A DNA stretch of 63,082 nucleotides, filler included, from Bigelowiella natans CCMP2755 (Eukaryota; Protista; Cercozoa): the NCBI GenBank assembly GCA_000320545.1. It is 5 parts of 5 records of this genome, joined end to end, with 100 filler letters (N's around TTAATTAATTAA, not from the genome) between each part and the next. Parts side by side here need not be neighbours in the genome. Positions count along the whole stretch, not along the records: positions 1 to 28,303 come from ADNK01002402.1; 4 more parts are not named here. One strand, given 5' to 3'. The first letter of the stretch is position 1. Each line of letters begins with the position of its first letter. The notes below the pieces were generated by a model that was not told the origin of the DNA, made no database searches, and saw only the letters and a list, made by a program, of their open reading frames with translations. Positions 1 through 63,082 of the stretch are shown one piece after another. Made by a program: the position numbers and the translations under genes.

Positions 1-68
1 CGTTTTGATAATCGTAGCACAGTGTGTAGTCCTTCCAAGCTTGCCCCCACCTGGAGCGGCATTGCGTG

Positions 69-107
<39 letters not shown>

Positions 108-259
108 GTGTGTTTGTGTGTCGGTGTGTGTGTGTGTGTGTATGTGCGCGTTTTGTACAAGATGTATTGTAGAGTCTAGGCATTGATGTGTGCGTGACGA
201 TCTCACCTTTGGGAGAGAACGTACCATGTGGAACCGGCCTAGGATTATCAATGTGTACG

Positions 260-298
<39 letters not shown>

Positions 299-564
299 AT
301 ATATATCTGTGTGTGTGTGTGTGCGTGCGTGTGTGCGTGAGATGCAGTAGTATTGGTACAAGAAGTAGGAATACCTTCATACGATCGTTCTGAAAGATGC
401 TCTTTATTAAACTCTTTTCGTCATCAACCTAGTAGCGTGTTAAGTGGGGGAGGGGGAGGGGAGGAGGCGAAAGTTCATGAAGAGGATGATGGTAGTGGTG
501 GTGGTGATGATCGTAATGATGATGATGATGATGATGACGCAATGATGAACGTAACCCTCTGGTT

Positions 565-595
<31 letters not shown>

Positions 596-605
596 ATTAT
601 AAATG

Positions 606-646
<41 letters not shown>

Positions 647-1251
647 CATATATGTGTGTGTGTCAAATACCGTAGGAAGGACATTAAACGTGAGAAACAG
701 CTTCTCTAAATCCACTTTGCTGCTCTTGTCCATCACCCAATCTCTGCAGATCATAACAATGCAATATATCAGTGACTAATACTAATGCCAATACGAATAC
801 TACTGCTACTACTACTTTCTCACAAGTAATGTCTTCTTGCTAGTGTCGGTCGCCATCGCTTTCTAACCCGCCCCCGCAATTGCAGTGTGCTCTCCTCTTC
901 TCTCTTCTCTCTTTGGAAGGAGGCATATAACACGCACTACCACCACCAACGCAGTTAAGCACGTGGTTGCTGCCATAATATGCAATTTATATAAAATATT
1001 ATATTTATATAAAATATGATATATTTTATATAGTATAGTATAGTATAGTATAGTATATGTATTGCCTGTATCTTTCGGTCTCTGCGAACAACTGTCCATC
1101 CCTGCCGGTGTTTGCATATAGCTCTGTACAAGTGCAAGGTAAAGGCAAGGAGAGACGAGGGGCAGCCCAAAGGCACACGCATCAGCACACTGTATATACT
1201 CCACAGAATACACATCAATACGACGCATGCTATTTTATACAAATATATATT

Positions 1252-1295
<44 letters not shown>

Positions 1296-1506
1296 TATTT
1301 ATTTTCGCTATGAGAAATAACACAGCTTCATGTTTTTGGATGAAGGTGTGCGTGGCATATCCCGTCGATGTCGCATATGCGATCGTCCACACACAGCTCA
1401 ATTCCTACTGCTGCTACTACTATTACTACTGCTATTACTACTACTACTACTGCTATTACTACTACTACTACTACTACAAATACTACTACCGATGCTATTA
1501 CTACTG

Positions 1507-1537
<31 letters not shown>

Positions 1538-1554
1538 CGATGTTACTACTGCTG

Positions 1555-1589
<35 letters not shown>

Positions 1590-3045
1590 ACTACTTTTAG
1601 GAGCAGAAATGCCTCGAAGCACCGACTCCGCTCGAGACTAGATGTAGTAGCAAGTCGTTATTAATTGTAGCATGTCGTCAATTATTGTAGTAGGAGGTCG
1701 TTTTTCCCCCCCCCCCTCCCCCCCCCCCCCACCCTCCCTTCCTCCCTCCTCCATCAAGCATATCATCCATTATCATCATCAACAACACCTGATAGACTTT
1801 GCCATTACGTTTGACATCTAGGGTCTTGAGTAGAAAGTCAAACCTGCCAAAGAGGATGGATATATATATCACCACAATCCATCATCGTCGAGCCATCCAT
1901 AGTCGGTGTTATTATCATCATCATTGTCGTTCATCATCATCATCAACAACAACAACAACGAGCAGCAAGGGCAATACGCATGATCTTCGTATTCGGAATA
2001 CGGATCTCTCCGGAAGATTTTCAGACGATTACAAGCATAGACGCGATGAAGTTCCTCAAGAAAGGAAAGCTCATCGATGTTTCACCGATGTACAAAACAG
2101 CTTACTTCTCAGTATCCGTGCCTTGCAATATCGTGTCCAACGCAACCACAAATTCGCCTAATGTGATGGAATCTAGCCACGATTATACGGGTAAGGGGAG
2201 GGGGAGGGGGGGGGGGGGATTGGAGAAGTAGGAAAATCAAAGTTAAGATCTTCACAAAACAGCAGCATGATACTGGCCATTTTGTTCTTCTTCAGTCAAA
2301 TCGCGGTAAGTACGCGGTGCATGCGTTTGTGTGCTGAGTAGCTAGCAGTGTCTCCCCCCACCATTCGTAGGCTCTTTCATAAATGCCTTGAAGAAGCTGC
2401 TGGCAGCGACAGTCTGGTGGCCTGAGGCAGAGCATGAATTGTTTGGCTAAATCAGTTTTTGTGCGAGAGTGAGCCCGTGGACATGTGTTACTATTCGGTT
2501 GAGCATAGAGGTTATATCCATCTCCTATGTAGGCCGGCATACGCACAAACGCACCTCCTTTCACTTCGTCTCTTTTCCCTTCGCTCCCCCCCCCGCTCGC
2601 CTTCTCATGTTCCCTCTTGCTGAAGAAAAACGTCGAGAACGCGTGTAGGTCGACTGCATCATCCTGAGAGTAGTAAATGGCAATTTTTCACACACCGAAG
2701 TGATCGTCGCGTTGAGCAAAACACAACGACCGCCCAAGGCCGAATGTAAGAAACAGGGTTGTGTTGTTGCACATGATTCTTCAAATGGCCACATCGGCTG
2801 ATAATGCACGGGGTATTCATGCTGTCAGCATATTAGCTTCTTCAAGCAATATTCGTCGTTGAGGGATGGAAAGGTGAATCGTGGTACTAGTCCCACATAA
2901 ACTGCAAGATCGACCATTACCTTCTTGCCTTTGCTAAGTTTAGCTACTCTCTTGAAAGCTCCGTGAAGGCTGATGAGGTGGGGGGGCACAAAGGAAGTCG
3001 TATCACCGTTCGTTTACATCCGATAGCATATTTTATTATTCTCTC

Positions 3046-3083
<38 letters not shown>

Positions 3084-3132
3084 CTCTCTCTGTCTCTTAT
3101 CTCTCTCTGTCTCTCTCTCTGTCTCTCTTTCT

Positions 3133-3178
<46 letters not shown>

Positions 3179-3306
3179 AACGACAAACTCGCTGATTCCA
3201 CTCGTTCTCTAGCTGCGGAGATGAGCTGTACCGTCTGATTTCGAAGCGCTGGAATCGCGTTTTGCGAGAAAGATCGAAATACAGCTCTTCCTAAAAATGC
3301 CCGCAT
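1..3306 (-). CDS. USP32: USP32-like ubiquitin-specific protease, N-terminal part (EF-hand region + start of DUSP domain); multi-exon, runs off window start
   Basis: Manually spliced minus-strand exons give ARERVESASLSLHGAFKRVAKLSK (cf. USP32 N-terminus EALRRVTDVELKRLKDAFKR), EF-hand-type GEFVVALDTILQGTDTEK / FDFLLKTLDVKRNGKVYQ, and VDDEKSLIKSIFQNDRMK-AGSTWYVLSQR-WGQAWKDYT (exons 207-238 and 1-50), matching the DUSP start AGHNWFIISMQWWQQWKEYV. The start codon is uncertain (3306, or an upstream MG at ~3433). Confidence 0.75.
1404..1596. repeat. Compound (CTA)n/(CTG)n trinucleotide microsatellite inside an intron
   Basis: About 190 bp of CTA/TTA/CTG triplets visible directly; source of the poly-Y/L/T/S pseudo-ORFs. 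Confidence 0.95.
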
Positions 3307-3567
3307 GCAGCAGATAGGAGGAGTTGTGGCGTGTGTAATTTATGCGACGTAGAAGCCGATAATATTCAGGAAAGGATCATCTGCTGGACTCTCATGCTCG
3401 GCATTTTACTATGGCTTTCATTAACGTCCCCATTCTCTATACTCAATCCCAAAAGATAAGCCGGCCCCCACCAATCCTCCCTCACTGTTTCTGCGGGTTG
3501 TTTTTGATTTTGTAAGATTGCTAAGATCGCCTATCGTAGGGAAAATGCAAAGCTACTGATTGCTCAG

Positions 3568-4331
3568 TTTTGTGCCTTCGACCTCGTTCTTGATGTCCGT
3601 TGCAACGAAAACAGGCTCCTCCCCGTATTCTCCCTGAGTACATATGTAGAATTATTCGCGATGGAAGTGAATCTTGCTTGTTCTAGGCTGTACAGGTTCG
3701 TGCATCGGTAGGGGAGGGAGATACCTTCGATCTGCCGGTTCCCATCTTAAATGTGTTAAACGCCTTGTATTTAATTTATATCGTAGCAATTATTTATTGT
3801 CTCTATACCGATATTGTATGCCATTTTTAGTAATAATAAACATTCTGGTATTTTTACAGCCGACTGTTGAAGTTCGTTGACGCCTTCTAATTTGAGCCTT
3901 GATTAGGAGAACTTTTTGCTTCAGACGAAGTTGTGAATGACAGATTTCGAAAAGGCCTGTAATTATTGGGCATGTGCCCTTTTCCAAAAAAGTTCGAGGA
4001 TGTTCTGTTCGACTTCTCATGGAACTCTGGATTTTTGCTACGTTGCTTTGAGACGTTTCCGAAGCACGTTTCCGAAATTTAATAAGAATCTTAGAAAGAG
4101 TCCGCATTTGTCATTGCCTGGATTAGTATGACTAATAAGCCATTTTAGTTGTCATAAATCCCATTATTACATGAAAAAGACGAATCGGAGAGTTTCGGAT
4201 ATTTGATTGTCGTTGATTTTGACTTAATTTTCGAGAATCGTTCCGAGACAGATTTCGAATCGGATGTCATCAAGCAGAAGCTGAGGAACGTGCCGGTCGA
4301 CGATTCCCGTTTCTTAGGTCATATCACCTAA
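3568..4331 (+). CDS. Possible small multi-exon hypothetical gene
   Basis: AG-bounded coding-like segments (GELFASDEVVNDRFRK; DVLFDFSWNSGFLL) and a terminal exon NRSETDFESDVIKQKLRNVPVDDSRFLGHIT* ending at 4331. I could not resolve a consistent exon phase. Confidence 0.3.
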
Positions 4332-5208
4332 TAGCTCTCGTACTAATCTTTGGTGAACGGCATTTTTTCAACTTCACACGCTTTAAAAAATCCTCAAACT
4401 TAAAAAGTCGTCTTTGGATTCCGGATATCAGCTTAGGATAAATTGAGTAAATATTCTCTTCGGGGAATAACGTGGATTCCGATCGGCAAATTTTATATTT
4501 GGCGCGCAAAGGGGGGGGGTTGCTCAGATGGAATATTAAACAAAGAAACACGCCGAAGTAGTTTCAGTTTCTAGAAAAATATCACATATTCTTATAAATT
4601 GTCCTACATTTAACGTGATACTTTTACTTAGGCACTCCAAAAGAAACCTTGGATTGTCTCGTCTTTTCTCGCCTTTTGTGTTATTTCATTAAACTGCCTA
4701 CGTTTGTGTTGAAAAGGAAAAAAGAAATGATAAGGTATTAAAATTCTGGGTAGCATGCTCATTCGGGAATAAAAGGTCTAAAATGCGTTCTTTAATCGAG
4801 AAATGACCATTATTAGGTTCAAAACTAGGGTTTTGTTTCTAGATTTAGAAATATCTTATCTGAAATTCTTAAAGATCTGTTTCAGACTGTTGATTTCTGC
4901 GACATGTCTGAAGCAGTTTCCAAATATACGCTGTATTATTCTAAAAACAAGGAATATGGGAATTTTTGAAACTATTTTGTGATCCTCTTTCAAATTGCCA
5001 TTGATTTTCTGGAGACTCTTTGATCTTAAATAGCTCACTCTGTTTTCGCCAGAAAAGGCATGAAAAAGCGGGAATAAGCTTCACGAGCCCGAGGAGAGAA
5101 GAGAAGGATCCGTTCCCAAAACTCAAAGGAGTCCCAGACAGGCGCGCTTGCCTATTATACTAACGAAAGTAAAGACCCACTCGTTCCCGCCGTTCCAATT
5201 CATCAACC

Positions 5209-7670
5209 ATGGCTGACCGGGTACGTTCTTCCATGTGAAGGCTAGGCTTCTTACGCCCTCGTTTTTGTTTATTCTGGACCGGGTGGGGGGTTCAATAGTT
5301 TTCACATGGTCACTTGAAACTGAATAAGATCTAGTACTCTGCTTCTCCTCCGCGTTTTCAGCACAAAGAATCTTATATTATTCTTTATGCTCTCAGGATC
5401 CAACTCGTCTTGAACTCATCAATGCCAGATTCGACAAGGTCGACTGGTCCTCTCTGGACTCTATTGTCACTACGCTCCCTGCGTACAAGCAAGAGCTCGT
5501 CCGGCTTCAGAAGGAAGGGGTGAAGCAGCCTTCCAAAAAGGTTGAAATTGAGATGTTCAACCTCTGGACGCCATACAAGGACAAGCAGCTTTACAAGCAG
5601 ACGGAGCTTATTCTGGAGCCTCGCAAACGCCATGCGCTTTTTGGACACAACGGATGCGGTAAATCTACCCTGTTCAAAGCCATGGCCGGCGGGACTCTGT
5701 TTGACCAGGGTTTCCCAAAGCACATCTCCGTGCTCCACATGCAGGAGATCGAGACTTCTCCGGACAACGGAACGCTTATGGAAACTGTGATCAACTCTCA
5801 CGAGCTTCTCTACACTCTGCGAAAGTGCCGTGCTACGCTTGAGGAGCTCATCAAGAAGGAGGACAAAGAGGAGTACAAGGAAAACCTTGCATGGGTCAAT
5901 CAGGAGCTTGTTTTCCTGAAGGACGATACTGCTGAGGAGCGCGTTTCGAAGATGCTTAAGCCTCTTGGTTTCGATACCAAGGCTCAGGCTAAGAACGTGA
6001 ACGAGCTTTCCGGAGGTCTTCGTATGCGTGTAGCTCTTGTCTGCGCATTCTTCCAGTCACCTGACCTTCTCCTCCTCGACGAGCCTACCAACCACTTGGA
6101 CTTCCCATCCGTCCTCTGGCTCGAGAACCGCCTTCGTGGTTACTCCGGATCCTTCTTGCTGGTGACCCACGATCGACAGCTCCTCGAGAATGTGTGTAAC
6201 TCCGTTATGCTTATCGAGGAGAAAGAGATCAACTACTACAAGATGGACTTCAAGTCGTTCGAAAAGCGCAAGGCTATCGACGACAAGAAGAAGTACGAGG
6301 AACGGGAGCGCTTCATCGCTCGCAACCGTAACCCGGACCCATCTACTCCTGTTGGTCGCCGCGTGGCAAACTACAAGAAGTGGATTAAGGACTACACCCT
6401 TAACCAGGTTGCTATCGGTGATATGTTCACCTTCCCTGATCCTACCCCACTCCCCGGAGTCGAGGCTGACACTCCTAAGGACCAGATCAAGCTGATCGAC
6501 ATGAAGGATGTCACCTTCGGCTACAAGGGCGCAGATGTGAAGATCTTCAAGAAGGCCACCAACTGCACCATCACCGCTGAGACTCGTATGGGTATTATGG
6601 GACCTAACGGTGCTGGTAAGTCCACTTTCCTCAAGCTCCTGACCGGGCGATTGAACCCTACCACTGGTACCGTCACCACTGCTGAAGGATTCAAGCTTGC
6701 ATATTTCGGCCAGCACTCCGCTGAGGAGCTTCATCTGGAAATGACTCCATTCGAATGGATGGTGCACAAGTACCCAGAGGAAAAGCAGCAAGGAAAGCTC
6801 CGCCATCACCTGAAGAAGGCAGGAATGTCGGGCGAGATGTCCGACACTCGTATGAAGGGCTTCTCCGGTGGACAGAAGGCACGTGTGATCTTTGCACAGC
6901 TGACTTACGTGTGCCCTCACCTCCTTATCATGGACGAGCCTACCAACTTCTTGGACCTCGAGTCCGTGGACTCCCTCATTACCGCTTGTAACAAGTACAA
7001 GGGCGCTATGCTCCTCGTAACGCACTCTCGCCACATGCTTCACTCCTGCGGAAACATTTACCTCTCGATCACCCCTGGCAAGTTCCAGTTCTTCGACAGC
7101 ATCTCGGACTGCGAGCGCGCTACCTACTCCTTCATCAAGGACGTTGAGGAGGGCAACAAGGTGCGCATCGATAAGGTCCAGGGAGGTTCCGGAGAGCAGG
7201 TTGAGGAGGAGGAGGAAGAGGAAGAGTTCACTATGGAGGCTATCATGAAGCGCCGTCAGAAGCACAAGGAGGCTCTTGCTGCTGCTGAGGAGGCTAAGAA
7301 GGCTGCGAAGAAGGCTAAGGAAGAAGAGAAGAAGGCCAAGATTGTCGTCAAGGCACAGAAGGAAGAGTGGAAGGTAGGAGAGACCTGCCTCGCCTTCTGG
7401 TATGAAGACCGCAAGTTCTACAAGGCTAAGGTCCGCCAGGTCTCCAAGAAAAAGCCTGTCAAGGTTTGCTGCACCTTCATGCAGTACGGTAACTCCGTGG
7501 TCCTTGAGCCTGCACAGATTCTTCCTGAGGGCATGGAACCTACCAAGGAAATTCGTCAGTCGGCTTACTACCTTCACGTCGAGCAAACTAAGGCTAAGAA
7601 GGCTGCTGTTGCCGCGAAGAAGGAAAAGATGAAGCAAGATCGCATGAAGAAGCGCCGCCAGCGCCGTTAA
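5209..7670 (+). CDS. ABC-F family translational ATPase with C-terminal Tudor domain; join(5209..5220,5397..7670), about 761 aa
   Basis: Two ABC cassettes and no TM domain: Walker A GHNGCGKST and GPNGAGKST, signatures LSGGL and FSGGQ, Walker B LLLDEPTNHLD and LIMDEPTNFLD, H-loops THD/THS. First exon ATGGCTGACCGG|gtacgt; acceptor tctcag|GATCCA is in frame with ORF 5520. Tudor-like WKVGETCLAFWYEDRKFYKAKV...CTFMQYGNSVVL near the C-terminus. Confidence 0.95.
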
Positions 7671-7958
7671 GCGACTTCTTGCTGTCATTTCCCGTTACTG
7701 CAGATACGAATGGGCAGGGCGAGGATGGTGTCCCATAAGTGCGCTGATGGTTGACAGTGCTACTTTCCTAACGGGAGGCCTCCTTTACCATCGCTCATCT
7801 CCAGCCTGCGTTTCGGAGATGACGGGCTTACTCAATGCATTTATTATAAGTCTTTGAGTAACTAATGAGGTATGCTCCCCCAACTATAGGCTCGGTGCAT
7901 ACTTGAAAACAAGTAAACAATTAACTCCTCCCTGATCACATTAATTCCATAAAATCTC

Positions 7959-8090
7959 CCGGCTCATGGCCGGATTCCTGCTTCTACACCCGATGCAAAG
8001 TCCCATCTCACTGCCTGGCTCATTGCCAGATTCTACAAAACTATTAATCGTCCCAGCCCAGCTGCTGGATTACTCTCGGCTCATGGCCGA
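7959..8090. repeat. Cluster of four short hairpin-forming repeats downstream of ABCF
   Basis: CCGGC-tcatg-GCCGG (7959), CTGGC-tcatt-GCCAG (8015), CCAGC-ccagct-GCTGG (8053), TCGGC-tcatg-GCCGA (8076), each followed by AT(T/A). Confidence 0.7.
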
Positions 8091-8759
8091 ATACACGTCT
8101 TATCTTTTTACTTCTTCGTTCTCGATTTTGTGAGGCGCCTCAATTGGGGTGTCTATATGCACGGACCCAAACCCTCATGGATACCTTCGTTGATCTAAAA
8201 GCCTCGGTCCAAGATGCATCTTTTTGACATGGCAACTCACGTAGATCCAAACTTGCAGAACTATGACAACCAGGATAACGATCGCTATGGGGAAGGGGGT
8301 GTTTGGGGCGTTTAGCAACGCTTCTTTCTCCCAACCTCTCGCGCTGATTCTGGCTGCCTCTGTAATGCCACGATCTACAGATGTGAGACTTCTATGGCAA
8401 TAACTACTACCATCTCATAAATTGCTTTTGAGAGTGATGGAACCGTGACTGATCGGCCATCGCTGGTAATGGCGAATGGGTTTAGACTTTGTGTGAAACT
8501 GATTGCATGAGACATACTCAATGGTGTCAATTGTAAACTTGATCACGTCTTTCGCTGTTCGCGTTGCCGAACATTCTTAAACCAACATGTGTGTGTGTGT
8601 GTGTGTGTGCGCGCGCTGCTTCATTTGAATGATACGCATGTCTCTCCGCAGCAACAAACTTCACCGTACCATGTTGAACCAAACTAGCAAATGACCAATT
8701 CATTTATTGACCGCCGCGCGTAGTGCAAATAATCTTTTACGGATACATCATTTAGGAGA

Positions 8760-9950
8760 CCTGCTAGCCTGGCTCTAGATGGGGTAGCCGCCGAACTGCA
8801 TAGCTGTTCCGCCAGCCCAATGCATGTGGCCCTGTGCTCTCCTAGCTACCTAGCTAGTCTAGTCTAGTAGTGCTGCGAGCTAGCGAGTGCCATGCTAGCA
8901 TGCATGTGTCGGGCAATTGCATGCAAAAAGTGCCAGAGTGTGCTAGCTAGCTAGTTAGGCTGGTGGTGATGTGCGCGCAAGGTAAATTGAGGTGACGTCG
9001 CGCACAGTTGCACCTGCGCCCTTATTCTAGCTAGCTAGCAGCATTGCGCTTGTTTCATTTGCATGCATTGCATTTGTTCTTCGCTTCTCATTCTCATCAG
9101 CAGTTTTCATTTGCGTCGTCTAGGTCGTTACTGTCATCTTTTGCGAGAATGCTTGCATGGCGCTTCATGGTAACGTTGCACGTGCGGTGGCTCTCGCTTA
9201 TTGCATCATTTTTGCGTCACAGCATGTTGCACGTCGTCATCATCGATCGCGACGAGCCGAGCTTTGGCATGTCAGACTTTGCATCGGAGCAGCCAACAAC
9301 AAAGCAGCGGATGTGCGATGCTGCACGTGCAGCACAGTTCAGAGAAAATTCAGTCAAGCGTCACCTAGCTTATAATAAGCTAGCTGTTTGTCTGGCTAGC
9401 ACGCAGCACGCAACTAGCTGCACGTCTTCATTGATGATGAAATCTCTCACTGATGAGGGGACCTCCCTCATGACTGTCCGTGATGCTGCTGTCATTGCAA
9501 TCGATCATGACATCACGTGACATTTGCATGCGCATACGAGCTGAGCAATTGTGTGATGTTGCATGCACCACACTGCACAGCACGCTGTTGCTACACGTTC
9601 GACGACCAATCTAGCAATGCAATGTGCGCAAATACTGAAGGCAAAAACGCAGTCGCACACGCGGCTGCACACAGTTGTCAACATCAGGCTTGCACAAAAC
9701 TAACGCACAGAGACACTGCTAGCTGTGCATGAGCATGATGTCTAGATGTGCGCATGTGACACGAGCCGTCGTATTCATGCCAAAAAAAAGCGATGTGTAC
9801 GCGTGCGATGCGCAGTGCTTACTTTGCCAGAGGTTTGCAAATTTGTGCGGGAAACAAATGAATTCGATGTCAAATACTTGCAAGCATGCGACAACGATCG
9901 AATATGTACCTAAAATGATCTCTTCTATGCTACTGAACATTTCCTACACT
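8760..9950. other. CTAG/GCATGC/TGCA-rich intergenic island, possibly a decayed mobile element
   Basis: Dense ctagctag, gctagc, gcatgc and tgca words, broken ORFs, no splice structure; lies between the 3' ends of ABCF (+) and anoctamin (-). Confidence 0.5.
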
Positions 9951-9990
9951 CAATTCACTCAGAATCTCATCTTTCAATTCCTTTTTGTGC

Positions 9991-11049
9991 TCAGGTAGAC
10001 AATCTTGTTGACTTGCTCTCCCAACTTCGCGACGAGTAAGAATCGTCCACAGGTAGCTGCTTTGGTGAAACCATGTCATGGGGGGTGGAGGCTCTAGCCG
10101 GTCTCCTGCTCCTCATGTTCCTTTTTGAAAGCGTCTCGCCTTCTTGTTTCTCATTAACCTTCGTGTTTTCATCGTCATCGGACACGGCAGACAAGTCCAT
10201 GGACATGATCTTCTTGTCGAGGCGAACACCATCGTCTGGAGACCCATCCTTTCGCAGCTGAGGTAGCACCTACAACACGCCGTACCCAGAGACAAATACG
10301 AGACCATCATCCAGGAATGACGCGGAAGAGGAGGGGGGCAGAGAGGAAGAGAAGGCGAATAGACAAAATGCAATACGTACTATGTCTCTCCACCACCCCT
10401 TCCCCTCCCCTCCCCTCCTGCGATTATGCTATAATTGCTGAGTGGGGTCACCAACATGGTCTAAGAACTTCTCCGACGAAGTCTCAATGATATCGAAAGG
10501 GACGTCGATGCCCTCCGAGAGGTTTTGAAGTGAATTTGAGCTGACCCCGGTGAAATCGATCTTTGTAATGCTACTGTTTATGTGAAGCCCTCCACACGAC
10601 ACCTATGAGATGCAATATGAAGTGAGATGTGAGAAAGGCAACGCAGTCTTGACGATGTCAGCTTTTCGTACAAAATTCGATTATTATCTCCTATTTACGC
10701 TGCACTCGGATCACTATACTACACCCGCAGCATGAAAATCGAAGTTCGTAATCCCTGGTGAGGAAAAGAACAAACCCCTCCCAAAGCAAAGATGCAAGCC
10801 GAAATGTTTTGGACAACTTACCAACATCCATGCAGCATTCTTGTCGCCGCCATCATTTGGTATTAGGTCTTTTTTCAAGCTAAGTTCATGCCTTCACGAA
10901 ACCGTAAAATATATGCTCAGAGTGCGCAACACACACACACACACACAACCACAAAGGCGGCCATGCATATTTTTTTTAGACCTCCAAAGATTAATTAAGG
11001 GCTAGACGATCGATATATTATTTTGATTCAAATCTTAAATAATACATAC

Positions 11050-11087
<38 letters not shown>

Positions 11088-11110
11088 ACTTACATATAAA
11101 TTATGAGTGT

Positions 11111-11142
<32 letters not shown>

Positions 11143-11466
11143 TGTTTCTTTACATATAAACAATGATAACAGTCGCAAGCTGCGAAGCCTCTCTAGTAAA
11201 CGTGGCAATGCAGTACATCTAACAACATGAAGAAGCTGTTCCGTACAGTACGATCACGAACACCGCTCACTCGGTGCATAGAAACATGCCTTCACACAAT
11301 AATAACGCCTTTCACACACACGAACCCGCCCTTTTGCGCTCCGATCCACTGAACAGATTTCTCGTCGAAGTTAATCTCAAACGCCATGGCAATTATTCTC
11401 GCATAACAGTCCGAGCTTCGTACATCCAGCCTGTTTGTCCGCAGGCACAACAGCAAGCAGCGACGC

Positions 11467-11498
<32 letters not shown>

Positions 11499-14400
11499 GC
11501 AGCAGTAGCGACATCAACTGCAGCAACGGCGGTCGGCTGCAACCCCACTTGCGATTAGGAAAAAAAACGGTTTTGGACGAAGACGAATCTGTCGGTGTTT
11601 CAATGGAAAGCGGAGAACCCTAGAGGGCCAACCCTTACGTCTTTAGGCGCAATGATTCCTGTGTATGTGTCGCTTCTCCGCACCTTAATCTGACGTCGGT
11701 TATGTAGCATGTCCCCTTTTGGTTCTCGGGAACGATGAACTCGTAGATACCATTGTTGACCTTTGTCCCTCCAGTCCCCTTCATCGCGGCCTCTCCAAAC
11801 ATCTTATACCTACGAGGAAGAAAATGGAGAGGATGAGAGGGAGGGAGGGGGGAAGATGACGCTTTTTACGTAGCACTTACACACAAACACAAACGCGCGC
11901 GCGCGCGCGGGGAGAGAGAAGAGAAACGAGAGAAAAGAGAGGGAGAGAGAGGGAGAGAGAGAGAGAGATCTCAGTGTTGTTGGCATCATAATAGCATGAC
12001 TTTCCGTCGCCAGAAAACATCTTAGCTTTGGGGTCATCTTCGCCGTCAGCACCGCTCTCCTCCTGCGGATCCAGCTCCTCATCGCTATCGCCATAGTCGC
12101 TATCGTCCCCACACGTAAACACGCTCTCCCAGCAAGATTTGTCATCATCCTTGTGGCGCTTGATGAGGTCGGCGTTTCGGAAGCACATCGCGATAACTTT
12201 CCCTTTCTCAAACCTGATTTTTATGGCCTCCACCGGAGAACTACTGCCTGTAATGTTTCCGTTGGAGTCAGCGCCCAAGGCAAAAATTGCAACGATTGGA
12301 AATGGTAGAAGGGGGGGGGGGGGAAGCGGAACGAACATGGAGACAAGAAGGAGTTGAAGAGGCAATTCTGCTGATTAAGTCACCGATGCTCACCACAAGG
12401 CAGGATTCTCACAAAAAAATCAGCACAAAAATAGAAGACACGCCTCCGCCTGAACATGATCGATCACTGACGTGATTTCAAGTGATGCGAGGGGGGGGGG
12501 GGGGGGCATAAAACAGGCGAGCACGGAGAAACCAATGCGCGAAAAGAATCTAATCGAAATACCAGTGAAGAAGTTCTCAATACTCATTCCTCGGTTGACG
12601 GCGTCCATAGTTGTCAACGACCTGGAGGGGGGAGCGACACGACAACAACGCCGACGTCAAACACAAGCGGTTTGGATTAAAAACGCAGGCATGCGCGGGA
12701 AAAATCGGCGGGTCAAACCGCCATGATTCTCCCACTTTCTACGCACGCAGCAACAACAACGAGAGGCTTCTATTGGTCGCAGCGGTCACGTACCCGCGTC
12801 TCTTGACAGAGCTTCGGCGTCGCCCGAACGAAAACACCTTCCCCTGCTTTTCTTCTATTTGCTTTATTCGATCATACTGCAGGCCCAGATTCACCGAGTA
12901 GCACAGCGTCGAGCTTTGCGACGATTTCTTCTTTCCGAGGAGGTAGGGCCAGAGAGACTCCTGGCGTCTTTTCTTCTGCTTGAGCTCCGGCGTGATTGAA
13001 GGGACCAGCGGAACGATGACCACGGCATAGATGAGGACAACGACGAGGAGGAAGAGGACGTAGGCGAACAAGCCCTGGGTCATCGTGTTGATGGAGAAGA
13101 GCTCCTTCGTCAGGGGAACCACAAAGATTACAATCCCGGCATTTGTCAGGATAGAGATGCAAATGAAGATGGTGAGAACGGAGTTCCAGTTCCCGGAGGA
13201 GTTGGCCGCGTACGGTTGAGGCCTCTGCATGATCGACAGGAGCTTGCTAGAGTCCACGTTCACTTCCACCATGTTGCTCACGAGGGCTAACAGCGGGGAG
13301 AGAGGAAAGAGCGCTGAGAAGAAGGTAACATAACCAAACTGGCGGAAGATCTCCTCGTACTCCTCCAAAACGCCCTCGAATTCAGGGCTTTTATATTGCG
13401 TTGTCAGCACCTTCGAGGCCTTCCTCGCCGCAGCAGCTCGCGCGATTTCCTCCGGAGTGCCCCTTTCCTTACCGGCCTTTTTCTTTCCTTTCCTCCCCTC
13501 GCACTGCTTCAACACCCACGGAACCCCCAGCTCTAGAGTGTTGTCGATGATGATCATACTGATGAACACACCACGCAGGATGTTCCCGGTCGCCTCCGCG
13601 CACGTGACTTCCCCGCAGCCCCCCTCCACAATCGTCTTCAAGAAGGCCGTGTAGTACATGATCCCGAAGTTGATGACGAAGTCGAAGAAGCTGAGCCGCA
13701 GCAGCAGGGCTTGCTCGTAGTCCTGCACAGTCCTCGGGTTCTGATAGTCCGTCAGCCATACCGCCATCGACTTCGTCACGTACCGCGACATGGCGATCAC
13801 GACGGCGAAGACCGTGCCCACGATGGGGGTCCCCTCCAGGTAGCGCTCCACCCACGACGCGGAGGCGATCACGCCGCCGATGAGCAGAAGCGAGAAGGCC
13901 ATGATGACCAGGAGGAAGCACAGGCGCAGCATCTGGCCAGACTCGTCGTAGCTAATGCCCCCATCCACGGCCGAGTACTGCACCACGCCGTGGTACTCCG
14001 GTCGGATCCTGGCCTTCGGCTCGAAGCTAGCACACCCCCAGTGCAGCGCCAGCGCCGCCTCGTTTCGCAGATGGTACTGCCTCCACACAAGAGAGTTCAG
14101 GATGATGATGCAGCAAAACATTATCGTCGCCCCGTCAGGGCTCGCAGCCGTCCTCTGCACAACGAACATGATGACCCCGGACAGCGCTGGTAGTATGAGC
14201 TCCACCTTGGTGTACACGCGGAGAAACTCGAAGTAGAAGGCGATTTTCTGGCCAAAGTACTGCTCGATGAGATCGATCGGTTGCTGCATTGGCCAGACGT
14301 CTCTCCACTTCAATCTCTCCCTCTCTTGCCCCTGCGGCGCGTCCTGCTTCTTTTTCCGGCTGCCGCAGCAGCAGGAGAAGTTGATGAGATTCAGCTCACG

Positions 14401-16110
14401 CTTTATCTGGCGGCGCTTGAACTCGTTGTGGAGCGGAAACGAGCTCTCGAATATCGCTTCGTATTTATCGTCGAGATCCAGCCCGAAAATCGCGTCTTCG
14501 GAGTTGAGGATCTCATCGACGATGTAAAGGATGTCCACTTCTCGAAAGGGCGTGTTAACCCACGAGGCGCCCCTTCGGGCCTGGGTCGGGTATTGCATGT
14601 ACAGAGCTTCGTTGGCCTGGATCTCGTACTGCGAGAAATTGTCTTGCCAAACAGAGTGAGTCTGACCAAAGTGGATTGCCAACTTTAGCCCGAGGTCAAA
14701 ACCTACCACGTGCGACCTTGACGGGTGCAGTCTTAGAATGATTTTTAGAGTCTCCGCCCACCGCCTAATCTCCTGTACAGTTGGCGATATGAGCAGAAAA
14801 AGAACCTTTTTGTCATTGGAAGCGTCTGTCGTGGGCCGTATAAGAATTGCATTCTTGAATGTAGCGTGTAGGTCTTCCAAAAGACTCAGGAGCTGGCGCT
14901 TCCTATTTGCGGATCGCCGCTTTATTTTTATTCTCTCGGGAACGGTCTTGCCTTCCAACTCTTCTTCTTCGTACTGAAATCAAGGCAAGGAAAGTTAACG
15001 ATGACGAAGATGGTAATTATGATGACAATGATGCTAATTGATTGATTCGCTTGACCCATAGTGGTATTGATGTAACTCAAAACAGATAAGGAGGCAACAT
15101 CGATGCCATGCCAATAATTAGCAGGGCACCTTGAAGTCTTTGAGGCAAAGTGCGTAGATGGGCCCATATTGATAATCTGAGATGTCCAGCTCGTCGTTAT
15201 AAAAACTGCTGCTGTCGGAACTCGTATCTGACTTCGTATCCGACTGCGAGTTGAACCCTAATGCAGCCAGCATTTGCATCAGAGAAAAACAACAAACAGC
15301 GGGACCACACCACACAGAAACGGAGTTCAACTTGAAGCAAAACGTCCAAATATACCCTTGTGGAGCAATCTACTATAAATGGAAACTTGGAATATCTACC
15401 TATCGGTCCAATTCTCGTCATGAACCACCCCCCCTCCCATCTTCCAATCCACATTGAGTTTACTACCTTGCTGTTCGGGCTCGTCAGAGGATGTTGTTCT
15501 CCTCCCTTCCGAAACAATCTCCAGTTGATATTTCTTGCTGTCAGATAAAGATGCGGACGATGCTTTTTCCCCTTTGACTGTGGTCCTAATTGACCTTTTA
15601 GTAGAGGAGCCTCTCGATCTTCTCCGGTGGGTGGTTTTTGCTGCCCTTTCATTCTGTTTTCTCTTGGTGCTAGGTTTGCGGGAGGATAACGGGGTATCAC
15701 CTACGGATCGATCGAGCAGCTCGTTCCAATCGTCCAACGCATTCTGGTGTGATGGTCAACTTTAATATTGGGGGTAGCATAAATTTTGACTTTTTCTTTA
15801 CCGCAATATCGTTCATTCGTAGCTAAAATTTTACCTTTGTTTGATCCCCCTCCAGCTTTATTGGTGATTTGAGTCTTTCCTTCTCCCTCTCCTGCTCTTC
15901 CAGGAATATCTCTCGCATTTCAATTTTCTTCTTGCCCTTCTTCTGCTGTCGTCGCTGTGGCCGATGGCTACTCTCATTGTCCTGCTTTCTTCTTTTCTCC
16001 AATTTCCTCACCGAGACTTTAAGATCCTTGTTAAGAAAATTGGCCCAAGCTTTAGTAGCCCTATCTTTTTCAGTCATCTCCAGGCTTTCTTCCCCGGCCC
16101 CCCTCCCCAA
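9991..16110 (-). CDS. Anoctamin/TMEM16 family Ca-activated channel/scramblase, multi-exon, with long N- and C-terminal extensions
   Basis: The large exon (~12794-14973) carries family motifs QPIDLIEQYFGQKIAFYFEFL, LTDYQNPRTVQDYEQALLLRLSFFDFVINF and EEYEEIFRQFGYVTFFSALFPLSPLLALVSNMVEVNVDSSKL. Upstream exons (15130-15255, ~15468-15760, ~15836-16110) and downstream exons down to the stop at 9991 splice in frame (e.g. KRRG|SLTTMDAV, NPALW|FEKGKV, GDGK|YKMFGE). Family call is confident; the termini are less so. Confidence 0.9.
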
Positions 16111-16449
16111 ATGCAGAAGATGGAGAGGGACTCAGCTGCGTTGATCGCCGTTGTGATGTTGTAATAATAGAAACGGCATTAATCCATGCGAAAAGAAAGT
16201 AAATTCGCCTTCAATATAATCCTGCGACACGAACCAAAAACGTTTCATAGTGAAAAGTTTCTTGCTTTATTGCACTGCGACAAAGACATTCCATCAATCA
16301 AAACCCTTCTATAATTAATTATCCTCGCCCATTTTTGGGCAGATTTGCCAAATTGGCAACTTTTTAGATGGTTTTCCAGCCTGCGACAAGCCTTGGAGCC
16401 ATTTTCTCATCAGAATTACGCCAGATTTCTGTTTGAACGGGTGGGAAGA

Positions 16450-17213
16450 ATGGCGACGGCGGCGGCTGCGACCGCGGCTGCAGAGCCCCATGACCAGGCA
16501 AGCGACTCCAAATTGTCTACCTAAGTGCTAGTTAGCGTCCACCGAAAGCCACATTTTCTTGATTCGTTCATTCTCGTTTTGGTCAGCTGTGTGCATCTCT
16601 TGACGCTTGTGTCCAAGGGGTTCTGCGAGCGAAAGACTCGACCCAAGGTTACTATCAGAATTAGTTTTCTTGTCAGTATGGGGAGGATGAGGAAGCGTTG
16701 TAACAGTACAGTTTAAACATATGTGCGTATGTGTTTTTCAGAGGAAACTCTGCTGCGGATCAAGTCGTTTTTAAAGCAAGTTGAGAACATCAGGAGCAGT
16801 AGCCGCGTGAAGACAAATGAAAGCAGTACTACAGGCCCAGAAATCAGCAAGGTGGGCGTGGATATATGTATGCATTGCTCTCGTAAATGTATGCCCCACG
16901 AAGCTGATGTATCTTCATTATTAGGAAATAAAACAATTAACAGAAGAACTGAAGATGAAGCGAAATCTTGTAAGGAATTATGAAGCTAAACTGGAAGAAT
17001 GGAAAAAATCATTGATACGATTGAGAGAAGAAAATGAAGAAACATTAGAAAAGGCAAAACTTGCACCTCGCCGAAATGGCCCGCCGCCAATTCAGAAGAG
17101 TAAAAATGCAGAAGGGGGAATACAGTCAAAACGATAATTGTACCTCAATGCCATTACAGCAGGTTAGTCCTACTGTTATTGTTAAACGAAGTCTGAGACA
17201 TCTCGTCAAATAA
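16450..17213 (+). CDS. Mediator subunit MED28-like small protein (4-5 exons)
   Basis: Spliced product MATAAAATAAAEPHDQ|LCASLDACVQGVLRAKDSTQ|EETLLRIKSFLKQVENIR...EISK|EIKQLTEELKMKRNLVRNYEAKLEEWKKSLIRLREENEETLEK. The C-terminal helix resembles plant/animal MED28 (KEIAMMEEELKVKDELIKK...WRKEL). The last exon is uncertain. Confidence 0.5.
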
Positions 17214-17409
17214 AGTATGTGTGCTTTCTCCATGGCATCTACTTCCTTGTGTCCTCTTCCTCTATATGTACAATTGTGTAGTATCATAGCACACATAGTA
17301 CATGTGTGCGCGCACTGCAGACGGCGATTCATATATAAAGATATAGCTTAAGGCAGTGCTCAATACAAGCTTTACAGCAGCAGCTATATGTAAAAACCAT
17401 ACATAAATG

Positions 17410-17462
<53 letters not shown>

Positions 17463-17741
17463 CAAGCTAGCAACGCTAGAATGCGCTTGCAAGCCGCGCC
17501 TTTTTTCTGTGACGCTATGGCGATCCAGAGATGCCAAGCTGCATGCTAGCATGATGCGATGATGGCACAGCCTAGGTTGCAAAGCAATTAGAGCCCATAA
17601 TGCACATGTTAACTTCGAGAGAGTCATCACAAAGCAAGTTCGGTGGGGCCGGTAGGTCGAAAGGCTGATCATGAACACTCTCAAACTACGCCAGCATGAC
17701 GATCGAGGCTACTTTAGGCGCCATTGAAGTGCCATCGATCA

Positions 17742-19912
17742 TCATTCCGCACTCAACGCCGCGGAAGCTGCTGCCCCCGTCTCGTCCACAAACGACTTAT
17801 ACATGTCCTCGATGTCGTGGAGTTGGCTGTCGCCCTGCTTTTCCGTCCCGTGCGACTCGCGTGAGGCGAGCGCGCGTGGCGCTGCATGATACCCTTGCGA
17901 AACGGTTGGATCTGCCTCTGCCAAAATTCTGTCAAATGCATAATCGTCGCCGCCCCCCCCTGACTCAAGACTAGCCAGCTCTGCATTGGCGGAGGGGGGT
18001 GAGGATATGCCAACTTCCTTGGCCACTTCCTCTATTAGCTTTCGGCTGCTATTGTTATCACCCTTCTCACCCGTATCTTCCAGCTTCATAGCATCATTCT
18101 CATCGTTATTCCCGCCTTCCCCGGCGACGGCAGAGTCCAACAACGCTCCGTCCTCGTCGCCCTCCCCCGCTTCATTTTTAAAGCGAATATCGGCCGTTGT
18201 CGCAGAAGGGGACTGAACAAATTCGATTCTCAGGTCGCAAGCAAAAACTCGCAAAGGAACACTGGCATTCGAAGACTAGCTACAATATCGATGCATCCGG
18301 ATCCTTGTGCTACACATTAATGTGTAGCACAAGCGCATTCTATCATCGTGCTCAGCAAATCGATTTTTTTGGAAAAACACACTTACACACTTACACACTT
18401 ACACTTACACTTACACACACACACACACACACACAAAGAGGCGATTATCTAAGCTATGCGAGTTTGCTCTCTCCACACAAATAACCCTGAGATCCTTGTC
18501 GTCGTCATCGTCATTGTTCCCCTCGCCTCGGAGAGGAGGAAGGCCAAATGCAGCTCTGACCTCGGAATCTTCAAAAAGACACGCACGTATTACGCATTGC
18601 CGGAGAACTCATCAAACACATGACGCGCGGGCATGTGCATACGCTAAGTACACGACGCCAGTAAGGATAAATGACTCACCTTTAGCTGACGGCGAGTCGT
18701 AATAATTGCTGTAAGGAGGGGGAGGGGGAGGAGCTCCATATCCTGATTTTCCGTACAAGTCGCTGCCTTGGTCTCCCCCTCCCCATTTCGGATCGAAATA
18801 GGGTGTCGGTAGTAGCGGAGAAGATAGCGATTGCCCCTTATACGTTATAAGAACAACATCGTCACGAGGAAGGAAGAGGGAGAGCGGCATCGTGCAAAGA
18901 TTACCAGTGAAAAACAAATTTCCTCTTCCCCCCCCCCCCCCACCCCCCCCCTCTCTCTCTCACTCGCATTTCCCCATTTCTTCTCCTCTATGTTTGGGAA
19001 AGAACTATCTTATTCACGATTTCGTATGGATTATGCAAAAACCTACCTTTTCACCACCGTCGGAACCTCTCCCCATCATCTCGTTGCAATACTCACAATC
19101 GCCATGGGTATAGCAATTTTCGCATCCCCTCCTCCTCCTGTACCTATCATTCAACGCATGGGGACGGGTGAGAGTGTCATTGACGCTGTACTTGCGTCTA
19201 TCATGGTATCTGCCAGCATATATACACGCGTGCACGCAAACATGATCCGTTGATACCCCCTCCTTTTGGAGAGGACAAAGTATGAGGAGAACTAGGAAAA
19301 GTGCCGACCATTTGCCGTTGTAGTAGTAGTATCCCTTCGTGTTTTGGTCGCGGCCGCTCTTTTTTGCACGGTTATAGAAGGCGCTTGTAGGTAGGAGCAG
19401 CGACCGGAAAATCTGCGAAAGCGAAGGCACACCAACAAATGCATTCAGCGACCCGCTTTTCTGTACGACTATCGCTTCGATATCGCTTTGTTTTTTGTGA
19501 TTGCTGCTGTTTCTCACTATGTGCGGCTCGGGTATCTATAAGTGCGGCTGCGACAGCAGCAGAAGGTCAGCTGGGGGGAAAGCTACGACGATGGCGGTCT
19601 ACCTGATGTTCTTCAAGACTTGCTCTCATTTTCGAAAGGGCCTGACATTTATGATCGAAATGGTGATGATGATGAAGAAGATGATGATGATGACGATGAA
19701 TGAAAATGGATAATGACGCTAGCAAAGTGCATCCGACGGATTTATGTTAGATACACTTCATTGGATTCTGTAGTTTATTCTCGCAGCAAGGCGAACAATT
19801 GCAATGGCTCTCTGTGTCTCTCTATCCGCAGTACTCAAGCAAAACGCGAAAATGAGTGCGTTGGAGTTGGACATATCCCCCGAGATGAGGAGGGAGACCA
19901 AAAAAAAAATAT

Positions 19913-19954
<42 letters not shown>

Positions 19955-20595
19955 GTATTGATGTATCAAAACGCGTCTGACGGCATAAAGCCTGGCGCAT
20001 CATTCGCAGCACCTGGTCGGCGAGCGTGAGTGAGCGTGAGAAGTGCTGAAAGGCCTTTTGCTTGGCCTCTCTCGAGGAGTCCACTGCATACTTCAGAGTC
20101 TCTCCCTGCGAGCTCAGAGACTCTCCCATTGCGTACGCGCTGTTTACCTTGGCCTTCCAATCACTAATACGGAGATCAGAAACGCGTTGGCGGTTAGAAT
20201 GTGATTGCATGAATCCTTTCGAGGGGTGACGGGGTCATCTAGCGAGTACATGTGTTGTTGTGATGCGAAACGCCTCGTGGCGCGTGTTGGTATGAACAAG
20301 GTAGAGCTCTTAGAAGCAAAGAGCAGCTCGTCTAATGGTCAACGTACGCGAGGTAGCGATTGAGATGGTTTATCCTCGTCCGAAGGGCGTGCAGCTGCTT
20401 TCGCTTCTCTTCAAGGAGCGTGGTGTTGATGAGTGGTGATGCGCCCTCGGAGGACTTCTGAAATGCGTACGAATTTGCATATTTTGAATCCCACGCACAC
20501 GCACACATATGAGAGTATATTTAATACATCACTCACTTATTACTACACCTTCAAGTGAAGGCATTCTAACAAATGCGCACACTCACACACACACA

Positions 20596-20631
<36 letters not shown>

Positions 20632-20721
20632 GAGCCAGACCTTAATCTCCACTGCCAGCTTCTCCTTTGCTACCGCGGCTTTGGTTGTCGTAACCTTCGC
20701 ATTCGCCTGAGCACATCATTG

Positions 20722-20761
<40 letters not shown>

Positions 20762-20891
20762 TGAGCGACAGAAAGTCACGACGCCCTTTGAAAACTGCGA
20801 TCGACATTGAAACGGCAATACCGATCTACAGTGCGTCTGTCCTTGGCATTTGCAAGCAAAAGGGCAATGAAGACGATTATATCACCAGCAG

Positions 20892-20922
<31 letters not shown>

Positions 20923-21507
20923 ACTACTACTACTACTGTTACAGCTACTACTGTTACTACTTCTACTGTTTTATGAAACTCAAACTTGCAATTTTCCTCC
21001 CAAAGTCTTCTCCACTAATACCCACCTTGCTGAGCAAATCTTGATATTGCGACAGCGTGTCTTTGAGGTTTGCCATCAATTCCTTGTGCGCCTCCAAGGC
21101 CTCGGTCTCCTTCTCACGCAGCTTGCGCAGATGCAGGTTGACGCTCTTGATTCGTTTCTTAATCTCGGCCACAAGCTCGGCCTCTACACCTTCCTTTCTC
21201 TGTTGTGTTTGGCACGAGGAGAAATGGCAGCACGGGGAGATGTTTCGTAAGGATGTTGGTGCTATATATACTTGTTGGTTTCTCATCTTCGTCGTCGAGG
21301 AGAGATTAGTGGAAAAAAACCTGCTGCTCTGCTATTTTGTCGGTGATTTTTCCAATTTTTGTGTCTTGAGCCTCGATAGCCGCGTGCCATTTTCTTGTAG
21401 CAGCTTTCATCTGTTTCTACAAAAACTCACGTGGTCAGCCAAAAACAGCATTTTCGAATCGTGACAATGCGAAAGACATGTCTGCGCGCGCGTGCGCGCG
21501 CGCCGCG

Positions 21508-21555
<48 letters not shown>

Positions 21556-21913
21556 TCAAAACGTAATAAAATAACACGGAAGGCTTGAATCTCCTCTCTT
21601 TCTAGAACGCCGCTACACAGAAAAGCCTTCTTCAGTGCAAATGCCATTGGGACAGTTGGCATCTGCATCGAAGGACAGTCCTTCATCAATGAAAGGAACC
21701 CCTTCAACGCACGGCTACACGTGAACGACGACGACAACAACAACAACAACTTCCACTACTGCTACTGTTTCTACAACTAACTCTCCACACATCGGCTTGA
21801 CAACCAACCTCTCGGTTTGCTAGGGCAGTTGTGTAGGTTTCGATCTGCTCCGACTGCTTTTTGACGTACGCCTTTTGACACACAGCACGAAGGGCGGGAG
21901 AAGAAAAGGGGGG

Positions 21914-21973
<60 letters not shown>

Positions 21974-22500
21974 AAGAGAGAGAAAAATGATGAGAAAAGA
22001 CATGGCTACTAAACAGGCGCGGTCTCATCCCATACAGGTTATTGCTAAGGCTCCTACTATCCACCACATCCGTGCATGCGGAAAAGGCCGAAAGCGGAAA
22101 AAAACACAACATGCAGCACGAAAGCTGCACGGGCAAGCGTGAGCGCTCTTTCCCACAAAAATTGCGTTGAATTTTCGACAAAAAAACAGCTGAGAAGGCG
22201 AGGAAGTCTGTGGATCTCGGAGAATCAAGGAGTCCTTCAATGGGCTTTACTCCGTGAGAACATCTGCTTCGCTACTGTTTTTCTGTGCTTGTCAGCGTGT
22301 TGTTGCTCTTATTGTTGTTATTGTTATTCTTCTTGCTGTTGTTAAGTTTCGTATCCTCACCGTCGTATCGTCAAAGAGCTTCTTTGCGCTTGCATATTCG
22401 CCGGTGAGGTTGGCGTTGATGCCCTGGTGTTGGTGTGTTTAGCAAGGAGGGAAGGTTGGGAATCAATCATCGGCGAAAAATCACAAAATATTATAAAGAC

Positions 22501-22545
<45 letters not shown>

Positions 22546-22583
22546 TACGTGTATATAAATCTATCAGCCATATCGTGGGGGGA

Positions 22584-22619
<36 letters not shown>

Positions 22620-22807
22620 TCCATCTCCCAAAATTGGTGCGGGGGGGAATATTCCTCCTCTTAACCTTCCTCATACATCTACGGCTATATCACCATCAAT
22701 CATCATTATCATCATTATCACAGTCATCATCAGCATCATCATCATCATCATTTCTTTTCTTGAATGAATTTACCTTCTGCGCCGTGACGCCTACGAGAAG
22801 TACATAT

Positions 22808-22840
<33 letters not shown>

Positions 22841-23258
22841 TACACAAATACACACACAAACACTTGTCACAACAACATCGCCAACAACATAGAACCGTAA
22901 ACAAACTCAAGACTTGAGGCTGCAGCTAAGATCAAAGTACACTTGTCCCAAGTGCGTAGCAGAACACGATGTGGAGAATTAAACTCCTCATCGCTTGACC
23001 GACACCGACGTGAGATACAAAAATAGGCTATACAACGCTCTTTCGCGGCGCCGAAGTCTCTCTTATTTAAAGCAGCACCACAGAGATTATCAACGTACCT
23101 GAGAGCGTTTTGGCCTCTTCCTCCGCAAGTTTCTCCGTGTCGTCGAGCAGCTTCTTTTCCATCGATGTAATGGCCCCTTTCTAAAGAGGAGTAGGGTAGA
23201 AGGCGGCGATGGTGATGGTTATATTATCTCGAAATGCAGACAGAGGCTGTGTGTGTGT

Positions 23259-23295
<37 letters not shown>

Positions 23296-23416
23296 TGTGT
23301 GAGGAAATCCTTTGATTTGAAACAAAATCATACACCGCTCGATGCTGGCGCTAAAATACACGGGTTTGAAGGTAAATGTCACTCATTTCGAGAATTTTCC
23401 GCATACGTGTATATGC

Positions 23417-23452
<36 letters not shown>

Positions 23453-23541
23453 CCTCTCTTTTCCAACACGCTCTCTCTCTCCCCCCCCTTCTCTCGTTAC
23501 GTCATTCTCCAGAAACCATAAGAAATTAAACATATATGCTA

Positions 23542-23579
<38 letters not shown>

Positions 23580-24494
23580 TAGGTTAAGCAGCAGTACCAT
23601 CCCTTCAATCGTTCTCTCCAGCATTTCTCTCTGCTTCTCTTTGCTGATTTGTATACACATAATGACGAATCAAACACGGTTTTCGATGATGGTGGTGATA
23701 ATGATGATGGCGATGATGATGGTGATGCCATGGAATAACTCATTGAAACTGCTAAATCCACCACTTCTCGTTCTGGCATTTAAGAAACCTTGTTTGAACG
23801 ACCATAGCTGTCGCTGGCCTTCTCACTATTTATCCCTGTTCAGTACTATGCTACGGGTTAAAGGTACTTACTCTTTTGATATTCTGACGATGTTGTTAAG
23901 ATGCTTTTGTAGCAGCATGAGGACGTCCTGTGGGTTGTTGTTTGCGGCGATTTAGGTATCATTACCTTGCACGATTTTTTTGACTTTCTCATTTTAGCGT
24001 ATTGCAGTTAGTTGTAAGATGAGTTCTCTTTTATTCTCTCTCTCTTTCCCTCTCTCCCACCCGAAACTTCAAGGAGAAAGAAAGAGCAAAAATAATGACA
24101 ATGATAATGTGAGGTTGTAGAGGCATTGGCGCGCATAGGAAAGAGAAAGGGGTGTGTGGGAGGAGGGGGCGGGGGGGGTGGGGAGAATTCTTCACCTTCT
24201 TTCTGGAAACATCAGCTTTACGTTTGTGCTGATTGGAAACAAGATAATGCATAATCGTGCTCTTTTGTAAGAACGATGCTACCAACCCTCCCCCCCCTCT
24301 CACAAGACATACGCACTCACACGAGCACATGGGATAGTGAGTTTAATGAATCGGTTGGCAGCAGCGTGATGATCACCTTTTCGAACTTGACAGCTCTATC
24401 CAATCTGCGACGAACACATGCAAAGGAGGGGGGGAGGGGAAGTGAGTTAGACACGTCGTGATGGTAGGAAATAATAAGCATAAATATGTATATG

Positions 24495-24553
<59 letters not shown>

Positions 24554-24731
24554 TATATCATATAAAAACGTACTTGTGTAGCATTTTACAAAATATAATA
24601 AATGTAAGTAGCAGCGCCGCTCCTTTTGCATCTGTTTACCTTTGGATTTCGGCTATTATCGGTCGCAACTGGCCTTCTTTTTCTACCGGAAAAACGAATC
24701 ATCGAAAAGCACACACACACACACCCAAACA

Positions 24732-24769
<38 letters not shown>

Positions 24770-25334
24770 GTATGAAGAGAGCACCAGCACATATCATCAG
24801 CCTGAAGTTGCTGCTTGAGAGCTATTTGCTTCTCGTTCGAGTAGGATTTTTTATTTTTTTACGCAACTATCATTGTCATCATTATTTTTAAAACTCGTTA
24901 CAGACCGGTGAGGTTTTGCTTGAGCGATGTGAGCTCCACTGTAATGTCCGCATTTCGTCGGATGACTAGGTAAACATAGCGACTATGTCGATTACGGCTG
25001 CAAGGGGAAGAGGAAAACCCTCGCTGAGGACATGTAGATCTGTGAAGTGCCTTTACCTGAGGGGTCGTCTGCGCTATTCTTCATACGTTCATTTTCTTTG
25101 GATAGCTCCGCCTTGCGAGCCTATTGATGATGACCACGACGTCAAAAACGGTGGTGATGATGATGATTCCCCCTTCGTTTGTGATTTACCAGAAAGGTTT
25201 AAGCTCGAAGCTGGTATTCTTATGATATTATTTTTCGTCTGTGCATATACCTCTTGGCCTTGTATCGACTTGTTCAAGTCGTTTAGATAAGCATGAAGCT
25301 TTCCTGACAAATATATATATATATATATATATAT

Positions 25335-25373
<39 letters not shown>

Positions 25374-25767
25374 GTTTTCTTTCAAGTAACATCATCGATC
25401 GAAAGAAAAAGGCAAACAAACTGCTTCAAACCCATATTTTTCTGCTGTTTGCCAAAGATCTCTCGAAGCGTGCCGATGTAGGCATTAGCACTAGCCAATC
25501 TGATAATATAATTGAGTCGCCATATGTGAGAGCTGACGAGCATACGAACGAGTCTAAGCATATTGAATGGACGCCCCTTGCACATCGATCTAAATAGATA
25601 CTTCACGCTGGTTGTTCTGTCCGTTTCTACCCGTTCTCCTCATTTCGTCCCGATTCCCCGTATACCAGAGCCTTCACCCCTCCCGTGTTAGCAGCGGCTT
25701 GATTGTTGACATCGAGATGCACACCGTGCGCCAAAAGAAAAGCGATGTTTAATGTCCACAAGGCCAT
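17742..25767 (-). CDS. Large multi-exon coiled-coil protein with predicted signal peptide and acidic/low-complexity C-terminus
   Basis: Many GT/AG-bounded heptad-rich exons (KGAITSMEKKLLDDTEKLAEEEAKTLS; MKAATRKWHAAIEAQDTKIGKITDKIAEQQ; EGVEAELVAEIKKRIKSVNLHLRKLREKE). Putative start MALWTLNIAFLLAHG at 25767; terminal exon ends SAALSAE* at 17742. Could be two genes. Confidence 0.55.
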
Positions 25768-26768
25768 CGTCAGTAAAGAGAATAATAACTATCTCCCTGG
25801 CCCCCCGATTCAAGCTCGCTGTCCTTCTCCTTTCGTGTGCAGGGGTGGAGCCATTCAAATTCTAACCGAAAAATTCCGATTCAAAATACTAAATATTTAA
25901 TAATTCGGCATGTCATAAAAAAAACCACATTGCAATTTCATACTGCGACAACCATCCGAGGGCATTTAACGAGCTACCTCTAACTAATTCCAAAAGACTA
26001 TTTGGCAAGAAAAATAATGCACGAGAAAAGGTGATGTCGCAAAGAGACAAGGGACTAAATTCAGATCCCGAAAAATTAAGTTTGCTTGCTCACCATATCT
26101 TTCGAGAAGCCGAAATTTATCTTAAGATCTAAGATTTTCGCCGAAAGTATGTACAATTGTTAGAGTTGATTTTTTTCACATATGATGTACATATTAAGAC
26201 AAGCCATAATGAGCTTTAACAAAAAAAATAATCAAATTTGTACCTCCTACATCGTGATTAAATTATGCATGATTTTGAAGATTGGAACATACAAATAAAA
26301 TACGACTATCCAATAATTTGGTTTTATATGAAAAAATTGGGGAAACAGCATTTCTAGGAACCCAAGAATCAGGCTTAAAAACATGGTTCCTTAGAATAGC
26401 CTTTTATATCTTACTTGGAATCCTAATGCTTAGTAAAAAATATGATGACGTGGTATTATGCCAATTTGGAGAATAAATTTAATATTTATTTCAAAAATAG
26501 CCTATAATTCTAATAACATGTGGAAAGTAATAACATAAGAATGCCTTAAGAAACCCACGCTTCAATTTCCAGCTACTGTGCCCCCCCCTTTTTGTAAGAG
26601 CCACTCGAACAGGAAAGACAGAATCGTATTTAGCTTAATATTTCGACAACACGATACGGGATTGCGTGTCGCAGCTGCTTTGCTGAGAACATACAAAGAG
26701 GAGGCGCTTAACGTTGTCACGCGTCTCCACTTGCCAAAGAGCATAGGGGGTACAAAAGTTTGAAGCCA

Positions 26769-27688
26769 ATGAACCCGGTGTCGTATCGCAGCTCGACGGA
26801 AGGCGGATCATGGAAGACTAATATATCCAGGTGCCGTATATGGATTTATGAATTGATTTATATCCTAGTTAGAATAAACGATTCCTTGTTTTCGTTCTCT
26901 ATTCTCGCTGTTAAAATCAAATGCCTCCTTGAGCGACAAAATAACCTTGCGTTTGCTATCCTTTCAGTAGACATAACCCTCTAGCACGGGGACCTCAATG
27001 CGAAGGGTCGAATGGTCCCCACGGCAATGGCGGCATTATTGGCAGATTCGAAAAAAACTCCCGTCGGTTCCGACACTTGGCCGCTCTGGTAGTTCAAGTT
27101 TTCGCAGCAATGGCGTTCGTGGTATTTCTTTCTTCAGGCCAAAGGTCAAACGCAAGCATTCCACGGCACATGATTCTTTGCCAATCTTACATTGGAATGT
27201 TTTTACCTTTTCAACAGGACGTCGGGTATCTTGCGGAGTGGGTTCGGCGAAAGTTCGGCCTCGAGCGCCCTGCCGACTCTCCTAACCGGCGTTTGCTCAA
27301 GCATATGGAACTATCTAAGCACGCATATCAATGAAATCGCTACGGCTCATCTACTCGCGGTCTGTGCAGGCCTTTGCATCTCTGCTGGCAGTGGAGGAGG
27401 AGGTGAAAAACGCGTCTTTTTTGGGCTCTGGTTGGTTGTCGTAGGAGATCGATGATAGCCTCATCTAAAACCTATGTGGTTTTGTGTTATCGTAGGGTTG
27501 TTTGTGCCGATTTTGATTGCAATGGTTGGAATGGAGGTCAGAGAACCGAAACGTTTTTCCGTTTAGTATGCATCTGCATGCGCGCGCGCGCGCACACCCT
27601 GAGTGTCTCACTCTCTCTCGCTCTCTCCGTCTGTGTATATCTCTCTGTGTGTGTGTGTGGTTTCGCGCGCGCGCGCGCACCCACACAC

Positions 27689-27776
<88 letters not shown>

Positions 27777-28298
27777 GTTATTTTATTGTGAGCACCTCCA
27801 TGCCTGGGTGCCTACGAATACGCGACAACACCGACAGGTCCATACTGCAACCTCTGCATCTCAAATCCTGATCTTCGGTTCCTCCATGGCTGGCGTTTGC
27901 TACGACCTGACGCAGCGGCACCCGGAGAGGGAGCGCCCTTTGATAGATCTATCGGTGTGTTAGTGAAACCGTAGGAGACGAGTGGGGCAGCGCAGTGCCG
28001 TCGTGTGTAGATTCAATCTTCCCGTTGTGATGCTGTTTTTTTGAGACGGTGGTTCTTGTTTGGAGAAAGTCGTATTGCATCACGACTAGCGTGAGAAAAG
28101 AAGTGATCCTCCTCCTCCTCCTCCTTCCCCCCCTCATCCTTATTCTTGTGACTGTGTATGCAGGTGATTCTCTTCCTCGCTCCGGTGATGATGGCGGGGG
28201 CGCTTGTTGGATCTGTCGTGTCAACAACCATGCCCCCCTCCCTTGTCATGCTCCTGCTTGTAATTGCGTGCTCAGCTGCAGCGTATAAGAGCTTGAGG
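26769..28298 (+). CDS. Sulfite exporter TauE/SafE (TSUP) family membrane protein, 5' part, truncated by spacer
   Basis: Spliced AGLCISAGSGGG|GLFVPILIAMVGME|VHTATSASQILIFGSSMAGVCYDLTQRHPERERPLIDLS|VILFLAPVMMAGALVGSVVSTTMP, the characteristic eukaryotic TauE pattern (GGGGxFVP ... RHP...PLIDxxxxLxxxPxxxxG). The start is uncertain. Confidence 0.85.
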
Positions 28299-28303
28299 TG
28301 GGG

Positions 28304-28403
28304 NNNNNNNNNNNNNNNNNNNNNNNNNNNNNNNNNNNNNNNNNNNNTTAATTAATTAANNNNNNNNNNNNNNNNNNNNNNNNNNNNNNNNNNNNNNNNN
28401 NNN
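28304..28403. other. Artificial contig spacer (N44-TTAATTAATTAA-N44)
   Basis: 100-bp N run with a central 12-mer encoding stops in all six frames; identical at four places. Confidence 0.98.
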
Positions 28404-28434
28404 CCCCCCCCCCCCCCCCCCCCCCTCTCCTCAC

Positions 28435-30138
28435 TTGTCGGAAATGGTGATCCAAGCCCCCCCGTCCTCTTGCTTCATCTGCAGCTCCGACCTGCAGGAC
28501 GATGCAGCATTCGGTCGGTACTCACCGTCATCATCATCATCATCATTACCATCATCATCATGTGTGTGCAGGCCAAAAAACGAGGAATGATCACAAACGA
28601 TGAACGATGATACGTTTCTTCTCTGTGCACTAGTCAGGACAGAGGAAAGGCATCAATGTATTCGTTGCTTCGAGTCAATTTAATATATTTTTTCTTCGTC
28701 ATTTCCTCTTACTTAATCGTCCTTGCAGGCTTGTTCCAAAGGATACGCATCGTAGTTCCGTCTATGGCATCAGCTGCGAGGGGCGGAATGTGATGAGGAC
28801 GAAGAAGAAGAAGAAGAAGAAGAAGAAGAAGAAGAAAGAAGAAGAAGGAGACGCGAAAGCGAGCGGAATGAGGAAAGGAGAGACAAAATATAATAAACAT
28901 ATATCTTCACTCATTCATATCTTAACGACCTGAAGGCATCGACATTCGAGTGACTGACAACTCCGTGGTCAATGTACGCAATAGCAACGGTTCGGTGAAT
29001 TCAGAGAAATTCCCGTTTGAGCTGTACCTATGGTAGGGCGTTTGATTGCATTAATGCGTGTAACTAAACACACACACGCGCGCGCGCGCGCGTACAATGT
29101 ATATACGCCGAGATGTGCGTGTAAGTGTGTGTGATGTTGTGCAGGCGCGTGTTCGTTCGTATTGAACGATTTCAAGACGATGGAGACATGATGGGGCAGG
29201 GAGGGGTAGGAGCAGGCAGGGGTATAAATCTTACGCAAAACCTCATTCTGAATTCATATTCTGAGCCAGGAGAGAGATTTTTTTTCCGCGCGAAATTCCC
29301 AGTTCCGTTGAATATTGATCTCCATTCCCCCTCCCCTGGACGCATCTAAACAAACGGTACATGTGTCGGGCGGGATATATATCTGATGTGTACCGATGGG
29401 TTTTTGATAATAGCGTGGAAAGACAGAGAGTGGGGGGGGGGGGGGAACCTGAAGCTCGTAAAAGTCTGCTCTACGGACTGTTTGCCAGTTCAGGGTCAAA
29501 GAGTAGTCAGTGACGTCGTGCTCATATAGCTGTTACGTTAATCACAATCAAAGAGAAAAAGGAAAACAATACCGTCAGCGGCTGCTCAAACAGGTCAGAA
29601 ATTGCTAATCAAAGGGGACAAAATTAGGGTTTTCACAGATGATCTTCTCCCCCTGGGGAGCTTGCTTAGCACAAGCACAGCAATCCAGACCGTCTGTCAT
29701 CGACGGAAAAGGGTGCTACTAGCGACTTCGAGTAGTAGTATTCAACTGTCTCGAAGCGGGGGGGGGGATTTTGCTAATTCTTACCAAAAACGGTTTGGAG
29801 TCCTCCACCGTAGGCTTGGATCCTAAGCAGCCGCCCCCCTCTAAAGCTCTGTGAGACATCCCCATCCCATAAAGTTGGCTCAATCCCCCCTGGCCGCGGC
29901 GAGACGAGGTCCAACGTTTATTGGTGGGAGCAAAGACATCATCACGGCCTCGAGGGCGTGGTACCCCAGAAGCTGTTTGCTTCAGTTGATCCTGGGAGAG
30001 CGTCGTCGGGGCCACACTCTCCAGTAAAGATTTATCCAATGTCAGAGAGTGGAGTGATGCCGAGCTGAAAGCGAGGACGCCGACAGCGGCGAGGAGGGCG
30101 AGCGCGAAGGCGTGTGGGGGGGGAGGAGCGTACCCCAT
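28435..30138 (-). CDS. Secreted/surface fibronectin type III repeat protein, 5' part, truncated by spacer
   Basis: Signal peptide MGYAPPPPHAFALALLAAVGVLAFSSA. FN3 #1: DVTDYSLTLNWQTVRRADFYELQ|MRPGEGEWRSIFNGTGNFARKKNLSPGSEYEFRMR|YSSNGNFSEFTEP. FN3 #2 start: AIDGTTMRILWNKP...SELQMKQEDGGAWITI. Confidence 0.8.
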
Positions 30139-30497
30139 GCGAATTTTTTCGTCCGAAGCTTTGCCTTTCAAATCAGCCGCTGATTTACCGGAAATTAACC
30201 AAGAAAATGCATGGCATTTCTATGTTACGTCAAATTTAACGTTCATGTCGTAGATACAAACCCCCCCAACACACGCTTTCCCCCTTTTGAGAAACCGGAC
30301 GTAAAAAAATAAAACCCCGTTTATTTCGGTGTAATGGAGCCGTTTAGATTAAGTCGTTCATGGAAAACGTCTTGGGATTTCGAGAATTATGGGTAAAAGA
30401 TCTATTGGCTGCTTGGAGTCGTGCTCACTTCTTATTGTTGCCCCTTCCCTTATCGAGCGAGAAGAGGGTAGAAGAAGAACTAGAACAGTCAGGGGAA

Positions 30498-31431
30498 ATG
30501 GCCACCAACTATGAGAATCTCAAGGAGGTGAAGGATAGCTCCGCCTTCTCCATTACGATCAAGGAGATGAGTGGGAAGGCGACCGATTTCGAGTTCGACC
30601 CGGATGCACACACCATTGGTGATCTCAAGAAGGTAGGAGATGGACAACGACATCATCGCATAGACGAAAGATCACTAGCCGTTCACGCAGCAGCTAATTT
30701 CTGAGAAATCTTGTCCGAAATATTGTTTCAAGGTGATCGAGTCAAAGCTTTCTCACCCTGTAAATCGGCAAAGACTGATCTTCATGGTAAGGAAGCGCAA
30801 CAGCACGAGGAGAAGGGGGAATGGCGGCGGCGGGGGGGGGGGGATTATGGATGATCACGTGTAGATATATAACGTACCCTAAACGCAAAAGAGCACTTTT
30901 GGAGTTTGGACTCAAATCAAATACGCGTCTGAAGCTGCAATCTGCATCTCTTCACCACTCACCTTGCATCATCTTCAGGGCAAGGAGCTGCGTAATGCGA
31001 AGATAAAACTTAAAGATGAGTTCAAGGATGCAGGAAACTCACCTGTGGTAGTCCACGATAGATACTAAAGGCCTCATCGCCAGCAGATATGGCAGATGAT
31101 TGTAGAGTTGTGGCGAAGGAAGATAATAGCGTGGATGATGGGTACAATATTCCAGAGCAGTCTTGAGTGACGCATGATATGGATTGTAGGTACACTTAGT
31201 CGTGCGTGCTCCAGATGCAGTAAAGTCACCGATGCCCTCCTCCTCCTCCTCCCCGTCTTCTACACAAACAACTTCCTCGTCGGCACGTGGCCAACTAGCA
31301 ATGCAGCGACTCTACAGGAACCGACCGATGCAGACCGTCAAATGCCCATTCTGCCGGACGATGGTGCAATTTCCGGTGTGTCCTCTAATCGTAGAGAACA
31401 TCAGACCATTAGATATATTATCAAATATGTT

Positions 31432-31464
<33 letters not shown>

Positions 31465-31725
31465 GTAATATGTAATATGTATATTATTTTCGTGTGTGCG
31501 CGGGTGTGTGTGTGTGTTTGTGTGTGTGTAGATATACAAAAAGAGTGCATGCGTATGTACGTCGGCGGTACGCATAGAATGTGAAATTTAGCGATGTGTA
31601 TTGTGTGGGGGGTAGGCTGTGCGTGTGCGAACAGTGGTAGATGGGGGGGAGTGGTGTGTGCGAGACCATCGCCACACGATCGATCTTCAAGCATGTCGTT
31701 GCTATGATTTGTTTTCTCATCATCG

Positions 31726-31757
<32 letters not shown>

Positions 31758-32607
31758 GTTATCATCATCATCATCATCATAGGTGGGCTCGCAGATGATA
31801 AGATGCAGTAGCTGTGGAGGGATATCTCGAATACAACTGGCGCAGGTCGTGTTCGCGAAACTGACAAATTCATTTCTAGCCATTACAACATCAGCCTCAG
31901 GAGGAGGAGGAGGAGGAGGAGGAGGAGGACGCGAATGAGATGACCCCTCCCCTATTCTTCCCCTTCTTCTTCTTCTTTCTCTTTTTTCTTCTCCCTCTTT
32001 TTCTTCTCACCATATCTCATTATACATGCGTGCAGCAAGGCGAGTGGTGAGTGATGGCCCTGTCTTAACTCTTTCTCTCTGATATACAACAACAAAGCAA
32101 CAATAACAATAACAATAACAACGACGACGACAGGACCGACAGAAGGTGTGTCCGCAGAGAGGTTGCAACGTGACGTTGGCGTACCGCACAAACATGCAGT
32201 ACATACGGTAGGAACTGGCAACCCACACAGAATTCAAACAGAGAGACCCAAGAGAGAAGGGGGAGAGGGAGACAGAGATATGTATGCGTGTGTGTGTGTG
32301 TGTGCGCTCGCGCGCTCTAGCTATATTATCAAACCGGTTGTGAGCATAAAACCTCGAATTTGGCGTTGTCTTACTTCCTCATTAGACAGCTCTTATTCCC
32401 TTAGAATGATGTGCGTGTTTGCGCGCCTAATCTTGATATATTCCTACTTCAGCGTCATCGTTGTTATCACCATTATCATCATCATCGTCATCATCATTTC
32501 CAACACTGCACTCGGATCATAATACTGATTATAGGTGTCCAAGCTGCGTTAGTACAATCGAGACGAGGAACTGGCGCGTAGTGGTTCAGGGCGATTCCAA
32601 GCAGTGA
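30498..32607 (+). CDS. Ubiquitin-like domain protein with two LSD1-type zinc fingers (7 exons)
   Basis: UBL: FSITIKEMSGKATDFEFDPDAHTIGDLKK|VIESKLSHPVNRQRLIFM|GKELRN...|VHLVVR. Then CPFCRTMVQFP|VGSQMIRCSSC and CPQRGCNVTLAYRTNMQYIR|CPSC. All junctions are GT-AG and in frame; stop TGA at 32605-32607. Confidence 0.85.
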
Positions 32608-33528
32608 CGTACCTATCCATCGCAAAAGAAAACAGTAGTAGCGTTTTACAAGTCTGTCAGGTGTGCACCCAAGTATGACATATACTTTTGTGTGTGTACG
32701 TACGTACACATGCGCAACATCAAATATATCGTATTATCGAAAGTAGGCACAAGATGTCGTTAGACGTTGTGCATGTACCATAGCCTAGATAGCGTCGTGC
32801 TTATCACCATTGCTATGGTTAGCATGCTGCACGACATGCCTAGATACGGGAAACATGCATGCGCTGTCGACCATGTCGAATCATTGGCATGCAGGGTCGT
32901 CATCAAACGCTAGCATGTGAGCAACGTTGCACATTTGGCCTAGCTAGCTAGCTAGACTTCTACGTGCGCACCTCATGCATGGACACGGGTAGAGCGCTGT
33001 ACCAGTGCACGTCGTGTAGACATGCTGTGTGCACACATGCGATGCTAGCATGACATCCGCTCATTTGCACAACAGCGCTACGTGCATGCATTGTCTATTG
33101 GGCCAGCTAGCTAGCTAGACGAAGGGCGACCATTGAAAAGATTTGATTTGTTCATCATTAGCATCGATCCGTCTCACCTAGCTTGAGTCACATCTAGACA
33201 TGTTGGCACATCAATCGAACACACACACACACACAGAGAGAGTCACAACATGAGTTGGCTTTTTGATGCGATTCCATGCATGACCAACCAGGACATAGAT
33301 GTCTTCTTTAGCAGTTGCCTTCCTAGCTAGCTTCGTCACAGCATCATCTCATCATTTGAAGCAAGTCACATGTAGACTCATTTACACATTCATCATCAGC
33401 GCAGCGATGTCGCACTTATTCTAATGCTAGCATGTACACATGCTAGCATGTGTACATGCCCGTGCTACATGTAGCGTGCATTGACAATGATGGAACAAAT
33501 CACAAGCGAAGATTGATGTCGATTATAT

Positions 33529-33588
33529 ACACGTAATATCATATATATAATATATTATAGACACGTAATATCATATATATAATATATA
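33529..33588. repeat. 32-bp-period tandem duplication (ACACGTAATATCATATATATAATATAT)
   Basis: Two direct copies at 33529 and 33561. Confidence 0.85.
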
Positions 33589-33809
33589 TGCTATTACTAT
33601 GTCTATTATGTCGAATTCGTTCATTGATGTGGTTTATAGGTTCCCCACCCACTGGATGTTGCACGATGCATGTAGGTCACTAGCATTTCCTACAAATACG
33701 AACTACACATGCATTCTGAACAAAGACACTAAAGGCTACGCTAGGGTTACATTCACGGCCTTCCCACGACCACATCCACCATACCACGGTCACAATTATT
33801 ACAACACAC

Positions 33810-34743
33810 TTATTTCCGTGTCGAGAATAGGTCACGAGATTTCCTGCTTGCCATGTCGCGTACTTCTCTCGCCTTTTCGTTTGCCTCGAGCATGTACGCA
33901 TACAGCACGCCGAATGCTACGGTGCTTGCAACCTTTGCAAGATATTGCTTTGTAAAGAAGGAATTACCTGCAGAGACACTGTTCTCAACCTCTGGTACGG
34001 CAGCGGATATGGGGGATGCAGGTTCGCGGGAAGCTGTCGGAATGCGAGCACTCTGAAGAAGCGATTGGCAAATTGGAAGAGTGTGCTTTTCCATGCAATG
34101 GCCAAGAGACTTCACGAATGGGATCGATGCGTATGTTGCTCCAGCAGCTCCTGTAGCAGCGAGGACAGCCAGTCCACGATTCCTAAGCCTACGCTCACTG
34201 GTGTTCTCAACGGCAATCACGGGTGTGGCGATTTTGGCGCTATCCTTAGGCAAGGGTGCGACAGCTGCCGCTCCCGGTCTTGCTGGAATTGCTTCATTGG
34301 GAGCACTGGTGTGGAGGCTTTGTTGAACAAACCAAACGAGGCCTCCGAAGACTACCAAAAGCCAAAGGGCGACCAATACTCTTTTTGTCGTATTTTGAGA
34401 AGCTCTAGCCTGGGTCCTTTTTTCATCAATAATTTTTTGCATCACAGCCCCTAGCTCGAGGTGGAGGAGCCCCATGCTTTGCAGACTCTTCAGATGGAGC
34501 CCGTCCGCGGAGTAGAGGTCAAATTTGTTGTTGCCAGAGCGTGGAAACACCAATTCGGCTTCCTTGCCACTATGTATCTCAAGCATGGTACTGACGTCGA
34601 CCTTCTTTGGAGCAGTAGTTGACTCCGGGCCCCCTTTGCTCTCTTCCTCAGGCTTAGCCACATCGACCAGAAGGGTCTCGCGGCAAGTGTTCTTGATCTT
34701 AATCGAAGTCATGAAGTTGGGGTTTAAAATTTTCCTCGGATAC
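33810..34743 (-). CDS. Hypothetical membrane protein (2-3 hydrophobic segments); upstream exon(s) possible to ~35300
   Basis: Long open frame after acceptor cctgtag|GTATCC with TM-like VLVALWLLVVFGGLVWFV, GLAVLAATGAAGATYASIPFV and VASTVAFGVLYAYML; no family recognised. Confidence 0.55.
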
Positions 34744-36204
34744 CTACAGGCACCATGTGACACGTGTGTAGAGTGACTGAAAGAAATGCGGCAAGAGAAT
34801 AGGTGAATGAAACAAGACGACAAAGTTGTCATGTTTCTTCCGTTGCTCTCTAGAATTTTCCTCCTCAAGCACATGTGCATACATTCGCATCGATTCCGAA
34901 CATAGGGCATAAGGATCTAGGAGACTGAGGGGGGGGGGAGGGGGGGAGCATGGGAGGAAACCGAGTGACCCGGTGTGTGTCCTTCTCACTCACGAGTATT
35001 TCGATGATCCGAAGTGTCAGCCGTCGGCGTACGGTGCTCGTACTCGAATACAAGCCGCGTAGCATGCCATTCCTTCCCTGCGACAAGCAAAAATATGGCA
35101 CGTATCGCGGACGTATTTCGTCGTTCGTCTTTCGCGGTCCTTTTTTGATGTTGCTTGCAGGGGCTTTTCTTCTTCCCTGTTTCCGGGGGTTTGACCGTGA
35201 CAGCCTGTCAGATTTCTTTTTGTTGGTGAGCTGGATCTCATGTGCACTAGATGATACAAGATCTAGAGAGTCGGTCGTCTTACACCCCCAGAAACCACCC
35301 AAAACACAGCACCGAGGATGACACCGAATTTTTTAAAAAAGGGAGGGCGTTTCTGATTGGAATAGGATGTTTTCGGCTGTATTAAGAGGGAGTTTGGCCC
35401 TCAGATAATAACGTGCAGCGATTCGCATACAACGCGCTTGTTTGCAGCCTCCTTCCCCTCCCCCTCCTCCCTTCCACTGCCAAAAAACCGCGGGCTAGGA
35501 CGTTCTGTTTGAAGCCTCAAATGAGCGATAACAACTCCATCCCCTCCATTCCAACCGCCAGGCCATCCCTCATGCGCCAGGCCACCACTGAAGACCCGCA
35601 CCAGCCAAAGGCTACTAAGGTCGCTTTCCGTTGCCGGGATATTCCTGTGTAACAAGATGCGCAGCGCGGAGAGAATGTGCAAGTTCAAAATGACTTTTTT
35701 TTAGTTTGAGAAAACTCAGCCGAACCGTGTTTATCCACGGGTCTCAGAACAAGGACATAAGGTTCTCAGTTTTAATTTCTCACGCTTTTCAGACCTCAGG
35801 AACGTCATCTTCTGAGGGGAAAGACTCAACGCCGAAGAGCGAAAGTATAAACAGCAGCGGAAAATCAACAAATAAAAAGTGAGAATATCTAACGATGTTT
35901 ACGAATTGTACATTCCCACTGGCCAGATACACAGATCAACAATTTATAAGTACTCTTCATTTTCGCGTATAAAGTACTCAAGATCTACAAGGAATGTCTA
36001 GGCTAGCCCTCTCTTTAGCATAGAACATATTTTCCATTTAATTTTGGTTACGTTGTCATTGGCTTCGCGCCGCCAAAAAATGTGGAGATATGGTGGAGTA
36101 CACTAAAATGTATGTGCACATGGGCCTCTATGTTAATGTTCATATACGAACAATTAATAACAATGCAAAACAATAACTGCAAACCTATAAACCCCACATA
36201 TTGC

Positions 36205-36261
<57 letters not shown>

Positions 36262-36957
36262 TTCTAGCTGCAATGCCACGTAAGAGCGCCAAAACTTTGT
36301 CACCAATCTTCAAACCCTGTTTTATTACATGCAAGCCGTAAGCAATTTTAGTCCGAAGAGCAAGCTACACAGATGCGAAACTGCGAGTGCATCACATATA
36401 CGCATGAAATGACAAAATAATTAACGCATATCGACGATATGTTATGCACATCCATTTGTTAGTATATATATACTGCGCCTATGAACAATGTACTTGTTTT
36501 AGAGCACAACGTACGTAACATGCTATGATTTACGTATGACGGCCGGCACTGTCCAGAATAATCGAAATATTACAACGACATGTTTCACCTCCACCGCCGC
36601 CTCTATGTGTTCTATCTCCACATATAAGCGATGGCTAGATAGCTAGCGTTACCATCAATAAATGCAAAACAATGTGCGAAATCTTGCGCGTCATTGGCTT
36701 TGTACCAACGAGGCAAATTGCTGCCGCTATGTAGACGGCTATCGGACTACTTGTCAATGCAATTGGATCACAGTGACAAACAAGTTCATCCTTTCATTGA
36801 TACAACTAATATGGATCGAGTTGTTTGAAACACAAACATTTTATGAAAATAATGTGTATATGTTCACGCTATGAGGTGCGAATAGACTAGCAAGATATCA
36901 TCGAGTCGTCGAAATCCCAACGAAAATTCTCATGATGCCGTGGCCAACCCTTCGAAT

Positions 36958-38125
36958 TTAATCTTCATCTTCATCAATATCATCATCAAGATCTAGACTC
37001 TTTGCAATAGCCCAGTCACAGAACTCGTTGAAAAGAATCTTCCCGCCCTAAGCAGAAATTAGAGCCAATTTTTGAATCTTCGGAGAAATTGCGAACAATT
37101 TATTATGAGAGCACTTTGTGTAAATTTCATTGAACATCAAATTACCCCATTGCTGTCTATCTCATCAAACGTCTTCTTAGGATCTGAAATTTTTACACCC
37201 CACTTCTCCATAAGTGGGCCTGCTTTCTTGAACTCCTCATAGTCAACGCGACGGTCGTCATCGGTGTCAGCACGATCGAACATGACCCAGTATTCAAAAT
37301 ATTGGCTAATTTGGCAATAGAATAATGTATTATAATTACATCAAAGCAAATTTCACTGAATTGATTTTCATACATTCCCGTAATTTTCATGCATTCTCGT
37401 AATTTTCATATATTCTCGTAATTTTGTGCAGAAGGAAATTTTCTCGGTATACGCTAACTATCAACCGGAGGCACTTTAGGAACCAACGAAACTCGCGCCA
37501 TTCGACATAGTCTCCGCTGACCTGGAGTGGGGAGAGAGAAATAAGAGGGAAGATTTTTTCATAGATCCCAACAAACGACGGTATCAGGCCACCTTTGATT
37601 TTTGCTTTCCCTTTTTCCTTGCCGCTTTGTAGGCGCGCATAATAGCAGGCTTGGAATCGAAGACTTCACCCAAATTCTGAGACGAAACGCAGAATTTCAC
37701 CTTTCCGAGTCATTTTAGCCACTCTAAAGTTGATCATTTTGTACCAGGATGTCTCTAACCCCCTTGTCAAGCTCCGCAAGCGAAAGGTATCTGCAATTCG
37801 TTGTCTAAGTTAGTTGAATTAGAGTTCGAAGCTATCCAGTTATTATTTACCCATTTCCGTTGGGGTCGAACCCTCCGAACATTTTCTTCCTAGCCTTTCT
37901 AGATTCCTTGAATGTTGGTCATTGCTCAGGTTACAACATAAATTATACGAAGGGATGAATACCTTGTCGCGCTTGTACGGAAGCTTCGCGTTAACTTTCT
38001 CCCAATCGATTCTGCAGCCAACAAGAGTCAGGATGTATCAGTCGCAGCCGATGGGAAGAAAATAGAATATTTTCAAGGGGGTGGGGCGTCAGAAGTACTC
38101 ACTTTCTATCTCCGACTCCGGCCAT
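36958..38125 (-). CDS. Flagellar calcium-binding protein (calflagin/FCaBP-like EF-hand protein), 8 exons, absent from the ORF track
   Basis: Spliced MAGVGDRK|IDWEKVNAKLPYKRDK|ESRKARKKMFGGFDPNGNG|YLSLAELDKGVRDIL|NLGEVFDSKPAIMRAYKAARKKGKQKSK|VSGDYVEWREFRWFLKCLR|QYFEYWVMFDRADTDDDRRVDYEEFKKAGPLMEKWGVKISDPKKTFDEIDSNG|GGKILFNEFCDWAIAKSLDLDDDIDEDED*. All junctions are in phase; classic FCaBP family signature. Confidence 0.92.
37364..37425. repeat. About 19-bp tandem repeat x3 (TTTTCATxxATTCxCGTAA) in a calflagin intron
   Basis: ttttcatacattcccgtaa / ttttcatgcattctcgtaa / ttttcatatattctcgtaa. Confidence 0.85.
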
Positions 38126-38843
38126 CTTGACAATCAATTAATCAATCACAAGTGCCACGAATATTCAGGGGTGGGAATTCAATCTTATCTGAGGGGGGAA
38201 AAAAAAAAGTTGTCGTCATAAAGAAACGCGATGCTATTTTTCGTAAATGTTCATTTTTTCCGAAATACGATTTCTCGCAGATCTATATACTAGATCTAGG
38301 CCCAGACCTACGCGTAATATCTTGTGCGAGCAGTTGCGTAACGGAAGAAGAAACAACGCAGAACAAGTCTCTTTTTGGCGAGCGACATCCTTGCTCGAAA
38401 CAAAAGTATGTGAAAAAGCATGAAGCAAGCCGCATCGTTGGCAGTCCCCCGGAAACATCGTAAAAATTCTGCCTGGATCTGGGTTGTGAAATGAGTTGCA
38501 AAAATCTCTTTCTTTTGTTCTCTTTTTAACGCATACTTTACTACGGGCTGCTCGCTGTGCGAGGGGAGGGAGGCAGGTCCAGTTCAGTCCTCTAGACCAG
38601 AAAAATCCTTGTCGCACACATAAAATGATCTATGATTCAATCGTTATTCGCCCACCAACAAAATAAATCCGAGCTCCGAGAGCGGATCGGCAGGCGAGCT
38701 CGAGCGAGGGGCTCCAGAAACCCCACCCATTATCCTTTCGCGAGAGGCGATCTCCTGCAGCATGCGCTCAGAGCTCCGGGCGAAGATAGCTTGCTGATTC
38801 GAAAAGGAGGTAGCAGCGGCCGACAGTGGGGCTAGAGCTCCAG

Positions 38844-39633
38844 ATGTCCGCAAGTCGGCAGTGCGTACGCTGTTGTGCCACCAGCAAATCCTCTCTGCGA
38901 GCTTCTTGCAACCCTCGCAAACCTTCTAGAAAGCAGTTGCGACCCAATACGCCATGGAGACAAATCTTAGCGCCTCGTGCCTTCAGAACACCCCTCACAG
39001 GCCTTGGGGCCAAGCGAGGTCACGCGCAGTTCCTCCGCCCCAAGATCATCTACCTTCAGGCTACGCGTCGTGCCCTTAGCGTTGATCAGAGGGACTTCGA
39101 TGATGATTCCAGTCGTCACAACTCTTCAATGGATGAGGGAAGAAGATATCCCCCTCCGGATGACACTGGAGGGGCGTGGCGTGGGCAGGGAGAAGATGGC
39201 GCAGGGGGGCAGACCTCCTCCTCCTCCTCCTCCTCCTCCTCCTCCTCCTCCTCCAGCACGTTTGTTTCACAGTACTTCGAAATGGACCTGATGGAGATCC
39301 AGTCGTACGTCGAGAGGAAGGGTAAGGCCTCTCATTCATCTCCCCCCTCTTCCCATCATCTAGAGAACGTCTCGTTCTGTTCTTTGGCTGCGCGACATTT
39401 CCTTTTTTAAACCGTTGTTTCTGATTTCACTGTCCTGGTGTGAGCGACCACTGTTACAATGCACAGGTTTCGAATATAAAGCCAGCCCAGAGCATATTCG
39501 GTTGTCCGAGTGCCCCTTATGCGATAATCCGCGGCGGGAGCCCTGGAAGTTCTACATATTCCTTAAAGGGGGGAGGTACAAGTGCTACAGCTGCAACCGA
39601 GCTGGAACATGGTACTTGCTTTTGCGCGTGGAA

Positions 39634-39683
<50 letters not shown>

Positions 39684-40513
39684 TTGTATTTATGTACTTC
39701 ATCACAAATGCGTTTGTCTTTAGGTACGACCTGAAGCGTACCCTGGGCGACATATCGAGCGCAATGTCCTTGAGTTCCCGCTACACACACTATCCCCCCC
39801 CACCCTCCGCGGCGAACGGCTTTTTGTCCTCCGCGGGGGGTGCTGCAAGTGGGGGCAGTGCGCCCCTCCATCTTCCAGATCCCAGCGACGCAACACGATA
39901 TCAGGAGAACCTCCACCGCTGCTCGAAGGCCTTGAAGTTCCTCACGGGGAAAAACTCTGATGCTGGGGAAAGGGGCTTGTCCCTTGAAGTGTTGAAGAGG
40001 TACGGCATTGGGTGCGTCACAATCAGGGGGGGTAGCAGCAACAGAGGCCCTCTCGATCTAGGCGACGGTTATCACCATCACCACCACCCTGCCGCCCATC
40101 ATCATCGTCAGGGGGCGGGGGAGGAGGAAGGGGGGGGGAGAGATGTCGAGGCTGCTTCGGAAGAAGAGCTGTTCATCGCCTTCCCGTGGACGGAAAGAGT
40201 GGTTTATGGAGACACAACCGCCTCCTCCTCATCGTCGTCGTCGTCATCATCATCATCATCATCATCGATTCCTCCTCCTCCCTCCTACCGCGTGCTTCGC
40301 TGGAAGCTGCTGCCGTTGAGTCGCGCGCTAAAGGGAGAGCTCGATGGCGGCGTTGGCGGCCTGCAGAGCGCCGACAGGGCGCTCCCCCCCTTGCAATTTG
40401 AGCCCCGAGGAGGCGTGTTCGGGTTCTTCGGGGAGCACACGGTTGACGACGACGCTGAGGAGGTGGTGCTGTGCGAGACGGAATTCGACGCGATGATGGT
40501 CGCTCAGTACACG
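38844..40513 (+). CDS. Twinkle / T7 gp4-like organellar DNA primase(-helicase), N-terminal part, truncated by spacer
   Basis: Arg/Ser-rich presequence; zinc-binding domain ECPLCDNPRREPWKFYIFLKGGRYKCYSCNRAGTW|YDLK; RGLSLEVLKRYGIG; FPW; FEPRGGVFGFFGEHTV; TOPRIM start EVVLCETEFDAMMVAQYT. The helicase domain is not in this contig. Confidence 0.85.
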
Positions 40514-40516
40514 GTG

Positions 40517-40569
<53 letters not shown>

Positions 40570-40613
40570 ATATGTAGTGTGTACGACATATAAGAGAGAG
40601 TAGGGAGGGGGGA

Positions 40614-40713
40614 NNNNNNNNNNNNNNNNNNNNNNNNNNNNNNNNNNNNNNNNNNNNTTAATTAATTAANNNNNNNNNNNNNNNNNNNNNNNNNNNNNNN
40701 NNNNNNNNNNNNN
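40614..40713. other. Artificial contig spacer (N44-TTAATTAATTAA-N44)
   Basis: Same 100-bp spacer. Confidence 0.98.
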
Positions 40714-40851
40714 ATAAGTAGCATGTGGCGCAGACATATTCAAAGGAAAGCAATCCGTCGTATCTTGCCCATGCGATGGACCGGCCGAGCCCGAGCTTTG
40801 TATGGGGCACCCTCTTTGCTGGTGGCGGCATCAAAAGAATTTATCCCCGGA

Positions 40852-40923
<72 letters not shown>

Positions 40924-40938
40924 CACAATGTGCATCAG

Positions 40939-41141
40939 GCCGCCAGAGTGCCGCTATCATGGACGCAAAGCGAAAGATCATAGCGTTAGATGTGAGCGAA
41001 CGGGACGATGAGGATGGGGATGAGGATGAGGATGAGGACGAGAATGAGGGAGAGGAGGGAGAGGACATTCCCGCAGAAGAAGAAGCAGAAGCACCCGCTA
41101 GCGATGATGAAGAAAACAACGACAATGGAGGTCAAAATTAA
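40939..41141 (+). CDS. Probable terminal exon (acidic tail) of a gene truncated by the spacer
   Basis: After acceptor catcag: GRQSAAIMDAKRKIIALDVSERDDEDGDEDEDE...GGQN*. The parent gene cannot be identified. Confidence 0.35.
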
Positions 41142-42095
41142 GTGCGTAGCAGGATCACAATGTCAACATAATATCTAGGCATTGCATGCCACGCAGGTGC
41201 AAATTGACACGAATGATGATCGATCTATTCGGCTCTGGCTGAGCTTGTATGGCTGCGCGTTCCATCCGATTCTACGATACCACACTAGCACACCATGCAT
41301 GTCGCATGCGCGCAGTTAACAATTAAACATCCATGCAATAGGCTTGATAGAGCTTAAAATGCCCTTCTTCTCAAAGTCCCACATTTACGATGTGTACGAG
41401 CATCTAGACATGCATAGTAGACTATGCGCGCGTTCATCAAATAGCTCTATCTGCTACACATCGTGTACACTGCAGTCATCGTATCTACACGGCTACACTG
41501 TGCAGCCGCAGCAACAGCACGTGGCGGGGCTTAATCACCGCGTCATGCATGTGTGCTTTGACACTGGCACACATGAACGTAGCAGGTAGCACATACCGTA
41601 TCTTAGCACTCATGATCATCCCATGGCTATAGTATGTAGCAGCATTATCAAGAATTGCATAAATATGACACATGTACATGTACAACTGCTGCGCTGTTAC
41701 GATGTAGTACTTGCCGCGCACACGGTAGAAATAGCAGAGCCACTCCAGCAACAACACATCAACAAAGCGCCTTTCATCAAGGTTACCAAAAGTAGTTGCA
41801 AGCATCTAATAATAATGATTTGGATCGATTAATGGTATGAGAGAGGTTTCTACGAAACGTACGACATGTGCTCTATACACGTTTCGTGCAGGTCAGTCGA
41901 CGACGAAATCATCGTGCGTGGTATCTCGAATCCCACCGATTCGCACGTGAATATTTACTACGAGGAAGGTCTAGTCTAGATGGATAGAAGTTAAATACCA
42001 TGAACTAAAATCAAATCAAGGAGTAATAGCACCCCGGTAGGTATGTATTCATAATTGCATTAACAATTAACAATTATTATTACTGAGAGAAGGGA

Positions 42096-43032
42096 TCACC
42101 AGTCGTCCGATGCATTGAGATCATCATCGGAAACATCATCTGCATCGACATCTGCGTCTAATCGTTCTCTATCGTTCATTGAGGGCCTGCCCTCATGCCG
42201 GATTCTTCGAAGCTCCTCGTCATTCTTTTCCTCTTCCTTCTCTATATCTGCAATGGACTTGCCGGTGGATTTCAAGAACCACATTTTCTGTACTAGAGGC
42301 TGTTTGATCGTGGGAAACCATGTCATCGTTGCTTTTACGAGGGGGGGGAGGGGGGGGGGGATCAAGGAAGTGCTTCCGAGCTTCTGTTCTGTCCCTCGGA
42401 AACGCCGTTTTGTGAAAGCCGATTGTAGATTTTGCAACGTCTTCTCGTAGCCCTGGAAATTACCTAAAACATCCAGAAATCACCTGAAACATTTTCGCAT
42501 CGGGGAAGTGCGTTCTTCTATATGAATATAGTCTGATTATTTAGAACGGATGAGTCCCTTTTCTGTGCATAGTTTGTCGGTAAATGCACATGCCATACAG
42601 ACCTAAAAAGTCAGATCTCGGAACCCACAAACGACTCATATTTTTCTCGGAATCCTTATCATCAGCGGACTAGTAACGACCTCGCTTGAACCGGCATCAG
42701 TAATTACATTATATTTATACTATGCGACAATAATAATTTATTTGAATTTAGGATATTTATCACTAAATTTGGACCGGCCGAAGGCCAATTGTGCTGATTA
42801 TTCGTTTGTATGGGGTCAGTGCCGTGGCGCTAATTGCTATCGAAGTAGCCCCCATTCGACCGTTCGAGGTATGTGACGAAAGCTCTTTCATTTGGGGAGA
42901 ACGTCGAAATTTAACCAGTATAATTGAACCCCACCTCCCTCCCCTCAATCCTGGGTGGGAAAAAACGTCAGCCCTTGCAATTGCGCCGCTGCCTCCTCCC
43001 CTTTTCAAGGAACGCCTGACTGAGATTTGCAA
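42096..43032 (-). CDS. Hypothetical small multi-exon protein with acidic C-terminus
   Basis: In-phase exons FREKYESFVG|LYGMCIYRQTMHRKGTHP|RTHFPDAKMFQ|GYEKTLQNLQSAFTKRRFRG...TMTWFPTIKQPLVQKMWFLKSTGKS...ASDDW*. The 5' end is unresolved. Confidence 0.55.
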
Positions 43033-43068
43033 TTTTGAACATTCTTTTTTCCCAGCGCAAGCACAGCT

Positions 43069-45411
43069 ATGTGGAGGTTCGCCGCTCGAAAAAGCCTACC
43101 CCTCCTCCGCCTGGGCGCAACCACGAGCGACCGTCTAGCTAGGCTGCGTGTGCTGCGGAATGACGAGAGGGCGTTTCGAGCGACGATGATGGGAAGCAGC
43201 AACCGGCACCTCCACACCTCTGGCTTTTATCTCCTTCGGCACAACCACCGCAGCCGGCAGAAACAACAGCAGCACATACAATCTTACGAATCCCCCCTAC
43301 CGTTATCTTCTTCAACGGTAGTAGTGTCGTCCATACATTGGGGGCGGATGCTCAGTACCACATCCGCTGGGGACGGCGAGGGGGAGAAGCCATCCACCGC
43401 CAGCAGCAGCAGCACCGACGGCGCCGAGCAGGTTGAGAATGAAAAAAAGAAGGAGCGCCGGCAGTTTGGGAAGAAGGACGCGGCAGACGACGAGGGGGGG
43501 GAGGACGGGAATGCAGGCGGCAAAAAGAAAAAGAAAAGGGTCTTCAAAATGAAACGGACGAGCAGCAGCCCAATAGGAAAGATCATTCGCTACTCGATAT
43601 TCCTCGGTGTGGCAGGGGGGCTCGGCTACTGCATCTACAAGATACGGCAGCCCGAATTCACAATGCCTCTTCTCCTCGAAAACCTCGACCAGAATGGCGT
43701 CTGCTACATCGCCAACGCCTTCTACTACTACCTACAATTCACGGGCGCGGCGCTCGAGTGGCGCGAAGCAATGGCCAATTCTAACGGCGTGGCGCACCTT
43801 ATCAACTACATCAATGGCAACAACACGCCCGAGGCTCAAAGGGTCGGCATGTCGCTCCTGTCGCTTCTGGCCGAGTACGAGAAGACGCGCCCCTATCTCC
43901 GCAACACCACCGTGTTCAAAACGGCTGCGCACTATCTTAACAGCGACGACGTGGAGGTCAAAGGCGCGTCGCTGAACGTTCTCATCTACATGTTCCAGGA
44001 CAAGCCGTCGGCCACGCTCGTCGTTGATAGCGGCGTGCTGAAGCTGATGTGCAACATCGCCGCCAAGGCCTTCAAGGAGGGCCCGGAGCGTTTCGCGGGG
44101 GAGCTCGCTTTGCAGGCGATCAGTAAGATTCCCAACAACTACCCGGGGGGGGCGAGGGCTCTGATGAAGAAGGGCCTCGACGAGCAGCAGCTAAACTGCA
44201 TCTTCGCGGCCATGCACTCCGATCTGATCCAGCTAGAGAGGCAGGGGGACTTCGATAAGGCGCTCAAGGTCGCTTCCGAGTGCATTGCAATGAACCCGCA
44301 GGCGCCCGAATTCTACCAGATCTCAGCCCGCATCCAGTCCTCCCAAGGCAACCTTGAAGGCGCGATTTGGAACATGAAGAAGGCCGTGAAGTTCGGGCAC
44401 AAGGAGCCCCAGCACAAGACCTTCCTCGTGCAGCTGCTGTTAGAGAGCGGCCGGCCGAAGTACCTCCAGGATGCAAGAGACCTGCTAAACAAGCTAGTGA
44501 ACGATCAAACCGCGCTCGGCAAGCTCAGCAGCGGCCAGCAGATGATGGACGACGACGCAGCGGTGGGGGGGATCGCCGTGCACAGGGACGAGAAGATGGA
44601 GAACCTGAGCAAGGAGATCCGCGTCTCGCAGATGTACATGCAAATGGTGAAGGCCGACCTCATGCTGCGAGACTATAGAAGTGCATCCGGGCACGTGCAC
44701 GAATGGCTAAAGCGGTCTCCCAATTCGGCGCCCGCGCTCTACTCGAAGGCCAAGGTTCTGTCGCACAGGCAGCGCTACCCGGAGGCGCTCACGGCTGTCA
44801 ACGAGTCGCTGGGCATCAACCCCCAGCGGCCAGAGTCGCTGTACCTTCGCGCGTTCCTCTTGTACAAGCTCGGGAAGGCCGACGAGTCTCTGGACGTGTG
44901 CCATAAGGTTGTGCGGCTGCTGCGCCGAGACGTCACCCGCGGGGAGAGGGTTCCCAACCTACACCTCCTCATGGGGAAGATATACGAGGGCAAAGAGCAG
45001 TTCTCCAAAGCAGAACACAGCTACGAAATGCTAGTGAAGGCCGACCCGTCGCGCCCCATGCCCCACTTCCGCCGAGGCCGCGCCCTCCTCAAGGCGGGGC
45101 AGGAGGGGAAGGCCAATAGCGAGTTCGGCGAGGTTCTCAGACTGTGGAGCGACGTGTGTATAGAAAGAAAATCCTGCAAGAACTACTTCTACCGTAACCA
45201 GGCCGCCGCGAACGCGATGAAATTCATCGGGCAAAGATGCAACGGAGTTGAGTGTAGGATACCGCAGAAGGCTGTTGTAGTAGAGACGAAAACCGAGGGA
45301 GGGACGGCAGGCTCCCAGCAGCCGCCAAGTCCGCCTCGGCAGATGATATCGGGGGAGTTGGACATCAAAGACATGTGCGGAATGTACGCACGGTTGAAGT
45401 CGGCAGATTAA
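43069..45411 (+). CDS. Intronless, probably mitochondrion-targeted single-TM protein with ARM-like and TPR repeats (780 aa)
   Basis: Arg-rich acid-poor presequence MWRFAARKSLPLLRL; TM IIRYSIFLGVAGGLGYCIY; ARM-like helices (GVAHLINYI, VDSGVLKLMCNIA); TPR-like repeats (DFDKALKVASECIAMNPQAPEFY, RYPEALTAVNESLGINPQRPESLYLRAFLLYKLGKADES, FSKAEHSYEMLVKADPSRPMPHFRRGRAL); strong GC3 coding bias. Confidence 0.85.
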   Translation: MWRFAARKSLPLLRLGATTSDRLARLRVLRNDERAFRATMMGSSNRHLHTSGFYLLRHNHRSRQKQQQHIQSYESPLPLSSSTVVVSSIHWGRMLSTTSAGDGEGEKPSTASSSSTDGAEQVENEKKKERRQFGKKDAADDEGGEDGNAGGKKKKKRVFKMKRTSSSPIGKIIRYSIFLGVAGGLGYCIYKIRQPEFTMPLLLENLDQNGVCYIANAFYYYLQFTGAALEWREAMANSNGVAHLINYINGNNTPEAQRVGMSLLSLLAEYEKTRPYLRNTTVFKTAAHYLNSDDVEVKGASLNVLIYMFQDKPSATLVVDSGVLKLMCNIAAKAFKEGPERFAGELALQAISKIPNNYPGGARALMKKGLDEQQLNCIFAAMHSDLIQLERQGDFDKALKVASECIAMNPQAPEFYQISARIQSSQGNLEGAIWNMKKAVKFGHKEPQHKTFLVQLLLESGRPKYLQDARDLLNKLVNDQTALGKLSSGQQMMDDDAAVGGIAVHRDEKMENLSKEIRVSQMYMQMVKADLMLRDYRSASGHVHEWLKRSPNSAPALYSKAKVLSHRQRYPEALTAVNESLGINPQRPESLYLRAFLLYKLGKADESLDVCHKVVRLLRRDVTRGERVPNLHLLMGKIYEGKEQFSKAEHSYEMLVKADPSRPMPHFRRGRALLKAGQEGKANSEFGEVLRLWSDVCIERKSCKNYFYRNQAAANAMKFIGQRCNGVECRIPQKAVVVETKTEGGTAGSQQPPSPPRQMISGELDIKDMCGMYARLKSAD

Positions 45412-45866
45412 CTCCAGGCCATCGCTACCTCTTCTGAATAGGGAGCAGGGTGGTCTCCAATTGAACAGTTGCGTCGGATTGGCGGCGGTGCACTACTGAA
45501 CGTCAAACATGAGTTTAACACGCTAGCGTTGTATGAGGCGCGAGATGCTGAACTGTCTAGCTGTGGCGCTGGATGTAAAATCACAGCGAATAGCTCACAT
45601 GCATAGCCGAACATAATCTAGATAATGAGTATCATGCTTGTAGAAGTGCCTAGCAAGTTGGTATGAAAAGCTGCGAGTTATGCTACATCGTAGTATGTGG
45701 GGATACATGAATAGAGCGGCATGTTAAGGTGGCACGCTGAATCAACGAGCGATCAGCTTAGATGCTTTTTGCTCTAGCGCTGCTAAATCACTTGTTCATG
45801 AATTTCTTGCGATTGCAAATCAGCTAGTTGCTTTGCGTATCGATTATACACATGGCGAGCTTCGCC

Positions 45867-46374
45867 GCAAAATCGGTGTGCAAGCAAAATCGGTTTTTTG
45901 ACATTGCAAAATCGATTTTGCACCGTGCAAAATCGGTTTTGCGTGCAAGTTGGTCACAGTGCTGATTGGCACCCCCCCCAATCCCAACCCACACGCGCAG
46001 GAACGTGCCTGTGTTCCAGTGTTTGCTCTTGCATTGTCCACCACGCTAGCGCACGATGAGCTTCCGTTTCTTTCCACACCTTGTTTTTTGGCGTGGAGAG
46101 CAGACGTGGTGGACGTGGTCAGTTTGTGTGTTGTTTGCTTGTGGGGACACGCAACCCCACTTGTGCAGGTTTGATGACTCTGTCAGAGTCGCCTCTTTCA
46201 GACCCGGCTAGCCGGCTTGTGCAGGGCATTTTCACGCACACGTGTCGGTCAAAAACTTCATTTTTGCACGAAAAATCGGTGATTCACCGATTCTGGTCAA
46301 AACATCGATTTTGGACATGCAAAATCCGTTTTTGCAACGTCAAAAAACCGATTTTGCTTGCACACCGATTTTGC
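45867..46374. mobile_element. MITE-like non-autonomous DNA transposon with long terminal inverted repeats
   Basis: Left end GCAAAATCGGTGTGCAAGCAAAATCGGTTTTTTGAC is the exact reverse complement of the right end, extending imperfectly to ~70 bp; the AAAATCG(G/A) motif is reiterated subterminally; no coding capacity; no clear TSD. Confidence 0.8.
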
Positions 46375-46981
46375 TGGAAAGGCTAACAAGCAGCGCTACG
46401 TACAAGCGATGATAGCATAGTGCATCCATCGGTTGCGCCACCTCCCATCGTATTCGGCGATCCTCGTACGAATGAAGCTAGTATAGATATAGACATAATG
46501 AGTGCTAGCTTAGCTACATATTAGGATGACAATTGAAAGATTTAATCATAACCATGATGAATACTGCTAGGCGTAGGAGTATTATGTTGCAGAGCAAGTA
46601 CAGCTTGCTAGCTTGCGTGACGTCAAATCTGGATCTGCCATGCTGCTGCGAGGTACATTAATTTGTGCGCCACACATCCATCCATGCATGCGCTCCTATT
46701 CGACCGCCATCCGCACCGTCATTATATATCATACATTCGTCTACATATCCGCATCCTTAATCAAATCTACATATACACAATTAACATCTTCTTCATCACG
46801 CCAGCTAGATCTCGCTCTACACATATTAAGCTGGCTGTAGCGGCTACTTTAGCAGACACAAAGAATCCACGTCTCTATATTAGATCTGGCTTGAGACACC
46901 ACGCACCACGGTACCATCATCCGGGCAAGGGAGCTCATCATCGCAATACATGCAGCAGCTATACATGATGATGGTGTGGCC

Positions 46982-48560
46982 TTAGAACAGCTCGATAAAC
47001 TGCAGATCCAAGAATCTCTCCTTCGGGTGTGCCATCCGTCTATATTCTGCTCGGTTAAGAGGAGTGGACAAACACATAAATAGGGGTTATTTACTCATCA
47101 TGATTTCTCTATCATCAACCATGCATTGGGTTGGACGAAGATACCACTGAAAACAGACGCCAATGACCAATGCATCCTTTTTCGTACGCATCTGTGAACA
47201 AACGGATTACTATATTAACGCGATGCCGGCGCTTTCAATACCGACGATTTGTTGTTTCTACTGCGTTAGTTCATGACGCAAAAAAGCCGAAAACCACTGA
47301 AATTACTGCGAGCCTAATCCGCTCTTCAATCTTAGATTTTGGCTTGTTGAATGCATTGTTGCGAGAAGTTATCAGCGCTCAAATATTCATGACGAGGTGG
47401 CCTCTTATTTGATGGTCTCTAGCGCGACCAGCGGACGAATATACGAAGGAGCAATAATATCCATCAACTCGGATGCAAACAGAGAAAACGGCAGCGGCTC
47501 GGCTTCACCGGGCACACCCCAGGGACAAAACCATCGATGATCGCCGAGTATTTTCTCTAGAGTTCTACGAAGTATGGCTGCCTTACCCGACTACGCAGCC
47601 AGTGCGGTGCTTTCCCTGGTTGCAGTGGATGAGCGCGGGCTGATTTGCGGGCTCCATGACCGCGGTCACGGCGGCGCGGACAACCTGTTCATACCAGGGA
47701 TTGTAGGATGGACAACGCGATTTTCTCATTACTTGCCTACGTCTTGCAGAAGAAAGGCTGCTGCTGCTTCTCGCGTTGTTCTAATAGTATGCAGCACTGG
47801 GGAAGCGTAGCGTATCGACCTTCGGAGACATGTGCGTGAAGGGCTCCTTGTTGCCGGTAGCTGGAAAGTGCATCAGCGTAATACCTAACATCAAAGCAGC
47901 GAGAGGGAATGACTCGAGATCGTGGTGCTGAGAATATAGCCGTACTGTTTTCTTTCTCTCTTTTCCCCGTAGATTCTACTACGACTATACGGGCCTCGTC
48001 ACTCCACCACAAATTTCTACAAAATACAGCTACTATTACTACCATATTTTTTGATGAATTTAAGGTTTGCTGGAGGGTACTCCTCTTGGCACATATACAC
48101 TATCGTCCTTTCACAAAAAAAGAACCACAGGGTGAGGGGGCGGGTGTACGTCAGCCATTAATTCAGTTTCGGCAAGCCAGTCAACATGCCAACGGGAGGC
48201 GGACATATTCATATCACGTGTCTTACTTGAGCCGGAGCGTGGTAAGAAATGGAAAGTTCTTCTTGGTAGGAAACCCAGAGCGATATATTCCCTAATAATA
48301 ACGAAAAATGTTGGTTATTGGTGGAAAGGCGGATGTTCTCGTTTCAACGAGAGGTGCTCTGAGATACATATTTGGGATACATATCTCCCGACACAGAGAG
48401 GCAGCACCTTGTCCACCATGGCAAAATTCACCGGGGGGTGGAGGACCAAGTCCCTATCATTGTGTTAGTTTCGAGATCAGGCACAAAATTTCCAATGCTA
48501 TTTTCAAACTTGATCCGTCTTGGTAACTCACAGAGTGGGGTCGTGCTTCCCGTCGTCATC
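46982..48560 (-). CDS. Siw14/OCA/PFA-DSP family atypical dual-specificity (inositol pyrophosphate) phosphatase, multi-exon, absent from the ORF track; N-terminal exons may extend to ~49110
   Basis: Spliced DLVLHPPVNFAMVDK|GIYRSGFPTKKNFPFLTTLRLK|TIVYMCQEEYPPANLKFIKKYG|ITLMHFPATGNKEPFTHMSPK|VVRAAVTAVMEPANQPALIHCNQGKHRTGCVVG|CVRKRMHWSLASVFSE|YRRMAHPKERFLDLQFIELF*. Intact CX5R active-site loop. Confidence 0.92.
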
Positions 48561-49369
48561 GTCAATCTGATTGATAATTGTTGTTGCTCAGCGCCTTGCT
48601 TCACCATCAATTTTAAAGACAACAGCTAATCCCGTTCCCCCCCCCTCGCTATAGAACGCACGATCATGTCAAAGTCTATCCCACAACTGGCTTAAAACGC
48701 CTCATCAGCCGTGAACTTGCTTCCCCTAACCCAACCACACCGAAGCCATTCCCCGATGCGATGCCTCTCGCTCGGAATGTGTGGGCGTTTTTTGTGTTGT
48801 CAGATATATTCCGAATGAGATACTTTTTAATCCGGATAACATCGATACATAGCTCACAGGATTGCATTTCTTCTTTCGGCTTGATCTGATCACCGAGGAG
48901 AACCTATTTATCGCGAACGACAAGCGGATGTGGCCGGGAATTAGGTCGGCCCGTTGGCACTTTTCTTCTTGGATCTTGTCGCAATCGTAAGATCCCCCTT
49001 TGTTTTCTGCAAGCCAGTCTTAAGATCAGGAATATTTTGAGTGAGACATTCCTTTTAGATCTATTTTGATAGTACGACAACAATTTTAATATTTTTTTGT
49101 GATTTTTATACGCTTTTCTCCATCTTTGCACGGCGACCACGTCTGCTTTCGGACTCACAATCGGGAGAATGGCTCCTAACCGCCCGTCTCTTGTCTATGG
49201 TACCGCGACCCTTCGGCGGACTGGTGAGCGTACATCGCATTTGATGCACATATTTTTTCGCCGACGAAGTTCAGTCGTTCGTCAGAAACAATTGCATTGT
49301 TTTGCGAGTGAGAAGCAATTTTGTAAGATCCAGAGTTCCCAGTTTTTCGCGTTGATTCGACCCGGCCTC

Positions 49370-50391
49370 GGGTTCGGTTTATAGAAGGAGAGTAGCCATA
49401 CAGCCATCTAGAGCTGCCGTCGGCGGACATGCCATGCGTATACTAGCAAATTATGCGAAAATATCTGGCTGAATTTCGCTCGATTTGCACTGGTCCGCAA
49501 ATACGCGCCGAGGCTGTTTTTTTGGTGTCATCGTCGCTTTCAGTGAAGTATGTTCTGAGTTGTTGCCATCTTTCCCTTCCCCAGGTCAAACGGGTGCTGG
49601 TCCACCCTTTCTTCTTCTTCCTCTGTCTCTTATCGTTACTATCAGCAGCCTCATCGCATTCAGCAACTTCCATGGGCAAGTTCATGTAGGAATAGCGCCG
49701 AAGCAAGCTGCAGCTTCTGTCGGGCTCACCGTCCCGTGCCATTCGTCGTCCTGGAGAAACCATAAACATCACAGCTTTTCTTCTCTTTCTTTCCTACCGC
49801 GTCGCGAAACGCCTTCCCACAGAATCTTCCCCGCCTCTGCCTCGTTGGCTCAAGAGGAGGGCGACGTGGCAGTGACGGCAACACCAAAGATGGTCATGAG
49901 AAAGGTGGAAGTAAATCGACGATCGAATGCACTTTCCGATTTCCTTTCACTCTTACCTCCATTTGTCGCGACCAAATCGCCAAAATCTCTTCCGCTCACT
50001 ATCCGTCTACCTGGCAGAAGTACGAGGATGTAATGCGGGACTCGTTCTTCGGAGAGACGGATGTCTACAACCTGCCTTTTCTGGAAACAATCACGTGCGT
50101 AGTAAACAGCGGCGGTTGTAACCCAAAAAAATACGTTCGGACTCCTCCCACCTCTCTCGAATGAGCGCCAACCCTAGCACGCAATCTAATGTAATCCTCG
50201 CTGATAATACCCATATCAACCTCGTTTATTGTTGCTGGCAGGGAAGGCAAGACGACAAGGCTGGTGAAGGATCAAGACACGGGGAACATTCTCGTCGGGT
50301 AGTAGTAGCAGTAGCGAGCACAACGCTAAGATTTCGGATTGTACCGGATGTCGAGACCCTGTTGTCGTCGTCGTCGTCGTCGTCGTCGTAG

Positions 50392-50423
<32 letters not shown>

Positions 50424-50651
50424 CCATGACCTTTAAGAATAGTCCGATACTGGATGTAAGGAGGATTTGACAGTTTTGCAATATGATAGGTATAAGGAGG
50501 ACCTCGCCCTTCCGGAAGGTGCCGCCGCGATCAAATCGAAGCACTTGATGGAATGAGCACCGAACAGAGAGAGTCGTAGTAAACCATAGAAAAGAACTGT
50601 AAGAGAGCAATGCGCGCGCACGTGCCGTCCGCACAGTCCAACGAATTGTCC

Positions 50652-50693
<42 letters not shown>

Positions 50694-50855
50694 AAATCCC
50701 CCGTTCCACTAGGAGTGCAAATTGATGGTGATTCGGTGGTGCTCAAGAAGATCGAGGAGGGAGTCTTAGGTATGATTTGGATCGAGAGAGGAGAGTGGGA
50801 GGGCATGGGGGAGGACAGATAATCCAACCAGCTTCAGTATTCTGATACATCTGGA
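49370..50855 (-). CDS. Unresolved multi-exon gene fragment (hypothetical)
   Basis: Several AG/GT-bounded coding-like segments on the minus strand separated by microsatellite introns; neither frame nor family could be fixed. Confidence 0.3.
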
Positions 50856-50969
50856 AAGAACCACATGCGCTTTCTCGCAGCATCATGAACATCCCATCTC
50901 TCATTAGTCAGCCATTGGTGTCGTCCCCCCCCCCTCCCCCCCCCTCTCCCTTCCTCCCTCCCCCCGTGT

Positions 50970-51069
50970 NNNNNNNNNNNNNNNNNNNNNNNNNNNNNNN
51001 NNNNNNNNNNNNNTTAATTAATTAANNNNNNNNNNNNNNNNNNNNNNNNNNNNNNNNNNNNNNNNNNNN
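50970..51069. other. Artificial contig spacer (N44-TTAATTAATTAA-N44)
   Basis: Same 100-bp spacer. Confidence 0.98.
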
Positions 51070-51179
51070 CTTCTCTCAAGGCCCCCCCCTCGGCAGGAAC
51101 GAGGGGGGCCCGCCCTTGAATCTGGCTGCGGCGGGGTGGGGGGGGGAGGGATAAAACAGGGAACATATATATAAATATT

Positions 51180-51214
<35 letters not shown>

Positions 51215-51924
51215 AAGTTATTTTTCCTTTTGTCCTTCCTCTCCTCGGCCCCCCTCCCTCCCTTTTCAGTTTGGTCTAGCATCATTACTGCTTCCGCAGG
51301 GAAGAGCGATTGATTGGCGAATTTATATCCTACGCAGCATCAACAACAAACACACACAAACAACAACCTTAAAACAATATAATATATATATATATATATA
51401 TATTTTTTTTTTTTTATATATATTGATTGGATAAACGTATGCATTGAATACAGCAAAACAGACGAATGATCGCCTCACAAATAACCCATCCTCTTCCGCA
51501 CACTTTATAATATTATAAACTAGCAATACTCGAAAAAATCTGTCCAAACCACCGAACAATCCTCCCCCCCCCCCCCCACCCCCCCCATATACCCTGCGAA
51601 TCGTAGCATTGCTCATATATCTCTGCTATTATTACCTGGCGGAGGCGGAGGCTGTTTCTTCCCCACCCGTTTGGGGGGGGGGCCTGGTACTTTCTTGCGC
51701 GTTCTTGCATCAGACTTTATCATTTCCAAGCAATTCCTGGTTTCACGGCAAACAAAAGAACAAAAAGGGGGGGGGGGAAAAAAACGGGGGGGGGGGGGGG
51801 GGGGGAGGAGGATATATTCGTGGTTTCATTGTGTGAGATGATATTCTGTGCACATCGTCTTGAAAATGCATGATTACGAGACTGCGAGGATGGGCTGTAT
51901 ACAACAACTATGCAGTTAATACGC

Positions 51925-52096
51925 ACCCTGAAGAGAACTTCTTCTTCTTGGGTCGCTTCCTCTTCACCATCTTCGGCTTCGAGAGATGCGTCATCTCCTG
52001 CGGGGGGGAAGGGGCAGAGCTAAGCTTCGATTCTTCATCAAGAGTGGATCATGTGTGTGTGTGTGTGTGTGTGGGAGTGAGTGTGTGAGTATGAGA

Positions 52097-52135
<39 letters not shown>

Positions 52136-53590
52136 AGAGCGCGTTCCTTCTACTCGTAAGAATTCTGTCCGCTACTCATTTTTTGGTATTGGCGCAGCCA
52201 TATTGCAAACGTTACAAAAAACAGAAAATATTTCTTTAATAGTGTCTCTACCCCGCTCGATCTTCGCCGCGACAGCTCTGGAGCTTCTTCGCCGTCAGGA
52301 GCGTCATCACTAGTCGAGTCACTTGGCTTCGCGATTTTTGGAATCTTGCCTTTTGGCGTCCCTCCTATCATGAAAGCGGACGGTAAAAAATGAAAACGCG
52401 AATTCGTTTTTAGGCGCGTTGGAAGAGGGGGGGGGGGACAGGCGCGCCTCGATTGGGTTGCAATATACCCCTTATCCGCATCAAAAAAACAATACGAGTG
52501 AAAATAACCAATGCATCATTGTTTTCTCATGTTATAAAATCTAGCCTTGGCCTCCGATGTAGAACAGGACAAGGATTGTAATCATCATCATCTATATCTC
52601 TATATCTCACCTGCCAGAAGAGCTCCAAGTCCCATCGGCCCTTTCATCTTCAGCGACCCACCAATTTTCATCTTGAACTTTTTCCCGACTTTGCCTCGCT
52701 TCGGAAGCGTCTTGCTTTTTTCTAAGGGAGCAAGGCGGGGGGGGGGGGGGGTGGTACGGAAGTTAGATTATCATTGTTTCTGAATCTTACCATGTGTCGG
52801 CTCTTCACGCCACATAAAACGAGCATTTCGGAATGATTCCAGGCCTCTTCTTGCTTGGCTAGTGAATGGTCTTGGTGAGGGTTGCACGAAAGGACTACCT
52901 TTGCCATCTTCGCTGTCTCTCTTGTTTAGGTTCGCCAGAAACTTGTTAAGAGCCTTCTTCTTACCCCCCTTTAAGTTATGATGATATCTATTCAGCTATG
53001 TCGTTAATCGGGGTTATTTCTCTTTGACCTGCGACATATTCTCTTCCGTCCGGGGAAATCCTTCCCTTGGTAGTATCAAAAAATCCGTCCCCGCTCAAGT
53101 TCTCTATCAAACTCTCTCCGGAGGGATATGCCCTTTAGAGCTCACGGTCTCTGTGGAAACGAAGAACAACGTTATCTCCGTCAAGTTGCTTTGCGAAACC
53201 AAGAATGCAAACAGAAATATACACAATCCCGTGCCATTGGCATCGGGTGAGCTCGACCATCACACGCAGAAATATTGGGGGAACTCGCGAGGGAGAGCGT
53301 GGGCGGGGGAAAGAAACACGGATGAAGGACCTTGATTGCCCAGATTCGATGTGCGTCTTCTTCGAGGAGATACTCAGGTCAGATAACAGGCTCCAATTTT
53401 TCCAATGCGTCATCAAATTTTTATTGTCGCATATAAATTTCATCACCGTTTGACCAGAATATCGAAGACTTTTTTGCACTACTCCGTCGATGATTACAAG
53501 CGGAAGGGCCTGGGTTTTTCCTGAAACACCTGGCTCAGAGGCGATTCTGAGAAGAAAAGCTCCTGCTCCTGGCCGAGGAGTGTTCAAGAA
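51925..53590 (-). CDS. Hypothetical Lys/Arg-rich multi-exon protein
   Basis: In-phase exons ...EKSKTLPKRGKVGKKFKMKIGGSLKMKGPMGLGALLAG|GTPKGKIPKIAKPSDSTSDDAPDGEEAPELSRRRSSG|EMTHLSKPKMVKRKRPKKKKFSS. Both ends are unresolved. Confidence 0.45.
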
Positions 53591-54551
53591 AGTATCTCGT
53601 AAGAATAGGAAGGAGAACGACTTCCAAAATGAGTTTTTTTTCGGAATAATGTGCTTTATTAGATAAATGTGTGCTATATTTTATCCCCAAAAATAATAAA
53701 AATAAGTAAAAATATTTATAAAAAGTCTTAATTTGCTTGCTGATTTAGATATCCCTTGGTCCAGCCTGTGTTCCTTAATTAACCTATAACTTAGAATACC
53801 GACATGAGTTATCTGTTGTCGTAAGATATAACAACGCGATAAACGAACATCGAGCCGAATTTTGAAACATGGAGTCTACAACCGCTACCGGTCGGGCTTT
53901 TTATATCTATATATAGCAAAAAGTAATTCATTTCCGCTGAAATTACATGCGTTTTTAGTAACTTTACTCTTAAAATCCTCTTTCAGATGTTCCTCGGACA
54001 AAAACTAGTCGGATTCAGCCGAATGGGGAAGACGAAACTGAAAGGATAAATAAATCAATCGCAAAAAGAACGATTTATCGGCAAAACTTCCACTAAAAAA
54101 GTTCTGCGAATTCATTTCGATGATAACAGCAATTATCAATATAGCGATTTGACAAATTAGTATTTAAAACTACAAATAACGTGTGTTTTTATTACTTTTT
54201 TAATATTTGGGGATGTCGTTTATTTAAATCCAATTATTAACAAAATGTTTATAAATTTAAATAAATTTTAGTTATTCTGAATATCCGGAGCGAAGTCGAA
54301 CGATCGAGTGCAGAGAGTGGCAGCGAAAGAATCATGGGGGGGACAGCAGGTCCAAGCTTCCAGCATTGAATAAGTTTTAATGAGCGTTTTCGAAGCCTAC
54401 TCTTTCTGCACCCCATCAACGAATAATACACGTGATATTGCCCCAATGAAGGACGATGAATCGTCGGCTCTTTCTCACTTTCTCACAACTATTTTCATTT
54501 TATTCAGGAACAAGGTAGAGCTGCATCGAAGGCCCACAACTTCGTGTATAA

Positions 54552-55635
54552 ATGCCCAACAGCATTCCGCCCCCCCTGCCTAAATCACGCCCGCCGTCTT
54601 TCCCTTCGGCTCCGCCCCCCCCACTACCGGCGAAGGAAAGGAACAAGGAGGAATGGCAGCATTCAACCCCGCAAGAGACGCCGGACACTTCGTCCTCTAA
54701 ACCCACGAAGTCTATCAACCGGATTGAAAGCAAAATCGTCAATTCTAGTACCGGTCATCCGAACGCGCCGCGGACCTCCTCGTGTCCGTCGCCTACCCCC
54801 CCCCCCCCTCCCCCCAAAGCTACCAGGTAGGCCGCCAGGGAAACGCGCGCAAGACAGCGTCAGATCACACCATGCTAAAAGTCTCAACGACATCAAAAAA
54901 CCTCCACAGCTCCCATCCTCCAGGCCACCCAAAAAGCCCTCGAGAAAGCACCGAGACTCCCCTGCTACCACCACTCCTACTCCTCCTTCCTCCTCTCCGA
55001 GCACCTCGTCGTCGTCATCACCACCACCCCTACCGTCGATCTCCAAAACACGCTCATTAGACACATCGATAGACCCGTGTACCGAGGACGAAGCCCCTCC
55101 TCCCCTCCCCCCCAAATCTCCGCGTGTGCCTACACCTCCAAAGGCAGCAAAATGTGAAAAGACTGATACCATCGCCCTCCCTCACAAACCTGCTGCAGAT
55201 ACGCTGTCAATAGAGCCAAGAGCGACATCAGCCCTTCCGCGATCTATGCCCCCCCCTCTCCCGCCGCCTCTTTCCCCCGAGCCTTCCCACTCGAAAGGCA
55301 ACGAAACCGCCATAGCCTAGACAGTCTACATAACACTACCACGCTTGCCCTATTCTGTCGGGCTGATGATACGCGTGCTTCTTCTGCGTGATTATTCATT
55401 CTGTTAGATGCCACCAAGCCAGCGGTACAGCAATTAGCCCCTGCCCCCGCGCATCCTAAGGAAGTCGCGACCTCTTCTTCGGGGAGGAAAGCAGTGCAGC
55501 TCAGCTCGACGAATCCCTTCGCTGCCAGCGGTGATGAACCCCCGCAGGAAGGATAATTATCCGACTAAAATGTGATTTGGCCTTTGTCTTGGGACATCGT
55601 CTGTATTGCTGATTGCAAGCACATAGAAATATGTA

Positions 55636-55678
<43 letters not shown>

Positions 55679-55772
55679 ATATTGTTATATGCATATTATT
55701 GTTACGTAAGAATATTTAAACGATAATATTATTGTAAATCCCTCAAACACAAACACGAACACATAATATATA

Positions 55773-55811
<39 letters not shown>

Positions 55812-56565
55812 TACATCAATACATACAATATTGTATATCCGAACAGTAGTCGCACAAAAGTCGATCGCCCAACCTCCCCCGAGATCCCCCCCACCCAAAA
55901 ACACACTAAAGCCTGAGGCAGAGGGGGGCGATGAAACAGCTGCGACGTCGGCAAATAAGGACGCTCCGTCGTTCGCAAAAGGGCCAATCACAGTGTTACT
56001 CAAACCCCTGACAGCTAACGAAAGTCATGGTATTTCCCATTATCTCTACCCACTTCTCCCCCTCCCCCAAGATTCCTTGCTGTAACAATGTAACGCGCGC
56101 CACGATCGTGTGCGACTCGCTGCTAATCATAATCGACGTGCCCACGAAACACAGACGAATCCAACATCGAGGGCAAGCAGGGCGACGATGTCCAGGATGA
56201 GAGTGAAGGCGCGAAGCGTGCCGGCGCGCAATCGCTCGATATCAAAGCTTCCCTCGTGTCGGTGGGTTATTATAAAAATTTCCACCTTTCAAAAATCGCG
56301 TCAGCGTTCATGTTAATTTAGAGTTTGGGAAAGCTATAACCGCTTGAAACGCCCGTCCCTCTTCGTATAGCGTGTTCTGGCAGTGTGCACCCGGGGAGAG
56401 CGTGATGAATATTTAAACAGCCTTTGCTTTGCTTTAGTCTAGTGGTTTCGCTATTTCAAATAAGAAGTGATCTCTCTCCAGGAGCATGAAGAAGTTGATC
56501 CTTCGGCTGTTGTGGAGGGAGAGCTCAAGGTACTTATGGGCGATACGTATGAAGTTATAATACAG

Positions 56566-56610
<45 letters not shown>

Positions 56611-57018
56611 GTATCTCCAGATGTGTGTGTGTGTGTGTGAGTGTGTGTGTGTGTGTGTGCTTGGTATATACACTATCACTACTGAGGCCATGTGGTTATG
56701 AAGAGAGAAGTCGTCGCTCTCTTGAAACTATACATAACTGGTCAAGCTGTTTTAATTCCGGGATCAAACGCCTTGCGTGGTGCCCGGAACCCCCCCCTCC
56801 CCCCCCCCTTCTCGTTTGCGAGCTTCTTTATGCTGACTACATTTTCTGCGCCGCTAGGCCTCGAGAGCGACGATCATCAGTATAGATGGAGAGGGTCTCG
56901 AGGGGGGGGGCGGGCCGGTTTCTCCTACTGTTTCCCTTGCCGATGCGGAGTCGTGGGAGGAAGATTTTGAGCTATTGCGATTTGAGGTGGATACAATTAT
57001 TTATATAAGTATATATAC

Positions 57019-57061
<43 letters not shown>

Positions 57062-57277
57062 TTATATAGTATAACAAACAATATCATATAAAGACGCTTC
57101 TATAAATAATCATAGTGTAATATACTTTATATAACACGTTTCTACGAAGATACATCGAATAATAAACAATAGCATATTTAACACGCCCCTATAAATATAC
57201 TTGGTATATTAAAATATATATAACACGATCCAATAAATATACATAGTATAATAAACAATATCATAAATAAATCTGAA

Positions 57278-57316
<39 letters not shown>

Positions 57317-57858
57317 CACGCTTCTCGCATCCGCATCACACTGCAGGTGGTGGCGCATATGCAGCTCGAGAAGGCTTATTTCGCTGACCAGGACCGGCAG
57401 CTGAAAGCTATCAGAGAGCGGATAGATGCCGCGATCAGCAGCTTTGCGCACTTCCGTGATTTCGCGCTCCGCAGGTTGGAGATGCTGGACCGAGAAATCC
57501 GCGACTATGATATCACATATGAGTCCTCGACGACGGCATGGCCGGCGAAGTTTGGCGTTTGTGAAGTCGCATCAGGTAGCCTACGCTTGCGGGTGCAATG
57601 AGGGCTCGGGGAGGCGCGCGGCGGGATGTGAACCGCTTTTCAAGTGTATTTTTTTTTTTAAAACTGTTTTGCACTGCAATGCAATGGCGGGGCCTCCCCG
57701 AATGGGATGGTGATGGCATCTCTATATCCGTCCATTTGCCGGATGGGAAAGGCATGTTTTGCGCGGTGTTGGGTGTTGTGAAAGAGGAGGGGTTTTTTTT
57801 TCTCGGATTTGTCGGTTTTTTTCCTGGATTTGTTTTCGTTTTATCTCTCTCTCTTTCG

Positions 57859-57902
<44 letters not shown>

Positions 57903-58363
57903 CTCTTTCCCTCTCTCTCTCTTTCCCTCTCGCCTCCCCCTCGCTTCCCTGCGCCCTCTGCTGCGCGCCCTCTCTCCACTCAAACCGCCCAATGCTGTCA
58001 TTTCCAGTACAAGTCGCGTGTATGTCCTACCTCGCAGCGAATCAGCGCTTGGCAAACCAAGGGTAAAGCTGCTTAACCTTTAGTTGTATAGTCGTTGTCC
58101 TTGCATCTTATCTTCGGCTAAGTTTCTCTCCCTCCAACGCACTCTGCTGATTACCACCGGCGTCTTTGCCTTCTAATATATTGATGAACCTCCCCCCCCC
58201 CCTCCCCCCTTTCCCCCCCCCCTCCCTCCTTCTCTCTCTTCCCCGCCAATGCACTATGCTTCATTTCGCCGCGACGGCTAGGAACGGCATGAGGAAGGTT
58301 TTGGAGAAGGATATTCTACCCGTGGTGAAAAGGGAGATTGAGCGTTTGCAATACGCGAAGAAG
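54552..58363 (+). CDS. Proline-rich adaptor-like protein (PxxP tracts, NPF motif, helical possibly F-BAR-like domain), truncated by spacer; apparent frameshift in poly-C at ~54797-54815
   Basis: ORFs 54552 and 54544 join across a C homopolymer (PPPLPKSRPP...PPLPPKLPGRPP). Later exons give SSTNPFAAS, VVAHMQLEKAYFADQDRQLKAIRERIDAAISSFAHFRDFALRRLEMLDREIRDY and NGMRKVLEKDILPVVKREIERLQYAKK. Confidence 0.55.
57065..57325. repeat. Degenerate AT-rich intronic minisatellite, period ~42-47 bp
   Basis: Recurring TAACACGcttctATAAATATACATAGTATAATAAACAATATCATA-like unit at ~57090, 57132, 57179, 57221, and partial at 57314. Confidence 0.7.
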
Positions 58364-58402
58364 GTGAATGCTAATTCGAGTGTACATAGGCATGGGCGGT
58401 CG

Positions 58403-58446
<44 letters not shown>

Positions 58447-58535
58447 TATATATCGATGATGCACGCGCTCTGTGCGCATTTGAAGAGGCTGCTGCTTCGT
58501 GAAATCAACAGGATGGCCATGCTATGATACTATGT

Positions 58536-58635
58536 NNNNNNNNNNNNNNNNNNNNNNNNNNNNNNNNNNNNNNNNNNNNTTAATTAATTAANNNNNNNNN
58601 NNNNNNNNNNNNNNNNNNNNNNNNNNNNNNNNNNN
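58536..58635. other. Artificial contig spacer (N44-TTAATTAATTAA-N44)
   Basis: Same 100-bp spacer. Confidence 0.98.
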
Positions 58636-58702
58636 TCTCTCTCTCTCTCTCTTTCTCTCTTTCCTTCTCTCTCTCTTTGGCAAACAACAACCACAACCAT
58701 AC

Positions 58703-58881
58703 CCATTGTCTTGATTAGCAGCGACGTTACCGCAGACACAATAGCCGAGAGGCCCTGAGAGAAAAGAGGACAAGCGGTGGAGGAGGAGGAGAGGGGGGGG
58801 GGGGGGAGGGGATTTGAACTTTCACCCGCTCGCAAATTCACGTACTACTGCGTCATTATGCGGGATGATGGCGCGCAAAAC

Positions 58882-58924
<43 letters not shown>

Positions 58925-58940
58925 TTGTACGATGTGTCTG

Positions 58941-58973
<33 letters not shown>

Positions 58974-60345
58974 TTTCTTTCTTTCTTTCTCCTCACCATA
59001 AGTAGTAGCCCGTAAGCCTTGGACTTATCCCGAAAGTTCATGCTGCACATATCATCCTGCCGCCGCTTATACTCGCCACACGCTCTGCTACCATCTCTGT
59101 CAGCATCGTTACTTCTTCGTCCCAAGACTGGTGTGTGATGCTGGAGGGAGAACAGTCTGACGGGATAGCTGTCGCTGCTGTAGAAAGACCGGTCGTCGCC
59201 GATCCTCTCCCCCCTCCGGGCTCGGAAGAGCTCGCCCTCGCAAAACGAGGATGAGCGTGCTGCGGTTTTGATGTTCATCCCATTGCAATGGCGTCGCGTT
59301 GGTGTGGCGTCGTGTGCAGTTGTGGAAATAACGATGCAAAGAGACATTCGGAGGAAAGGGGAGGGGGAAAGGGCAAATAAGGGTGTAGCTGATAGAGAGG
59401 GCTGGTTGGGAGGAGGGGGAGGGGAGACTAGGTAGGACGTTTAAGTATTAGGATACTCCCGCGCCGCCCTCTCCTTCCCCTCTTGTGATCCCCAAAATGA
59501 GTCATCATATACCGCAGTAGGACCCATCACGATAATATCCTAGGCGCTGATAATCGCTTGGTTCGCCGATTCCCTGGGTATGGAGCGCGCGCGCGCGCAC
59601 ACACACACACAAACACAACACATATCAAACACAAAGCACGACAGGAATACGACGGATGATCCAACGAGCACCATTGCTCCTATCGAGTGATATTACAGTC
59701 ATAACCACGCATGCTTGCGCTGTACAGACAGGCGAATTACGTTCCGCTGGGTGACATGGTCGTTCATTCTTCGCTTCTCGTTGTGTGGAGGTGGTAGTAG
59801 CGGAGAGAGCGATGAAGAAAGCGAACGGGAGAATTGCCAGCTTTAGGCGGAGAACCGGGGAGGGGTAGACCTCATGCCTAAGCTGTGTTTTCCTCCTTGC
59901 TGATCTCTCACTAAGGCTGTCTCCCCACCCTCACTCGTTGCTGTCTTCTCGCCTCTCCCCCTCCTTTCGGCTGTGTGGAGCGATTCTAGAAAGCTGCAGG
60001 CATAATTATCATGTCGCATTTACTGAACGCCTTGCATTCTAAATATTATTTCAGACAAATATATCTCGATGTTTCCCGCACGACGAGCTGGTGGGCGCGG
60101 AAAGCGCGAACCCTTGGGGACTGTTTCTTTCGATCTGTGTTTTGGGTGTGCGACCTGAGAAAATAAACATTAAATGCTGATTTTGCCTTGTATTTATCTA
60201 AAAATGAGTCTGATTCTACCTCCGCTTCGATCTTAAAAAACCTTGCTCCAGAATTTGGAGGCGTTTCGTTTTCGGTTAGAGGAACTTTCGCGGTAAGGGT
60301 CGGAGGGGGGAGGCGGCGGGCGCGGCCTGGGCAAATAGGCATTGA
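58703..60345 (-). CDS. Hypothetical multi-exon gene, 5' part, truncated by spacer
   Basis: AG/GT-bounded exons such as GIGEPSDYQRLGYYRDGSYCG and GPLGYCVCGNVAANQDNG; divergent from IFT70; no family recognised. Confidence 0.35.
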
Positions 60346-60405
60346 ATGGATGAAATCATGAAAACAACCCCATGCCATCCAACATCGAGAAAACTTGAAA
60401 AAATA

Positions 60406-62034
60406 ATGGCAGCACTAGAACGGCGTGTGTTTACATTCCTCCCCGCTTCTTCTGACCGTTGCAACGTCTTTTCCCTCCCTCCCCTCTCCAGAGGGATCTG
60501 CTCGAGATGACGACCGTTCCGCAGTCTGTCAATGCTCATGGCGGAATGTCCGTCCGGGTTCAAGGCGGAAACAAAACGCAGATGGTGTATTCGCTGATCA
60601 GGGATGGCAAATACAAGGTCTAATCGTTAGGTTCTGGTAGCGTTGTTTGGCTGTCGATGAGGCTTCCATGAGCTGTTTGCCCTGACAGTCCCAAATGCCA
60701 CCTCTGTGCTTTACCTTCAACTGCATCCCTGTTTTTCTTATAAAACTAACTCTCGCACTCGGTGAATGCAAACAAGCTGTGTGGCGTTAATTTCCGTTAA
60801 AATCGCGTCTGACTACCACCACCACCAATCAGGAATCTGTGGAGATCTTAGACCAAGAGCTTCAGAATCACCCTAATAGCCGAGCAGGTCTGGTCTAGCT
60901 TGTTGAAATGAAGAAGCAGAAGAATGTTATTGGAAAGGAGAGAATTGGGAGAGGAGGCTGGAGAGCTGGCAAAGCAAGGATTCAAGCTTGCTGCTTTTTC
61001 CTTAAGGAACTTGCCTGAGAATGTCTCATTTTGTACACGTCTGCCGTGATCCTCCTTCTTTTCAGCATTGTCCCTGCTTGGATATTGCTACTACTACATG
61101 CAGGACTTCGCAAGTGCCGCGGAGGTTGGTTGTATTTGCCTTTTACGAAACTGAAGATAGTAGTACTTGTGACGGCGGGGTGTGGGAAAAGAGAGGGGGG
61201 GCTAGATTCTCATATGCTACTGTGCATTCTACTCTGCACTACATCACTGCAACGAATAGTTCTATCGAACTGAATTGTTTTGATGATTCCATGCCCCCCC
61301 CCCCCTCTCTTACTCGCCAATCCTCGCACGCAGACGTACGATACGCTGTGCACGTTGTGTCCAATGGTGGAGGAGTATAGAGTCTACTGGGCACAAGCAA
61401 TGTTCAAAAGCGGCCAGTATGATGAGGTAGGTGTTGGGAGGGAGAAGGGGGGGGGGGGGGGGGGGGGGGAGGTTGCAGCACAGCCCATTTTTCTTTGTCC
61501 ACTCCTTTCTTCTTATACATCTCTCTTGTTGTGTCGTTGGTGCCGGTTTAAAGGCGATCAAGGCTTCGCATCAGATCACAGACCCGCAGTACTCTTTGCG
61601 TATGGTACATCTACGAGCTGCAGCAGAGTACCAGCGCGACGACCTGGTGGCGACGAAGAAGTGCGTGGACCAGTGTATACAGGTGCGTGGATTAGCGCGT
61701 GGCGGCGGGGAAACAATAATCAAAGGGGCGGGGGGGGGGGGGTGGATTCTTCTTCATCTTCTTCTTCATCTTCTTCTCCTTCCTTATTCACCTTTTGATG
61801 CTTCCTCCCTCTTTTAGAGCGAGCCCGAGACAGTAGTAGCGCACGGCTGCATCGCCTACAAAGAGGCCAAGTACGAATACGCCATCGAGAAATTCACGGA
61901 GGCGTCCAACTCGCTAGGATACCAGGTCCTCCTCCTCCTCCTCCTCCTCCTCCTCCTCCTCCGGCGGCGGCACACTTGCAACAACGCCCTCCCTTCCCTT
62001 CTACTATTCATGTCTCATATTCTCCCTCTCTCTC

Positions 62035-62074
<40 letters not shown>

Positions 62075-62867
62075 TTGGGATGCGCACAAACACAGGCAGA
62101 CCTAGCGTACAACATCGCGCTGTGTCACTACAAGCTGAAGTCCTACGCCCCAGCGCTAAGATACATCGCGGAGATCATAGAACGAGGGGTCAAGGACCAT
62201 CCAGAGTTGAGCGTTGGCAGCAATTCGGACGGAATCGAAGTGCGAAGCGTCGGGAACAGCCAGGTTAGCACCAGTCGCCTCGCCCCCATTCTGTCTTCCT
62301 TCTTCTCCCATCCGCGATCACGATGAGAATGATCATCTGCACGTGAGAGCCGCTCGGTGCTGCTTCTTGCTTCTTGCTTCTTGCTTCTTGCTTCTTGCTT
62401 CTTGCTTCTTGCTTCTTGCTTCTTGCTTCACGCCTCACGCCACGCAACAACTCTTTCCTCAGACCTTGAAAGAAACCGCACTGATTGAGGCCTTCAATCT
62501 CAAGGCAGCCATCGAGTAAGAGAAGAGCGAAGAAGAAGAGAAATGGAGGGTGGAGGGGGGGGGCTAGGGAGAGGTCGGAGGGACAAAGCCGAAGTGCCCG
62601 CACCACTGAAATGAATATTAACGTCATCGTCGGTCACATCTATAAGAGACCTCACGCCAGACGGGGGGCCTTTCTTCATTAGTCCTGGCAGAATTTGATC
62701 GGGGACATTACTAACTGTAGGTATCAGCTTCAAAACACGGCGCAGGCGAGAGAGGCGCTGGCAGATATGCCTCCTCGCTCTGAGAACGAGCTCGACCCCG
62801 TGACTCTACACAACACAGCGTTGATGAACATGGAACAAGACCCTAACGGCGGCTTCAAGAAACTCAA
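60406..62867 (+). CDS. IFT70: Intraflagellar transport protein 70 (TTC30/DYF-1/fleer), 5' part, runs off window end
   Basis: Spliced TQMVYSLIRDGKYK|ESVEILDQELQNHPNSRA|ALSLLGYCYYYMQDF...YRVYWAQAMFK...ADLAYNIALCHYKLKSYAPALRYIAEIIERGVKDHPELSVGSNSDGIEVRSVGNSQ|TLKETALIEAFNLKAAIE|YQLQN...EALADMPPRSENELDPVTLHNTALMNM, closely matching TTC30 motifs. Start at 60406 or 60507. Confidence 0.95.
62361..62428. repeat. (CTTCTTG)n heptamer microsatellite in an IFT70 intron
   Basis: About nine tandem copies visible directly. Confidence 0.9.
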
Positions 62868-62986
62868 GTCCGGGAGACATAAATAAGCATGAGAAGAAGA
62901 GGAAGAAGAAGAAGAAGATGAAGAGCGGCGGGAAAGGAGGGGGGGAGGAAGGAGGAGGAGGGGAGGAGGAAGGAATTCATGATATA

Positions 62987-63031
<45 letters not shown>

Positions 63032-63082
63032 ATATGTTGTTGTGCGCGCGCGTCGTGTGTGTGTGTAGTGTGTGTGTGTGTG

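Follow-up and report, generated by a model that had tools for sequence, protein, structure and literature searches.

Whether an ATPase of the ABCF type has acquired a domain that reads methyl marks on the translation apparatus is the question raised by a gene of Bigelowiella natans CCMP2755 (GCA_000320545.1). An earlier note on this locus had described an ABCF protein fused to an SMN-type Tudor domain and had proposed that it acts as a methylation-gated translation factor. Ribosomal proteins and translation factors are methylated, and few direct methyl readers are known to act on the ribosome. The gene occupies positions 5209..7670 (+) of the window, by which is meant the whole 63,082-nucleotide stretch of DNA analyzed (filler included), and lies within the part derived from ADNK01002402.1. 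The fusion, its conservation, the state of its ATP sites and its possible role are considered in turn below.

Gene structure and transcription

The 761-residue translation of the two exons is identical to P0234, which is labelled in the database as a Bigelowiella natans gene model and transcript. Both ABC cassettes and the Tudor domain share one long frame in the second exon, while exon 1 is covered by RNA contigs from about 5127-5140 and the intervening intron is spliced out in contigs from all four RNA or presumed-RNA runs. In three of these runs, a single contig extends from exon 1 through the Tudor domain and beyond the stop codon; in the fourth, the gene is covered by overlapping contigs. 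Codon use is alike in the core and in the Tudor domain, both at third positions (GC3 of 0.67 and 0.70, respectively) and in the choice of lysine codons (AAG:AAA of 45:6 and 7:1). The match to P0234, the junction-spanning RNA contigs and the unchanged codon use therefore indicate that the Tudor fusion is not an artefact of assembly or splicing. The in-frame translation of 7362-7526 agrees with the earlier description of a domain that lies in the same exon and has the same codon bias as the core.

The RNA contigs continue for at least 530 bases 3' of the stop codon (window 7670-8200 and beyond), so the transcript has a long 3' untranslated region. Five other long frames occur in the window, at 12739-14979 (-), 43039-45411 (+), 33810-34916 (-), 39425-40603 (+) and 54460-55320 (+), and comprise an anoctamin, a TPR-repeat protein and three products without a Pfam match. 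Examination of these window frames with Pfam provided no link between the neighboring anoctamin and TPR-protein frames and the ABCF-Tudor gene.

Table 1. Features of the ABCF-Tudor gene, in window positions
Feature	Position	Strand	Evidence
Coding part of exon 1 (residues 1-4)	5209..5220	+	Identical to residues 1-4 of P0234
Intron, 176 bases, GT..AG	5221..5396	+	Absent from contigs of 4/4 runs; ends read directly
Coding part of exon 2 (residues 5-761 and stop; 2274 bases)	5397..7670	+	Identical to residues 5-761 of P0234
Short family-specific helical N-terminal domain (residues about 8-50)	5406..5534	+	Three helices, pLDDT above 90
ABC cassette 1, including helical arm (5775-5915, residues 131-177)	5541..6239	+	Pfam ABC_tran; model
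Helical inter-cassette linker hairpin	6249..6419	+	Model helices 289-313 and 322-345
ABC cassette 2, no chromodomain insert	6489..7094	+	Pfam ABC_tran; continuous alignment to ABCF1
Near-invariant strand and helix closing cassette 2 (residues 560-590)	7062..7154	+	Conservation
Tether: Gly-rich low-confidence stretch, poly-Glu run, Lys/Ala helix	7155..7361	+	Model
SMN/SPF30/TDRD3-type Tudor domain	7362..7532	+	Pfam, PDB sequence matches, AlphaFold model, Foldseek, VIA-align
Tudor cage: W672, Y679, F698, Y701, N703	7398, 7419, 7476, 7485, 7491	+	Alignment
V705 in place of the E134-type glutamate	7497	+	Alignment
C-terminal basic helix (helix 721-760)	7533..7667	+	Model

Architecture of the encoded protein

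The protein is a genuine ABCF, with two cassettes, an arm, a linker and no membrane domain, for which ribosome binding and ATP hydrolysis are predicted from sequence and model (Table 1). A PDB sequence search with the core placed ABCF1, YheS and Arb1 on top, human ABCF1 being the best match (E 1.4e-76) as well as the best in the fold search (TM by target 0.83). All top NCBIfam matches are ABC-F models, and no membrane family occurs among the 25 of 31 Pfam matches listed for the query. In the all-soluble full-length model (pLDDT 86, pTM 0.72), the N-terminal helices are followed by cassette 1 with its arm, the linker hairpin, cassette 2, the tether, the Tudor domain and the basic helix. All ATP motifs are canonical at both catalytic sites, including the Walker A, Q-loop, Walker B and H-loop of cassette 1, which are often degenerate in relatives.

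Several parts of the chain appear to be peculiar to the family. The N-terminal domain of about 45 residues has no Pfam match, and its D20, W21, P32 and Y34 stand at 0.76-0.99 weighted conservation. The dimensions of linker and arm are ordinary (spacings of 166 and 114 against outgroup medians of 168 and 112), while the linker sequence is family-specific, with N316, D318, W333, F348 and F350 at 0.91-1.00 conservation within the family. PF12848 was matched by the outgroup ABCFs scanned but is absent from the listed Pfam matches of the query and of the family members scanned (the best five per protein in one of the scans), and the contact with tRNA may therefore differ. In the segment closing cassette 2, S561, P564, G565, E577, T580, Y581 and F583 are at 1.00 weighted conservation. 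The tether varies from 39 to 99 residues across the family; in the query, its pLDDT falls under 50 at residues 592-615 before a helix at 617-649. The poly-Glu run, the Lys/Ala spacer and the basic tail are all present as previously described. A C-terminal basic helix is seen in the chlorarachniophyte-like branch, and the tails of other members are of Ala/Pro/Lys or RGG type.

The Tudor domain and its aromatic cage

Against the Pfam SMN_Tudor model (cut-off 22.7 bits), the whole protein scores 25.7 bits and the isolated domain 30.8 bits. SPF30 (E 1.2e-7), TDRD3 and SMN are the top matches both in a PDB sequence search with the domain and in a Foldseek search with its AlphaFold model, a five-stranded barrel (74 aligned sequences) with a core pLDDT of about 90. 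In a VIA-align comparison that covered the Foldseek matches, the model superposes on TDRD3 8jtn with a Z of 10.4 and an rmsd of 1.5 Å and on SMN 7w30 with a Z of 9.8 and an rmsd of 1.1 Å (57 aligned residues in each case), followed by other Royal-family domains at a Z of about 9. The assignment of an SMN/SPF30/TDRD3 Tudor to 7362-7526 in the earlier note is thus confirmed, as to both the peptide encoded there and the fold on which it had suggested a check by modelling.

In sequence alignment, W672, Y679, F698, Y701 and N703 correspond to Y566, Y573, F591, Y594 and N596, the residues of the TDRD3 cage (PMC3281842). The query cage, called by this alignment, accordingly retains four aromatics and the Asn, as the earlier note had claimed. 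What the note overlooked is that the residue two after the cage Asn is Val705, compared with a glutamate in SMN (E134) and TDRD3 (E691), whose change to lysine abolishes the binding of sDMA peptides by both proteins (PMC2536506). The net charge of the query Tudor is +6.

These properties extend across the family. The set comprised 160 first Tudors, of which 159 were detected by profile and one, a decayed copy, was included manually. Of these, 158 keep the four cage aromatics and 137 keep all four plus the Asn, a count that is partly circular because the profile used for detection derives from members with a cage. Aromatic residues have a weighted frequency of 0.97-0.98 at cage positions, compared with 0.16 at F671 and 0.08 at Y673 beside them. 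Ala and Val predominate at position 705, which is Glu in 3 of the 160; the net charge is positive in 155, K677, K685 and K693 are at 0.61-0.72 weighted conservation, and D675, adjoining the cage, is Asp in 156. Tandem Tudors occur in P0082, P0086, P0102 and P0242, where the second copy lacks the cage Trp, the last Tyr and the Asn. The second copies in all four tandem proteins, and likewise P0407, have kept the domain and lost the cage, so the Tudor fold does not demand the cage. From its sequence, the Tudor likely has a methylated or aromatic ligand, and methyl reading by it is plausible. The methyl-reader proposal of the earlier note is therefore upheld as to the pocket, which is intact and conserved in the family, while an RG-rich mRNP tail as its ligand is doubtful given the scarcity of Glu at position 705 and the basic character of the domain.

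A distinct clade of protist ABCFs

The first search retained the best 120 of 7715 matches, among which those carrying a name (classified by us from the names) are all chlorarachniophytes and the rest lie mostly on 2-3 kb contigs; a Tudor is present in 118 of these 121 proteins, the query counted. Among representatives at 50% identity, about 20 clusters at 43-85% identity to the query are followed by ordinary ABCFs at 30-41%. In the pooled set of 333 proteins, 207 reach 1.27 bits per column or more against a family core profile and are taken as the family; no other protein exceeds 0.88. Three trees (quick searches of representatives, with SH-aLRT support and no bootstrap) place all family rows (36/36, 41/41 and 12/12) on one side of a long-stemmed branch with an SH-aLRT of 100. 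The ABCF phylogeny suggested as a check in the earlier note thus assigns the query to a distinct clade. A sister relationship to eEF3-like rows has an SH-aLRT of 94 in the 41-row tree, is absent from the 36-row tree and is not resolved in the 12-row tree; placement beside these rows is inconsistent, and the tree cited for it is a quick mixture-model one. The sample is dominated by one abundant sub-branch and amounts to about 62 effective sequences.

Among the 198 members with a complete second cassette, 159 carry the Tudor and 39 lack it, the latter including at least three that are apparently truncated or frameshifted, two with a decayed Tudor and three near-duplicate pairs. The distribution needs four changes on one tree and six on another. 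The deepest split in the family has Tudor-bearing members on either side, so that one gain followed by repeated losses would be the simplest reading. A Tudor-less paralog is present in B. natans and Amorphochlora, and chlorarachniophytes apparently have three paralog types (P0240, P0245 and P0008-P0017): one with both ATP sites canonical and a Tudor, one with the first catalytic Glu changed to Asp and a Tudor, and one without Tudor. In P0443, a CCCH zinc finger occupies the place of the Tudor, at 24.4 bits just below its cut-off of 24.6. RGG tails are found in 8/30 members without an intact Tudor and in 1/159 with one (Fisher p 1e-6); a mutual exclusion of RGG tail and Tudor was dropped as a candidate after a tree-aware test (3 independent pairs, p 1).

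The ABCF-Tudor branch is carried by chlorarachniophyte algae and likely by many other microbial eukaryotes, and its members likely bind the ribosome; as a guess, the large group at 44-54% identity represents other Cercozoa. No family member was detected in viral contigs (55 loci, best 35% identity), metagenome contigs likewise reached 35% identity at best (1/64 parts scanned, with generic patterns), and the Atlas searches yielded nothing beyond generic ABCFs. One viral contig, 357 kb long, encodes an ordinary ABCF of 568 residues (L001:3001-4599), unlike the other three translated viral loci, which are of the eEF3-like kind.

Asymmetry of the ATP sites

An asymmetry that the earlier note did not mention emerges from the 182 members with a full core. 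Essentially no variation occurs in the Walker A and Walker B of cassette 2 or in the cassette 1 signature (182/182), whereas the opposite ATP site is off consensus in 171 of the 182: there, the signature of cassette 2 is SGG in 33, most Q-loops have Lys and Asp replaces the catalytic Glu in 14. Both ATP sites are whole in the remaining 11, which belong exclusively to the branch of the query. Since most members have a degenerate first site, catalysis is likely to fall to the second, which is invariant.

Prior descriptions

The reference survey of Murina et al. (2019) defines 15 eukaryotic ABCF subfamilies, and the word Tudor is absent from its main text (PMC6723617). In its supplement, the taxonomy table and the sequence rows to 6406 contain no Bigelowiella, Plasmodiophora, Reticulomyxa, Rhizaria, Cercozoa or chlorarachniophyte, and two family motifs do not occur in the first 400 letters of each of those rows (PMC6723617). 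A full-text literature search that included few subscription papers returned no published account of an ABCF with a C-terminal Tudor among the papers listed, and the portions covered of PMC10927497, PMC11378755, 10.1101/2021.11.30.470311 and 10.64898/2026.09.19.752920 contain nothing on such a fusion. Within that coverage, the view that the architecture had gone undescribed holds. The family is a real, conserved and apparently undescribed ABCF subfamily, combining a reader-type Tudor domain with half-site degeneracy, and it adds to the ABCFs a subfamily from a lineage not listed, by the names searched, in the reference survey (PMC6723617).

Proposed function and alternative explanations

The interpretation favored here, to which we would give an even chance, is that of a transcribed ABCF of a protist clade whose core likely acts at the ribosomal E site, by analogy with other arm-and-linker ABCFs, and whose Tudor, with its predicted methyl-binding pocket, would be an accessory tether rather than a gate. 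In bacterial-type ABCFs, the arm binds the L1 stalk and the linker is the P-site tRNA motif (PMC6723617). By comparison with EttA/Arb1-type ABCFs, the arm of the query may contact the L1 stalk, its linker hairpin may reach the P-site tRNA and ATP hydrolysis, powered for the most part by the second site, may release the factor. Judged from its cage, the Tudor pocket would hold dimethyl-arginine or a low-methyl lysine, and SMN-type pockets can also accept methyl-lysine (PMC9993015). The basic charge of the domain and its missing E134-type glutamate make it likely that the methylated residue lies in surroundings that are acidic or rich in RNA, for instance on a ribosomal protein or a bound factor, rather than in a free RG-repeat tail. 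One candidate ligand, as a guess, would be the L1-stalk protein uL1 in its lysine-methylated form; the yeast protein carries methylation on a single lysine (PMC7957392). As a precedent, TDRD3 co-sediments with polysomes, and its Tudor binds eEF1A1 and DDX3 (PMC2536506). A tethered Tudor would raise or direct binding, adding affinity or selectivity rather than gating catalysis, and such an accessory role fits a domain that has variously been lost, duplicated or, in P0443, replaced by a CCCH finger. A stronger formulation, in which a translation ATPase with one active ATP site reads a methyl mark on the ribosome or a bound factor, such as a methylated protein of the L1 stalk or the small subunit, and acts only on marked ribosomes, is somewhat doubtful; if true, methylation of ribosomal proteins would be coupled by a direct reader to an E-site motor across a protist lineage.

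The same pocket and charge can be read differently. The Tudor may instead be an RNA-binding module whose basic surface binds rRNA, tRNA or mRNA and whose cage stacks on a plain or methylated base, a possibility that Royal-family domains able to bind m6A RNA illustrate (PMC6812964). The positive charge of 155/160 domains, the three conserved lysines and the missing E134-type glutamate would suit it, as would the RNA-type modules of Tudor-less members (CCCH in P0443, RGG tails in 8/30 against 1/159). However, the RGG pattern fails the tree-aware test, the residue beside the cage is an Asp in nearly all domains (156/160), and the cage with its Asn matches methyl-arginine readers, which are also the closest structural matches; on balance, we consider an RNA module rather doubtful. 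For the accessory methyl-binding tether, in turn, the eEF3 chromodomain is a caution, although it lacks the pocket: an ABCF can evidently use a Royal-family barrel through its charge and not through methyl reading (PMC7957392). A Tudor that is a functionless passenger, or a fusion created by an assembly or gene-model error, is very improbable: the domain has been lost or decayed in several lineages, but single RNA contigs span the junction and exclude an artefact, 118 of the 121 first-search proteins carry the Tudor, and its cage positions are far more conserved than their neighbors at 45-50% core identity.

Strict gating, in which the ATPase acts only upon binding a methyl mark and methylation thereby controls translation, was the claim of the earlier note. 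It can draw on a cage that is near-invariant wherever a first Tudor is present, on the occurrence of the Tudor on both sides of the deepest split and on separate ABCF3-like proteins whose N-terminal part contains a Tudor, suggestive of repeated selection for the pairing. Nevertheless, 39 of 198 members with a conserved core, the B. natans paralog among them, lack the Tudor, its presence changes four to six times on the trees, and the tether, at 39-99 residues, is long and of variable length, with low model confidence over part of it, so no allosteric path from the Tudor is evident. Gating is consequently unlikely, and this part of the earlier proposal is not sustained. Equally, there is a slim prospect that the protein works mainly away from translating ribosomes, in subunit maturation or RNP granules, with the Tudor recruiting it to methylated RNP proteins. 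ABCF2/Arb1 has a role in ribosome assembly (PMC6723617), the TDRD3 Tudor suffices for stress-granule recruitment (PMC2536506), and both the N-terminal domain and the linker sequence are particular to the family; yet the arm and hairpin are of ordinary dimensions, and a basic Tudor is a poor fit to the RG-rich ligands by which recruitment to granules is driven. The family joins an intact pocket to an ABCF and offers natural controls, since its paralogs include some with both ATP sites, some with one site altered and some with no Tudor; the reading of ribosome methylation by a translation motor is thus directly testable.

Comparison with known systems

The Tudors of SMN, SPF30/SMNDC1 and TDRD3 share with the query the five-stranded barrel, 29-35% identity and a cage of four aromatics plus Asn. 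The query domain differs from them in the absence of the E134/E691-type glutamate, in its net basic charge and in its location on an ATPase rather than an RNP scaffold. Tudors also occur elsewhere among ABCFs: P0258, P0259, P0278 and P0282 are ABCF3-like, carry the domain inside their N-terminal region and keep the E134-type glutamate. These four proteins fall outside the query family and do not group together in the tree, and a search with one such protein found a single close relative among 17 matches, suggesting that the N-terminal pairing is sporadic.

ABCF1/ABC50, ABCF2/Arb1 and ABCF3/Gcn20 resemble the query in having two cassettes, an arm, a helical linker of equal length and charged terminal extensions, with no transmembrane part, HEAT domain or chromodomain; structural identity to ABCF1 is 31%. 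In contrast to ABCF1-3, the query family forms a separate long-stemmed clade with a linker that does not match PF12848, its own 45-residue N-terminal domain, a C-terminal Tudor and a first ATP site degenerate in 171/182 members. The query is placed outside ABCF3/Gcn20: it does not fall in the branch of the yeast proteins P0480 and P0486, which are presumably Gcn20 orthologues, and its N-terminal domain of about 45 residues contrasts with the long Gcn1-binding one of that subfamily. ABCF4, a catch-all group of algal and amoebal ABCFs (Murina et al.), likewise comprises protist proteins not assignable to ABCF1-3 and, like the query family, may be allied to the eEF3 side of the tree. It was described with an ABCF3-like N-terminal domain, and three of its supplement rows lack the hallmark motifs of the query family, having only ABC1, ABC2, arm and linker (PMC6723617).

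eEF3, New1 and eEF3L offer a parallel for a Royal-family barrel on an ABCF with a basic C-terminal tail. Where readable, eEF3-like rows share two cassette 2 motifs with the query family, namely an aromatic residue after the Walker B Asn and an H-loop His with no Asp after it. Two 1300-residue proteins with four ABC cassettes (P0246, labelled Polykrikos kofoidii, and P0247) combine an eEF3-like pair with its insert and an ordinary ABCF pair. Unlike eEF3, New1 and eEF3L, the query has no HEAT domain, for which there is no room, and possesses an arm; its barrel, a Tudor, follows cassette 2 on a tether, whereas theirs is a chromodomain within that cassette. In eEF3, the chromodomain once prompted the idea of methyl reading and proved to lack an aromatic pocket, and hence the means to read uL1 methylation (PMC7957392), whereas in the query that pocket is kept.
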